A DNA stretch of 64,000 nucleotides from the NCBI RefSeq assembly GCF_024502345.1, contig NZ_JALDNN010000001.1, one strand, 5' to 3'. Positions within the stretch are counted from its first letter, which is position 1; each line of letters begins with the position of its first letter. This stretch comes from Escherichia coli (GTDB lineage: Bacteria; Pseudomonadota; Gammaproteobacteria; Enterobacterales; Enterobacteriaceae). A program made the translations under genes and the position numbers. The notes under the pieces were generated by a model that worked only from the letters and a program-made list of their open reading frames with translations, was not told where the DNA came from and searched no databases. Of the stretch, positions 1-64,000 are shown one piece after another.

Positions 1-170
1 GTCAGTATTGTGCTGTTCAAATTGATGACGAATGGCTGGAGTGGTTTCTACTTTCAGTGCTGTGTACTAAGCCTGGTATTCCTGACGGTTAGCTGGTTGT
101 TGAGTGGTGAATGGTTAGCAGGAAAGAGTAAGGCTGAACCTTCACGTTCAACCTTACTCTCATTTACACG

Positions 171-3100
171 TTACGCTTTTTTAAAGCGGGCAAAGAGATG
201 TTCCACTACAACGAAAAAGACCGGAACGAAGTAAATTGCCAGCACTGTTGCGGCAAACATCCCGCCCATCACGCCGGTACCTACCGCGTTTTGCGCGCCA
301 GAACCGGCACCATGACTGATAACCAGCGGCAGCACGCCGAGAATAAAGGCCAGAGAGGTCATCAGGATTGGGCGTAAACGCATCCGCGCCGCTTCGATGA
401 TTGCCTCTATCGGCGTTTTCCCTTCTTTCTGCATCATCTCAACGGCAAATTCGACAATCAGGATGGCGTTCTTGGCGGAAAGCCCGATGGTGGTCAGCAA
501 ACCAACCTGGAAGTAGACGTCATTACTTAAGCCGCGCAGATCGGTGGCCAGTAATGCGCCAACGACGCCTAACGGAACAACCAACATCACCGAGAACGGA
601 ATTGACCAGCTCTCATAAAGTGCGGCGAGGGCGAGGAACACCACGACCAGTGAAATCGCATACAGCGCAGGAGCCTGATTTGAGGATAACGCTTCCTGAT
701 ACGACAGTCCGGTCCATGAGTAGCCGACGCCTGCCGGAAGTTTAGCGACCAGGTCTGCCATAAATTTCATGGCGTCACCGGTACTTTTCCCGGCCGCCGC
801 TTCACCTAAAATCTCCATTGACGGGATGCCGTTGTAGCGTTCCAGTCGCGGTGAACCATAGGTCCATTCGGTAGACGAGTAGGCAGAAAGCGGTGCCATC
901 GTGCCAGAGGCGTTGCGTACATACCATTGATTGATGTTATCCGGCAACATACGGAACGGCGTGCCTGCCTGGACATACACTTTTTTCACCCGCCCCTGGT
1001 TGAGGAAGTCGTTCACGTAGCTGCTGCCGAAGGCGGTGGAAATTGTCTGGTTGATATCAGACAGCGCCACACCCATTGCCTCAGCTTTCGCGGCGTTGAC
1101 GTTCACTTTGAACATCGGCGTATCTTCCAGGCCGTTCGGGCGTACCCCGGTGACCTGATTCGGTGATTGCGCTGCCAGTGATAACAGCTCGTTTCGTGCC
1201 TGGGTTAGTTTTTCGTGCCCCAGGTTACCGTTGTCCAGCAGTTCCATATCAAAACCTGACGCGGTACCCAGTTCAGCCACCGCGGGTAAGTTGAACGGGA
1301 AGACGACGGCTTTATTGATACTGCTTAGCGCAATCATTGCCCGCTGAATGATCGCGGTAACCGAGTTTTCCTCACCGACACGTTCAGACCACGGCTTGAG
1401 ACTGATAAACGCCAGGCCGTTGTTTTGCCCCTGGCCGCTGAAGCCAAAGCCGCCAACGGTAAACACCGACTGGACATTATCTTTCTCTTTAGTCAGATAA
1501 TAATCCGTCACCTGTTGCAGCACTTTCGTGGTGTTAACCATGGTGGCACCGGAAGGTAACTGCGCGGTGGTCATAAATACCCCCTGATCCTCTTCTGGTA
1601 AGAAAGAGGTCGGCGTGCGCAGGAACAGCACCGCCATCCCGGCGCAAATCAGCAGGTAGACCACCATGTAGCGACCGGTACAACGCAACAGCGAGCGGGT
1701 GCTATCGGTATAGTGCTGAGTTGATTTTTCAAACAGCGTGTTGAAGCGTGCGAACAGGGCGTTAGGTTTATGACCGCCTTCCGGCGCGGCTTTCAGAATG
1801 GTGGCGCACAGGGCAGGTGTCAGGCTCATTGCCACAAATACTGAAAGCAGCATGGAGGAGATCAGCGTGATGGAGAACTGGCGGTAGATCTCCCCGGTTG
1901 CACCGCTCATAAAGGCCATCGGCATAAACACTGCGGAAAGAACAACGGCAATACCGACCAGCGCACGTTGGATCTGCCCCATCGATTTATGCGTCGCTTC
2001 CTTCGGCGGTAGCTTATCTTCCGCAATGACACGCTCGACGTTCTCCACCACCACGATGGCGTCATCCACCAGTAACCCTATCGCCAGTACCATCCCGAAC
2101 ATAGTCAACGTGTTGATGGTGAAACCGACCGCCGACAAGATCGCAAACGTCCCGAGAATAACCACCGGTACGGCAATCGTCGGGATGATTGTGGCACGGA
2201 AATTCTGCAAAAACAGATACATGACCAGGAAGACGAGGATGATAGCCTCAACCAGTGTTTTGAAAACTTCCTGAATAGAAATTTCGATAAACGGCGTGGT
2301 GTCGTAAGGATAAACCGTCTTCAGACTTGCCGGGAAATAGGCTGATAAGCGGTTCAGTTCCTCTTTGACTGCCCGCGAGGTATCCAGGGCGTTTGCTCCG
2401 GCAGCCAGTTTGATGGCGATCCCGGCAGCAGGTTTGCCGTTATAGCGCGCCACGGTGGAATAATCTTCCGCCCCAAGTTCGACGCGAGCGACATCACGCA
2501 GCAGCACTTGCGAACCATCTTGCTGAACTTTCAACAGGATTTTGCCAAATTCTTCCGGCGTTTGCAGACGCGTCTGCACAATGATCGAGGCGTTTAGCTG
2601 CTGGTCTGCCGCCTGTGGCATGCCACCCAGTTGACCACCGGAAATCTGGTTGTTCTGCACCTTAATCTGGGAAATAACATCGGAAGGTTCCAGGTTATAT
2701 TTATTGAGTTTTTGCGGATCCAGCCAGATCCGCATGGCGTACTCGGAACCAAAGAGCTGTACGCTACCAACGCCCGCGGTACGGCTTAGCGGGTCTTTGA
2801 TATTAGACGCTACATAGTCCGCGATATCGTACTGGTTTAGGCTGCCGTTATCAGAAATAAACGCCGCTACCATCAGGATATTACTGCTCGATTTATCGAC
2901 GCTAATCCCCTGCTGCTGCACTGCTTCAGGTAATGAAGGCATAGCGAGTTGCAGTTTATTTTGCACCTGAACCTGTGCGATATCAGGAGATGTCCCAGTT
3001 TCGAAGGTCAGAGTGATAGAGGCATTACCCGCCGCATCACTGGTTGAAGACATGTACATCAGGCCATCAAGCCCATTCATATTTTGCTCAATCACCTGAG

Positions 3101-3284
3101 TGACCGAGTCTTCTACCGTTTGCGCATCGGCACCCGGATAGGTAGCGCTGACGGTAATGGTCGGTGGCGCAATCTGCGGATACTGCGCAACCGGTAAGTT
3201 CATGATCGCCAGACCACCTGCAAGCATCATAATAATGGCAAGTACCCAGGCAAAAACCGGGCGATCAATAAAATAGTTAGCCAT
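171..3284 (-). CDS. mdtF: RND multidrug efflux pump, inner-membrane transporter (AcrB/MdtF family), 1037 aa
   Basis: Full-length ORF; translation has the RND permease architecture and an N-terminus ([24 protein letters not shown]) matching MdtF/YhiV; sits immediately downstream of a periplasmic adaptor gene. Confidence 0.95.
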
Positions 3285-3308
3285 GAAAGTCCCCTTAAGC
3301 CTGCAACG

Positions 3309-4466
3309 TTATTGTTTCGATTCGGTGCTGGCGTTTTCCTGGCTGGAGGAAATTGCTCGTGCTTTGATACCTGGACGAATGCGTTGCAAACCGGAAACGA
3401 TCACCCGATCGCCAGCCTGCAAGCCAGAGGTGACAACCCACTGGTCGCCGATGGCTTTGCTGGCTTCAATTTCGCGTAGCTGCACGACATCGTCTTTATC
3501 CAGAATGAGCGCCGTTGCTTTACCCTGGGCGTTGTGGGTGACGCCTTCCTGCGGCACCAGTAATACATTCTGGCGGCTACCTTCATCCACTAATGCCGTG
3601 ACATACATGCCAGGCAGCAAGTCACCATTTGGGTTGGGGAAAATCGCCCGTAACGTCACGGAGCCCGTGGTTTCATCAACCGTCGGGTCGGAGAATTTCA
3701 GCGTGCCGGTCTGGCTGTAACGTTTACCATTTTCCAGATTGAGCTGTACTGGCGTACTGCCCTGAACCTGTTTGATTTGCCCACTGGCGACCTCTTCTTT
3801 CATGCGTAAGAAATCTTGCACCGACTGCGTGAGATCGACATAAATCGGGTCCAGACGTTGTACGGTAACCAGCGAATCTGCCTGATTAGCGGTAACGAGT
3901 GCGCCGACGGTCACCGACGATTTCCCGCTGACGCCCGTAATCGGCGAGGTGACATTCGCGTATTGCAGATTGATCGTCGCCTGTTCAACAGCCGCTTTGG
4001 CGACGGTGACATTGGCTTCTGCTTCATTCAACTGGGTGCGCGCGGTGTCGTAATCCTGACGGCTAACGTAGTTGGTCTTCAGCAACGATGCCTGGCGGTT
4101 AAAGGTGATGCGGGCATTGCTGGCGGTAGAGAGCGCTTTCGCCAGCGAGCCTTTGGCGGAGTTTAGCTCGGCCTGTAAAGGTGCAGGATCAATCTGATAC
4201 AGCGAATCGCCCTGGTTCACTTTATCGCCTTCGATAAAGTTGCGTTTAATGATAATACCGCCCACCTGGGGACGTATCTCGGCAACTTCATAAGGAACGG
4301 TTCTACCGGGCAATTCGCTCAACACATTGACCGACCCAGGGGAGAGTGTGACGACACCGACCTCAGGCGTCATGGCGGCGGTGTTTTCCGCCGATTTGTC
4401 ATCGCAGGCGGTGAGCATCGCGCCGCAGAATAACAACGGTATTAACAGCTTTCTTCTTCTGTTCAT
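3309..4466 (-). CDS. mdtE: RND efflux periplasmic adaptor (membrane fusion) lipoprotein, 385 aa
   Basis: ORF with lipoprotein signal peptide and lipobox (LTAC); HlyD/AcrA-like sequence; 24 bp upstream of mdtF on the same strand. Confidence 0.95.
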   Translation of the reverse strand: MNRRRKLLIPLLFCGAMLTACDDKSAENTAAMTPEVGVVTLSPGSVNVLSELPGRTVPYEVAEIRPQVGGIIIKRNFIEGDKVNQGDSLYQIDPAPLQAELNSAKGSLAKALSTASNARITFNRQASLLKTNYVSRQDYDTARTQLNEAEANVTVAKAAVEQATINLQYANVTSPITGVSGKSSVTVGALVTANQADSLVTVQRLDPIYVDLTQSVQDFLRMKEEVASGQIKQVQGSTPVQLNLENGKRYSQTGTLKFSDPTVDETTGSVTLRAIFPNPNGDLLPGMYVTALVDEGSRQNVLLVPQEGVTHNAQGKATALILDKDDVVQLREIEASKAIGDQWVVTSGLQAGDRVIVSGLQRIRPGIKARAISSSQENASTESKQ

Positions 4467-4804
4467 TTTATTCCCTGAAAATTCTTGAGAAATAACGGTT
4501 CTTTAAATTGCGCGCGAGGAGAGATATGAGGGATTTACAGACCAGCGGCATAGTGGGGTTGTCAGCCAGTAAGGTGGGATACAGGCATAGTGATCGACAT
4601 GGTGAGGTCAACGACAAAAAAAATGTTGCCGTTCTGCCAACAGTTCCTGCCAGCATTCGGGCAACGAAGGGTTCGACTGGTGGATACACATACCAGGGGA
4701 ATAAAGTCGTTTTAGCCTCTCCTTTAGTAATCACCGGGGGTAATGAAATCAGCATCTGCATCCCTCGTCATGCCAGCCATCAATTTCAGTTGCTTATGTC
4801 CTGA

Positions 4805-5332
4805 CTAAAAATAAGATGTGATACCCAGGGTGACGATGTCGCTCATACGTCTTAGTTTCAGCTTGTACATAATGTTGAATTTCTGAATCTTTAATGTTTG
4901 TTGCGAAATATTAAGCGTCGACGTGATATTGCTTTCATTTTTATTTTTCAGAATCAATTGCATAATTTTGAACTGATTATGTGAAAAACATAATTGTGAA
5001 TTCTTATGGGGCAAGTGTTTACCATAAGTAATCTCAAGAAGATTTTTGATACTTTCTTTGCGGCTAACAAAATAAATAGGCGCTTTAGCTTTTAGTTTAC
5101 TGATGTGATAAGGTGCCAAAACAATAATTCTCTCGGCATCTAATTTCTCCAGAAATTTAATCGCTTCTTCATCAAGGATATGATTGTGATAGGTATCAAT
5201 GATAACCTTGAAGGGTTTATTGCCTACTTTTTTGATCTCTGACAGGGAATTGATTTTTATCATTTCGTGATTATCTTTCAACTGCCAAAAGCCCTGTAAA
5301 AGAAAAGAATCTTTCGTCATGAGAAAAATCAT
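4805..5332 (-). CDS. gadE: LuxR-family acid-resistance transcriptional activator GadE, 175 aa
   Basis: ORF 4805..5410 trimmed to the internal ATG giving MIFLMTKDSFLLQGFW..., the GadE N-terminus; C-terminal LuxR-type HTH; AT-rich gene. Confidence 0.9.
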   Translation of the reverse strand: MIFLMTKDSFLLQGFWQLKDNHEMIKINSLSEIKKVGNKPFKVIIDTYHNHILDEEAIKFLEKLDAERIIVLAPYHISKLKAKAPIYFVSRKESIKNLLEITYGKHLPHKNSQLCFSHNQFKIMQLILKNKNESNITSTLNISQQTLKIQKFNIMYKLKLRRMSDIVTLGITSYF

Positions 5333-6080
5333 AACTTGCTCCTTAGCCGTTATCGTTTCGAACATGTCATCCTTTTCATTATTTACATCCTTGTCCGAAT
5401 CGTTGTTCAATATAGTAAACGCCTATAAGAACTTTGCCCTTCGTGAACTAATACGTCTATTAACACTAATCAATACTTCAGATTTATCCATCACGCACTC
5501 CATATATTGATCCTAAGTAAGATCCCTGGTTGTTATCAGCTTGTAAATAGTAAACAAAAAGTTAACGTTTGCGGATTACTGCCCAAGAATAAGTTATCAA
5601 TAACCAGTTTGTGATCTCTGAAGAATATTACTAAAGTTAAAATGTAATCCGATTTAAATATCGAGTCTCCTTGTTTCGACTTAAGCTGGCAATTGGATTG
5701 CCAGCTTTCTTTTAACGCATTGAAATTACCTGAGTAAATAACGCATTCATGTCTTCAGGTTTTTATATAGCGTCTGGAGACATGGATATTTATGCAATGT
5801 AATCAACGCCAGTTGCAAAAAAATGAACCCGGATTACTTATTTAACCGCCCATAGCATCAACGCTTACGGAACTCTTTGTTCACTTTCCCACAGCACTTT
5901 TAAAACATTAAACCTGACTACGGAAAATATCAGCCATGATAATGTTTGAAATGGCTAATTTGCCATGGAGTGAAAAAAATTAGATGAAATTCAGTAGGTT
6001 GAAATAATCACTAGCAGGTAATTATTTCAATGATAGTGCGCAATTGATCTACAACACTGCGTAGCGGAGAGAGTATTAAT
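5333..6080 (-). promoter_or_regulatory. Long AT-rich gadE upstream regulatory region (multiple promoters expected; an antisense sRNA arrS is reported in this leader)
   Basis: About 750 bp non-coding AT-rich sequence upstream of gadE; knowledge of the gadE sensory-integration region; individual promoters not mapped here. Confidence 0.5.
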
Positions 6081-6113
6081 CGGATCATAGTCACATCAAG
6101 TGACTATGATCCG
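6081..6113 (-). terminator. Perfect 14-bp stem / 5-nt loop hairpin just downstream of hdeD (candidate hdeD terminator or binding site)
   Basis: cggatcatagtcac-atcaa-gtgactatgatccg read directly from the sequence; lies 18 bp past the hdeD stop codon. Confidence 0.5.
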
Positions 6114-6130
6114 GGTGACAACCGGGATAA

Positions 6131-6703
6131 TTATTGCTGCTTAACGAACAAACTGGCGAAGCTGAACAGGCTGGCGGCGCTAAATATCAGTTCAATTCCC
6201 ACCAGTGTGGAAACCAGCGTTACAGACACCATCGGCGTTGCACCAAGGAATATCCAGGCAATGACGATATCCAGCACACCAATAACGAGCTGTAGCCAGC
6301 TGCCTTTCATTGAACGCTGACGATACCAACTCATCAGGCGAATAACCCCTGCAACACAGAACAAACCGGCAATAAATGCCGCAATGGCAAAAATGCCCAG
6401 CTCCGGTGCGCGGATGAAGAAATAGCCGATCAATAAATAGGCGACTGCGACGAGGAAACCGGATAATACCGGCCAGAAATTATGACTGCGGTTGCTGAAT
6501 AATCCAACAATAAGCGCAATGCCCGAACAGATTAATAATGCACCTACTACTGTGCTTAAAATATCGCCAGAAACGAACGGGAAACTGATACACAGCAACC
6601 CGACGATAAACAGCAGCACGGCAATAAACTGGATTGCTCTGCGATGCTTTTTCAGCATCTCCAGATCAAACTTCAAAATTGTTGCCTTATCTATATATAA
6701 CAT
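6131..6703 (-). CDS. hdeD: Acid-resistance inner membrane protein HdeD, 190 aa
   Basis: ORF translation MLYIDKATILKFDLEMLKKHRRAIQF... with multiple TM segments; divergent from hdeAB. Confidence 0.93.
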   Translation of the reverse strand: MLYIDKATILKFDLEMLKKHRRAIQFIAVLLFIVGLLCISFPFVSGDILSTVVGALLICSGIALIVGLFSNRSHNFWPVLSGFLVAVAYLLIGYFFIRAPELGIFAIAAFIAGLFCVAGVIRLMSWYRQRSMKGSWLQLVIGVLDIVIAWIFLGATPMVSVTLVSTLVGIELIFSAASLFSFASLFVKQQ

Positions 6704-6957
6704 AGAACCACCCTATAAAATTAAGAAGAAAATCCCCTGCTATCAATCTATGCCAAAAACGCGTCTAAGAATGCAGTCGATTTAATAAAAATTTCCTAAT
6801 TGCAGTATCTGATGCATCTGTAACTCATTGTATTGAAATAAAAATATCTGATTTTGATATTTTCCATCAACATGACATATACAGAAAACCAGGTTATAAC
6901 CTCAGTGTCGAAATTGATTCGTGACGGCTCTTTCACTTTATAGTTGAGGATATTACG

Positions 6958-7290
6958 ATGAAAAAAGTATTAGGCGTTATTCTTGGTGGTCTGCTTCTTC
7001 TGCCAGTTGTGAGCAATGCAGCGGATGCGCAAAAAGCAGCTGATAACAAAAAACCGGTCAACTCCTGGACCTGTGAAGATTTCCTGGCTGTGGACGAATC
7101 CTTCCAGCCAACTGCAGTTGGTTTTGCTGAAGCGCTGAACAACAAAGATAAACCAGAAGATGCGGTTTTAGATGTTCAGGGTATTGCAACCGTAACCCCA
7201 GCTATCGTTCAGGCTTGTACTCAGGATAAACAAGCCAACTTTAAAGATAAAGTTAAAGGCGAATGGGACAAAATTAAGAAAGATATGTAA
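6958..7290 (+). CDS. hdeA: Periplasmic acid-stress chaperone HdeA, 110 aa
   Basis: ORF with signal peptide and sequence MKKVLGVILGGLLLLPVVSNAADAQKAADNKKPVNSWTCEDFL... matching HdeA. Confidence 0.96.
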   Translation: MKKVLGVILGGLLLLPVVSNAADAQKAADNKKPVNSWTCEDFLAVDESFQPTAVGFAEALNNKDKPEDAVLDVQGIATVTPAIVQACTQDKQANFKDKVKGEWDKIKKDM

Positions 7291-7405
7291 TTCCGGGAAT
7301 GCGTTACATCGTACTTCCTTGCATATTGAACAGGCCGGAATATCTTCTTTAAAAGCAGCTATTCCTCCTGTTCATATATAATCTCTATATTGAATGGGTT
7401 ACAAA

Positions 7406-7732
7406 ATGAATATTTCATCTCTCCGTAAAGCGTTTATTTTTATGGGCGCTGTAGCGGCTTTGTCACTGGTGAACGCACAATCTGCGCTGGCAGCCAATGA
7501 ATCCGCTAAAGATATGACCTGCCAGGAATTTATTGATCTGAATCCAAAAGCAATGACCCCGGTTGCATGGTGGATGCTGCATGAAGAAACAGTATATAAA
7601 GGTGGCGATACAGTTACTTTAAATGAAACCGATCTCACTCAAATTCCTAAAGTGATCGAATACTGTAAGAAAAACCCGCAGAAAAATTTGTATACCTTCA
7701 AAAATCAAGCATCTAATGACTTGCCGAATTAA
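7406..7732 (+). CDS. hdeB: Periplasmic acid-stress chaperone HdeB, 108 aa
   Basis: ORF 7394..7732 trimmed to ATG at 7406 (MNISSLRKAFIFMGAVAALS...); immediately downstream of hdeA. Confidence 0.93.
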   Translation: MNISSLRKAFIFMGAVAALSLVNAQSALAANESAKDMTCQEFIDLNPKAMTPVAWWMLHEETVYKGGDTVTLNETDLTQIPKVIEYCKKNPQKNLYTFKNQASNDLPN

Positions 7733-7749
7733 TGAGGTACAAGTAAAAA

Positions 7750-7785
7750 GGAGTAGCAAGTTGAGCCATCTTGCTGCTCCTTTTT
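7750..7785 (+). terminator. Candidate intrinsic terminator after hdeB
   Basis: Imperfect 11-bp stem (ggagtagcaag / cttgctgctcc) followed by a T-run directly after the hdeB stop. Confidence 0.5.
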
Positions 7786-7795
7786 GCATTTTTAT

Positions 7796-8443
7796 ATGAC
7801 AGCAGAATTTATTATACGTCTTATACTCGCGGCAATTGCCTGTGGCGCTATTGGCATGGAAAGGCAAATGCGCGGCAAAGGAGCAGGGTTACGCACACAT
7901 GTATTAATTGGCATGGGAAGCGCCCTGTTTATGATTGTTTCGAAATATGGTTTTGCTGACGTGCTGTCTTTAGATCACGTCGGACTGGACCCCAGCCGTA
8001 TTGCTGCTCAGGTGGTGACGGGCGTCGGGTTTATCGGTGCAGGTAACATTCTCGTTCGTAACCAAAATATTGTAGGTTTGACGACGGCAGCGGATATCTG
8101 GGTGACCGCCGCCATAGGTATGGTTATTGGCAGTGGTATGTACGAACTGGGTATTTATGGTTCAGTGATGACCTTGCTGGTGCTGGAAGTCTTCCATCAA
8201 TTAACCTTCCGCCTGATGAACAAAAATTACCATTTACAGCTGACATTAGTGAACGGTAATACGGTATCAATGCTCGACTGGTTTAAGCAGCAAAAAATAA
8301 AAACTGATTTAGTTTCGTTGCAGGAAAATGAAGATCATGAAGTGGTCGCCATTGATATCCAGCTTCATGCCACAACGTCGATAGAAGATCTGTTGCGATT
8401 ATTAAAAGGTATGGCAGGGGTGAAAGGCGTTTCAATTAGCTAA
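7796..8443 (+). CDS. yhiD: MgtC-family inner membrane protein YhiD, 215 aa
   Basis: ORF 7784..8443 trimmed to ATG at 7796 (MTAEFIIRLILAAIACGAIGMERQ...), MgtC/SapB-like. Confidence 0.9.
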   Translation: MTAEFIIRLILAAIACGAIGMERQMRGKGAGLRTHVLIGMGSALFMIVSKYGFADVLSLDHVGLDPSRIAAQVVTGVGFIGAGNILVRNQNIVGLTTAADIWVTAAIGMVIGSGMYELGIYGSVMTLLVLEVFHQLTFRLMNKNYHLQLTLVNGNTVSMLDWFKQQKIKTDLVSLQENEDHEVVAIDIQLHATTSIEDLLRLLKGMAGVKGVSIS

Positions 8444-8484
8444 TCTGTGTGGCAGCGTAGCCAGACTCACCGTAAGCCTGAAAT

Positions 8485-9015
8485 TCACACCAGATAATCA
8501 ATATGCTGATGGCGTACCAGCTCATTGATCCGCTTAAGATTGAGGATCATCATGATATTGTGTTTATGGCAGTAGAACGTTTTTAGCGATATTTTCAGTT
8601 TCTCCAGAATATCTTCCGTTGTCATTTGATTCGCAATGCAGCTCAGAACCTGATGTTGCTTGCGCGAAAGTGACACAGCCGCTTCAGGCACAGAGCAGTA
8701 ACTGCCATTGATGAGTGCGACAAAATCAATGATAGTGATAGTCCGCGGAACAAAGGTCACCGGCACTTTCCCCAGGCAGCGTTTAATATTAAAGGGGGAG
8801 AAAATAATCACATGGACAGGTTTTAATCGTTCAATTTGAGTGAGAAAATTAGAATGAAATACATTATTCATTAATGTATCAATAATGACGAAGGCATTCT
8901 GATGCAACATTACGTCGATCTCTTCTTCGTTCTGTATATGAACGACATTACCTTTACTCAGAATGTTTTTCATCGCGGTGAAGAACATCGTATCCCTGGT
9001 AATTATAAGAAACAT
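8485..9015 (-). CDS. dctR: LuxR-family regulator DctR (YhiF), 176 aa
   Basis: ORF translation MFLIITRDTMFFTAMKNILSKGNVVHIQNEEEIDV... with C-terminal HTH; downstream of slp on the same strand. Confidence 0.92.
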   Translation of the reverse strand: MFLIITRDTMFFTAMKNILSKGNVVHIQNEEEIDVMLHQNAFVIIDTLMNNVFHSNFLTQIERLKPVHVIIFSPFNIKRCLGKVPVTFVPRTITIIDFVALINGSYCSVPEAAVSLSRKQHQVLSCIANQMTTEDILEKLKISLKTFYCHKHNIMMILNLKRINELVRHQHIDYLV

Positions 9016-9170
9016 AACCGACTCCTGGTGCGGACATTAACTTTATAATCAGTTTGCCAAAGGTAATTAACAGGACAGGGCTTATAATAATAATAGTTAG
9101 CTTACTGTATATTAATTTTATGTAATACATGATGCAGATGCTGAGAAAGCATCTGCATCTTTCGGTGGTG

Positions 9171-9737
9171 TTATTTGACCAGCTCAGGTGTTACCTGACT
9201 CACCGCATTGGTGTAGTAAGGCGCACCCCAGCCCGGTTCCGGCCAGAATGCACCATAGCCGTAATCCCACAGGTTATAGGTGGTATTAACCACTTCTCTC
9301 AAATGCCACACCTGGATGCCCTGCATATTCACTTCCAGGAAGTTATACGGGACTTTATTGATAAAGCCTGGTTGTTCACCCTGAATGGTACCGAGGATGG
9401 TAACAAAGTGATTACGATAGTTCACTGGATCAAGGAAGCCGCTTTGTCTGGCGAGCAGTCGGCCCTGATAGTTGGCTTCAATATCAGGCTTCGCATAGCT
9501 ATCCAACGGTAATACAGCGATTTCTAACAACGTATCCGTTTTGCCATTGATAACGTTGATAACCTTCCCACCAAAGCGCGCTTGTTGACCAACATATAAC
9601 CCCGGCTGGTTATGAACAGCAACAAAACTTTTTTGAATATCAGGTTGGTTATTGCCTTTGATATTTTGCGGAATTGAACTACATGCGGCAAGCAAAAATG
9701 AAAGGCTGAGGATGAGTGCACCTTTTGTCATGTTCAT
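9171..9737 (-). CDS. slp: Starvation-inducible outer membrane lipoprotein Slp, 188 aa
   Basis: ORF 9171..9902 trimmed to the internal ATG giving MNMTKGALILSLSFLLAACSS (lipoprotein signal peptide with lipobox). Confidence 0.92.
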   Translation of the reverse strand: MNMTKGALILSLSFLLAACSSIPQNIKGNNQPDIQKSFVAVHNQPGLYVGQQARFGGKVINVINGKTDTLLEIAVLPLDSYAKPDIEANYQGRLLARQSGFLDPVNYRNHFVTILGTIQGEQPGFINKVPYNFLEVNMQGIQVWHLREVVNTTYNLWDYGYGAFWPEPGWGAPYYTNAVSQVTPELVK

Positions 9738-9983
9738 GTTACTATCCTTATCAACAAATATTAAAACCATAATAGATATTTCTTTATAGTTTTCATCTGA
9801 TTCTGAGGTGATATGCCTGATAGTAACGTAAACCTGTCTGATGTTTATATCCCTTCTGTTTAGTTCAATTCCGTTATTTTGGGGCGTGGTATGAGTATCC
9901 ATCGCCCAATAATATAACCCTTTGTTTTAAAATTACATAAAATCTATTTTTATTCAATGATTATAAAGTGCTAATAATCAATA

Positions 9984-11207
9984 TTATGGTATTATATTCT
10001 GATAATGATTTGATAAGCGAATTCTTTTGCCAGATGGTATTTCTATTTCCACCCCATAATTTATATCTTTTTCATTAGGCAGATCTCTCTTTAAATAAAA
10101 GGGGTATGAAATCTTTTCGGGTTGAAGTGTCTCGTAATGAAATGCTATGAATTCATTTTTAGACATTGTTGCCCATTTTTGAATTTTATTGTATAGAGAG
10201 GGTGTTGTAAACTCTTGAAGTTGTTTATAACATATTTTTTTGAACTCTTGCTTATATTTTAATATGTCATCAAATGAAAGATTCACTACCTTTGCCTCTA
10301 AGAAATCAATTATTCTCGAAGCAATTTCCGCTTTCGCGCGTAAAGAGTTGTCATTAATAGTTAACAATGTAGAAAACAAGCCATTGATTTGTTTGTCAAG
10401 ATGCTGTTCATATTTATGTAGTTTGGGGATGGGATTTTCCTTGTGTGAAAAAATAGTGTTAAATAAATTTGCGTCAGTGAAATTTATATTAAGTAGATCT
10501 TCAAAATAAAAATTTGATAAGGTTAGGACTAGCCTGGACATATCTTGCCCTGTCATGTTGAAATCAATAAAGTCGCATCCAGCAAGGGCTTCCATCCTAT
10601 TTTCATTTTCACTGTGCTCAATATACAGCTTCGCCATTTTTAAGTACAAGCTTTGAATGTCTCTTATATCAGTTGGTAAGTCAGCTCGTTGCCCAGCAAA
10701 ATTTTTATTATCGGAAGAAACGGTTTGGACACTGAATCTTTCGGGTATTCCTTCTTCTACGAGAATTTTAGTTATGATTGGATTGTTGGGTTCTGGATTA
10801 ACGACAACAATGATTTGACATACAGAATCCTTATCCTTTTCGTATCTAATGTTATGAATCTGATTAAGTATTGATTGTGTCTGTTGCGTAAGTGGTGTCG
10901 AACTTATCGTTTCAATGTTATTAATAAGACTTACAAGTTGAACCACAACTTTTGAGTAGTCTGCATTTGTATATGTGGTGTTCGTGTGGCATGCATTAAT
11001 TTGTTGGAGTTGTTGTTGCGCTAAATCAAATTGTTCAGGGTTGTATCCTTCTCCAGAGAATGTGGAATTAATGGGTTGTTGTTCTTCCCAATTATCACAA
11101 GGCCACTTCGGTGTGTCTGGCGTTTTAACATTATCGGTATTTGTTGTGCAGTTATAAATATCGCCGTGATATGTATTTATTATACCTGGGGTAAAGTCAA
11201 TTGACAT
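9984..11207 (-). CDS. yhiS: Uncharacterised AT-rich protein YhiS, apparently intact (407 aa)
   Basis: Uninterrupted 407-codon ORF in a strongly AT-rich segment between slp and arsC; N-terminus [20 protein letters not shown]...; assignment by position and recollection of YhiS. Confidence 0.75.
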
Positions 11208-11685
11208 AACATTCCTTATTCATCATCTGTTTTATGCTAAGGTTTTTAAATTGGATAATTAGAACAGGAATGGATTTTCTTCTACACACAATAAATATAA
11301 TGCGTTATATCTTCCTGATATAATTACCTTTAAATTCCCTTTCATTTCCACCCGGTAATATTTGTGTATAAAAAAAAGGGCAGTGATAGTATCGTAAAGG
11401 AAAACGTTAACAACTATCAAAAAGCGCTCATTTTAAAAAGTTATTATGTTCTCTGATAGTGTGTGAAATGATATTTTTGTGATGTTTTAGGTGTGTAATA
11501 ATAAAATGGGTTAAGGTATCTTATAATTATTTAATAATTTGTTGTGTAAATCACTGATAAATCATAATCCAGTACGTCTTTAAACTACTGCACTGTATCG
11601 CTGATAACTAAGCAGCTCACTGATACACCATGCTGGACGCGATAATTGGAATCTCACGCAGGGAGTACTGTGTAAATAGCAAAAT

Positions 11686-11787
11686 CGCCTGATGCGCTAC
11701 GCCTGTCAGACCTACAAATAACATACAATTCATCGAATTTTCATAACATTGTAGGTCGGATAAGACGCGCCAGCGTCGCATCCGACA
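11686..11787. repeat. REP/BIME-type extragenic palindromic elements (two REP units in opposite orientation)
   Basis: gcctgatgcgctacgcctgtcagacctaca and tgtaggtcggataagacgcgccagcgtcgcatccgac resemble the E. coli REP consensus. Confidence 0.7.
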
Positions 11788-11835
11788 TAAATAAAGCGCA
11801 CTTTTCTAACAACCTGTGGGGGGGATATAGCCGCT

Positions 11836-12261
11836 TTATTTCAGGCGCTTACCCGCTTCATCAACCACTTTCTCGCCATCTTCCTTGGTGAATGCGCCTT
11901 TTTGCGCATCTGGCAGAATTTCCAGCACCACTTCTGAAGGGCGGCACAGGCGAGTTCCCAGCGTCGTCACCACAATCGGGCGATTAATCAGAATCGGGTG
12001 CTGAAGCATAAAGTCGATTAACCGATCGTCAGTAAATTTATCTTCCGCAAGGCCCAGCTCCTCATACGGTTCGACGTTTTTACGCAGCAGCGCGCGTACG
12101 GAAATCCCCATATCGGCAATGAGTTTGACCAGTTCATCGCGCGTTGGCGGAGTTTCCAGATAATGGATAATGGTCGGTTCTGTGCCGCTGTTGCGGATCA
12201 TCTCCAGCGTATTACGCGACGTGCCGCAGGCCGGGTTGTGATAAATGGTAATGTTGCTCAT
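11836..12261 (-). CDS. arsC: Arsenate reductase ArsC, 141 aa
   Basis: ORF translation MSNITIYHNPACGTSRNTLEMIRNSG... (Spx/ArsC family, catalytic Cys in NPACGTS). Confidence 0.96.
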   Translation of the reverse strand: MSNITIYHNPACGTSRNTLEMIRNSGTEPTIIHYLETPPTRDELVKLIADMGISVRALLRKNVEPYEELGLAEDKFTDDRLIDFMLQHPILINRPIVVTTLGTRLCRPSEVVLEILPDAQKGAFTKEDGEKVVDEAGKRLK

Positions 12262-12273
12262 ATCAGTATCTCA

Positions 12274-13563
12274 TTACAAAGTGAAAGAGAGACGTAGCGC
12301 CAGCGCAGCCAGCGTCACAAACAGCACAGGCAGGGTCATGATAATCCCTGTACGGAAGTAATATCCCCAGCTGATAGTCATATTCTTCTGCGAAAGTACG
12401 TGCAGCCAGAGCAGCGTTGCCAGGCTACCAATCGGGGTGATTTTCGGCCCCAAATCGCAGCCAATCACGTTGGCATAAACCATCGCTTCTTTGATAACGC
12501 CAGATGCCGTGCTGCCATCAATGGACAACGCGCCAACCAGTACCGTCGGCATATTGTTCATAATAGAAGAGAGGAAGGCGGTGAGGAATCCGGTGCCGAG
12601 CGTCGCGGCCCACAGGCCGTTATCCGCCAGCACGTTGAGTACGCCAGAAAGATATTCCGTTAATCCGGCATTGCGCAGGCCATAAACCACCAGATACATG
12701 CCGAGCGAGAAGATGACAATCTGCCAGGGTGCACCGCGCAGGACTTTACCCGTATTAATCGCATGACCGCGTTTAGCGACGACAAACAAAATCAGCGCGC
12801 CCACAGCTGCAATGGCGCTCACCGGAATGCCGAGCGGTTCCAGGACGAAAAATCCCACCAACAGAAGCAGTAAAACAACCCAGCCAGTTTTGAACGTAGC
12901 AGGATCTTTAATCGCTTCTGCGGGAGATTTCAGCAGCGCCTTGTCGTAGTTCTGCGGAATATCTTTGCGGAAATAGAGATGCAGCATCACCAGCGTGGCA
13001 ACAATTGCGGCGATATCCACCGGCACCATCACCGAGGCATATTCGCGAAAGCCGAGGCCAAAGAAATCTGCGGAAACGATATTCACCAGGTTGGAGACAA
13101 TAAGCGGCAGGCTGGCGGTATCGGCAATGAATCCGGCCGCCATTACGAACGCAAGCGTCGTGCCTTTACTGAATCCTAAAGCCAGCAGCATGGCGATGAC
13201 TATCGGCGTCAAAATAAGCGCCGCGCCATCATTGGCAAACAGGGCCGCAACGGCGGCACCGAGCAGGACAATCCAGGTAAACAGCAAGCGACCGCGTCCA
13301 TTGCCCCAGCGTGAAACGTGCAGCGCTGCCCATTCAAAAAAGCCGGACTCATCCAGCAGCAGGCTGATGATAATAACGGCAATAAACGCAGCCGTCGCGT
13401 TCCAGACGATATTCCACACCACCGGAATATCACCCGGATGTACCACGCCCGTAACTAACGCCAGTACTGCGCCGAGCGTTGCACTCCAGCCGATGCCTAA
13501 ACCTTTCGGCTGCCAGATAACCAATACAATGGTCAGGACAAAGATAGCACCTGCCAGTAACAT
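12274..13563 (-). CDS. arsB: Arsenite/antimonite efflux permease ArsB, 429 aa
   Basis: Full-length polytopic membrane ORF directly upstream of arsC; ArsB-like sequence. Confidence 0.96.
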
Positions 13564-13616
13564 AATGCCTCCCGGAAAAACACATATGCAAATCCATATG
13601 TGTTTAGATAAATTTT

Positions 13617-13970
13617 TTAACTACAAGTGTTCTTACTGTCTACGGAACAATTTTGTCTGGCCAGGTTGCGGACAATCACCTGAACCTTTTCCTGTTCGCA
13701 TCGCCAGGCCTGCTCAATTATTTTCGCGGCCCATGATGGAATATGCGGTGATAAGCGGTAATGAACCCACTTACCCTGCTTGCGATCCAGCAACAAACCG
13801 CTTTCACGAAGAAGCGCCAGATGGCGGGAGATCTTGGGCTGCGACTGGTCGAGAGCAGTGCAGAGATCACAGACGCATAACTCTCCCAGCTCGCTGAGCA
13901 GTAAAACGATGCCCAGACGGGTTTCATCGGCAAGAATTTTGAACAGTTGGATGGGTAACAGAAATGACAT
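13617..13970 (-). CDS. arsR: ArsR/SmtB-family arsenic-responsive repressor ArsR, 117 aa
   Basis: ORF translation [37 protein letters not shown]... (metal-binding ELCVCDL motif, winged HTH). Confidence 0.95.
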
Positions 13971-14119
13971 ATTGCGCTCCTGATTGTTGCAGGTAGTGTC
14001 TCTCTTCGAAGCGGATAAGTCAAAAACATATATGGTTTAACGAATGTGTATGTGCAGAGGAAGGTAATAGGTGTGAATTAAGCGTTGGCTATTCATTTGA
14101 AAGGAGGTCTGAATCAGGA

Positions 14120-14205
14120 CGTAAAAAAACCGACTTTGCGTCGGTTTTTTACTTTCCAGCCCAGAGTTGGTGGCTCTGGCTGGAGTGAGAATGCCCACAT
14201 CTAAC
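14120..14205 (-). ncRNA. agrB: agrB-like small antisense RNA (repeat copy nearest arsR)
   Basis: Block shared with the dinQ leader (ctggctggagtgagaatgcc...) on the opposite strand to dinQ; putative -35 ttgcaa / -10 tagtat on the minus strand; hairpin plus U-run at 14123..14150. Ends approximate; agrA/agrB naming from recollection of K-12 order. Confidence 0.55.
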
Positions 14206-14351
14206 GGTTCAATACTATTAGCCAGTGGCTAACATTGCAAGCGTTAGCGATTTCTTCAGCTGGAGAAGGGACAGTTTGCTATACATGTTGGTGAAAGAGG
14301 ATTTATATACTTTCATCGGGTCGCTGCCGTACCAGGCTTTGTCCGAATCCG

Positions 14352-14442
14352 GATGTAAAAAAACCGACTTCGCGTCGGTTTTTTTACTGTTCAGCCCTGA
14401 GTTGGTGGCTCTGGCTGGAGTGAGAATGCCATCATCTAACGC
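14352..14442 (-). ncRNA. agrA: agrA-like small antisense RNA (repeat copy nearest dinQ)
   Basis: Second copy of the same repeat with its own putative -35 ttgcaa / -10 tagcat and terminator hairpin at 14355..14385; ends approximate. Confidence 0.55.
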
Positions 14443-14502
14443 ATCAATGCTAATACCATACTGAAACTATTGCAAGGACATGCTGGTTTTATAACCTGAA
14501 TA

Positions 14503-14522
14503 TACTGTATGATTATCCAGTT
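14503..14522 (+). promoter_or_regulatory. LexA operator (SOS box) in the dinQ promoter
   Basis: tactgtatgattatccagtt contains CTGT-N8-CCAG, one mismatch from the CTGT-N8-ACAG consensus, upstream of the dinQ peptide ORF. Confidence 0.8.
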
Positions 14523-14713
14523 AGCTCTGAGGCATTTTCACTCTGGTAATGCGCATAAACGCTTTCAAAGTCCTGGTCAGAAGTACGGGTGGTGCCGTTA
14601 ACTGATGCTCTGGCCGGAGTGAGAATGCCATTATCTAACAATAGGGCATGCACCGTGACAGGCAGTGGATGAGTAAGCGGATGCATTCTCACTCCATCGC
14701 ATGGAGAAAACGG

Positions 14714-14797
14714 GTGATTGATAAAGCAATCATCGTTCTTGGAGCGTTAATTGCGCTGTTGGAACTGATCCGCTTTCTGCTTCAGCTTCTGAACTGA
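14714..14797 (+). CDS. dinQ: DinQ small hydrophobic toxic peptide (27 aa, GTG start), type I toxin
   Basis: gtg att gat aaa gca atc atc gtt ctt gga gcg tta att gcg ctg ttg gaa ctg atc cgc ttt ctg ctt cag ctt ctg aac tga translates to VIDKAIIVLGALIALLELIRFLLQLLN; downstream of the LexA box; leader contains the sequence complementary to agrA/agrB. Confidence 0.8.
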   Translation: MIDKAIIVLGALIALLELIRFLLQLLN

Positions 14798-14850
14798 TAG
14801 CGGAAACGTAATTAAGGGCTAAGAGCACACTACTCTTAGCCCTTTAACAT

Positions 14851-16203
14851 TTAACGCATGGTCACGAACTCTTCTGCCGCCGTTGGGTGAATGGCGACGG
14901 TATTGTCGAAGTCTTTTTTGGTTGCCCCCATCTTCAGCGCCACCGCGAAGCCCTGCAACATTTCGTCCATACTAAAACCAATGCCGTGAATACCGACAAT
15001 CTTCTCTTCCGGCCCAACGCACACCAGCTTCATGCGGCACGGCTGGCGGTGAGTGGTGACGGCGGTATACATCGCGGTGAAAGAGGATTTATACACTTTC
15101 ACCTGATCGTCGCCGTACTGCTCGCGCGCCTGCGGTTCCGTTAAACCAACAGTACCAATCGGCGGATGGCTGAAGACCACGGTCGGAATGTTGCTGTAAT
15201 CCAGATGCTCATCCGGCTTGTTATTAAACAGGCGTTCAGAGAGACGGCGACCCGCTGCAACTGCTACCGGTGTCAGTTCTACTGCACCCGTGTTATCACC
15301 CACCGCGTAAATACCTTCAACGTTGGTGTTTTGATATTTATCGACGACGATATAGCCTTTTTCGTTAGTTTTAACGCCAGCGGCTTCCAGGTTGATGTTG
15401 TCATTGGCAGGCTCGCGACCAATCGCCCAAATCAGGCAATCCACCGTTTCACTGCGACCATCTTCCAGCTCCAGCGTCAGGCTACCATCGGCATTTTTCA
15501 CTACCGCTTTCGGGATGGCGTTGGTGTGCAACTGCGGGCCTTCGGCGTTCATCACTTCGACCAGCGTTTCAGAGATCATCGGGTCGAAGCTGCGCAGCGG
15601 CGCATGTTTACGCACAAACAGATGCGTTTTCGCGCCGAGGCCGTTAATCACGCCAGCCAGCTCAACGGCGATGTAACCCGCGCCAACAACCGCCACACGC
15701 TCTGGCAAAGCAGGAAGGGCAAAGAAACCATCAGAATCAATACCGTATTCCACGCCCGGAATATCCGGGTGGCTCGGACGACCGCCGGTGGCGATCAGAA
15801 TATGATCGGCTGTGATGGTTTCACCGTTAACTTCCAGCGTTTTGGCATCAACGAAGCGGGCAAAGCCTTTGATTACATCAACGTTATTTTTACCGAGCAC
15901 GTTTTCATAGGAAGTATGAATACGGTCGATATAGGCGGTACGGCTGGCGATCAACGTTTCCCAGTTGAATTTATTGATAGTGGTATCAAAACCATAATCC
16001 GGGCCGTACATATGGATCGCTTCACGGATTTGCGCCGCGTGCCACATCACTTTCTTCGGTACGCAACCGACGTTCACGCAGGTGCCGCCCAGCTCTTTGG
16101 CTTCAATCAGCGCGCATTTCTGGCCGTACATAGCCGCGCGGTTGATGGAGGCGATACCGCCGCTGCCGCCGCCGATGGCGATGTAATCATAGTGTTTAGT
16201 CAT
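14851..16203 (-). CDS. gor: Glutathione reductase, 450 aa
   Basis: ORF translation [51 protein letters not shown]... (FAD/NAD disulfide reductase with CVNVGC redox site). Confidence 0.97.
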
Positions 16204-16274
16204 GACAGAGTGTCCTTATCGTTGATTACCGCGATTGTAGCGCGAGACGTAATAGGTGCCAGCGATGGCTGCAA

Positions 16275-17117
16275 TTACTCCGGCACGATCCAGCTTACGG
16301 TGGCGTGCCCGGTACCTGCCGGAACCAGTTTGCTGTGCAGCCACGGCAGCACGTTATTCATCTGCTGTTCCAGCTTCCACGGCGGGTTAATCACAATCAT
16401 GCCGGAAGCGGTCATGCCACGGCGATCGCTGTCTGGCAGTACCGCCAGTTCAATTTGCAGAATTTTGCGAATACCGGTCGCTTCCAGATCGTGGATCATG
16501 CGCTTAATTTGCTGACGCAGCACCACCGGATACCACAGTGCGTAAGTACCAGTGGCGAAACGTTTGTAGCCTTCTGCTATCCCGCTGACCACCGCCTGAT
16601 AGTCGGTTTTCATTTCATACGGCGGGTCGATAAGGATTAAACCACGGCGGGAAACCGGTGGCAATTTGGCCTTAAGTTGCTGGAAACCGTCGGCTTTTTC
16701 GACGCGTGCACGGCTGTCTTTCTGAAATTCAGAACGCAACAACGGGTAATCGCTCGGGTGCAGCTCGGTCAGTTGCAGACTATCCTGCTCGCGCAGTAGC
16801 TGGCGAGCAATCAACGGTGATCCGGGGTAGTAACGCAACTGACCGCTACGGTTGAAGTGTTTTACCACATTGATGTACGGCTCCAGCTCCGCAGGCAAAT
16901 CGTCCTGCTGCCAGATACGGGCGATACCTTCGAGATATTCGCCGGTACGCTCGGCATGTTCGCTGCCTAACTGATAACGCCCGGCCCCTGCGTGGGTGTC
17001 GAGATAGAGAAACGGTTTATCTTTCTCTTTCAGCGACTCGATGATCAGGCTCTGAACGGTATGTTTAAGGACGTCGGCGTGGTTGCCAGCGTGAAAGCTG
17101 TGGCGATAACTGAGCAT
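16275..17117 (-). CDS. rlmJ: 23S rRNA m6A2030 methyltransferase RlmJ (YhiR), 280 aa
   Basis: ORF 16275..17168 trimmed to the ATG giving MLSYRHSFHAGNHADVLKH... Confidence 0.9.
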   Translation of the reverse strand: MLSYRHSFHAGNHADVLKHTVQSLIIESLKEKDKPFLYLDTHAGAGRYQLGSEHAERTGEYLEGIARIWQQDDLPAELEPYINVVKHFNRSGQLRYYPGSPLIARQLLREQDSLQLTELHPSDYPLLRSEFQKDSRARVEKADGFQQLKAKLPPVSRRGLILIDPPYEMKTDYQAVVSGIAEGYKRFATGTYALWYPVVLRQQIKRMIHDLEATGIRKILQIELAVLPDSDRRGMTASGMIVINPPWKLEQQMNNVLPWLHSKLVPAGTGHATVSWIVPE

Positions 17118-17319
17118 GGGTAAAGGTGTTCCGGTAAGTAAAAATCGGCCCGTATTCGGGGCGCACAAAAGCCTATCAGGACAGTATACCGAAAAGAGGC
17201 CGCCGCCGCGAAAGCGTAACGTTTCTCATTGAAATTCACTACACTTAACCCCATGCTACAAACATTATGTAAAGCGCCTGTTGAGCGCTTCCTTAACCTC
17301 TTTAACCAGGACTGCGCTA

Positions 17320-19362
17320 ATGACGAATCCGTTACTGACTCCCTTTGAATTGCCTCCGTTTTCTAAAATTCTCCCGGAACATGTCGTTCCAGCCGTGACT
17401 AAGGCATTGAATGACTGCCGCGAAAATGTGGAGCGCGTAGTAGCGCAAGGAGCACCGTACACCTGGGAAAATCTCTGCCAGCCGTTGGCGGAAGTGGACG
17501 ATGTGTTGGGGCGTATTTTCTCCCCGGTCAGCCACCTGAACTCGGTGAAAAATAGCCCGGAATTGCGCGAAGCGTACGAACAAACTCTGCCGCTGCTGTC
17601 GGAATACAGCACCTGGGTAGGGCAACATGAAGGGCTGTATAAAGCGTACCGCGACCTGCGCGATGGCGATCATTACGCCACGCTGAACACGGCTCAGAAA
17701 AAAGCGGTTGATAACGCACTGCGCGATTTTGAACTCTCAGGCATCGGTCTGCCGAAAGAGAAACAACAGCGTTACGGCGAAATTGCCACTCGTCTTTCTG
17801 AACTGGGCAACCAGTACAGCAACAACGTCCTTGATGCGACGATGGGCTGGACTAAACTCGTTACCGACGAAGCGGAACTGGCGGGGATGCCAGAAAGCGC
17901 GCTGGCTGCGGCAAAAGCCCAGGCCGAAGCGAAAGAGCTGGAAGGCTACCTGTTGACGCTGGATATCCCAAGCTACTTGCCGGTAATGACCTACTGCGAC
18001 AACCAGGCCTTGCGTGAAGAGATGTATCGTGCTTACAGCACCCGCGCTTCAGATCAAGGCCCGAACGCCGGTAAGTGGGACAACAGCAAGGTGATGGAAG
18101 AGATCCTCGCGCTGCGTCACGAACTGGCGCAACTGCTGGGCTTTGAAAACTACGCCTTCAAATCACTTGCCACTAAAATGGCAGAAAACCCGCAGCAGGT
18201 GCTGGATTTCTTAACCGATCTGGCAAAACGCGCACGTCCGCAAGGCGAAAAAGAGCTGGCGCAACTGCGTTCCTTCGCCAAAGCCGAATTTGGCGTCGAT
18301 GAGTTGCAGCCGTGGGATATCGCGTACTACAGCGAAAAACAAAAACAGCACCTCTACAGCATCAGTGACGAACAGCTGCGTCCGTACTTCCCGGAAAACA
18401 AAGCGGTTAACGGCTTGTTTGAAGTGGTAAAACGTATTTACGGCATCACCGCTAAAGAGCGTAAAGATGTTGATGTCTGGCACCCGGATGTACGTTTCTT
18501 CGAACTGTATGACGAGAACAACGAACTGCGCGGCAGTTTCTACCTCGACCTGTATGCCCGTGAAAACAAGCGCGGCGGGGCGTGGATGGATGACTGCGTA
18601 GGCCAGATGCGCAAAGCTGACGGTTCTCTGCAAAAACCGGTCGCGTATCTGACCTGTAACTTTAACCGTCCGGTAAATGGTAAACCGGCGCTGTTTACCC
18701 ATGACGAAGTGATCACCCTGTTCCACGAGTTCGGTCACGGCCTGCACCATATGCTGACCCGCATAGAAACCGCCGGTGTATCCGGGATCAGCGGGGTGCC
18801 GTGGGATGCGGTCGAACTGCCGAGCCAGTTTATGGAAAACTGGTGCTGGGAGCCTGAGGCGCTGGCGTTTATCTCCGGTCACTATGAAACCGGCGAACCG
18901 CTGCCGAAGGAGCTGCTGGATAAAATGCTGGCGGCGAAAAACTACCAGGCGGCGCTGTTTATTCTGCGCCAGCTGGAGTTCGGTCTGTTCGATTTCCGCC
19001 TCCATGCCGAGTTCCGTCCGGATCAGGGGGCGAAAATCCTCGAAACTCTGGCAGAAATCAAGAAACTGGTTGCCGTAGTACCGTCTCCATCCTGGGGCCG
19101 TTTCCCGCACGCTTTCAGCCATATTTTCGCCGGTGGTTATGCCGCAGGTTACTACAGCTACCTGTGGGCCGACGTGCTGGCGGCAGATGCCTTCTCGCGC
19201 TTTGAGGAAGAGGGCATTTTCAACCGTGAAACCGGACAGTCGTTCCTCGACAACATTCTGAGCCGTGGCGGTTCAGAAGAGCCGATGGATCTGTTCAAAC
19301 GCTTCCGTGGGCGTGAACCGCAGCTGGATGCGATGCTGGAGCATTACGGCATTAAGGGCTGA
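17320..19362 (+). CDS. prlC: Oligopeptidase A (M3 zinc metallopeptidase), 680 aa
   Basis: ORF 17281..19362 trimmed to ATG at 17320 ([15 protein letters not shown]...); HEFGH zinc-binding motif present. Confidence 0.95.
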
Positions 19363-19369
19363 TCATTCA

Positions 19370-20122
19370 GTGAAAATCTGCTTAATTGATGAAACAGGCA
19401 CCGGAGACGGTGCCTTATCTGTTCTGGCGGCTCGCTGGGGGCTGGAACATGATGAAGACAACCTGATGGCGCTGGTATTAACGCCGGAACATCTGGAATT
19501 GCGCAAGCGTGATGAGCCAAAACTTGGCGGCATCTTTGTTGATTTTGTTGGCGGAGCGATGGCGCATCGTCGCAAATTCGGCGGTGGTCGTGGTGAGGCG
19601 GTGGCGAAAGCGGTGGGCATTAAAGGCGATTATTTGCCGGATGTGGTGGACGCTACCGCAGGGCTGGGGCGCGATGCCTTTGTGCTGGCTTCGGTCGGCT
19701 GCCGCGTGCGGATGCTGGAGCGTAATCCAGTGGTTGCCGCGCTACTCGACGACGGCCTGGCGCGTGGTTATGCGGATGCGGAAATCGGCGGCTGGTTGCA
19801 GGAGCGGTTGCAGTTAATTCACGCCTCCAGCCTGACGGCGCTGACCGATATTACCCCGCGCCCGCAGGTGGTTTATCTCGACCCGATGTTCCCGCATAAG
19901 CAGAAAAGCGCGCTGGTGAAAAAAGAGATGCGTGTCTTTCAGTCGCTGGTGGGGCCGGATCTTGATGCCGATGGATTACTGGAGCCTGCACGCTTGCTGG
20001 CGACCAAACGCGTGGTGGTAAAGCGCCCGGACTACGCGCCACCGCTAGCGAATGTCGCCACGCCAAACGCGGTAGTCACTAAAGGGCATCGCTTTGATAT
20101 TTATGCCGGAACGCCAGTATAA
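19370..20122 (+). CDS. rsmJ: 16S rRNA m2G1516 methyltransferase RsmJ (YhiQ), about 250 aa
   Basis: ORF 19265..20122; conserved N-terminus (V/M)[18 protein letters not shown] begins at the in-frame GTG at 19370, 8 bp after the prlC stop. Confidence 0.85.
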
Positions 20123-20170
20123 AAGTAAAGCAGGGTAGCGATAACGCTACCCTGCTTTCTGCAAGAATAA

Positions 20171-21640
20171 TTAATGGCTTTCCGGCGTCGCAATCATGCG
20201 TTTCAGCCACGGGACCATCAACAGCATCACTACTGCAACGCCCAGCGTGACCAGACCAATCTTACCAAACACGTTGGTATAGACGGGCAACGTCTCAAGC
20301 GGATCGGTAATGTTGTCCGGCACCGCGGTAAATGTTGCCACATAGCCGCCCAGCAAGAACGCGGCAGCCTGCGTCAGGAACCACATCCCGAGAATAAAGC
20401 CCATCAAATGCTGCGGCACCAGGGCAGCAATCATCGCCAGGCCAAGGGCGCTAATAAACAGTTCACCTAAGCTCTGGAATAAGTACACCAGCACGATAAA
20501 CCATGGCGATGTCAGCCCTTGTGCATCCGCAAACCACATTCCCGCAGCTGCCGCCGTCAAAAAGCCCAGTGAGCACATAAACATGCCGAGAGTAAATTTC
20601 ATCGGCATCGAGAGGTCTTTGCCTTTGTTACCCAGATGCGTGTAAATGCCTGCCAGTATTGGGCTGGCGAGTACCACCCAGAACGGGTTAAGCGCCTGGA
20701 AGCTGACCGGGTTGATGGAAAAACCGAGAATTTCATGATGCACGTTGTTGATGGCAAAGAAGTTCAGCGATGTTGGCATCTGGGCGTAGAGAATGTAAAA
20801 CACCACCGCTTCGAGCATCAGGACAAAGGCGACAAACATTTTATTGCGCCCGGTTTTATCCAGCTTGAATGCCTGACGAAAGAAGATGATGGTGACGACG
20901 ATGGAGAGAACAATCAGCACCAGATTGGCGACTTCTACGTTGTGCATCAGCCATGCACAGACGAAGATCATCACCACGCTGCCAAGTAACACGTACAACA
21001 GTTTGCTGAAGCTCATCGGCCGGAAGTCGGGTTCAGAACCAATGTCTTTCACCATTCCACGACAGGCGATGTAAACCAGTAATGCGATAATTAACCCCGC
21101 CCCGCACAGGTTGTAGGTGACAGAATAACCGAATCTATCAGCGATCACAGGGGCCAGCGATAATGCTATCAACGAGCCGATATTGATCGACATATAGAAC
21201 AGGGTGAATGCGCCATCAAGGCGCGGATCTTTCGGCGGATAGCACTTCGAAAGCAAGCTGGCTGGGTTAGCTTTAAACAGGCCGTTACCGACAGCGATAG
21301 TCCCCAGGGCGATGAAAATCAGGTCAGGCTTAAGTAGCGACATGCCGGTCATGAAGTAGCCAATCGCCAGCACAAGTGCTCCAAGAACGATGGTGCGTTT
21401 GGTCCCCAGCAGGTGGTCGCCGACATAGCCGCCAATGGAAATGAGGCCATAGACCAGCGCAGCAAAAGCACCAAAAGTGACAAAAGCCTGCTCTTGCGAG
21501 AATCCAAGCTGTTTAACGAAGAAAACCGCCAGTACGCCCTGCACGCCGTAGTAGCCGAATCGCTCCCATAACTCGACAAAAAAGATCATGAAAAATGGGC
21601 GAGGTTGCTGCAGCATCCCCATGGGTGTTGTTGTATTCAT
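20171..21640 (-). CDS. dtpB: Proton-dependent di/tripeptide transporter DtpB (YhiP), 489 aa
   Basis: Full-length POT/PTR2-family membrane ORF, N-terminus [32 protein letters not shown]. Confidence 0.94.
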
Positions 21641-21956
21641 ATTTATTAACCTTCCAATACCATCCTGAAAAGTATGAACGCGTAAGGGATAACGCGCGAA
21701 AAAGTTTACATCTGTCAGAGATTCTTAATATTGATGCGGTGAATAGATTAATACACTATTACAACAGAAAATAACCAGCTGATCACACTAATGATGGAAA
21801 ATATGATGGTGTTAAATATTGTATTGGCTGGGGATTTTGATTGCGAACGCAGACCGTAGGCCAGATAAGGCGTTTACGCTAATCAGGTAACAAGGCGCGC
21901 CAAAAAGCAAAACGCCCGCATATGCGGGCGTTCAGGAACACGTCGTGGAGGGAAGA

Positions 21957-22391
21957 TTATTCTTCTTCGTCGCGCAGCGGAACAATCAGCATATCAACGT
22001 GAACGGTGTTGATCAGCTGACGTGCGGAAGACATCAGTTTGCTCCAGAAGTCCTGGTGGTGACCACAAACCACCAGATCCATATCGTATTTCTTGATTGC
22101 ATCGACCAGAACCTGGCCCAGGTCGCCGCTGCCGCTCAGGGTTTCAGTGATTGGGTATCCTGCATTAGTGGAAAGCTCGGTCAGTGCATGATGTGTCTCT
22201 TCAGAGATGCGTTTCTGCATATCACCCAGATTCACATCAATAAGCCCGGTGTATAGGTCAGAGTAGTTTACATCTACGTGGATCAGAGAAACTTTCGCAT
22301 TGTAGGGGCGAGCCATAGAGACTGCTTTCTCTACCAGAACTTTGCTTTCCGGGGAGAGATCGACCGCGATGAGAATGTGTTTATAAGCCAT
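21957..22391 (-). CDS. uspA: Universal stress protein A, 144 aa
   Basis: ORF translation [50 protein letters not shown]... Confidence 0.97.
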
Positions 22392-22781
22392 AGTGTTACT
22401 CCTTCCATAAAGTTGTCGATGACTGGCCAGCTAGCGTTTCTTGTGCCGTTACGTCACCCGCGTCCTGCGAACTACGTGCGCGGGGCTAACCCAGCCGTAA
22501 AGATTCAGTGTTAAGACCATCCTTACCTTATAGCGACCCGGATGATCCGTCAATCCGCCTTGCTTACCCGTTAGATAAACAAATTTTCGACATGAATATA
22601 TTGATAGTGGTTAACCTTCTGGAAAAAAAACAACCTGATCTCCTACACTATCTATAGAGCCGCTCGGATGTTGGTCACCACAAAAGCGGTTTCTCCAGGA
22701 CCTGGTGTTAACTGATTGGCAGCGTATCGGGAGCGGTAGCCCCGGGGTGGAACTCCGCGGGCAGGTCGCCGGGGAGGAGGT

Positions 22782-23117
22782 ATGATAAGCACCGTCGCAT
22801 TATTTTGGGCTTTATGTGTCGTTTGCATTGTTAACATGGCGCGCTATTTCTCATCACTACGCGCGTTGTTAGTGGTACTGCGTAACTGCGATCCATTGCT
22901 CTATCAATATGTTGATGGAGGGGGCTTTTTTACCTCACATGGCCAACCCAACAAACAGGTGCGTCTCGTTTGGTATATCTATGCCCAACGTTATCGCGAT
23001 CATCACGATGATGAGTTTATTCGCCGCTGTGAGCGGGTGCGTCGGCAGTTTATTCTGACCAGCGCATTGTGTGGTCTGGTGGTGGTCAGCCTGATTGCAT
23101 TGATGATTTGGCATTAA
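22782..23117 (+). CDS. uspB: Universal stress protein B (small membrane protein), 111 aa
   Basis: ORF translation [50 protein letters not shown]...; divergent from uspA. Confidence 0.95.
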
Positions 23118-23140
23118 GCTCTTCAGCAATAATAACGCAT

Positions 23141-23176
23141 AAAAAAAGCGGGCCAGTAAACTGACCCGCTCGTTTT
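23141..23176. terminator. Bidirectional intrinsic terminator between convergent uspB and pitA
   Basis: A-run, GC-rich near-palindrome gcgggccagt-aa-actgacccgc, then T-run. Confidence 0.7.
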
Positions 23177-23187
23177 GGTGCGTACGA

Positions 23188-36710: not shown

Positions 36711-37834
36711 TGCGCCATTTACGCAATATTTTTAATCTGGGTATCAAAGAGTTGCGCAGTCTACTCGGTGATAAAGCGATGCTGACATTGATTGTCTTCT
36801 CGTTTACGGTGTCGGTGTATTCGTCAGCGACCGTGACGCCAGGATCGTTAAACCTCGCGCCGATCGCCATTGCCGATATGGATCAATCGCAGTTATCGAA
36901 CCGGATCGTTAACAGCTTCTATCGCCCGTGGTTTTTGCCACCGGAGATGATCACCGCCGATGAGATGGATGCCGGACTGGACGCCGGGCGTTATACCTTT
37001 GCGATAAATATTCCGCCTAATTTTCAGCGTGATGTCCTCGCCGGACGCCAGCCGGATATTCAGGTGAACGTCGATGCCACGCGCATGAGCCAGGCATTTA
37101 CCGGCAATGGGTATATCCAGAATATTATCAACGGTGAAGTGAACAGCTTTGTCGCGCGCTACCGTGATAATAGCGAGCCGTTGGTATCGCTGGAAACCCG
37201 GATGCGCTTTAACCCGAACCTCGATCCCGCGTGGTTTGGCGGGGTGATGGCGATCATCAACAACATTACTATGCTGGCGATTGTATTGACCGGATCGGCG
37301 CTGATCCGCGAGCGTGAACACGGCACGGTGGAACACTTACTGGTGATGCCGATAACGCCGTTTGAGATCATGATGGCGAAGGTCTGGTCGATGGGGCTAG
37401 TGGTGCTGGTGGTATCGGGATTATCGCTGGTGCTGATGGTGAAAGGCGTGCTGGGCGTACCGATTGAAGGCTCGATCCCGCTGTTTATGCTGGGCGTGGC
37501 GCTCAGTCTGTTTGCCACCACGTCAATCGGCATTTTTATGGGGACGATAGCGCGTTCAATGCCGCAACTGGGGCTGCTGGTGATTCTGGTGCTGCTGCCA
37601 CTGCAAATGCTTTCCGGTGGATCCACGCCGCGCGAAAGTATGCCGCAGATGGTGCAGGACATTATGCTGACCATGCCGACGACACACTTTGTTAGCCTCG
37701 CGCAGGCCATTCTCTACCGGGGTGCCGGATTCGAAATCGTCTGGCCGCAGTTCCTGACGCTGATGGCAATTGGCGGCGCGTTTTTCACCATTGCGCTGCT
37801 GCGATTCAGGAAGACGATTGGGACAATGGCGTAA
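36710..37834 (+). CDS. yhhJ: ABC-2 family transporter permease YhhJ, about 374 aa
   Basis: ORF 36626..37834; tandem ATGATG at 36707..36712 overlapping the rbbA stop; conserved N-terminus [19 protein letters not shown]. Confidence 0.9.
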   Translation: MRHLRNIFNLGIKELRSLLGDKAMLTLIVFSFTVSVYSSATVTPGSLNLAPIAIADMDQSQLSNRIVNSFYRPWFLPPEMITADEMDAGLDAGRYTFAINIPPNFQRDVLAGRQPDIQVNVDATRMSQAFTGNGYIQNIINGEVNSFVARYRDNSEPLVSLETRMRFNPNLDPAWFGGVMAIINNITMLAIVLTGSALIREREHGTVEHLLVMPITPFEIMMAKVWSMGLVVLVVSGLSLVLMVKGVLGVPIEGSIPLFMLGVALSLFATTSIGIFMGTIARSMPQLGLLVILVLLPLQMLSGGSTPRESMPQMVQDIMLTMPTTHFVSLAQAILYRGAGFEIVWPQFLTLMAIGGAFFTIALLRFRKTIGTMA

Positions 37835-37842
37835 GGAAGGGA

Positions 37843-37900
37843 ACTTGACTTCATACTGTGATGTCATACTATTGATGTCATAAAGTGAAGTCATAAGGAC
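37843..37900 (+). promoter_or_regulatory. Candidate promoter/operator upstream of the hicA-like gene
   Basis: Inverted repeat tgacttca (37846..37853) / tgaagtca (37886..37893) bracketing tandem gtcata repeats; aagga RBS before ATG 37906. Confidence 0.45.
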
Positions 37901-37905
37901 ATGCC

Positions 37906-38181
37906 ATGAGAACCAAGGTACAGGCTTTACGGAAGAAACAAAAAAATACATTGGATCAAATATTTAAAACTCCTGTTCCTCAAGGGATCAAGTGGTCTGA
38001 TATAGAGTCACTGGTTAAAGCATTAGGCGGAGAAATTAAGGAAGGAAGAGGTTCGCGTTGTAAGTTCATACTAAATATGAGCGTTGCGTGTTTCCATCGG
38101 CCTCATCCGTCGCCAGATACCGATAAAGGCGCTGTAGAAAGCGTGCGTGACTGGTTACTAAGTATAGGGGTAAAACCATGA
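37906..38181 (+). CDS. HicA-like (YcfA family) type II toxin, putative mRNA interferase, 91 aa
   Basis: Small ORF with HicA-like pattern (KWSDIESLVKALGGEIKEGRGSRCKF...FHRPHP...KGAVESVRDWLLSIG); 4-bp ATGA overlap with the downstream antitoxin-like ORF. Confidence 0.7.
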   Translation: MRTKVQALRKKQKNTLDQIFKTPVPQGIKWSDIESLVKALGGEIKEGRGSRCKFILNMSVACFHRPHPSPDTDKGAVESVRDWLLSIGVKP

Positions 38182-38537
38182 TCAAACTGAAGACGCCAAA
38201 CTCTATGGAGATTGCCGGGCAACCTGCTGTTATCACTTACGTGCCAGAACTGAATGCATTTCGTGGCAAATTCCTGGGCTTGTCAGGTTATTGTGATTTT
38301 GTCTCTGACAGCATTCAGGGGCTGCAAAAAGAAGGGGAACTTTCCCTGCGAGAGTATCTTGAGGATTGTAAAGCTGCGGGTATTGAGCCGTATGCGCGTA
38401 CAGAAAAGATTAAGACCTTTACGTTACGCTATCCAGAATCGCTGAGTGAACGCCTTAATAATGCGGCTGCGCAGCAACAAGTCTCTGTTAATACCTATAT
38501 TATTGAAACACTGAATGAGCGTTTGAATCATTTATAA
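38178..38537 (+). CDS. HicB-like type II antitoxin with C-terminal ribbon-helix-helix DNA-binding tail, 119 aa
   Basis: N-terminal HicB-like fold signature (YxGxxxxxxELNAFRGKFLGLSGYCDFVSDSIQGL...EYLEDCKAAGIEP) and C-terminal RHH-like segment (FTLRYPESLSERLNNAAAQQQVSVNTYIIETLNERL). Confidence 0.75.
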   Translation: MIKLKTPNSMEIAGQPAVITYVPELNAFRGKFLGLSGYCDFVSDSIQGLQKEGELSLREYLEDCKAAGIEPYARTEKIKTFTLRYPESLSERLNNAAAQQQVSVNTYIIETLNERLNHL

Positions 38538-38591
38538 ATTTTAGCGGCGTACATTACGCAGAATATCTGCCTTTACAGGATCTATCTATGC

Positions 38592-38624
38592 AACTGAACT
38601 TAATTTTATAAATTAAGTTCAGTT
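38592..38624. terminator. Perfect 15-bp inverted repeat with 3-nt spacer (candidate hicAB terminator or recombination/binding site)
   Basis: aactgaacttaattt-tat-aaattaagttcagtt read directly; T-rich tract follows on the plus strand. Confidence 0.5.
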
Positions 38625-38656
38625 AATATCTTTTCTTTCCTCGTTTTAGAAATAAC

Positions 38657-41460
<2,804 letters not shown>

Positions 41461-41464
<4 letters not shown>

Positions 41465-42405
41465 GCGTGCGCTCCTTCATGACGACGAATGCGCGGGTCC
41501 AGCGCGGCGTTGAGCAAATCGACAATCAAATTACAGACCACAAAAACCACCACCATCATCAGCGTAAAGCACTGAATCACCGGATAGTCACGGTTAAAAA
41601 TCGCCGACACCGCATAGCGCCCGACGCCCGGCCAGGCAAAGATGTTTTCGATAATCATCGTCCCGCCAATCAGTTCGCCGATGTGCATCCCCACGGCGGT
41701 GATCATCGGCAGCGAGGCATTGCGCAGAATATGGCGGCGTTCGGTCTGTTTGTCGTTCAGGCCGCGCAGACGCGCCCAGGTGACGTGACGCTGACCGGCG
41801 ACGTCCAGCATACTGGCGCGCAGTAAACGCGCGTTAATCGCCAGCGACATAAAGGCAATGGAAACCGCAGGCAAAATGATGTGCTGCCAGCCGCCGTAGC
41901 CCATCGCGGGTAGCCATTGCAGATACACCGAAAACGCCATCACCAGTAAAAACGCCAGCCAGAAGTTAGGCATCGACACGCCAAGAAATGCGATGAAACG
42001 TACGGCGAAATCCGGCAGACGGTCGCGATGGCGCGCCGCCCAGATACCGAGCGGTACGGAAGTGAGCAGAATTAATACCAGCGCCGCACCTGCAAGTTCC
42101 AGCGTGGCGGGCAGGAAGTTCAGCATATCGTCCAGTACCGGGCGTTGGCTGGCGAATGAGATACCAAAGTCAAGATGCAGCGCCTTCCACAACCAGGTGC
42201 CGTACTGGACGTACAGCGGCTGATCCAGTCCCAGCATGGTGCGGGTAGAGGCCAGCATCTCCGGCGTCGGCGGCAGGTTAGACAGACGCAAATAATCGAG
42301 CGCCGGGTCGCCGGTACCGAGGCGCAGCATCAGAAAAATGATCACCGAGGCGGCGAGCACCATCGGGATCAGCAGCAGAAAGCGGCGTAATACGTAACGC
42401 AACAT
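41461..42405 (-). CDS. nikB: Nickel ABC transporter permease NikB, 314 aa
   Basis: Polytopic permease ORF of the OppB/DppB type, [24 protein letters not shown]... Confidence 0.93.
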
Positions 42406-43979
42406 TAAGGTTTCACCGGTTTAATCTGTTCGAACGGAATTTCGGTGGCGATCGGCGCGTAGGGGATGTTACCCAGCTCCGGTTTTGATACCACCATCAT
42501 TGAGATGTAACTGATAGGCAGATAAACCGCCTCGTCATGCAGACGGGTCAGAATGTCGCGATACAGCGCCTGACGTTGCGTTTCGTCATGGGTCGCCAGC
42601 ACTTCGCCGATCTCTTTATCAATCAGCGGTTTGTCGGCTAATCCTTGCTGTGCCTGGAAGTCAGCGTGTGACGGTACGCGCATTGAACTGAGGAAGGCGT
42701 GTGGATCGTATGGCGCGCCCCAGGTGCGGTGGAAAATCATGCCAAAACGACCGTCGCGCTGACGAGCATAGATACTGCTCTCTTCTTCGCCAATCAGCGA
42801 GACATCTGCGCCAATCTGGCGCATATCAGCCTGAATGATTTCCGCCATCGATTTGCTTAACGCATCGGTGCCGATGAACGACAGTTCAATGCGCAGCGGC
42901 TGACCATTTTTCTCGCGGATGTCTTTGCCCGCAGGCAGCGTCCAACCGGCTTTTTCCAGCAACTCTTTTGCTTTCTGCGGATCGTACTGGCGCGGTTTCA
43001 GGCCGAGGTTGGCGTAGGGCACAGAAGGGGCAAACAGGGTGTCGGCGACCTGCTGGGTGCCATACAACGCGTTATCAATCAGCGATTTTTTGTTTACCGC
43101 GTAATTAAGAGCTTCACGTACTGCCAGCTCGTTGGTGGGGGCTTTGGCGGTATTGAGCGCCAGCATCACGGTTTCGATCGGCTGTGACAGTTGGGTGTGG
43201 TAAGCCGGATTCTGGCTAAAGCGGGCGAAGGTATCGAGCGGTAATAACCCTTCGTTTCCGTACAGCAGGTCGATATCGCCAGTTTCAAACGCCACCGCGC
43301 GGGTAGTCGGGTCCGGGATGACGTTAAAAGTGATCTTCTTAATCGCCGGCTTTTCGCCCCAGTAGTTTTCGTTACGGACGAAGACATCGTACTGATTCAG
43401 TTTCGATTCCTGCAAAATCCACGGTCCGGTGCCAATCGGCGCTTTAATTCCGTTCATGGTTTCATGGTTTTTAAACTGCGAGGGGGCGATAAAACGGAAA
43501 GGGCGCGGCAGGGCCAGTTCTTGCAGGAAAGGATAGTAGGCGCTTTTCAGGGTGATTTGCAGCTCTGTTTTACTGAGTGCTTTAACATCAACAATCTGGT
43601 TTGCCAGCTCCAGCCAGGCGTGACGTTGACGGTTATCGAGCACTGCGCGGAAGTTTTCTGCCGCCGCCTCTGCATCAAACGGTTCGCCGTTAGAGAATTT
43701 CACGTCATCACGCAGGGTGAAGGTCCAGGTTTTACCATTTTCCGAATGGGTCCAGCTTTTTGCCAGCCACGGGATCACCGAACCGTCTGCCTGATACTTC
43801 ACCAATGGTTCATAAACCATGCTCTGGGCGAACATCTGGTTAGGCGTGTAAAGGTGCGGGTTTAGTGGCCCGACATTCACCGGCCAGGCGGTGGTGATTT
43901 CATCTGGTGCAGCGGCATGGACGATAAAAGACGCACAAGCCAGCAGCGCAAATAGAGTGCGGCGGAGTGTGGAGAGCAT
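42405..43979 (-). CDS. nikA: Periplasmic nickel-binding protein NikA, 524 aa
   Basis: ORF with signal peptide, family-5 solute-binding protein; first gene of the nik operon. Confidence 0.95.
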
Positions 43980-44016
43980 GGTAACCCCAATGGATTAAAA
44001 TAGATGGCGGAAATCA

Positions 44017-44044
44017 GTATGACGATTTTAAGTATTCGTCATAC
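44017..44044. promoter_or_regulatory. NikR operator in the nikA promoter (GTATGA-N16-TCATAC)
   Basis: gtatgacgattttaagtattcgtcatac located 38 bp upstream of the nikA start codon; matches the known NikR dyad. Confidence 0.85.
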
Positions 44045-44089
44045 TGATTACCTGTTCTGGATCAATAGATGGGCAGTCGGGTGGGCGGA

Positions 44090-44677
44090 TCAGTTAACTG
44101 AATCGATCCATTGCACACTGTCGGCGGAGAGCGTAAAGGGGGTAGGGGTGCAGATCGCCAGACTTAAATTTTCCAGCTGACAATGGCTGACTGACAGCGA
44201 GGAGTGATAGGTGCTATCTACGCTGACGATTTGCCAGGCGCTGCCGCCACGCTGTTTAACGATGGCTTCTTTGCGCGTCCAGATGCGCCAGAACATTTCC
44301 AGTTGCTGATCAGGATGCACGGCGTCCATTTCAGCGTGTTCCCCGAGGCTGAACACGGCGTTCGCCAGCCAGCGCCAGTTGGCGCGCGGGCGAATCACTT
44401 CGATATCGCAGCCGACTTCGCCTTCATCGCTCAACAGCAGAGCGATATCGTCACCGCTATGGCTTAAGTTGAACCATAGCGGCGTTTCCGGCGCGAATGC
44501 AGGTTTGCCTTGTTCGCCATAGATGATCTCCGGTAGCGGGGAAAGCGTGTGCGAAAGCAATGCACGCCCCGCCAGCCAGCGTTCGCGTCGTGGACCTTGC
44601 GGTGCTTGCTCGCGTAAACCCGGTGGCAGTGGAGCTGCGCTTAAGGTCGAAACTTTCCCCAGAACTATCCGATACAT
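44090..44677 (-). CDS. acpT: 4'-phosphopantetheinyl transferase AcpT, 195 aa
   Basis: ORF translation MYRIVLGKVSTLSAAPLPPGLREQAPQGPRRERWLAGRALLSHTLSPLPEIIYGEQGKPAF... Confidence 0.93.
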   Translation of the reverse strand: MYRIVLGKVSTLSAAPLPPGLREQAPQGPRRERWLAGRALLSHTLSPLPEIIYGEQGKPAFAPETPLWFNLSHSGDDIALLLSDEGEVGCDIEVIRPRANWRWLANAVFSLGEHAEMDAVHPDQQLEMFWRIWTRKEAIVKQRGGSAWQIVSVDSTYHSSLSVSHCQLENLSLAICTPTPFTLSADSVQWIDSVN

Positions 44678-44731
44678 ATCAGGGCCAACGTTTAATGGAA
44701 AATGAAAGTGCGTATCGTATCACTTGTCGCC

Positions 44732-45781
44732 TCATCCCGGTAACCGACTTTTCGGTCTGCCTGGCCCCAGTAAAATCGCCAGTTTGCTACCGCCTTTGGT
44801 GGTTTCCATCCAGATTTTACACACGCTGGTTAATGGCACCGAAAGTAGCATCCCTACCGGGCCGAGCAGCCATCCCCAAATTAACAATGAAAGAAATACC
44901 ACCATGGTGGACATCCCCAGGCGATGGCCCATCATCCGTGGTTCTAAAATATTGCCGATGACCATATGGACCACTAAAAACAATGCGCCGACCAGAATAC
45001 ATTCGTAAACACCATTAAACAGCAGCACCTGAATCATTGGCGGTACGGCGGAAATTACCGCGCCGATATTGGGCACGTAGTTGAGCAAAAACGCCAGTAC
45101 TGCCCACATCAGCGCAAACTGCACCCCCATCAGCTCCAGCCCCAGCCAGACGATGACACCTGTCCATAAACTGAGTAGCGTCTTCAATGCAAGATAGTGC
45201 GAAACGCCTTTAAGTGCGCGGTGTAATCCTGCGATGTGAATCTGTGGGTTATTCAGCGCAAAACGCATTTTGTAAGGGACGTGGCGCACTTCAAACAGCA
45301 TAAAAACTACGGTCATCACCAGCAAAAGCACGCTCGCCATTGCCCCGGAAAGCCCGGTCATTAGCGCTGTGGTGAAGGTAACCACTTTTTCCGAGTCCAT
45401 CCGCTGCAGCATTCGCTCCGGCGACATATGCAAATTAAGAAAAGGCAACATCTCCTGCAATTTAAAAAGTTTGCGCGTCAGCTCCTTATTAAACTTCGGC
45501 AGCATAGAGATAAATTCGTTAAACGATGCCGCCAGTACGCCGACCAGCGCGGTTAGTGCGATCAGCATCACCACCACTACAATCGTAATGGCAACGGGGC
45601 GTTGTACTCCCCGACGAATAAACCAGGTAACGAGCGGGTTGAGGACGATGGCAAAAAACAGCGCCAGTAACAGCTGCACAATGATATCTGCCGCTGCGTG
45701 AATGCCCGCGAGGATCACTACCAGCGAGGCCAACTTGAGCAGAATGTGCATGCCCGTTTTATCGGGTTGAGGGGTTTCCAT
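44732..45781 (-). CDS. yhhT: AI-2E family transporter YhhT, 349 aa
   Basis: ORF 44732..45862 trimmed to the ATG giving METPQPDKTGMHILLKLASLVVILAG... Confidence 0.88.
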   Translation of the reverse strand: METPQPDKTGMHILLKLASLVVILAGIHAAADIIVQLLLALFFAIVLNPLVTWFIRRGVQRPVAITIVVVVMLIALTALVGVLAASFNEFISMLPKFNKELTRKLFKLQEMLPFLNLHMSPERMLQRMDSEKVVTFTTALMTGLSGAMASVLLLVMTVVFMLFEVRHVPYKMRFALNNPQIHIAGLHRALKGVSHYLALKTLLSLWTGVIVWLGLELMGVQFALMWAVLAFLLNYVPNIGAVISAVPPMIQVLLFNGVYECILVGALFLVVHMVIGNILEPRMMGHRLGMSTMVVFLSLLIWGWLLGPVGMLLSVPLTSVCKIWMETTKGGSKLAILLGPGRPKSRLPG

Positions 45782-45912
45782 TGGGGCTTCCTTGTGACTT
45801 TTTGTGTTAAGTGTAGCGGGAGTCACGCCAGCAATATTCTGATTCTTACTGCTGATTTTCACGTCAGCACGTGGTAAAAATGAAACACTGTTGTAAAAAT
45901 GTGGTGATCCTC

Positions 45913-47130
45913 ATGCCCGAACCCGTAGCCGAACCCGCGCTAAACGGATTGCGCCTGAATTTGCGCATTGTCTCTATAGTCATGTTTAACTTCGCCAGCT
46001 ACCTCACCATCGGGTTGCCGCTCGCTGTATTACCGGGCTATGTCCATGATGTGATGGGCTTTAGCGCCTTCTGGGCAGGATTGGTTATCAGCCTGCAATA
46101 TTTCGCCACCTTGCTGAGCCGCCCTCATGCCGGACGTTACGCCGATTTGCTGGGACCCAAAAAGATTGTCGTCTTCGGTTTATGCGGCTGCTTTTTGAGC
46201 GGTCTGGGATATCTGACGGCAGGATTAACCGCCAGTCTGCCCGTCATCAGCCTGTTATTACTTTGCCTGGGACGCGTGATCCTTGGGATTGGGCAAAGTT
46301 TTGCCGGAACGGGATCGACCCTGTGGGGTGTTGGCGTGGTTGGCTCGCTGCATATCGGGCGGGTGATTTCGTGGAACGGTATTGTCACTTACGGGGCGAT
46401 GGCGATGGGTGCGCCGTTAGGCGTCGTGTTTTATCACTGGGGCGGCTTGCAGGCGTTAGCGTTAATCATTATGGGCGTGGCGCTGGTGGCCATTTTGTTG
46501 GCGCTCCCGCGTCCGACGGTAAAAGCCAGTAAAGGCAAACCGCTGCCGTTTCGCGCGGTGCTTGGGCGCGTCTGGCTGTACGGTATGGCGCTGGCACTGG
46601 CTTCCGCCGGATTTGGCGTCATCGCCACCTTTATCACGCTGTTTTATGACGCTAAAGGTTGGGACGGTGCGGCTTTCGCGCTGACGCTGTTTAGCTGTGC
46701 GTTTGTCGGTACGCGTTTGTTATTCCCTAACGGCATTAACCGTATCGGCGGCTTAAACGTAGCGATGATTTGCTTTAGCGTTGAGATAATCGGCCTGCTA
46801 CTGGTTGGCGTGGCGACTATGCCGTGGATGGCGAAAATCGGCGTCTTACTGGCGGGGGCCGGGTTTTCGCTGGTGTTCCCGGCATTGGGTGTAGTGGCGG
46901 TAAAAGCGGTTCCGCAGCAAAATCAGGGGGCGGCGCTGGCAACTTACACCGTATTTATGGATTTATCGCTTGGCGTGACTGGACCACTGGCTGGGCTGGT
47001 GATGAGCTGGGCGGGCGTACCGGTGATTTATCTGGCGGCGGCGGGACTGGTCGCAATCGCGTTATTACTGACGTGGCGATTAAAAAAACGGCCTCCGGAA
47101 CACGTCCCTGAGGCCGTCTCATCATCTTAA
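45913..47130 (+). CDS. yhhS: MFS transporter YhhS, 405 aa
   Basis: ORF 45871..47130 trimmed to ATG at 45913 (MPEPVAEPALNGLRLNLRIVSIVMFNF...); 12-TM MFS topology. Confidence 0.88.
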   Translation: MPEPVAEPALNGLRLNLRIVSIVMFNFASYLTIGLPLAVLPGYVHDVMGFSAFWAGLVISLQYFATLLSRPHAGRYADLLGPKKIVVFGLCGCFLSGLGYLTAGLTASLPVISLLLLCLGRVILGIGQSFAGTGSTLWGVGVVGSLHIGRVISWNGIVTYGAMAMGAPLGVVFYHWGGLQALALIIMGVALVAILLALPRPTVKASKGKPLPFRAVLGRVWLYGMALALASAGFGVIATFITLFYDAKGWDGAAFALTLFSCAFVGTRLLFPNGINRIGGLNVAMICFSVEIIGLLLVGVATMPWMAKIGVLLAGAGFSLVFPALGVVAVKAVPQQNQGAALATYTVFMDLSLGVTGPLAGLVMSWAGVPVIYLAAAGLVAIALLLTWRLKKRPPEHVPEAVSSS

Positions 47131-47133
47131 AAC

Positions 47134-47691
47134 TTACTGAATAACCAGCGTATTAATGATGTTTTCTGCAGTGGTCTGCGCTTTTTGCTGATCGTCAGCG
47201 GGCAGAGTAATTTGCATGGTCAGCAGTTGATTACCCACGTTACCCAGAATAACGGAAGAGTACGCCGTCTGGCCTTTCGCGGAGATAATACTGTCTAACT
47301 GCTGCATTTTGTGACCTTTCAGCTCAATGGCTTTATTGGTTACCACTTGCAGCTGCGGATCGCGGCTACGTTGCTGATCTTCAAGACGCTTCGCCAACAC
47401 CGCCAGATCTTCTTTCGGATCATCGCCCATGATGACGATGACTGCTTTCTGCCCGGTGGCGTCGGACCAGACATGCATGTTATTGGCCTGCGTTCCCAGC
47501 TTACCGCTCTGGTCGGTCATATCCGCTGGCAGCGAGAAACTTAACTTGCCATCAAGCAGGTTGACGGGATTCCCGGTAGCGTTACTTTCCGCGACCGAAC
47601 CCTGCGCCGTAGCGTTAGTGTCTTTATCATCACAGGCCGCAAGCCCCATAACCAGCAGGCCAATTCCGACATATTTAACCAGATTGCGCAT
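47134..47691 (-). CDS. dcrB: Periplasmic lipoprotein DcrB, 185 aa
   Basis: ORF 47134..47745 trimmed to the ATG giving [22 protein letters not shown] (lipoprotein signal). Confidence 0.9.
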
Positions 47692-47763
47692 TGACTTCTT
47701 CCTTTCGATAAACGGCCATAACGGCTCATTCATCCATCTTATCACAACTCTGATAACGAACCT

Positions 47764-48429
47764 TTAACTCGCCTGCAAAGCGTTGATTTCGGATTTATCT
47801 GCCAGTCTTTTCAACAGCATATTGAGTAATACGCCATACATTGGCAGGAAGAAAACGATACTGATTAACACTTTGAAACAGTAATCGACCAGCGCGATTT
47901 CCATCCAGTGTTCAGCCATAAAGGCATCCGGGCTACGCCAGAAGGCAATGAAGAAAAAGGCCAGCGTGTCGCTGACGTTACCGAACAGTGTGGACGCTGT
48001 CGGTGCCAGCCACCAGCGGCGACTCTGACGCAGGCGGTTAAAAACGTGCACGTCGAGGATCTGTCCCAGCGCGTAGGCCATGAAACTGGCGGTGGCGATA
48101 CGGGCGACAAACAGGTTGAAGTGGGCGAGTGCGCCGAATCCCTGCCATGAACCCATATAGAATAGCGACGAGATGACGTAGGAGATCAGCAATGCCGGGA
48201 TCATCACCGCAAAGATGATACGACGGGCCAGCGGTGCGCCAAAAATACGTACGGTCAGGTCGGTAGCGAGAAAGATAAACGGAAAGCTAAACGCGCCCCA
48301 GGTGGTATGGAAACCAAAAATGGAGACGGGAAGCTGAACCAGATAGTTACTGGAGGTGATCACCAGAAGATGAAATAACGATAACCAGAACAACGCCTTA
48401 TAGCGTTGCGTTTGCGAGAAAACGTTCAT
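47764..48429 (-). CDS. yhhQ: Queuosine-precursor transporter YhhQ, 221 aa
   Basis: ORF translation MNVFSQTQRYKALFWLSLFHLLVITSSNYLVQLPVSIFGFHTTWGAFSF... Confidence 0.93.
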   Translation of the reverse strand: MNVFSQTQRYKALFWLSLFHLLVITSSNYLVQLPVSIFGFHTTWGAFSFPFIFLATDLTVRIFGAPLARRIIFAVMIPALLISYVISSLFYMGSWQGFGALAHFNLFVARIATASFMAYALGQILDVHVFNRLRQSRRWWLAPTASTLFGNVSDTLAFFFIAFWRSPDAFMAEHWMEIALVDYCFKVLISIVFFLPMYGVLLNMLLKRLADKSEINALQAS

Positions 48430-48649
48430 ATTGTACCTTTTTGATTAACCATTGGGGTGAGGGAACCCAATACGTACGACACGTCTGTTACCTTAACATA
48501 ATAACGTGCTTACCCTTTTTTCGAGCCGCCGCATGATACTGCTTTACGTTGACAATGCAATGGTTAATTTTCACGCAATCGTTAACCTGGTTTGCTTACG
48601 GACTCACAGGGCGTAAACTAGCGCCGTTTTTTTATGTGATGAGAAGAAA

Positions 48650-48895
48650 ATGACCGATCTCTTTTCCAGCCCTGACCACACACTCGACGCACTTGGCCTG
48701 CGCTGCCCGGAACCAGTCATGATGGTGCGCAAAACAGTGCGCAATATGCAGCCAGGTGAAACGTTGCTGATTATTGCTGACGATCCGGCGACGACCCGCG
48801 ATATTCCTGGGTTTTGTACCTTTATGGAACACGAACTGGTTGCTAAAGAGACGGATGGACTGCCTTATCGTTATTTGATTCGTAAAGGCGGTTGA
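48650..48895 (+). CDS. tusA: Sulfurtransferase TusA, 81 aa
   Basis: ORF translation [53 protein letters not shown]... (CPxP active site). Confidence 0.97.
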
Positions 48896-48929
48896 TGGGG
48901 AAAGATTGGCTTCGATGCCGCCTTTTCCC

Positions 48930-48990
48930 CTCACCCTAACCCTCTCCCCAGAGGAGCGAGGGGACCGATCGCGCTCAATGTTGCGATCGG
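48930..48990. repeat. GC-rich structured intergenic element between convergent tusA and zntA
   Basis: cctcaccctaaccctctccccagaggagcgagggga followed by an 8-bp stem ccgatcgc ... gcgatcgg; no flanking T-run; family not identified. Confidence 0.4.
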
Positions 48991-48996
48991 TTTGCC

Positions 48997-51195
48997 TTAT
49001 CTCCTGCGCAACAATCTTAACGCATTCGCTGTCACCAGCACCGTCGCACCCGTATCTGCCAGCACCGCCAGCCATAGTCCGGTCATTCCTAACAGCGTGG
49101 TGACGAGGAAGATCCCTTTCAGCCCCAGCGCAATAGTGATGTTCTGGCGGATATTGGCGTGAGTGGCGCGTGCCAGTTCGATCATTTGCACCAGACCGCG
49201 CAGGTGGTTATGGGTTAATGCTGCGTCGGCGGTTTCCAGCGCCACGTCTGTGCCGCTGCCCATTGCAATCCCGATGGCGGCAGCTTTCATCGCTGGCGCG
49301 TCGTTAATACCGTCACCGACCATCGCCAGCGGCGCATGTTGATTCAGCTCGGTCACCGCTTTGACTTTATCTTCCGGCAACAGGCCCGCTTTAAACTCCA
49401 GCCCCAGCTCCCCGGCAATTGCCGCCGCTGCGCGTGGATTATCGCCGGTGAGGATCACCCCTTTGACGCCCAGCGCGTTCAGTTCACTGATGGCAGTTGC
49501 AGCATCGGCGCGCAGGGTATCCTGTAACGCAATGACACCAAGCACGTCATCGTTACGTACTACCAGCACTACCGTTTGCCCGGCGCTTTCCAGTTCGTTA
49601 ATTAAACCAGCAAATGCATCAGCGGGATGTTTCCCGGCAGCGCAAATCAATACGCGCTCACCGTTAACCTGCGCTTCAATGCCAGACCCGACCAGCGCCC
49701 GCTGTGATTCGGCGGCGGGAATGGCGAGTGCAGCAACCTGTGCTTCGCGCACGATGGCCTGCGCCAGTGGATGCGTCGCGCCTTGCTCGACCGCCGCCGC
49801 CAGTGTCAGCAGTTCAGATTCACTAATACCCGTTGCCGGATGAATCGCGGTAACGCGCGGTTTACCGACGGTCAGCGTACCGGTTTTATCAAACGCCACC
49901 TGTGTAACACGACCTAGCTGCTCCAGCGCCGCACCGCCTTTAATTAACGCCCCACGACGTGCCGCTGCTGCCAGCCCGGAGGTAATCGCCGCGGGCGTGG
50001 AGATAACTAACGCACACGGGCAGCCAATCAGCAGCAGCGTCAGCCCTTTATAAATCCACTCTTGCCAGCTGGCGGCAAATAGCAGCGGCGGCACCAGCGT
50101 TACCAGCAGGGCGACGGCCATAATTGCTGGCGTATAAATACGGCTGAAACGGTCGATAAACCGCTCAATGGGGGCGCGGCGCTCTTCGGCTTCTTCGATC
50201 AGTTTCAGAATCCGGTCAATGGCGCTGGCACCCGGTTCTGACAGCACTTCCAGCGTTACCAGACGGTCTACGCTGGTGGCTCCTGCAGGAACTTTATCGC
50301 CCGTCGCGCGCTCCACCGGAATGGATTCTCCGGTCAGGGCGCTTTCATCAAAACTGGCAAACGGTGAGAGCAGTTTACCGTCGGCAGGCAAACGCCCACC
50401 TGCGGCGACTTCAATCACATCGCCAGGCCGCAGGCTGTTAATCGCCACCTCTTCCCGCTCACCGTTACGCAGGCGCGTGGCGGTTTCTGGTTTCAGCGCC
50501 ATTAACGCGCTAACGCCCTGACGCGCGCGGCTGGCGGCCCAGCCTTCCAGTCGTTCACCAATCAAAAACAGCAGCAACACCATCGCAGCTTCAGCCGTTG
50601 CGCCAATAAACAGTGCACCAATAGCGGCTACGCTCATTAAGGTTTCAATGGCGAAGTAGCTGCCGGATTTGATCAGCCGTAATGCCTGACGAGCAATCGG
50701 GTACAGCCCAACCAGCGTGGTCGCGATAAACGCCAGTTGCCCAAACGGATGATTAAATTGCTCCAGACCCCAGCTGATTGCCATCATCACGATTAGCGTA
50801 ATCAGCGGCAGATTCTCTTTCAGGCGCGATGCTTGTGGCTCGTCGGCGGCCTGCTCATCGCGCAGGGAATAGCCCGCTTTTTGCACCGCAGATTCAACCT
50901 GGGCACGGATGTCATTGTCGGCATCGACCACCAGTTTTTCGGTGGCGAACAGTACCTGCACCTGATTCACACCTGCAAGCTGGCGCACGGCATTTTCTAC
51001 CTTGCGCGCACAGGCGGCGCAGTCCATGCCGCTGACTTTCCAGCTATAGCGGGTGCCGGAGACGTTTTCAGAGAGCGTTGGCGAGCTGGAACATGCGCCG
51101 TCGCAGCAACAGTCGTTGGCGTTCTGTACCGTGGTTAGCGGTTTGAACGCAGCAAATTGAGGGGCTTTCTTGCCGTGATTGTCAGGAGTCGACAT
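48997..51195 (-). CDS. zntA: Zn/Cd/Pb-exporting P1B-type ATPase ZntA, 732 aa
   Basis: ORF with N-terminal GMDCAAC metal-binding motif, CPC transmembrane motif and DKTGT phosphorylation site. Confidence 0.97.
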   Translation of the reverse strand: MSTPDNHGKKAPQFAAFKPLTTVQNANDCCCDGACSSSPTLSENVSGTRYSWKVSGMDCAACARKVENAVRQLAGVNQVQVLFATEKLVVDADNDIRAQVESAVQKAGYSLRDEQAADEPQASRLKENLPLITLIVMMAISWGLEQFNHPFGQLAFIATTLVGLYPIARQALRLIKSGSYFAIETLMSVAAIGALFIGATAEAAMVLLLFLIGERLEGWAASRARQGVSALMALKPETATRLRNGEREEVAINSLRPGDVIEVAAGGRLPADGKLLSPFASFDESALTGESIPVERATGDKVPAGATSVDRLVTLEVLSEPGASAIDRILKLIEEAEERRAPIERFIDRFSRIYTPAIMAVALLVTLVPPLLFAASWQEWIYKGLTLLLIGCPCALVISTPAAITSGLAAAARRGALIKGGAALEQLGRVTQVAFDKTGTLTVGKPRVTAIHPATGISESELLTLAAAVEQGATHPLAQAIVREAQVAALAIPAAESQRALVGSGIEAQVNGERVLICAAGKHPADAFAGLINELESAGQTVVLVVRNDDVLGVIALQDTLRADAATAISELNALGVKGVILTGDNPRAAAAIAGELGLEFKAGLLPEDKVKAVTELNQHAPLAMVGDGINDAPAMKAAAIGIAMGSGTDVALETADAALTHNHLRGLVQMIELARATHANIRQNITIALGLKGIFLVTTLLGMTGLWLAVLADTGATVLVTANALRLLRRR

Positions 51196-51237
51196 GGCAT
51201 CCTCCGGTTAAGTTTTTTCTCATTAACCGAAGGATAC

Positions 51238-51259
51238 ACTCTGGAGTCGACTCCAGAGT
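51238..51259. promoter_or_regulatory. ZntR (MerR-family) operator within the zntA promoter
   Basis: Perfect 22-bp palindrome actctggagtcgactccagagt between a -35-like TTGACT and -10-like TATCCT (minus-strand sense) with the long spacer typical of MerR-type promoters. Confidence 0.85.
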
Positions 51260-51268
51260 CAAGTTTTA

Positions 51269-51895
51269 TCAGAGATACAGCGAGCGGACGATGAGGAAAT
51301 GACCGGCAAAGTAGCAGGCCGCAGCAATCGCGTTATCTGCCCGGAAGCGGCGGCGATAGTGGCTACCCAGCCAGACAAAGTTACTGATAAACAGCAATGA
51401 AGCGCCAACAAACGCAGAGAGTGCCGGAGCGGTCGGACGGAAGAACCACAGTTCACCTGCCAGCCACACCATCACCAGCGTCATGCCGATAAACGTGCAG
51501 ATAGGCCAACGATACTCTTCCAGCCGCGTCCAGATAATCGCCAGTAACAGCGCGCCCAGAACCAGCAACACCAGTGGCAGAGGCCAGAAGAAAGAGAGCG
51601 TCATCTGACTGGCGAAATAGATGGTGTACAGCAGGTGCGAGAGGAAAAACGCGCCGATGGCGTACATCAGACGTTGACGTGGCAACAGGGTTAGCGCATC
51701 GCCCAGCAGTGAGGCGCACAGCCCTGCCAGCACCAGATAGCTAATGGCGTCGAACATCGGCGCTTGCCAGGCCAGTAACAGCAGGAGAAGAAGGGTTAAC
51801 GGTTTAAACACCCAGCGTTGCCAGGTTGGCCCACGATACGATGCATCCACAGATAGCCATGCGGAAAGACAGACAGCGATAAACGACCAAAGCAT
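51269..51895 (-). CDS. yhhN: Inner membrane protein YhhN (lysoplasmalogenase-like family), 208 aa
   Basis: ORF translation [51 protein letters not shown]... Confidence 0.9.
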
Positions 51896-52035
51896 CTTAG
51901 TTCCTTGAATTCGTTATTTTTTCGTAAGCGGAATGCCTACGGTCTTGCTTCCAGTTTAGTGGCGAGGGTGGACGGATGACAACACCATAACTGGCAGGGT
52001 ATGCTTATTTCCGCATTTTCCGATGAGGGATAAAG

Positions 52036-52395
52036 ATGAGCAAACCACCTCTTTTCTTTATTGTTATCATTGGCTTAATTGTCGTCGCCGCATCGTTTCG
52101 TTTTATGCAACAGCGACGGGAAAAAGCTGATAATGATATGGCTCCGCTCCAGCAAAAGCTGGTGGTGGTGAGCAACAAGCGGGAAAAACCGATTAACGAT
52201 CGCCGTTCGCGCCAGCAGGAAGTGACTCCGGCAGGCACCAGTATGCGCTATGAGGCAAGCTTCAAACCGCAAAGCGGAGGAATGGAGCAGACGTTTCGCC
52301 TCGACGCCCAGCAGTACCACGCCCTGACAGTGGGCGATAAAGGTACGCTGAGCTATAAAGGAACGCGCTTTGTTAGCTTTGTTGGCGAACAATAA
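52036..52395 (+). CDS. yhhM: Uncharacterised protein YhhM, 119 aa
   Basis: ORF translation MSKPPLFFIVIIGLIVVAASFRFMQQRREKADNDMAPLQQKLVVVSNKREK... Confidence 0.88.
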   Translation: MSKPPLFFIVIIGLIVVAASFRFMQQRREKADNDMAPLQQKLVVVSNKREKPINDRRSRQQEVTPAGTSMRYEASFKPQSGGMEQTFRLDAQQYHALTVGDKGTLSYKGTRFVSFVGEQ

Positions 52396-52397
52396 GG

Positions 52398-52667
52398 TTA
52401 TTTTTTAACTTTAAATTTCTTCTGCCAGACCAGCAGTTCAAACACGCCGAAAAGGAAAATCCGCACCTTTTCGGCGGTGGTCATCTGCGGGCCATCTTTC
52501 GGTAAAGTGGATTTCAATAGCGCCAGCTGCATACCATGCATCAGCACGGTAAAAATCAGCGCCACGTTAACGAAAATATTCAGCGGGCGCGGGAAGGGAT
52601 GCACCAGATTGAGGATTAAAAATCCCCAAACGCAGAGCATTAACAAACGACCAATATTAATCAGCAT
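52398..52667 (-). CDS. yhhL: Small membrane protein YhhL (DUF1145), 89 aa
   Basis: ORF 52398..52790 trimmed to the ATG giving MLINIGRLLMLCVWGFLILNLVHPF...; start overlaps the rsmD 3' end. Confidence 0.8.
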   Translation of the reverse strand: MLINIGRLLMLCVWGFLILNLVHPFPRPLNIFVNVALIFTVLMHGMQLALLKSTLPKDGPQMTTAEKVRIFLFGVFELLVWQKKFKVKK

Positions 52668-53253
52668 CACTTTCTCCTTGTGCTTCGCGTTGATACAGCC
52701 GATAAGCCACCTGACCCGCCACTTTTTCCCGATGTAATGACCAGTTTGCCGGAACAGTGGGCAGACCGTTTTCGACTTCGCTTTCGACATAAATCAGGGC
52801 TTCGTCAGCCAGCCAGCCGTTATCTTCCAGTAAATTTATCGTCTCTTCTAACAAGCCACGGCGGAACGGTGGATCGACAAACACGATATTATGCGGTGTG
52901 CCTTTTTGCGCCAGGAATGACATTGCGTTGCTGTTCACCACGCGTGCATTGCCTGCTTTTAGTGTCGCCAGATTCTTAATTAACTGCTGAGAAACCGCGC
53001 GATCCATCTCAATCAACGTTGCCCCCGCAGCATAGCGCGACAACGCTTCCAGCCCCAGCGCGCCGCTTCCGGCGAAGCAATCCAGACATTGGGCGTCAAC
53101 AATGACCGGAGCCAGCCAGTTAAACAACGTTTCGCGTACGCGGTCGGTGGTGGGGCGCAGACCTGGGCTATCAGGAACCGGGAGTTTACGGCCTCGCCAC
53201 TGCCCGCCAATAATGCGGATTTGGCCGCTGCCGGAATGATTCGGTTTTTTCAT
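52657..53253 (-). CDS. rsmD: 16S rRNA m2G966 methyltransferase RsmD (YhhF), 198 aa
   Basis: ORF translation MKKPNHSGSGQIRIIGGQWRGRKLPVPDSPGLRPTTDRVRETLFNWL... (DPPF motif). Confidence 0.95.
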   Translation of the reverse strand: MKKPNHSGSGQIRIIGGQWRGRKLPVPDSPGLRPTTDRVRETLFNWLAPVIVDAQCLDCFAGSGALGLEALSRYAAGATLIEMDRAVSQQLIKNLATLKAGNARVVNSNAMSFLAQKGTPHNIVFVDPPFRRGLLEETINLLEDNGWLADEALIYVESEVENGLPTVPANWSLHREKVAGQVAYRLYQREAQGESDAD

Positions 53254-53402
53254 GATAAATTGCTCAATCCGCCAGATAACACATACTTGCAGGCGGTGAT
53301 GTGAATTAAGTTAAGTGATAGACTATTTCATCATTTTTTTAGCTGCTATGTACATAGCGTTAACGCTGTGCCATGAAGCAACAGCGAGGAGTGTAGTCGC
53401 AA

Positions 53403-54899
53403 ATGGCGAAAGAAAAAAAACGTGGCTTTTTTTCCTGGCTGGGCTTTGGTCAAAAAGAGCAGACCCCGGAAAAAGAGACAGAAGTTCAGAATGAACAACC
53501 GGTTGTAGAAGAAATCGTTCAGGCGCAAGAGCCTGTGAAGGCTTCGGAACAAGCCGTTGAAGAGCAGCCGCAGGCGCATACTGAAGCCGAGGCGGAAACT
53601 TTTGCTGCCGACGTTGTGGAAGTCACTGAACAGGTAGCTGAAAGTGAAAAAGCGCAGCCTGAAGCGGAAGTCGTTGCACAGCCGGAACCGGTCGTAGAAG
53701 AAACGCCGGAGCCAGTGGCTATCGAACGTGAAGAACTGCCGTTGCCGGAAGACGTCAACGCCGAAGAGGTTTCGCCAGAAGAGTGGCAGGCTGAAGCGGA
53801 AACCGTAGAGATTGTCGAAGCGGCGGAAGAAGAAGCGGCTAAAGAAGAAATCACCGACGAAGAGCTGGAAACACAGGCGCTGGCTGCCGAAGCGGCAGAA
53901 GAGGCGGTGATGGTGGTTCCTCCGGCAGAAGAAGAGCAGCCGGTGGAAGAAATCGCTCAGGAGCAGGAAAAACCGACCAAAGAAGGTTTTTTCGCGCGCC
54001 TGAAACGCAGCCTGTTAAAAACCAAAGAAAATCTCGGTTCCGGATTTATCAGCCTGTTCCGCGGTAAAAAAATCGACGATGATCTGTTTGAAGAGCTGGA
54101 AGAGCAGCTGTTGATCGCCGATGTGGGCGTGGAAACCACACGTAAAATAATCACCAATCTGACGGAAGGCGCATCCCGCAAGCAGCTTCGTGATGCCGAG
54201 GCGCTCTATGGCCTGCTGAAAGAAGAGATGGGCGAGATTCTGGCGAAAGTCGATGAGCCGCTGAATGTTGAAGGCAAAGCGCCGTTTGTGATCCTGATGG
54301 TGGGCGTCAACGGTGTGGGTAAAACCACGACGATTGGTAAGCTGGCACGTCAGTTTGAGCAGCAGGGTAAATCGGTGATGCTGGCGGCGGGCGATACTTT
54401 CCGTGCAGCAGCGGTTGAACAGCTTCAGGTCTGGGGTCAGCGCAACAATATTCCGGTGATTGCCCAGCATACCGGTGCGGATTCCGCCTCTGTTATCTTC
54501 GACGCCATTCAGGCAGCTAAAGCGCGTAATATCGACGTCCTGATTGCCGATACCGCCGGACGTCTGCAGAACAAATCGCATCTGATGGAAGAGTTGAAGA
54601 AAATCGTCCGCGTGATGAAGAAACTCGACGTTGAAGCGCCGCATGAAGTTATGCTGACTATTGATGCCAGCACCGGGCAGAACGCGGTAAGCCAGGCCAA
54701 ACTGTTCCACGAAGCTGTTGGTTTAACCGGCATCACGCTAACGAAACTGGACGGCACGGCGAAAGGCGGGGTAATTTTCTCGGTGGCTGACCAGTTTGGT
54801 ATCCCTATCCGCTACATTGGTGTCGGCGAACGTATTGAGGATTTGCGTCCGTTTAAGGCGGACGACTTTATAGAGGCACTTTTTGCCCGAGAGGATTAA
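53403..54899 (+). CDS. ftsY: Signal recognition particle receptor FtsY, 498 aa
   Basis: ORF with acidic low-complexity N-terminal domain and C-terminal SRP GTPase domain (GVNGVGKTT, DTAGR). Confidence 0.97.
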   Translation: MAKEKKRGFFSWLGFGQKEQTPEKETEVQNEQPVVEEIVQAQEPVKASEQAVEEQPQAHTEAEAETFAADVVEVTEQVAESEKAQPEAEVVAQPEPVVEETPEPVAIEREELPLPEDVNAEEVSPEEWQAEAETVEIVEAAEEEAAKEEITDEELETQALAAEAAEEAVMVVPPAEEEQPVEEIAQEQEKPTKEGFFARLKRSLLKTKENLGSGFISLFRGKKIDDDLFEELEEQLLIADVGVETTRKIITNLTEGASRKQLRDAEALYGLLKEEMGEILAKVDEPLNVEGKAPFVILMVGVNGVGKTTTIGKLARQFEQQGKSVMLAAGDTFRAAAVEQLQVWGQRNNIPVIAQHTGADSASVIFDAIQAAKARNIDVLIADTAGRLQNKSHLMEELKKIVRVMKKLDVEAPHEVMLTIDASTGQNAVSQAKLFHEAVGLTGITLTKLDGTAKGGVIFSVADQFGIPIRYIGVGERIEDLRPFKADDFIEALFARED

Positions 54900-54901
54900 C
54901 A

Positions 54902-55570
54902 ATGATTCGCTTTGAACATGTCAGCAAGGCTTATCTCGGTGGGAGACAGGCGCTGCAGGGCGTTACGTTCCATATGCAGCCGGGTGAGATGGCGTTTCTG
55001 ACCGGTCATTCCGGCGCAGGGAAAAGTACCCTCCTGAAGCTGATCTGTGGGATTGAGCGGCCCAGCGCCGGGAAAATCTGGTTTAGCGGCCATGACATCA
55101 CGCGTCTGAAAAACCGTGAAGTTCCGTTTCTGCGCCGCCAGATTGGCATGATTTTCCAGGATCACCATCTACTGATGGACCGTACTGTCTACGATAACGT
55201 GGCGATCCCGCTGATTATCGCTGGTGCCAGCGGTGACGATATTCGTCGCCGGGTGTCGGCGGCACTGGATAAAGTCGGGCTACTGGACAAAGCGAAGAAC
55301 TTCCCTATTCAGCTTTCCGGCGGTGAACAACAGCGTGTTGGCATTGCCCGCGCGGTGGTGAATAAGCCCGCGGTACTGCTGGCGGACGAACCGACCGGTA
55401 ACCTGGACGACGCGTTGTCGGAAGGGATTCTACGTCTGTTTGAAGAGTTTAACCGCGTTGGGGTAACCGTATTGATGGCAACGCACGACATCAACCTGAT
55501 TTCACGGCGTTCCTATCGCATGCTCACCCTGAGCGATGGTCACTTGCATGGAGGCGTGGGCCATGAATAA
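54902..55570 (+). CDS. ftsE: Cell-division ABC ATPase FtsE, 222 aa
   Basis: ORF translation [48 protein letters not shown]... Confidence 0.97.
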
Positions 55571-56621
55571 GCGCGATGCAATCAATCATATTCGGCAGTT
55601 TGGTGGGCGTCTGGATCGCTTCCGTAAATCGGTCGGCGGCTCAGGCGACGGCGGTCGTAACGCACCGAAACGCGCGAAATCCTCGCCAAAACCGGTAAAT
55701 CGCAAAACCAACGTTTTCAACGAACAGGTGCGCTATGCCTTCCACGGCGCATTGCAGGATCTGAAAAGCAAACCGTTCGCCACGTTTTTAACGGTGATGG
55801 TTATCGCCATCTCCCTGACGCTGCCCAGCGTCTGTTATATGGTGTACAAAAACGTTAATCAGGCGGCGACGCAGTATTATCCGTCACCGCAAATCACTGT
55901 TTACTTGCAAAAAACGCTGGACGATGACGCCGCTGCGGGCGTGGTGGCACAGTTGCAGGCCGAGCAAGGCGTGGAGAAAGTGAACTATCTTTCTCGTGAA
56001 GACGCACTGGGCGAGTTCCGTAACTGGTCTGGTTTTGGTGGTGCGCTGGATATGCTGGAAGAAAACCCGCTTCCGGCAGTGGCGGTGGTGATCCCGAAAC
56101 TCGATTTTCAGGGGACGGAATCACTCAATACGCTGCGTGATCGTATCACGCAGATTAACGGCATTGACGAAGTGCGGATGGATGACAGCTGGTTTGCCCG
56201 TCTGGCGGCGTTGACCGGGCTGGTCGGGCGCGTTTCGGCGATGATCGGCGTGTTGATGGTGGCGGCAGTGTTCCTCGTCATCGGCAACAGCGTACGTCTG
56301 AGCATCTTTGCTCGCCGTGACTCCATCAACGTGCAGAAACTGATTGGTGCGACGGATGGTTTCATCCTTCGCCCGTTCCTGTATGGTGGCGCACTGCTGG
56401 GATTTTCTGGCGCATTGTTGTCATTAATTTTGTCAGAAATTCTGGTGCTGCGATTGTCATCGGCGGTTGCGGAAGTGGCACAGGTTTTCGGAACGAAGTT
56501 TGATATCAATGGTTTATCGTTCGATGAATGCCTGCTATTGCTGCTGGTATGCTCGATGATTGGCTGGGTGGCAGCGTGGCTTGCCACGGTACAACATTTA
56601 CGCCACTTTACGCCTGAATAA
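55563..56621 (+). CDS. ftsX: Cell-division ABC transporter permease-like protein FtsX, 352 aa
   Basis: ORF 55536..56621 trimmed to ATG at 55563 ([15 protein letters not shown]...), overlapping the ftsE stop. Confidence 0.93.
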
Positions 56622-56865
56622 TAAAAGCGTGTTATACTCTTTCCCTGCAATGGGTTCCGTAGCAGGGAAAGAGATCCCGTTGTCTCTTCCCGGTATTTCA
56701 TCTCTATGTCACATTTTGTGCGTAATTTATTCACAAGCTTGCATTGAACTTGTGGATAAAATCACGGTCTGATAAAACAGTGAATGATAACCTCGTTGCT
56801 CTTAAGCTCTGGCACAGTTGTTGCTACCACTGAAGCGCCAGAAGATATCGATTGAGAGGATTTGA

Positions 56866-57720
56866 ATGACTGACAAAATGCAAAGTTTAGCTTTAGCCCC
56901 AGTTGGCAACCTGGATTCCTACATCCGGGCAGCTAACGCGTGGCCGATGTTGTCGGCTGACGAGGAGCGGGCGCTGGCTGAAAAGCTGCATTACCATGGC
57001 GATCTGGAAGCAGCTAAAACGCTGATCCTGTCTCACCTGCGGTTTGTTGTTCATATTGCTCGTAATTATGCGGGCTATGGCCTGCCACAGGCGGATTTGA
57101 TTCAGGAAGGTAACATCGGCCTGATGAAAGCAGTGCGCCGTTTCAACCCGGAAGTGGGTGTGCGCCTGGTCTCCTTCGCCGTTCACTGGATCAAAGCAGA
57201 GATCCACGAATACGTTCTGCGTAACTGGCGTATCGTCAAAGTTGCGACCACCAAAGCGCAGCGCAAACTGTTCTTCAACCTGCGTAAAACCAAGCAGCGT
57301 CTGGGCTGGTTTAACCAGGATGAAGTCGAAATGGTGGCCCGTGAACTGGGCGTAACCAGCAAAGACGTTCGTGAGATGGAATCACGTATGGCGGCACAGG
57401 ACATGACCTTTGACCTGTCTTCCGACGACGATTCCGACAGCCAGCCGATGGCACCGGTGCTCTATCTGCAGGATAAATCATCTAACTTTGCCGACGGCAT
57501 CGAAGATGATAACTGGGAAGAGCAGGCGGCAAACCGTCTGACCGACGCGATGCAAGGTCTGGACGAGCGTAGCCAGGACATCATCCGCGCGCGCTGGCTG
57601 GACGAAGACAACAAGTCCACGTTGCAGGAACTGGCTGACCGTTACGGCGTTTCCGCTGAGCGTGTGCGCCAGCTGGAAAAGAACGCGATGAAAAAATTGC
57701 GTGCTGCTATAGAAGCGTAA
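56866..57720 (+). CDS. rpoH: RNA polymerase heat-shock sigma factor sigma-32 (RpoH), 284 aa
   Basis: ORF translation [51 protein letters not shown]... Confidence 0.98.
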
Positions 57721-57741
57721 TTTCCGCTATTAAGCAGAGAA

Positions 57742-57773
57742 CCCTGGATGCGAGTCCGGGGTTTTTGTTTTTT
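57742..57773 (+). terminator. Intrinsic terminator downstream of rpoH
   Basis: GC-rich hairpin ccctgga-tgcgag-tccgggg followed by tttttgtttttt. Confidence 0.75.
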
Positions 57774-57990
57774 GGGCCTCTGTAATAATCAATTTCCCCT
57801 CCGGCAAAACGCCAATCCCCACGCAGATTGTTAATAAACTGTCAAAATAGCTATTCCAATATCATAAAAATCGGGTATGTTTTAGCAGAGTATGCTGCTA
57901 AAGCACGGGTAGTCATGCATAAAACGAAATAAAGTGCTGAACAACAACATCACAACACACGTAATAACCAGAAGAATGGGGATTCTCAGG

Positions 57991-59094
57991 ATGAACATAA
58001 AGGGTAAAGCGTTACTGGCAGGATGTATCGCGCTGGCATTCAGCAATATGGCTCTGGCAGAAGATATTAAAGTCGCGGTCGTGGGCGCAATGTCCGGTCC
58101 GGTTGCGCAGTACGGTGACCAGGAGTTTACCGGCGCAGAGCAGGCGGTTGCGGATATCAACGCTAAAGGCGGCATTAAAGGCAACAAACTGCAAATAGTA
58201 AAATATGACGATGCCTGTGACCCGAAACAGGCGGTTGCGGTGGCGAACAAAGTCGTTAACGACGGCATTAAATATGTGATTGGTCACCTCTGTTCTTCAT
58301 CAACGCAGCCTGCGTCTGACATCTACGAAGACGAAGGCATTTTAATGATCACCCCAGCGGCAACCGCGCCGGAGCTGACCGCCCGTGGCTATCAGCTGAT
58401 CCTGCGCACCACCGGCCTGGACTCCGACCAGGGGCCGACGGCGGCGAAATATATTCTTGAGAAAGTGAAACCGCAGCGTATTGCTATCGTTCACGACAAA
58501 CAGCAATACGGCGAAGGTCTGGCGCGAGCGGTGCAGGACGGCCTGAAGAAAGGCAATGCTAACGTGGTGTTCTTTGATGGTATCACCGCCGGGGAAAAAG
58601 ATTTCTCAACGCTGGTGGCGCGTCTGAAAAAAGAGAATATCGACTTCGTTTACTACGGCGGTTATCACCCGGAAATGGGGCAAATCCTGCGTCAGGCACG
58701 CGCGGCAGGGTTGAAAACTCAGTTTATGGGGCCGGAAGGCGTGGCTAACGTCTCGCTGTCTAACATTGCGGGCGAATCAGCGGAAGGGCTGCTGGTGACC
58801 AAGCCGAAGAACTACGATCAGGTTCCGGCGAACAAACCCATTGTTGACGCCATCAAAGCGAAAAAACAGGATCCAAGTGGCGCGTTCGTCTGGACCACCT
58901 ACGCCGCGCTGCAATCTTTGCAGGCGGGCCTGAATCAGTCTGACGATCCGGCTGAGATCGCCAAATACCTGAAAGCGAACTCGGTTGATACCGTGATGGG
59001 TCCGCTGACGTGGGATGAGAAAGGTGATCTGAAAGGCTTTGAGTTCGGTGTGTTTGACTGGCACGCCAACGGCACGGCGACCGATGCGAAGTAA
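57991..59094 (+). CDS. livJ: Leu/Ile/Val-binding periplasmic protein LivJ, 367 aa
   Basis: ORF 57934..59094 trimmed to ATG at 57991 ([37 protein letters not shown]...). Confidence 0.93.
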
Positions 59095-59152
59095 TCATTA
59101 ATCGGCAACTTTGGGTTGCCGCCAAATTGCTAATATCGAGTACGTTGCTTCA

Positions 59153-59253
<101 letters not shown>

Positions 59254-59292
59254 ATTTCTCGTTGGTCATCACTTTTGAAATCAACTTGACGA

Positions 59293-59676
59293 TTAACGCT
59301 TCTCCCAGCCGCCCTGTTGCGCCGTAAACCCCAGCGCCTGCATAAACGCCGTCATCACACCGCGATCTTCCAAGCCTGCATCCGCCATCCACCAGCATGA
59401 AACGGCAGGATTGTTACGCAAAACCTCTTCCAGCAGATATTGCCCCACACCGCGACGGCGGGTGACTTCCCGCACGCGCAGGGAATCCAGTGCTCCCTCG
59501 GTGCCGCTTAAGGTTACCCGCACGGCCGCTAGCAGGCGCTCGTTAAAACGCGCGGCGTAGATGCGGTGGTTATCGTCAACCTGTAAAGAGGAAGGGGAAT
59601 ACTCCGGCCAGATCTTTTGCAGGTCAATCCGGTCCTGGTCGCTAAAGTTTTCTAATCGAATGATGGTCAGCTTCAT
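59293..59676 (-). CDS. panM: GNAT-fold PanD maturation/regulatory factor PanM (PanZ, YhhK), 127 aa
   Basis: ORF translation MKLTIIRLENFSDQDRIDLQKIWPEYSPSSLQVDDNHRIYAARFNERLLAAVRV... Confidence 0.9.
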   Translation of the reverse strand: MKLTIIRLENFSDQDRIDLQKIWPEYSPSSLQVDDNHRIYAARFNERLLAAVRVTLSGTEGALDSLRVREVTRRRGVGQYLLEEVLRNNPAVSCWWMADAGLEDRGVMTAFMQALGFTAQQGGWEKR

Positions 59677-60099
59677 GGGTAACCCGTGTAAATCACAAAA
59701 GTGGAACCAGTGTAGCGAAATAATTTAATCGGAGGCTTTCTCTTTTTTATTTCTTTTGGCAGGTGATTAATTTTTTAACAGCAATAATTACAAAGTTAAA
59801 ACATTATAGAATGAAAAATACCCAGCATAATCCCCTGAATGATAGTGAATTATTCCGCCCTTTGTGCCGTTATTTTATGCTGACAACGGCGCTTTTTTCT
59901 GTTTATCTATCAATAAATTCAGAATATTATCTGTTCTTAATCGACTGAAAAATAGGGATTTTAATCGCTATTATCACAAAATACTGCGCTAAACCCTTAA
60001 TCAGACAGGCAAAAACAGTGCAGTATAAAAAAAGAACAGTCTGATTTGTTAACACATAAAAACAAAGCAACACAACATCACGAATGGGGATTTTTGACT

Positions 60100-64000: not shown

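Follow-up and report, generated by a model that had tools for sequence, protein, structure and literature searches.

The main finding of this study is that the 28-bp inverted repeat GTATGA-N16-TCATAC at positions 44017-44044 of the window, by which we mean the whole 64-kb stretch of Escherichia coli chromosomal DNA analysed here, is almost certainly the operator of the ribbon-helix-helix repressor NikR in the promoter of the nikABCDE(-nikR) nickel-uptake operon, where the repressor would occlude the promoter and override its activation by FNR. The dyad is the actual NikR operator of E. coli rather than a mere relative of it, and it was already known. Our reading draws on the sequence of the site, which is unique in the window and identical to the corresponding site in K-12, on a cognate protein that is likewise identical, and on a phylogenetic footprint. 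The features discussed below are collected in Table 1.

Table 1. Coordinates of the nikA operator-promoter region, of the surrounding genes and of other annotated elements in the window
Feature	Position	Strand	Basis or remark
NikR operator (28-bp dyad)	44017..44044	-	GTATGACGAATACTTAAAATCGTCATAC on the nikA-sense strand
Promoter-distal half-site GTATGA (operator positions 1-6)	44039..44044	-	Direct sequence reading; near-maximal information content in 74 distinct orthologous upstream regions
Promoter-proximal half-site TCATAC (operator positions 23-28)	44017..44022	-	Direct sequence reading; kept in orthologous regions
-10-like hexamer TAAAAT (operator positions 15-20, inside the spacer)	44025..44030	-	TAnAAT fixed in the cross-species alignment
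FNR-type box TTGATCCAGAACAG	44052..44065	-	8/10 matches to TTGAT-N4-ATCAA; ends 7 nt upstream of the operator
Putative nikA transcription start, A at operator position 27	44018	-	FNR box centre 44058.5 plus reported -40.5
acpT, upstream neighbour, bounds the regulatory region, outside the nik system	44090..44677	-	NF007676 at 395 bits, above cutoff; RefSeq annotation
nikA, periplasmic nickel-binding protein, first gene of the repressed operon, 524 aa	42405..43979	-	NCBIfam TIGR02294 nickel_nikA (837 bits, cutoff 393); RefSeq annotation of matching E. coli loci
nikB	41461-42405	-	NCBIfam equivalog model above cutoff
nikC	40631-41464	-	NCBIfam equivalog model above cutoff
nikD	39867-40631	-	NCBIfam equivalog model above cutoff
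nikE	39064-39870	-	NCBIfam equivalog model above cutoff
nikR, repressor binding the operator	38657..39058	-	NF002815 (235 bits, cutoff 83) and TIGR02793, above cutoff
IS5-family transposase ORF	26206-27222	+	NF033581, E = 1.8e-109
RND permease, presumably mdtF by position	171-3284		Best model AcrB, score below cutoff
AgrB antisense RNA (dinQ-agrAB type I toxin locus), first copy	14121-14204	-	Rfam gathering-score match
AgrB antisense RNA, second copy	14355-14439	-	Rfam gathering-score match
ES205 sRNA	4616-4687	-	Rfam gathering-score match

The original prediction had placed this dyad at 44017-44044, and its coordinates proved exact. When both strands of the whole window are scanned, GTATGA-N16-TCATAC has one exact match, which is the site under study, and no exact match was found in 100 dinucleotide-preserving shuffles of the window. 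The half-sites GTATGA and TCATAC are in inverted orientation and separated by a spacer of exactly 16 bp, which corresponds to about two helical turns. The dyad lies 45 nt 3' of the acpT stop codon, within the 110-bp acpT-nikA intergenic region, and is upstream of nikA because this gene is on the minus strand, running from 43979 to 42405. From the proximal half-site (44017) to the A of the nikA ATG (43979) there is a gap of 37 nt, in agreement with the "38 bp upstream of the nikA start" given originally. That the nik operon is on the minus strand had been left unstated, which changes nothing since the half-sites are symmetric. With up to two mismatches allowed, a single extra site was found in the window, at 38044-38071 (GGAAGA-N16-TCATAC), which we rejected as a second NikR site because matches of this quality are at chance level (mean of 1.86 per shuffle at two mismatches or fewer). 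By its coordinates, this second dyad maps inside a hicA-like coding region.

The comparison with K-12 carries much of the argument. In the alignment with K-12 MG1655, the operator is identical at 28/28 bases and occupies the same place ahead of nikA, and the acpT-nikA region as a whole shows a single difference in 150 aligned bases, which is outside the operator. The K-12 nikA operator-promoter thus shares with the window the same 28 bp, the same distance to the nikA ATG, the same upstream FNR box, the same leader and the same NikR protein, and differs only by one base just 3' of the operator, at window position 44015. The NikR encoded in the window is identical to K-12 NikR over 133/133 residues, and the alignment shows R3, T5 and T7, which we take to be DNA contacts, as well as H76, H87, H89 and C95, which presumably form the nickel site. 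Its sequence is also that of PDB entries 1q5v, 2hza, 2hzv and 3od2, which include the operator complex. The reading frames of nikB, nikC, nikD and nikE overlap or abut, and nikR, the last gene of the cluster, starts 5 nt beyond the end of nikE. The 321 bp around the dyad are present in 5425/5426 complete E. coli genomes, invariably between acpT and nikA.

The published record concerns the same DNA and the same protein. GTATGA-N16-TCATAC has been described as the operator in the nikABCDE promoter that Ni(II)-NikR binds with nanomolar affinity (PMC7055735), the enterobacterial NikR signal was given by comparative genomics as GTATGAT-N13/14-ATCATAC (PMC545781), which is the same dyad with the same spacing, and E. 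coli NikR is described as having a single target, nikABCDE, repressed via a well-defined palindrome (PMC3177205). Both Ni(II)-dependent binding of NikR and nickel-dependent repression in vivo have been documented for K-12 DNA and protein identical to those in the window (PMC7055735, PMC3177205), and the work on the K-12 operator cited in PMC7055735 comprises Chivers & Sauer 2000/2002, Bloom & Zamble 2004, and Schreiter et al. 2006, the last of these on the NikR-operator complex. The claim that this is a NikR recognition site is therefore borne out by the K-12 sequence, by the motif in the literature (PMC7055735, PMC545781, PMC3177205) and by conservation upstream of nikA orthologues. The original prediction had also staked itself on the published operator not being located elsewhere, and the literature motif is indeed placed in the nikABCDE promoter, so that this objection does not apply. 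A search of literature full text returned no match to the operator 28-mer or to two 13-mer fragments, and the probable tie of our site to the K-12 footprint is made through review statements together with sequence identity with K-12. All the features of an E. coli-type NikR operator that can be checked in silico were found, including a cognate NikR, with an N-terminal ribbon-helix-helix and a C-terminal nickel-binding domain, encoded in the same cluster. The operators of Helicobacter pylori NikR (ureA, nixA and others) are also dyad-symmetric sites for a tetramer of the same ribbon-helix-helix family. However, H. pylori NikR is pleiotropic, activates or represses, and recognizes a looser and different consensus, whereas E. 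coli NikR has a single target and is purely a repressor (PMC3177205).

The phylogenetic footprint extends these findings well beyond E. coli. A NikA search restricted to one genome per species yielded 80 loci from other species, the dyad was sought within 400 bp upstream of each nikA orthologue, and two 430-bp coding windows per locus served as control. Within these 400 bp, the exact dyad was found in 52 loci, a version with one mismatch in 23 and a version with two mismatches in 1. When the operator of one Escherichia locus that lies beyond 400 bp is added, the counts become 53 exact, 23 with one mismatch and 1 with two, i.e., 77/80 loci. The spacing is 16 bp in 76 of these 77 orthologous sites and 15 bp in the remaining one. 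By contrast, the best matches in the control coding windows had 3-5 mismatches, with 2 in a single case. The three loci without the dyad belong to a Desulfovibrio MAG, Paenibacillus and Domibacillus, with NikA identity of 50% or less, and the footprint as a whole covers Enterobacterales and some alpha- and gammaproteobacteria. From 74 distinct upstream regions we derived the consensus aTTGATCCag.acA-N7-GTATGAtGAAT..tTAaAATCgTCATAC or, in a longer form, aTTGATCCag.acA-N7-GTATGAtGAAT..tTAaAATCgTCATACttttt. In it, the conserved islands are the half-sites, the TAnAAT hexamer of the spacer and the FNR half-site, and the sequence on either side is unconserved. The most frequent variant of the proximal half-site in the orthologous regions is TCACAC. 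Escherichia has C/G at operator positions 7/22 (GTATGAC...GTCATAC), whereas in the majority of other genera position 7 is T and position 22 is A or G. Within the species, the K-12 57-mer, which comprises operator positions 2-28 and 30 nt of leader, has a 100% match in 5145/5425 complete E. coli genomes.

Two of the Escherichia loci in this sample carry insertions, both of them just downstream of the operator. In Escherichia sp. E1V33 (locus L004), the intact exact operator is at 1002-1029 of the locus, 472 bp from nikA, from which it is separated by an insertion of ~430 bp (1030-1460). This insertion contains an 81-bp tandem repeat in 3.1 copies (1143-1394), is rich in REP-like GC palindromes, and is followed by a degenerate partial copy of the right end of the operator (aatcgtcgccatactt). 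Should transcription still start from this promoter, nikA in this strain would have a leader of ~470 nt. In Escherichia sp. MOD1-EC7003 (locus L005), an insertion of ~112 bp (1365-1480 of the locus) separates the operator from the nikA ATG. Its sequence (…gaatccccaggcgcttactaaagtaagtgactgaggtg…) resembles an ERIC/IRU repeat element, and GTATGACGAGTATA happens to occur within one of its ends.

The arrangement of the promoter around the operator is consistent with a role in repression. nikABCDE is directly activated by FNR, as indicated by FNR ChIP-seq and expression data, from a site at -40.5 (PMC3688515). The FNR-type box in the window corresponds to such a site, and in the orthologous regions its TTGATCC and downstream ACA are kept, the conserved FNR half-site being 21 bp upstream of the dyad. 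A distance of 40.5 nt from the box centre at 44058.5 puts +1 at 44018, from which it follows that the operator would span about -26 to +2 and overlap the core promoter. With this start, the TAAAAT hexamer in the spacer would lie at -12 to -7 and, judged by where it lies with respect to the FNR site at -40.5, would act as the -10 element. The arrangement agrees with that of an FNR-activated class II promoter, in which a TTGAT-N4-ATCAA box is centred near -41.5 or -40.5. A sigma-70 consensus scan of 43900-44250 returned no promoter, so the -10 and +1 assignments stay putative, but we do not count this against the promoter because an FNR-dependent promoter lacks a good -35 element.

An inverted repeat downstream of a stop codon may be read in another way, as mainly an RNA hairpin that acts as terminator or stabiliser at the 3' end of the acpT transcript, in which case the likeness to a NikR site would be secondary, or both roles would coexist. 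As minus-strand RNA, the intergenic region does fold into a 14-bp stem (-24.3 kcal/mol, z-score of -5.0 versus shuffles), which lies 45 nt beyond the acpT stop codon, and in the window the arms of the perfect DNA palindrome are 12 bp long. Nevertheless, we consider this explanation highly unlikely on several grounds. A terminator scan of 43900-44250 found no terminator-like site, and the stem is AT-rich and followed by UUUCC (TTTCC) with no U-run, unlike an intrinsic terminator. An acpT-like gene precedes nikA in just 8/80 loci, whereas the dyad is present in 77/80, so it is nikA, rather than acpT, that the dyad accompanies. Moreover, the most conserved positions are those of the outer half-sites and of the TAnAAT in what would be the loop, as expected for a protein site plus a -10 element and not for a stem, and the inner-arm positions 7/22 are mismatched (C/A) in some species (e.g., in loci L016 and L073). 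That the dyad is a chance palindrome, or the site of another regulator that merely resembles a NikR site, is hardly credible, since nothing specific speaks for it other than the shortness of a motif of 12 specified bases, and against it stand the 0 matches in 100 shuffles, the identity with the K-12 operator at the same position with the cognate repressor in the same operon, and a conservation with fixed spacing in about 77 species, when controls are at 3-5 mismatches.

With the dyad as the NikR operator, a simple mechanism can be proposed. Cytoplasmic Ni(II) would fill the high-affinity sites of the NikR tetramer, the two DNA-binding domains of which would each engage one GTATGA half-site, two helical turns apart. 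NikR bound to the 28-bp site (about -26 to +2, with TAAAAT in the spacer) would then exclude RNA polymerase, because the operator contains the -10 hexamer, and would override anaerobic activation by FNR from -40.5, the outcome being that nickel import would be placed under negative feedback. In this scheme, the operator motif, the half-site binding mode, the nanomolar affinity and the FNR position come from the literature, and we infer the exact transcription start and the geometry of occlusion.

The consequence of binding had been described originally as nickel-dependent autorepression of nikABCDE, and this description is loosely right. Repression of the transporter genes by nickel agrees with the literature on K-12, but the "auto" applies only insofar as nikR closes the cluster, 5 nt after nikE, and is probably in part co-transcribed from the repressed promoter. 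As De Pina et al. reportedly described in 1999, nikR also has a weak constitutive promoter of its own, and the main effect would therefore be nickel-dependent repression of the transporter genes.

The single difference from K-12 deserves a comment. At window position 44015, beside the proximal half-site, the sense strand has G where K-12 has T, so that the sequence right after the operator is TCATACTGATTT in the window versus TCATACTTATTT in K-12. The G extends the arms of the perfect palindrome from 10 to 12 bp (TCAGTATGACGA / TCGTCATACTGA), and it is at about +4 of the putative transcript. This variant is rare: the 57-mer of the window has a 100% match in 10/5425 complete E. coli genomes, versus 5145 for the K-12 allele. 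The G is also present in Escherichia sp. MOD1-EC7003. We consider it quite unlikely that the G alters the affinity of NikR, through non-specific flanking contacts or DNA shape, or the strength of the promoter in this lineage, or that the strengthened hairpin affects the 3' ends of acpT transcripts. Position 44015 is the sole local peculiarity of an otherwise ordinary operator.

Several other features of the window were recorded along the way. The region downstream of nikR (38549-38658 and 37771-38548) is strain-variable. In the window, about 110 bp are followed by a hicA/hicB-like pair of toxin and antitoxin genes, which coordinate mapping to FDAARGOS_944 places at about 37907-38538 on the + strand, and then by yhhJ. 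Neither the rhsB element found after nikR in K-12 nor the 5.8-kb GntR/PTS/FGGY-kinase/aldolase island of FDAARGOS_944 is present. Nucleotide identity of the window to FDAARGOS_944 is only 94.5-99%. A 1.2-kb stretch at 26173-27369 that FDAARGOS_944 lacks contains the IS5-family transposase ORF (Table 1) and adjoins a 400-aa ORF (24919-26121) that is the yhiN orthologue by coordinate mapping. At positions 1-9015, the window contains the end of the acid-fitness island, in which the RND permease is accompanied by mdtE, hdeD, hdeA, hdeB, an MgtC/SapB-family protein (yhiD) and then a 176-aa ORF (8485-9015) that maps to dctR of FDAARGOS_944. The chuA/chuS heme-uptake locus, which FDAARGOS_944 has at this junction, is absent from it in the window. 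The AgrB RNAs and ES205 are ordinary E. coli features.

In conclusion, the operator is ordinary and has long been characterised, and our analysis does not advance knowledge of it: the nik locus of E. coli just happens to fall within the window. What the footprint does show is strong conservation of the site, of the -10 hexamer inside it and of the FNR half-site in about 77 species, and among more than 5,400 E. coli genomes the operator hardly varies at all.

Follow-up and report, generated by a model that had tools for sequence, protein, structure and literature searches.

Genes and Spacer at the tusA-zntA Junction

The window, i.e., the whole stretch of 64,000 nucleotides of Escherichia coli DNA that was analysed, carries the genes tusA and zntA in convergent orientation. 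A short spacer lies between them and constitutes the 3'UTR of both genes.

48650-48895, + strand: tusA, 81 aa, TGA stop codon at 48893-48895 (ORF list; RefSeq annotation of the orthologous K-12 locus and of other loci)
48997-51195, - strand: zntA, 732 aa, stop codon at 48997-48999 (ORF list; RefSeq annotation)
48896-48996, no strand: convergent tusA/zntA spacer, 101 bp

The spacer harbors a GC-rich element that exceeds chance expectation. On either strand the folding of the spacer beats 200 of 200 dinucleotide shuffles (z of -4.0 and -4.6). The 21-mer core occurs a single time in the 64-kb window when three mismatches are allowed, and 0.00 occurrences are expected. RefSeq lists no feature at this locus in K-12, nor under any BLAST match listed. 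This is the reason why the element looks unassigned, and readers who have nothing but the letters will therefore keep flagging it.

At the other end of tusA a terminator-like hairpin, GGCGTAAACTAGCGCC followed by GTTTTTTTAT, is located at 48610-48635 (+ strand), about 15 nt upstream of the start codon. It belongs to the divergent yhhQ/tusA region and could be a leader or attenuator, or else the end of an unannotated upstream transcript.

Identity of the Spacer Element

The element between tusA and zntA is a copy of the BoxC repeat, which also goes by the names PIT element and TMECO; its K-12 ortholog is catalogued as TMECO #16. BoxC is short and non-coding and is dispersed over intergenic DNA of E. 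coli and of related enterobacteria. The three names were introduced as BoxC (Bergler et al., 1992; Bachellier et al., 1999), PIT (Hoyne and Maher, 2000, 2002) and TMECO (PMC4666352). Published copy numbers for K-12 are 23 TMECO, 25 PIT and 32 BoxC, and BoxC has been tabulated as a 56 bp repeat with 32 copies in E. coli (PMC2267715). Hence neither the family nor the K-12 copy is new: the repeat was described in 1992 and re-described in 2000 and 2015, and the copy stands in a published table. A literature search retrieved nothing newer on the BoxC repeat. The first BoxC description presumably concerned the copy that precedes fabI (envM), which is #9 in the table of Holder et al.

When the spacer was compared by blastn with complete E. 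coli genomes, matches were obtained in 5,425 of 5,426, nearly all of them chromosomal, with a median of 17 places per genome and a maximum of 32. The original prediction had suspected a dispersed GC-rich repeat family without being able to name it, and this suspicion was correct; the family is BoxC/PIT/TMECO. A motif unique in the genome, with transcripts terminating elsewhere, had been named as speaking against the prediction; the motif is multi-copy, and zntA 3' ends lie in the spacer (see below).

Paralogues were retrieved from 17 other loci, 14 from K-12 and three from other strains (soxR-ghxP, phnP-yjdP, phnE-phnD). Sixteen paralogues align over TTCCCCTCACCCTAACCCTCTCCCC-NNN-GGGGCGAGGGGACYG, followed by a weaker tail, NNCGNGC.C.TTTT. 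The core is near-invariant among the 18 copies which the core alignment took in; the exceptions are the loop and the A at 48955 of the window. Similarity to independent paralogues extends past the core into the GACYG... tail. The possibility that the paralogous matches are artefacts was excluded by these alignments. An nhmmer profile was built from 16 E. coli paralogues, leaving out the tusA-zntA locus itself, and it has one match in the window:

48920-48987, + strand (the C-rich strand): BoxC repeat unit, sole nhmmer match in the window (64.9 bits, E 1.5e-19)

Within the 64 kb there is no second BoxC copy and no type-B or hairpin-only relative.

BoxC/PIT/TMECO elements are defined on the G-rich strand by the succession CCCTC(G/T)CCC(C), a loop, GGGGAGAGGG, TTA or CCG, and GGGTGAGGG(G). 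The - strand of the window reads CCCTCGCTCCTCTGGGGAGAGGGTTAGGGTGAGGGG. It comprises all three blocks and is identical to TMECO #16 in 35 of 36 positions, and its TTA loop makes the window copy type A. In Table 1 of Holder et al. (2015; PMC4666352) TMECO #16 is entered as 'A mm' (one mismatch) at MG1655 3,608,684-3,608,719, an interval which falls between the end of zntA at 3,608,649 and the start of tusA at 3,608,751. The window copy is wholly intergenic, and the same holds for 15 of the 15 K-12 type-A loci examined, tusA-zntA included.

Several type-A copies adjoin an inverted second partner, which is a type B copy or else a short hairpin, e.g., CTCCCTCTCCCCATTGGGGTGAGGGG. Examples are present in the retrieved loci L003 (1575-1600), L002 (1460-1485) and L004 (1455-1490). 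These partners match the A+B pairs reported by Holder et al. (PMC4666352).

Anatomy of the Window Copy

Read on the + strand, the architecture of the repeat is CCCCTCACCC-TAA-CCCTCTCCCC-AGA-GG(A)GCGAGGGG, to which the conserved tail GACCGATCGC is joined. The string originally quoted for the element, cctcaccctaaccctctccccagaggagcgagggga, is indeed present at 48929-48964 of the + strand. The individual parts are as follows.

48925-48967, + strand: strongly conserved core TTCCCCTCACCCTAACCCTCTCCCCAGAGGAGCGAGGGGACCG; its reverse complement is K-12 TMECO #16 but for one base
48927-48936, + strand: outer block CCCCTCACCC, the 'third strand' block of a proposed intrastrand triplex
48937-48939, + strand: loop TAA, read as TTA on the G-rich strand, which marks TMECO type A
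48940-48949, + strand: middle block CCCTCTCCCC, 5' arm of the BoxC hairpin
48950-48952, + strand: loop AGA
48953-48963, + strand: inner block GGAGCGAGGGG, 3' arm of the BoxC hairpin
48964-48974, + strand: tail ACCGATCGCGC
48964-48972, + strand: left arm of the tail stem, ACCGATCGC, which is the conserved BoxC tail (family consensus GACYGNNCGNGC)
48983-48991, + strand: right arm of the tail stem, GCGATCGGT, locus-specific and absent from the paralogues
48992-49000, + strand: T-rich tail TTGCCTTAT after the stem in tusA-sense, running into the zntA stop codon
48897-48930, + strand: flanking hairpin GGGGAAAG...CTTTTCCCC, formed with the left end of BoxC; K-12 has GGGGCTGA, and the hairpin is not conserved there

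The window copy has an A at 48955 where K-12 and all 16 paralogues have a G. The hairpin thereby acquires a second mismatch, and its RNA fold loses 1.8-3.6 kcal/mol. The RNA folding energies amount to -17 to -26 kcal/mol for BoxC and to about -18.8 kcal/mol for the tail stem. The left flank of BoxC reads TGGGGAAAGATTGG in the window (48896-48912) and TAGGGGCTGATTGG in K-12 (L001, 3233-3251); because of this difference the flanking hairpin is mostly lost in K-12.

The two arms at 48964-48972 and 48983-48991 form a perfect inverted repeat of 9 bp, 100% complementary, with a loop of 10 nt. The earlier reading had seen a GC stem of 8 bp: its arms, ccgatcgc at 48965-48972 and gcgatcgg at 48983-48990, are in place, but the length has to be corrected to 9 bp with the flanking A-T pair. 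Similarly, the claim that the stem lacks flanking U-runs holds for the - strand, where CCCCTCGC follows, but not for the + strand, where TTTGCCTTAT has 5 T in its first 8 positions. The GC stem is not a separate element; it is the BoxC tail paired with locus-specific sequence. The right arm is common to the orthologous copies in E. albertii, where it is degenerate, and in a Pseudocitrobacter MAG, and the loops are 7 nt longer there. A complement of the tail of at least 5 bp exists in 5 of 17 BoxC copies versus 1.6 expected, a marginal result (P ~0.02), and two other statistics for a tail-anchored second hairpin as a family feature were not significant in these 17 copies. The family-wide result is too weak, and the right arm is therefore treated as locus-specific.

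A scan for consensus terminators flagged nothing in the spacer. It probably missed the 9-bp stem because the 10-nt loop exceeds the 3-8 nt limit of the tool. The T-rich stretch at 48992-49000 is at best a weak intrinsic-terminator tail; the stem together with TTTGCCTTAT could serve as a weak intrinsic terminator for tusA.

Alleles of the Spacer and Its Content in Other Genera

Three forms of the spacer are common in E. coli. The 82-nt allele of the window is the commonest and is found exactly in 2,635 of 5,426 genomes; the K-12 allele is found exactly in 2,064. A long form with a spacer of 260 bp occurs in 532 genomes (~10%), e.g., in Nissle 1917, ATCC 25922 (L005, 1471-1730) and CU37RT-2 (L006, 1482-1741). 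Its BoxC has lost 6 nt of the outer block (CCCTTACCCTCTCCCC), carries another G-to-A change and precedes two REPs (a BIME). In the 532 genomes the stem has a degenerate right arm. No REP-like match to the REP consensus (GCCGGATGCGGCG / GCCGGATAAGGCG) is present in 48896-48996 of the window. E. albertii resembles the 260-bp form, and this likeness indicates that the 101-bp form may be a deletion derivative.

A survey of the tusA loci of 80 Enterobacterales species (L021-L100) yielded a highly variable junction. It ranges from a 4-nt overlap of the genes in Kosakonia and Pantoea to more than 1 kb in some genera; in most Citrobacter species the spacer measures 27-103 bp. REP/BIME sequences fill it in Citrobacter, Klebsiella, Kluyvera, Lelliottia and Trabulsiella. 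The spacer of Enterobacter soli and strain RIT691 holds a bare CCCTCTCCC...GGGAGAGGG hairpin, and in the Enterobacter cloacae complex tusA is followed by a type-B-like BoxC at loci where zntA is not its neighbour. The wide variation of the junction and the differing repeats indicate that the spacer is a recurrent sink for GC-rich palindromic repeats and not a conserved regulatory element.

In two genomes of the survey extra DNA separates tusA and zntA, i.e., in E. albertii (L021, ~1600-2550; spacer of 1,111 bp) and in SCPM-O-B-8794, an 'E. coli' according to GTDB (L022, ~1490-2240; spacer of 794 bp). The extra DNA contains short ORFs which resemble small membrane proteins. Both genomes also deviate in the C-terminus of tusA, and this suggests that the 3' end of the gene has recombined.

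A clean empty site or a target-site duplication was found neither at aaeR-tldD, nor at adk-hemH, nor at the outgroup tusA-zntA junctions. The BoxC locus aaeR-tldD is occupied in essentially all genomes, and the outgroup tusA-zntA spacers hold other repeats. At adk-hemH a segment of 157 bp in K-12, comprising BoxC #6 and the adk terminator (L009, 278-434), is swapped in about 2,500 genomes for an unrelated segment of ~53 bp which contains a hairpin (L101, strain RM9872-C1). This exchange is cassette-like and not a clean indel.

Transcript 3' Ends at BoxC Copies

Published MG1655 coordinates were transferred by the relation window position = 48997 + (3,608,649 - MG1655 position), verified on the K-12 sequence. 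In the SMRT-Cappable-seq data (Yan et al., 2018, Supplementary Data 1) the zntA transcription start at 3,606,421 is connected to a 'novel TTS' at 3,608,685.

48961, - strand: equivalent of the zntA 3' end, on base 2 of the BoxC core and 3 nt beyond the base of the 9-bp stem

Of 184 reads from the zntA start site, 15 end at the TTS, 64 end up to 50 bp downstream and 38 pass (Yan et al., 2018). The 50 bp downstream cover BoxC, and the 64 ends are scattered. In this single dataset, which has low read counts and stems from K-12 and not from the window strain, 38 of the 117 reads that reach the site (about one third) read through, with a median extension of 187 bp. Published 3'-end data of this kind do not separate termination from processing. 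The curated Term-seq 3' ends from three conditions (Adams et al., 2021) include none in the spacer for either tusA or zntA, and neither gene has an entry in the TERMITe supplements.

For the tusA-sense strand, Supplementary file 2 of Adams et al. (2021) reports a region of Rho-dependent termination at MG1655 3,607,955 (- strand), antisense to zntA.

49691, + strand: equivalent of the Rho-termination region, resolution ~+/-800 nt (Adams et al., 2021)

Reads upstream and downstream of this region number 90 and 24 without bicyclomycin (BCM) and 128 and 100 with it; the score, which is computed from 800-nt windows, is 2.93 (P 2.8e-5; Adams et al., 2021). These counts suggest that tusA-sense transcription traverses the spacer and is ended by Rho beyond it. 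The reads could instead originate from an antisense promoter inside zntA.

Two further BoxC loci are covered by such data. The hemB TTS at 388,690 is positioned inside the BoxC of that locus, with 41 reads at the TTS, 37 up to 50 bp downstream and 1 passing (SMRT-Cappable-seq). In the tauD-hemB copy, BoxC #5 (L008, 301-336), the hemB 3' end directly follows the outer block CCCCCTCACCC, a single read out of 79 passes, and there is no canonical terminator nearby. This 3' end is not listed by Term-seq in the three conditions (Adams et al., 2021). The transcripts of adk, on the other hand, cross their BoxC and proceed to a canonical terminator, GGCCG...CGGCC-TTTT, 60 nt on. This is documented in two datasets, with ends at 497,938 (SMRT-Cappable) and 497,939 (Term-seq). 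Near six other BoxC loci the SMRT-Cappable data have no entries. The passage of adk transcripts shows that BoxC does not act as a terminator in general, in line with what Holder et al. (PMC4666352) relate of the reporter assays of Hoyne and Maher, in which PIT had neither promoter nor terminator activity.

A Probable Passenger in the 3'UTR

We consider it highly probable that the element is both a BoxC copy and a passenger. BoxC at tusA-zntA would have no dedicated regulatory role and would simply be tolerated, a conclusion drawn from polymorphism and not from fitness. Three spacer alleles are common and the commonest one weakens the stem; further, the same spacer holds different repeats in different genera.

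What happens at the RNA level is a more tentative matter, and the following details are possible rather than probable. The transcripts of both genes run into BoxC, and therefore its stable RNA hairpins would be expected to behave like a REP-type 3'UTR structure. The 3' ends of zntA mRNA would accumulate inside BoxC and at the base of the 9-bp stem, likely through 3'-to-5' exonuclease trimming back to the stable structure or through leaky factor-independent stopping, and about one third of the zntA transcripts would read through the spacer. The tusA-sense RNA, which corresponds to the C-rich strand, would not be stopped efficiently at the spacer, and its transcription would be ended by Rho several hundred nt on, antisense to zntA. 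We infer that this BoxC is not a canonical intrinsic terminator. The original prediction had likewise argued against a plain intrinsic terminator, and the negative terminator scan and the adk transcripts that cross their BoxC uphold it.

Could the spacer nevertheless be a bidirectional intrinsic terminator in which the 9-bp GC stem and the BoxC hairpin stop polymerases arriving from tusA and zntA? The stem is perfect and stable, the computed folds are strong (-17 to -26 kcal/mol in the case of BoxC, about -18.8 kcal/mol in that of the tail hairpin), 5 of 8 positions in the + strand tail TTTGCCTT are T, the zntA 3' end is situated 3 nt after the stem, and Rfam aligns stem and tail with the terminator hairpin of Hrs13, although far below threshold. 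Yet the zntA-sense strand is devoid of any T-run, 38 of 117 zntA reads pass and 64 stop at scattered positions, no 3' end of tusA or zntA is listed by Term-seq in three conditions, and on the tusA strand a Rho-dependent drop occurs downstream. Moreover, the 532 long-form genomes have a degenerate right arm, adk reads cross their own BoxC, and PIT/BoxC was inactive in earlier reporter work as far as it is related by Holder et al. (PMC4666352). A bidirectional terminator is thus quite unlikely. Action at the level of DNA, which we also regard as unlikely, was proposed for TMECO by Holder et al.: the G-rich strand, when single-stranded, would fold into an intrastrand triplex or a G-quadruplex (GGGG-AGA-GGG-TTA-GGG-TGA-GGGG), block polymerases and promote local rearrangement. 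Consensus oligonucleotides do form a stable triplex in vitro (Tm 70-82 C, CD/NMR), and sequence variability is greater around TMECO loci than around controls (PMC4666352). The three allelic forms, including a slippage-like deletion of 6 nt in one block and the gain or loss of a BIME, the replacement of the BoxC-bearing 157 bp at adk-hemH by unrelated 53 bp in ~2,500 genomes, and the scattered zntA 3' ends inside BoxC, which arise with the G-rich strand as non-template, are in line with this proposal. Against it, DMS footprinting in vivo gave no triplex and earlier in vivo assays were negative (PMC4666352); convergent spacers are variable even when BoxC is missing, as evident from REP/BIME in other genera; and adk transcription, for which the G-rich strand is also the non-template, crosses BoxC. 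The commonest allele weakens the structure, and the extra mismatch of the window allele should lower the stability of a triplex. Even with G-quadruplexes enabled, folding still favours the hairpin. Instability caused by DNA structure is difficult to tell apart from the variability that convergent spacers show in general.

A small regulatory RNA, either an Hfq-dependent sRNA similar to Hrs13 or an sRNA derived from the tusA 3'UTR, is extremely improbable. The idea draws on a weak full-length Rfam match to Hrs13 (RF02631) at 48914-48997 (+ strand) with 19.7 bits, which is far below the gathering threshold of 52 and whose alignment rests only on two generic hairpins. The scan found no promoter-like site, Term-seq lists no 3' end, and the sequence is a multi-copy repeat. 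The Rfam matches to Hrs13, sX8, mir-965 and ylbH were all sub-threshold and were rejected. A bolder proposal takes BoxC in general as a module that acts mainly on RNA and not as a DNA triplex, i.e., as a REP-like, orientation-dependent 3'UTR element whose hairpins set or protect mRNA 3' ends. In one orientation this would be the task of the BoxC hairpins, which the 9-bp tail stem would strengthen at tusA-zntA; the zntA and hemB 3' ends, which lie at or inside BoxC copies, may be compared. In the opposite orientation the G-free, C-rich half at 48925-48949 would be a Rho loading site, and loading there would explain a Rho-dependent stop of tusA-sense transcription inside antisense zntA. We think this generalization unlikely. 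If it is true, a repeat family that has lacked a function for 30 years would acquire one, in contradiction to the negative results of earlier reporter assays.

The tolerated passenger, then, is the reading which we prefer, and the main gain of the analysis is a correct label for the tusA-zntA element. Mildly new, and arising from the combination of public datasets, are the 3' ends at two BoxC copies (zntA and hemB) and the spacer as a sink for repeats. Both are of specialist interest: the former given that BoxC was reported to be without terminator activity, the latter as a convergent spacer that collects different repeat families across the Enterobacterales.

Comparison With Known Systems

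The closest relatives are the BoxC/PIT/TMECO elements of type A mm. The window copy has in common with them the three blocks, the TTA loop, the single T/C mismatch of the stem and the GACYG tail, as well as the intergenic position and the multi-copy distribution. It differs from K-12 TMECO #16 by the A at 48955, which is a C-to-T change when read on the G-rich strand, and from the BoxC paralogues by a tail which pairs with a locus-specific complement of 9 nt that most paralogues lack.

REP/BIME sequences which act as stabilisers and terminators in 3'UTRs, e.g., REP325, are likewise dispersed GC-rich palindromic repeats in 3'UTRs and convergent spacers. As in the case of BoxC, transcript 3' ends accumulate at them, read-through is partial and Rho is involved. 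They even share the site, since the tusA-zntA spacer of Citrobacter, of Klebsiella and of ~10% of E. coli genomes holds REP/BIME. However, the sequences of REP and BoxC are unrelated, and for BoxC a role at the RNA level is inferred. With ~20-30 copies BoxC is less abundant than REP, which is present in roughly 500-600 copies, and it is not known to have an associated transposase (RAYT). A dual, context-dependent behaviour, convergent spacers included, has been described for REPs (preprint, bioRxiv 10.64898/2026.03.23.713779).

With a canonical Rho-independent terminator the element shares a GC-rich stem near gene 3' ends and, on one strand, a partial T-rich tail. It departs from it by a zntA-sense strand without a T-run, a 10-nt loop, substantial read-through and negative reporter assays. 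The boxC of the lambda nut and rrn antitermination sites, finally, is an RNA signal that belongs to the Nus antitermination system; it is unrelated to the BoxC repeat and has only the name in common with it.

Follow-up and report, generated by a model that had tools for sequence, protein, structure and literature searches.

The ZntR operator palindrome in the zntA promoter of Escherichia coli and an inverted repeat in the zntA leader

A perfect 22-bp palindrome (ACTCTGGAGTCGACTCCAGAGT) at positions 51238-51259 of the window, the 64-kb stretch of Escherichia coli DNA analyzed here, was identified with near certainty as the operator of ZntR, a zinc sensor of the MerR family, within the sigma-70 promoter of zntA. 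As a ZntR operator the palindrome is fully known already, and the first-pass annotation was right to label it known biology, the exact 22-mer having been published (PMC1526738). The result confirms a textbook regulatory site and, with the operator located to the base from sequence alone, serves as a positive control. Comparison across genomes added three refinements: a 10-2-10 dyad with a free centre, a 20-bp spacer backed by conservation, and a promoter type that reaches MerR-family operons in other phyla. An inverted repeat in the zntA leader may be a new observation.

Operator, promoter and flanking genes

The letters at 51238-51259 of the window are actctggagtcgactccagagt. The repeat finder returned two arms of 11 nt each (51238-51248 and 51249-51259), 100% complementary and with a spacing of 0 nt, and ACTCTGGAGTCGACTCCAGAGT was single-copy in the 64-kb window even with up to 3 mismatches allowed. 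By direct reading, repeat finding and uniqueness, the perfect 22-bp palindrome claimed in the first-pass annotation proved exact to the base. The 22-mer was found in 0 of 100 dinucleotide-preserving shuffles of the window. For perfect palindromes whose arms reach 11 nt or more, the expectation is 0.015 per 64 kb; arms of this length were seen in 4 of 100 dinucleotide shuffles, and the real window holds two. The second perfect 22-bp palindrome (AACGCCCGCATATGCGGGCGTT; 21911-21932) is followed by TTTGCTTTTT on the minus strand just past the end of an ORF (21957-22391, minus strand) and, judged by its letters, resembles a common intrinsic terminator.

On the minus strand the promoter reads ...ctctGAtaaaac TTGACT ctggagtcgactccagagtg TATCCT tcggttaatgagaaaaaacttaaccGGAGGatgcc ATG tcg.... 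The -35 hexamer TTGACT occupies 51257-51262, its last 3 bases being the first 3 of the palindrome, and the -10 hexamer TATCCT occupies 51231-51236, 20 nt after the -35. The spacer (CTGGAGTCGACTCCAGAGTG; 51237-51256, minus strand) was counted on the sequence at 20 nt; the optimum for a sigma-70 spacer is 17. Between the two hexamers the dyad fills 19 of the 20 spacer positions and extends 3 bases into the -35. The operator lies 43 nt upstream of the zntA ATG (51195), and the Shine-Dalgarno sequence GGAGG of zntA lies at 51201-51205 (minus strand). A consensus scan of 50900-51600, limited to spacers of 16-18 nt, returned no promoter, as expected of an overlong spacer. That the spacer is overlong, as first annotated, was borne out by the arrangement TTGACT-N20-TATCCT, for which 20 bp is also given in the literature (PMC1526738, PMC3431237). 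The annotated placement of the operator inside the zntA promoter stood, with the wording corrected to assign both promoter and gene to the minus strand; the operator is not wholly within the spacer, as it shares ACT of the -35 hexamer and ends 1 base before the -10.

The gene controlled by the operator is a metal export gene, zntA (48997-51195, minus strand), encoding a Zn(II)/Cd(II)/Pb(II)-exporting P-type ATPase of 732 aa; its product gave a full-length match to NCBIfam NF033775 (ZntA) at 1450.4 bits (cut-off 1240). The gene past zntA is tusA. Upstream and co-directional lies yhhN (51269-51895, minus strand; Pfam YhhN, 160.6 bits, and RefSeq annotation), with its stop codon TGA at 51269-51271 (minus strand), 6 nt before the zntA -35. 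RefSeq labels the same 505-nt DNA as yhhN and zntA, and between the yhhN end and the zntA start the sequence matches K-12 MG1655 at every base. The NF033775 match, the RefSeq labels and the promoter identity with K-12 together upheld zntA as the annotated target gene.

The closeness of the yhhN stop codon to the -35 favours an alternative in which the palindrome is not an operator bound by protein but primarily an RNA hairpin, acting as an intrinsic terminator or stabilizing the 3' end of a yhhN or antisense transcript. Read-through RNA from yhhN folds the palindrome into a perfect hairpin, and the plus strand was flagged by the terminator scan (9-bp stem, then CAAGTTTTAT). On the plus strand, however, no gene ends upstream of the palindrome, that side being the antisense of zntA, and on the minus strand past yhhN the letters after the hairpin are GUAUCCUUCGG, which lack a U-run. 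The T-run characteristic of an intrinsic terminator was found on the plus strand only; GTATCCTTCGG trails the hairpin on the minus strand. Between yhhN and zntA no terminator was found, the T-run being wanting after yhhN on the minus strand. A terminator was rejected because the T-run occurs only on the strand with no gene end and none follows yhhN. The number of terminator-like sites in the region scan (1) was close to that expected in shuffles (0.8). The fixed -35 and -10 hexamers around the palindrome and the conservation of the stem in sequence, as opposed to covariation in structure, across genera point to a protein site, and the published binding of ZntR (PMC1526738, PMC3431237) also speaks against a hairpin. 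A primary role as an RNA hairpin was accordingly judged very improbable, and the palindrome is treated below as the ZntR operator.

Conservation within E. coli and across species

Among 5426 complete E. coli genomes, all but one (5425) gave a megablast match to the 505-nt region. The 44-nt core (51225-51268) was conserved at 100% identity in 5399 of 5425 E. coli genomes, and the 505-nt query with its coding flanks reached at least 99% identity in only 767. The regulator gene zntR was recorded in 5425 of the 5426 complete genomes of this species, and the operator in an equal number. In K-12, zntR lies ~167 kb from zntA; within the 64-kb window, tblastn gave no match to zntR better than E = 3.3. 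From the species, zntR is presumed to be present in this very genome.

One genome per species was scanned across ~100,000 species with the pattern CTCTGGAGTNNACTCCAGAG, yielding at least 120 loci. The pattern fixes 18 positions, which are conserved by construction, so that the informative positions are the others. A ZntA homologue starts ~55 nt downstream, in the right orientation, in 107 of the 120 matches listed, and in 6 further matches listed a contig end truncates this promoter. Among the matches listed, 107 of 108 related loci carry TTGACT as their -35 (a position outside the pattern), and TAnnnT stands exactly 20 nt after the -35 in 103 of 108; at the remaining listed loci the -10 position reads CATACT (4 loci) or CAGGAT (1 locus). 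Published spacer counts for PzntA disagree, at 20 bp (PMC1526738, PMC3431237) versus 19 bp (PMC9189660), and the retention of TAnnnT at 20 nt favours the reading of 20 bp over 19. Among the matches listed, 101 of the 108 related loci retain the outer A/T of the 22-mer. The central dinucleotide is CG in 60 of the 108 listed loci, followed by CC, TG, GG, CA, TA, TC and others. With the central dinucleotide free, the recognized dyad is ACTCTGGAGT-NN-ACTCCAGAGT (10-2-10), and the perfect 22-mer is, on the sequences compared, a trait of E. coli and its closest relatives.

The full promoter, TTGACT-CTGGAGTnnACTCCAGAG-TAnnnT with a 20-nt spacer, was also found on contigs L004, L063, L041, L051 and L011 of metagenome-assembled genomes (MAGs) from Acidobacteria, Bryobacterales and Gemmatimonadetes, with a merR-family gene directly behind it (promoter positions 98-129 in L004 and 5555-5586 in L063). 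The product encoded on L004 carries the Pfam domains MerR-DNA-bind and MerR_1. In the Acidobacteria and Bryobacterales loci, next after the merR-like gene come a DUF2703-like/thioredoxin-like gene and a gene for a Cys-Cys membrane protein. The occurrence of the promoter before merR genes in other phyla indicates that the ZntR-type half-site is used well beyond Enterobacterales, in an autoregulated arrangement. In Alkalimonas amylolytica (L029) the same operator, with -10 TATACT and the promoter at ~6030-6061, lies upstream of a cluster of small secreted/membrane proteins, CopC/CopD-like by eye, and 2.2 kb downstream comes a ZntR/CadR-like merR gene.

The presence of this promoter before merR-like genes and non-zntA operons in the Acidobacteria, Gemmatimonadetes and Bryobacterales MAGs is what would be seen if another MerR-family regulator (e.g., CueR or a Cd/Pb sensor) used the site alongside ZntR, or were its main user, and the site were thus not specific to ZntR. 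Against this, the published regulator of the site in E. coli is ZntR, of which zntA is the only known target (PMC9189660), and operator and zntR occur in equal numbers of E. coli genomes. The CueR signal also differs, ACCTTCCC-(5)-TGGAAGGT (PMC1526738), which makes use by another regulator unlikely in E. coli. Overall, this alternative was given the lowest likelihood of the readings considered, and the site is retained as specific to ZntR.

Leader inverted repeat and half-site repeat in the zntA coding start

Upstream of zntA the repeat finder returned an inverted repeat (GTATCCTTCGGTTAA / TTAACCGGAGGATGC; 51197-51237, minus strand), for which a function is proposed below. On the minus strand it runs from G51237 to C51197 (GUAUCCUUCGGUUAA...UUAACCGGAGGAUGC), taking in the final base of the spacer and the -10 hexamer at one end and stopping 2 nt short of the zntA ATG at the other. 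In a full-length RNA, the -10 region would pair with the Shine-Dalgarno sequence GGAGG (51205-51201). The RNA of 51268-51170 was predicted to fold into an operator hairpin and a leader hairpin (-39 kcal/mol, z = -6.35). Transcription of zntA presumably starts ~7 nt after the -10, the literature searched holding no coordinate for the zntA start, and the RNA beginning at this point was predicted to be unstructured (z = 0.06).

Because the upstream arm precedes the presumed start, the hairpin would be formed only by transcripts reading through from yhhN. A second layer of control is therefore conceivable, although the odds are against it, in which yhhN read-through RNA would fold into two hairpins that bury the ribosome site, ZntR-activated transcripts would start within the repeat and stay open, and ZntA synthesis would then depend on ZntR alone. 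As the start site was placed indirectly, insulation of zntA translation from yhhN read-through is offered as a hypothesis. If true, it would explain the tight zinc control of a pump placed 6 nt behind another gene, and would be relevant to the many biosensors built on the zntA promoter.

Among the matches listed, 87 distinct zntA leaders from Enterobacterales gave a mean z of -4.3, with the hairpin in most. In Enterobacteriaceae-type leaders among the matches listed (n = 51; ZntA at least 67% identical), the Shine-Dalgarno sequence was paired in 48 when folding began at the -10, and in only 4 when it began at the presumed start. Leaders of Erwiniaceae and Morganellaceae are unrelated in sequence, and the hairpin was still formed at the same place. 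RNAalifold, run on a MAFFT alignment of 49 leaders, gave no consensus structure, as indels throw the two arms out of register; structure was instead judged by folding each sequence and by counting pairs in 27 ungapped leaders of 47 nt. In the latter, 88% of cells pair, compared with 32-57% in slid registers, and only 3 pairs carry double changes, a number not above that of the slid registers; covariation in these 27 leaders is modest and not decisive. The end of yhhN lies at most 40 nt from the -35 in 95 of ~115 related loci among the matches listed. Also among the matches listed, the Shine-Dalgarno sequence was paired in 70 of 95 loci with an upstream co-directional yhhN versus 8 of 20 without, a weak association that is confounded by phylogeny.

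An Rfam search of 50900-51600 at a permissive threshold returned only matches far below threshold to miRNA-precursor-like families, reflecting the hairpin shape. A literature search for structure in the zntA leader returned nothing relevant, only a sigma-S SELEX peak inside zntA. Two further readings of the leader were tried and rejected. A leaderless small ORF starting at a conserved AATG in the hairpin loop was dropped, as both the ATG and the frame are lost in Citrobacter-type leaders. The resemblance of TAATGAGAAAATTATCATTA to a Fur or Zur box is partial; the inner part is absent in E. coli, and the Erwiniaceae sequences at this place are unrelated.

Codons 1-5 of zntA (ATGTCGACTCCTGA; 51182-51193, minus strand) repeat the operator centre and right half (GTCGACTCCAGA) over 12 nt at 92% (repeat finder). 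In 24 of the 108 related loci among the matches listed, 12-13 of 14 bases match the operator half; such matches were found in Enterobacter-, Klebsiella- and Kluyvera-type loci. Ser2 is encoded by TCG in 38 of 38 MSTP-type starts among the matches listed, and the wobble bases of Thr and Pro vary. As explanations for the repeat, a ZntR half-site, pairing with the left operator half in read-through RNA, and a relic of duplication are all conceivable, and it could form part of a leader-hairpin device.

Mechanism and comparison with known MerR-family promoters

Promoter geometry, target gene, identity with K-12 and conservation in E. coli and Enterobacterales were observed directly here; ZntR binding, its footprint, and zinc-dependent repression and activation are taken from the literature. 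In the proposed mechanism, a ZntR dimer would sit on the two ACTCTGGAGT half-sites between TTGACT and TATCCT, encoded by a gene located elsewhere on the chromosome. With the hexamers 20 bp apart, 3 bp above the optimum, they would be out of phase for RNA polymerase, giving weak basal transcription, and metal-free ZntR would slightly repress the promoter. Zn(II)-ZntR, at the same position on the DNA, would kink and underwind the operator centre; this distortion would align the hexamers and activate zntA, the 20-bp spacer behaving as a 17-bp one. According to the literature, ZntR is bound at this site in both metal states, and Zn(II), as well as Cd and Pb, flips it from weak repressor to activator.

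The published ZntR site is the identical 22-mer in a 20-bp spacer (PMC1526738), so that a check for a published operator located elsewhere produced no refutation. PzntA has also been described with -35 TTGACT and a spacer of 20 bp, versus 19 bp for other family members, by the laboratory that described ZntR (PMC3431237); the same source, which gives the footprint borders second-hand, describes DNase I protection by MerR, CueR and ZntR as spanning the -35, the dyad-bearing spacer and the -10. Titration of zinc with ZntR on PzntA gave repression at low zinc and ~10-fold activation at high zinc, and a ZntR site moved downstream of a promoter or outside the core promoter acted as a repressor site only (PMC9189660, where the PzntA spacer is counted as 19 bp). 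Deletion of zntR has already been reported to abolish completely the induction of zntA by zinc and cadmium (PMC9189660). Activation by distortion across the MerR family has been summarized, and ZntR activates even when the RNA polymerase is heterologous, which points to a mechanism acting through the DNA (PMC9909328). The MerR-family distortion mechanism named in the first-pass annotation is thus supported by the protection data (PMC3431237) and the zinc switch (PMC9189660), with the physical kink drawn by analogy.

A search of the PDB copy for a ZntR-DNA complex returned none, only a C-terminal ZntR fragment (1Q08/1Q09/1Q0A); the nearest structural models are a CueR-DNA complex (4WLW) and CueR transcription activation complexes (6LDI, 6XH7). 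The kink at the central base pairs of the zntA operator is for this reason modelled on the MerR and CueR structures and would be located there by analogy. The variable central dinucleotide is consistent with deformation, and not base readout, of this stretch.

Compared with the K-12 PzntA/ZntR operator (Brocklehurst et al., 1999, PMID 10048032; Outten et al., 1999, PMID 10608803; as cited in PMC3431237 and PMC9909328), which from these citations has the same 22-bp palindrome, -35 TTGACT, 20-bp spacer and -10 TATCCT, the site in the window shows zero differences and is that element, carried by a different E. coli strain. PmerT/MerR (Tn21, Tn501) and PcopA/CueR (E. coli), like PzntA, carry a dyad operator between the -35 and -10 in an overlong spacer, and in both the regulator stays bound and is converted from repressor to activator via DNA distortion. 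PmerT further shares its -35, TTGACT, with PzntA (PMC3431237). In contrast to the 20 bp of PzntA, the spacers of PmerT and PcopA are 19 bp, and the CueR half-sites, in their 19-bp spacer, are unlike those of ZntR (PMC1526738). DNA-bound structures in the PDB copy likewise separate the two regulators, being present for CueR and not for ZntR.

Follow-up and report, generated by a model that had tools for sequence, protein, structure and literature searches.

In a 64,000-nucleotide stretch of Escherichia coli DNA (the window, referring to the whole stretch analysed), one long reading frame opens with about 200 residues rich in a few residue types, Glu foremost, and further open reading frames (ORFs) run opposite to it. 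We asked to which gene this acidic segment belongs, whether its sequence is built from repeats, what role such a sequence might have in the protein that carries it, and whether the opposite strand encodes anything. A first-pass annotation, made from the letters alone, had described the segment as a low-complexity N-terminal domain of FtsY, and we used its individual claims as starting points.

The acidic region is the A domain of FtsY

The plus-strand frame of 498 codons and a stop encodes FtsY, the SRP receptor, and its residues 1-197 are the already known A domain (Table 1). The DNA is 99.5% identical to the annotated E. coli ftsY gene, with coinciding RefSeq start and stop, and over its whole length the protein matches two full-length E. 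coli FtsY chains, 2yhs and 5gad (E = 0). The surrounding gene order is rsmD / ftsY-ftsE-ftsX / rpoH, where ftsE starts 2 nt past the ftsY stop and is followed by ftsX and rpoH, as in the ftsYEX operon context. The gene was held by 5425 of the 5426 complete genomes searched. The FtsY equivalog model of NCBIfam (TIGR00064) scored 386.2 bits, above its cut-off of 260.7, and the sister models for Ffh (233.9 bits, cut-off 473.2) and FlhF (85.5 bits, cut-off 174.15) both failed. In Pfam, an SRP54_N helical bundle precedes a C-terminal SRP54-type GTPase, in which we located the GTPase motifs GVNGVGKTT (301-309), DTFR (331-334), DTAGR (383-387) and TKLD (447-450); GxNGxGKTT, DTFR, DTAGR and TKLD were invariant or almost so in 50 homologues. 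From the sequence identity of its NG part to that of K-12, this FtsY would be expected to form a GTP-dependent heterodimer with Ffh/SRP, with reciprocal GTPase activation. Nothing in the analysis contradicted the identification as FtsY.

The range first marked as acidic, 53430..54000, corresponds to residues 10-199 and is in frame with the ftsY ORF. Residues 1-197 had no match in Pfam or NCBIfam. The solved NG+1 and NG chains 2qy9 (the NG+1 chain), 6cqp and 2xxa align from query residue 197, and most solved E. coli FtsY chains begin at residue 195-225. Entries 2yhs and 5gad were deposited with the full-length sequence, yet the A domain is absent from every structural model (PMC5094494). The A domain comprises residues 1-197 here instead of 1-196 in K-12 numbering because of an extra Gln (Q158) in the present allele.

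Table 1. Features of the ftsY locus, in coordinates of the window
Feature	Coordinates	Strand	Evidence or status
ftsY CDS	53403..54899	+	ORF; Pfam SRP54_N and SRP54; TIGR00064; RefSeq annotation
A domain, residues 1-197	53403..53993	+	Composition; no Pfam/NCBIfam match; pLDDT 38-63; starts of NG chains
N-terminal lipid-binding motif alpha-A1, residues 1-14, MAKEKKRGFFSWLG, basic/aromatic	53403..53444	+	Alleles; homologues; PMC5094494, PMC5533587
Acidic low-complexity core, residues 19-194	53457..53984	+	segmasker; E 28%; charge -47; AlphaFold; function from PMC5094494, PMC5533587, PMC4602035
Amphipathic membrane-targeting sequence alpha-N1 at the A/N junction, residues 196-208, FFARLKRSLLKTK	53988..54026	+	Alleles; alignment; AlphaFold; PMC5094494, PMC5533587
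N domain (SRP54_N), residues 211-276	54033..54230	+	Pfam PF02881, E 4e-15
G domain (SRP54-type GTPase), residues 294-494	54282..54884	+	Pfam PF00448, E 4e-80
Tandem repeat, 15-nt unit GAAGCGGCGAAAGAA, 2.2 copies	53817..53849	+	Tandem Repeats Finder
Two 8-nt direct repeats CAGAAGAG (53776-53783, 53896-53903)	53776..53903	+	Bracket the 120-nt deletion of PSJ-07
Antisense ORF, 77 aa; codon-aligned frame, stop-free 53349..54014 (222 codons)	53346..53579	-	Not a gene
Antisense ORF, 111 aa, rich in S/A/T; stop-free 53522..53956 (145 codons)	53519..53854	-	Not a gene
Longest antisense ORF of ftsY, 231 aa, opposite the NG domain	54015..54710	-	Not a gene

Compositional bias without a repeat array

Five residue types, Glu (28.4%), Ala (14.7%), Val (11.7%), Gln (8.6%) and Pro (8.1%), account for 71.5% of residues 1-197, which bears out the dominance of E, A, Q, P and V described in the first-pass annotation. 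The net charge of this part is -47, against -4 for residues 198-498, and the Shannon entropy in 40-residue windows is 2.76-3.15 bits in the A domain as compared with 3.4-3.9 bits in the rest of FtsY. There are 55 Glu among the 190 residues translated from 53430..54000, compared with the 4.8% Glu of the window's 53 long ORFs (binomial P about 1e-27), and none of the other long ORFs of the window exceeds 11% Glu in any 190-residue stretch. Low-complexity filtering had been proposed as the check on the description, and SEG agreed with it. With default settings, residues 58-76, 84-106 and 130-189 were masked; coverage was about 52% in residues 1-197 and 4% in residues 198-498. With a 25-residue window, segmasker masked exactly residues 19-194 and left the NG part untouched. 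Masking residues 19-194 as low complexity avoids spurious similarity hits.

The same annotation spoke of loosely repeating units. The motifs it named do exist, but each occurs only once or twice in the A domain (EEQPQ once, AEAE twice, EEEA once) and they show no periodicity. Tandem Repeats Finder reported as the sole tandem repeat in the region the short one listed in Table 1. We therefore rejected a periodic repeat array or tandem-repeat domain; the acidic region is a compositional bias.

Conserved ends and a core predicted to be disordered

The two ends of the A domain differ from what lies between them. The N-terminal MAKEKKRGFFSWLG was invariant in six E. coli alleles; part of its coding DNA consists of an A8 run (53413-53420) and a T7 run (53427-53433). 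At the other end, FFARLKRSLLKTK and EGFFARLKRSLLKTK were both present and invariant in the six alleles, including the Phe that defines NG+1, and GFFxRLK was conserved in the consensus of a 50-sequence alignment. AlphaFold2, run with this 50-sequence alignment, predicted a helix at residues 196-203. Residues 1-190 lacked secondary structure in the model and had pLDDT values of 38-63, as opposed to 83-98 in residues 191-498, so that the core is predicted to be intrinsically disordered, pLDDT being a proxy for disorder only.

Length and sequence variation in the A domain

The six E. coli alleles differed at six amino-acid-variable columns in the 197 residues of the A domain, which also contained all three indels (1, 3 and 40 residues), whereas the 301 residues of the NG part had two variable columns and no indel. 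The largest indel is an in-frame deletion of 120 nt in the wild isolate E. coli PSJ-07, which removes FtsY residues 126-165, and other alleles have indels of 3 nt and 9 nt, both within the interval spanned by the direct repeats that bracket it. In a sample of 40 genomes taken at even intervals from the ranked list of 5425, there were 26 in the 498-residue class, 11 of K-12 length, two shorter by 9 nt and one shorter by 120 nt. The 120-nt deletion allele, found in this one of the 40 evenly spaced records, ranked last of the 5425. Every length difference among the sampled E. coli alleles lies within the acidic core, an observation slightly beyond the record but unsurprising.

In comparisons with relatives, too, constraint on the A-domain sequence is relaxed although the composition persists. 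In the closest 50%-cluster representative, 79 of 184 A-domain positions are identical with 51 gap positions, as compared with 264 of 301 and no gaps in the NG part. Across 137 FtsY relatives, N-terminal extensions of 0 to 944 residues occur, and in 122 of the relatives the extension is at least 50 residues long. A basic/aromatic head like residues 1-14 is present in 76 of these 122 extensions and an acidic body in 67, with net charges down to -226; the combination of the two is the commonest type (53 of 122).

Role of the acidic core

Membrane-targeting is the conventional label for the entire A domain, and the first-pass annotation had used it for the acidic stretch. The region is indeed the known A domain, but the acidic core is not its lipid-binding part. 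According to NMR on the K-12 protein, residues 38-161 are disordered, are unaffected by lipid nanodiscs and lose their signal with SecYEG, and lipid is bound by Gly8-Lys18 together with the membrane-targeting (junction) sequence (PMC5094494). The isolated A domain and full-length FtsY bind SecYEG with the same Kd of 0.18 uM, and the A domain-SecYEG interaction is electrostatic and weakened by salt (PMC5094494). SecY cross-links to FtsY residues 143-176, and the A domain is non-essential (PMC4602035). Binding to anionic lipid through the ends and to the SecY C4/C5 loops through the core is thus published for K-12 FtsY (PMC5094494, PMC4602035, PMC2064314). As for the membrane, a 'Dynamic mode' of binding was reported for the N-terminal lipid-binding motif, the acidic A domain inhibits the Stable mode, and stepwise truncation of the A domain alters the binding mode (PMC5533587). 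NG+1, from which the A domain is gone except for one Phe, supports growth (PMC5533587; PMC2064314), and the A domain stabilises the FtsY-SecY complex, NG+1 being less active in vitro (PMC2064314). Published views of the core's contribution differ, from a tether promoting translocon binding (PMC5094494) to a mainly inhibitory element (PMC5533587).

We consider it highly probable that the A domain consists of two lipid-binding ends and a disordered, acidic, SecY-binding tether that restrains stable membrane binding. Three elements lie in series: the basic/aromatic residues 1-14, the acidic disordered core of residues 19-194 (~175 residues), and an amphipathic helix at ~196-208. Both flanking helices would bind anionic phospholipid, and the core would bind no lipid but SecY, electrostatically, and would serve as a flexible leash holding the NG GTPase core near the translocon. 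Its negative charge may also prevent stable membrane binding by free FtsY until SRP arrives. The published behaviour of the K-12 protein (lipid and SecY binding, auto-inhibition, dispensability) probably holds for the present allele, judging from a sequence that differs only by E122 and the extra Q158. The function of the core would then come from charge and flexibility, not from a fold, and its sequence could therefore drift, with short stretches added or removed through slippage between short direct repeats. Given that growth persists in the core's absence and that a wild isolate lacks residues 126-165, which include most of the SecY cross-link peptide, the core could contribute only in a quantitative way.

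The dispensability could also be taken to mean that the acidic core lacks any function in itself, being a spacer and nearly neutral. The growth supported by NG+1, the poor conservation of the core, the 15 of 137 relatives with an extension below 50 residues, and the confinement of all natural indels to the A domain, including the 40-residue deletion of PSJ-07, are in line with such a spacer. However, acidic composition recurs in independent lineages without sequence likeness, more than half of the longer extensions being acidic-bodied (67 of 122), and the salt-sensitive affinity of the isolated A domain for SecYEG matches that of the full-length protein (PMC5094494). The lower in vitro activity of NG+1 (PMC2064314) and the shift of membrane-binding mode on truncation in steps (PMC5533587) likewise speak against it, and we regard a mere spacer as unlikely.

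Far less probable still is that the region acts mainly through its mRNA or translation, with a purine-rich, GAA-dominated mRNA or the nascent acidic chain pacing translation for co-translational membrane attachment through the N-terminal helix. The sense strand is 64% purine and uses 43 GAA against 13 GAG codons, but GAA is the preferred Glu codon in E. coli. The order of synthesis would fit, as translation begins with the lipid-binding motif and continues with about 180 residues that need not fold, and co-translational membrane association of FtsY is said to have been described by Bercovich-Kinori and Bibi (J Cell Sci 2015). Against this, there was neither an RNA family match nor a structure signal: an Rfam scan of 52000..56000 in E-value mode identified no RNA element, the only match being a chance-level archaeal snoRNA opposite the NG domain (15.3 bits, gathering threshold 40, E 0.81). 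Moreover, the purified A domain is active as a protein, both in SecYEG binding (PMC5094494) and in modulating the membrane-binding mode (PMC5533587). Pacing of translation would supplement the charged tether more than compete with it.

A bolder extension of the tether model is that its length polymorphism (498, 497, 495 and 458 residues), arising by slippage between short repeats such as CAGAAGAG and GCNGCNGAA, is a selectable 'tuning knob' and not neutral noise, for which we see only a very slim chance. If it were true, receptor reach and auto-inhibition, and hence the balance of speed and fidelity in membrane-protein targeting, would be set per E. coli lineage, and the loss of residues 126-165, with most of the mapped SecY cross-link peptide, would represent an extreme setting.

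Open reading frames on the opposite strand

Long antisense ORFs had been attributed to the acidic region. They are present there, although modest at 77 and 111 residues, but the longest (231 residues) lies opposite the NG domain and not the A domain. A single TTA codon (Leu205, 54015-54017) divides this longest ORF from the open run of the A domain. TTA, CTA and TCA codons are all absent from the A domain, and consequently the codon-aligned antisense frame stays open. In a codon-shuffle test done frame by frame, this frame was open in 100% of shuffles, saturating at full length, and it is also open over 235 codons opposite the NG domain, so that openness is not peculiar to the A domain. For the frame of the 111-residue ORF, the 145-codon run compares with a shuffle expectation of 104 +/- 36 (P = 0.145). 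The A-domain antisense ORFs are passive by-products of composition, that is, of T-poor DNA without TTA, CTA or TCA codons. A promoter and terminator scan of 53100..55100 returned one promoter-like and two terminator-like sites, none inside the A-domain DNA; these counts are not above those of shuffled sequences, and thus nothing suggests an internal or antisense transcription unit.

We accordingly give almost no credence to a real overlapping gene in any of the three ORFs, even though the frames are open in all six E. coli alleles compared: composition accounts for the openness, none of the 77-, 111- and 231-residue products has a Pfam match, their exact sequences are missing from a collection of 15 billion proteins, five RefSeq annotations show no antisense feature, promoter-like sites are not in excess, a natural ftsY allele removes 40 codons of the 111-residue ORF, and the products would be S/A/T/C-rich low-complexity mirrors of the sense sequence. 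We rejected the antisense ORFs as genes on the negative Pfam, protein-collection and RefSeq results, and genome annotation should not call them. The earlier caution against reading a separate gene into this region was well placed, the acidic region being in frame within the 498-residue ftsY ORF and the antisense ORFs bearing no sign of a gene.

Comparison with known systems

The acidic A domain of FtsY is already known. As a disordered tether that works by charge within a targeting machine it is a textbook case, and this picture is unchanged here. The K-12 A domain (residues 1-196), studied by de Leeuw, Koch, Bibi, Sinning, Shan, Wintermeyer and colleagues, is the same protein. The K-12-lineage allele is identical except at two positions, an Ala in K-12 being replaced by E122 here and Q158 being added, for a length of 498 instead of 497 residues. 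K-12 shares the gene order, the alpha-A1 motif and the membrane-targeting sequence, and its NG part is identical.

The acidic FtsY extensions of other bacteria resemble that of E. coli in architecture and charge pattern, beginning for example with MGFFSFLFGKKK... or MLGWFKKKF... and continuing with an E/D-rich body, but they vary from about 50 to 944 residues and are unalignable outside both ends. Some are true tandem repeats, such as that of the homologue P0003 with a 12-residue unit repeated many times, unlike the E. coli A domain, which has no such array.

In eukaryotes, the N-terminal region of SR-alpha consists of an SRX domain and a charged linker and is anchored via SR-beta. Its SRX domain is folded and binds SR-beta, an integral-membrane GTPase and a separate protein, unlike the bacterial A domain, and the two are not homologous, residues 1-197 matching no Pfam or NCBIfam model. 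The role is the same, and established: the SR-alpha region brings the NG GTPase of the receptor to the membrane at the translocon (PMC2064314).

What FtsY homologues have in place of the A domain varies widely, from nothing at all to an acidic tail of 944 residues or a heme A synthase-like (COX15/CtaA) membrane domain fused to the protein, which goes slightly beyond the record but is unsurprising; a literature search on CtaA-FtsY fusions in a limited collection found nothing relevant. These N-terminal replacements and the allele length differences would suit hypothesis-driven follow-up by FtsY researchers. In FtsY proteins with an integral-membrane N terminus, including the COX15/CtaA-FtsY fusions, the N-terminal element keeps the NG core at the membrane as in E. 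coli, and an FxRLK motif like that of the membrane-targeting sequence is retained directly before the N domain. The transmembrane-anchored FtsY proteins have a permanent polytopic membrane domain and a P/E-rich linker, where E. coli FtsY has a reversible peripheral helix pair and an acidic tether.

Identity of the acidic stretch

The stretch at 53430..54000, which the first-pass annotation had described as the acidic, low-complexity N terminus of FtsY, lies inside and in frame with a 498-codon ORF (53403..54899, + strand). The FtsY equivalog model TIGR00064 (NCBIfam) scored 386 bits, above its cut-off of 260.7; the paralogue models for Ffh and FlhF (NCBIfam) both stayed under their own cut-offs. 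Pfam gave no family match within residues 1-200, and residues 1-197 searched alone matched no NCBIfam model. At the DNA level, identity to annotated E. coli ftsY is 99.5%, the gene order is the standard arrangement (zntA, yhhN, yhhM, yhhL, rsmD (-), then ftsY-ftsE-ftsX and rpoH (+)), and the protein matches the deposited full-length E. coli FtsY chains 2yhs and 5gad over its entire length. These results identify the window as E. coli and the gene as ftsY. Other solved E. coli FtsY chains mostly start at residue 195-225. All testable sequence-level defining features of FtsY and of an E. coli-type A domain were found, and the region is the already known E. coli FtsY A domain itself. The gene is present as a single chromosomal copy in 5425 of 5426 complete E. 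coli genomes.

Spacing in the operon is tight: within 54897-54904, ftsE starts 2 nt past the ftsY stop codon. The annotated ftsX start at ~55563 (RefSeq coordinates transferred from L001, an annotated E. coli comparison locus) overlaps the ftsE end (55570) by 8 nt, pointing to translational coupling; a mechanical ORF list placed the ftsX start earlier, at 55536.

AlphaFold2 with a 50-sequence alignment predicted residues 1-190 essentially without secondary structure (block-mean pLDDT 38-63) and residues 191-498 with pLDDT 83-98, the first helix being 196-203. The codons of the N-terminal lipid-binding motif KEKKRGFFSW contain an A8 run (53413-53420; GAA AAA AAA C, formally an A_AAA_AAA slippery heptamer) and, 7 nt after it, a T7 run (53427-53433), both unchanged across the six E. 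coli alleles compared.

Features of ftsY, its alleles and the antisense ORFs
Feature	Position (nt)	Strand	Residues	Remarks
Basic/aromatic head	53403-53444	+	1-14	MAKEKKRGFFSWLG
Acidic core	53457-53984	+	19-194	
Amphipathic junction sequence	53988-54026	+	196-208	FFARLKRSLLKTK
SRP54_N		+	211-276	Pfam
SRP54-type GTPase domain		+	294-494	Pfam
Tandem repeat	53817..53849			15-nt unit, 2.2 copies; sole repeat reported by Tandem Repeats Finder
Indel 1			126-165 interval	3 nt
Indel 2				9 nt, in imperfect duplication GCTGCCGAA / GCGGCAGAA
Indel 3	53776-53783 and 53896-53903 (ends)			120-nt in-frame deletion, strain PSJ-07; ends are 8-nt direct repeats CAGAAGAG
Antisense ORF, 77 aa	53346..53579	-		Opposite A domain; stop-free run 222 codons, 53349..54014, codon-aligned frame
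Antisense ORF, 111 aa	53519..53854	-		Opposite A domain; stop-free run 145 codons, 53522..53956
Antisense ORF, 231 aa	54015..54710	-		Opposite NG domain; stop-free run 235 codons, 54018..54722, codon-aligned frame

Compositional bias of the A domain

The claim that E, A, Q, P and V dominate the first 200 or so residues was borne out: residues 1-197 contain 28.4% E, 14.7% A, 11.7% V, 8.6% Q and 8.1% P, together 71.5%. The net charge of the A domain is -47, compared with -4 for the remaining 301 residues, and its local entropy is 2.8-3.2 bits, compared with 3.4-3.9 elsewhere in FtsY. Among the 190 residues translated from 53430..54000, 55 are E (binomial P ~1e-27 at the window average of 4.8% E), and no other long ORF of the 64-kb window exceeds 11% E over any 190-residue stretch. 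Low-complexity filtering, the check proposed in the first-pass annotation, agreed: SEG masked 58-76, 84-106 and 130-189 by default (~52% of the A domain versus 4% of the NG part), and exactly 19-194 and nothing else with a 25-residue window. The "loosely repeating units" were present but hardly repeat (EEQPQ once, AEAE twice, EEEA once). With these counts and the single short repeat in the table, we rejected a repeat array or tandem-repeat domain; the pattern is compositional bias.

Variation among E. coli alleles

The protein differs from the K-12-lineage FtsY only by E122 (A in K-12) and an extra Q158 (498 versus 497 aa). In an alignment of six E. coli ftsY alleles, all three indels fell between residues 126 and 165, and six columns were amino-acid-variable in the 197-residue A domain, compared with two in the 301-residue NG part. 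Across 40 records sampled evenly down a ranking of 5425, the A-domain DNA spanned 597 nt in 26, 594 in 11, 588 in two and 477 in one, so the window's length class is the common one. That such slippage-driven length polymorphism adaptively tunes the tether seems very improbable.

The ftsY of the wild isolate PSJ-07 (NZ_AP027619.1, locus L005 1001-2377) encodes 458 aa and lacks residues 126-165, the deletion sitting exactly between the two CAGAAGAG repeats (53776-53903). It takes out the core's only transiently helical segment (152-161) and most of residues 143-176, the peptide published as cross-linking to SecY. This allele, one of the 40 sampled records and last in the ranking of 5425, may be genuine or may reflect an assembly error.

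Function of the acidic core

The published experiments were done on K-12 FtsY, two positions different from the present protein. By NMR, the A domain is disordered, empty lipid nanodiscs leave residues 38-161 unaffected, and the central and C-terminal A-domain signal is lost only with SecYEG present (PMC5094494). The term "membrane-targeting A-domain" is fair for the whole domain; membrane binding is absent from the acidic low-complexity stretch. SecYEG binding has a Kd of 0.18 uM for the isolated A domain and full-length FtsY alike and weakens with salt; the authors proposed an electrostatic and disordered tether on which the NG domain can seek out ribosome-bound SRP (PMC5094494). Cross-linking identified residues 143-176 as a SecY contact (PMC4602035), and the A domain stabilises a carbonate-resistant FtsY-SecY complex (PMC2064314). 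Single-molecule experiments distinguished a "Dynamic" membrane-binding mode via the N-terminal motif from a "Stable" mode via the junction helix, the latter inhibited by the acidic remainder of the A domain (PMC5533587). The acidic stretch is most likely a flexible, charged leash linking FtsY to the translocon and a brake that keeps it from locking onto the membrane too early; published work differs on which of the two roles weighs more. We hold the identification as the FtsY A domain, together with this general mechanism, with high confidence.

A functionless spacer would fit the poor conservation of the core, the natural 40-residue deletion and the dispensability of the core, as growth is supported by NG+1, in which a single Phe is all that remains of the A domain (PMC5533587). 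However, NG+1 is less active in vitro (PMC2064314), the acidic composition recurs across lineages and an affinity for SecYEG has been measured, and we consider a mere spacer unlikely. A translation-level role, either of the nascent chain or of the message with its many purines and GAA codons, is very unlikely and would supplement, not replace, the protein-level function.

Antisense open reading frames

The A domain had been said to produce long antisense ORFs. Two of them are indeed opposite it, but open antisense frames are not peculiar to the acidic domain because the gene's longest antisense ORF faces the NG domain. Sense TTA, CTA and TCA are stops on the antisense strand. Since the A-domain DNA (only 14.9% T) has none of these codons, no codon shuffle closes the codon-aligned antisense frame. 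The density of antisense-stop trinucleotides is 15 per kb for the A-domain DNA, compared with 23 for the NG part and 38 for the whole window. The second-frame run of 145 codons agrees with the codon-shuffle expectation (104 +/- 36, P = 0.145), and the 235-codon run opposite the NG domain is at the upper edge of its own (165 +/- 38, P = 0.048); a single TTA codon (Leu205) divides the latter from the A-domain run in the same codon-aligned frame. The 111-aa ORF loses 40 codons in one natural ftsY allele. The three ORFs have no Pfam match, are absent from a 15-billion-protein collection by exact look-up and are unannotated in five RefSeq genomes, and their region has no excess of promoter-like sites and no Rfam match. 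As none of these tests supports a real antisense gene, we consider this reading extremely improbable, in agreement with the earlier warning against a separate gene.

N-terminal extensions of FtsY relatives

When 1.84 billion cluster representatives were searched in full with HMMER, 29,370 relatives were found, and 137 of the best 150 have a near-complete NG core, preceded by extensions of 0 to 944 residues (median 167). Among the 122 extensions of at least 50 residues in these 137, the E. coli layout of a basic/aromatic head and acidic body occurs in 53, a transmembrane-like head in 28 and a lysine-rich body in six; the remaining 35 belong to other classes. The closest representative among the best 150, P0002, has an 88% identical NG core (BLAST). 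The sequence of the acidic core is free to vary, whereas its charge and both flanking motifs persist. P0017 (564 aa) carries a D-2-hydroxyacid dehydrogenase domain (PF02826 and PF00389) ahead of the NG core and may be a fused gene call rather than a real fusion.

In P0014, P0016, P0029 and ~25 other representatives, a heme A synthase-like COX15/CtaA polytopic membrane domain replaces the A domain, followed by a P/E-rich linker and an MTS-like FxRLK motif (638-674 aa; NG core 60-66% identical to E. coli). The only source of this locus is a 3.1-kb metagenome contig (L006 268-2292), and a gene-calling error is unlikely because three divergent members have the same layout. A literature search found nothing relevant on an FtsY-CtaA fusion, which is a natural counterpart of experiments anchoring the NG domain by a foreign membrane segment. 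The A domains of two other relatives are true tandem arrays, of a 12-residue unit repeated more than 10 times in P0003 (552 aa) and of EAEARAREEAEAR in P0125, in contrast with the purely compositional bias of the E. coli A domain.
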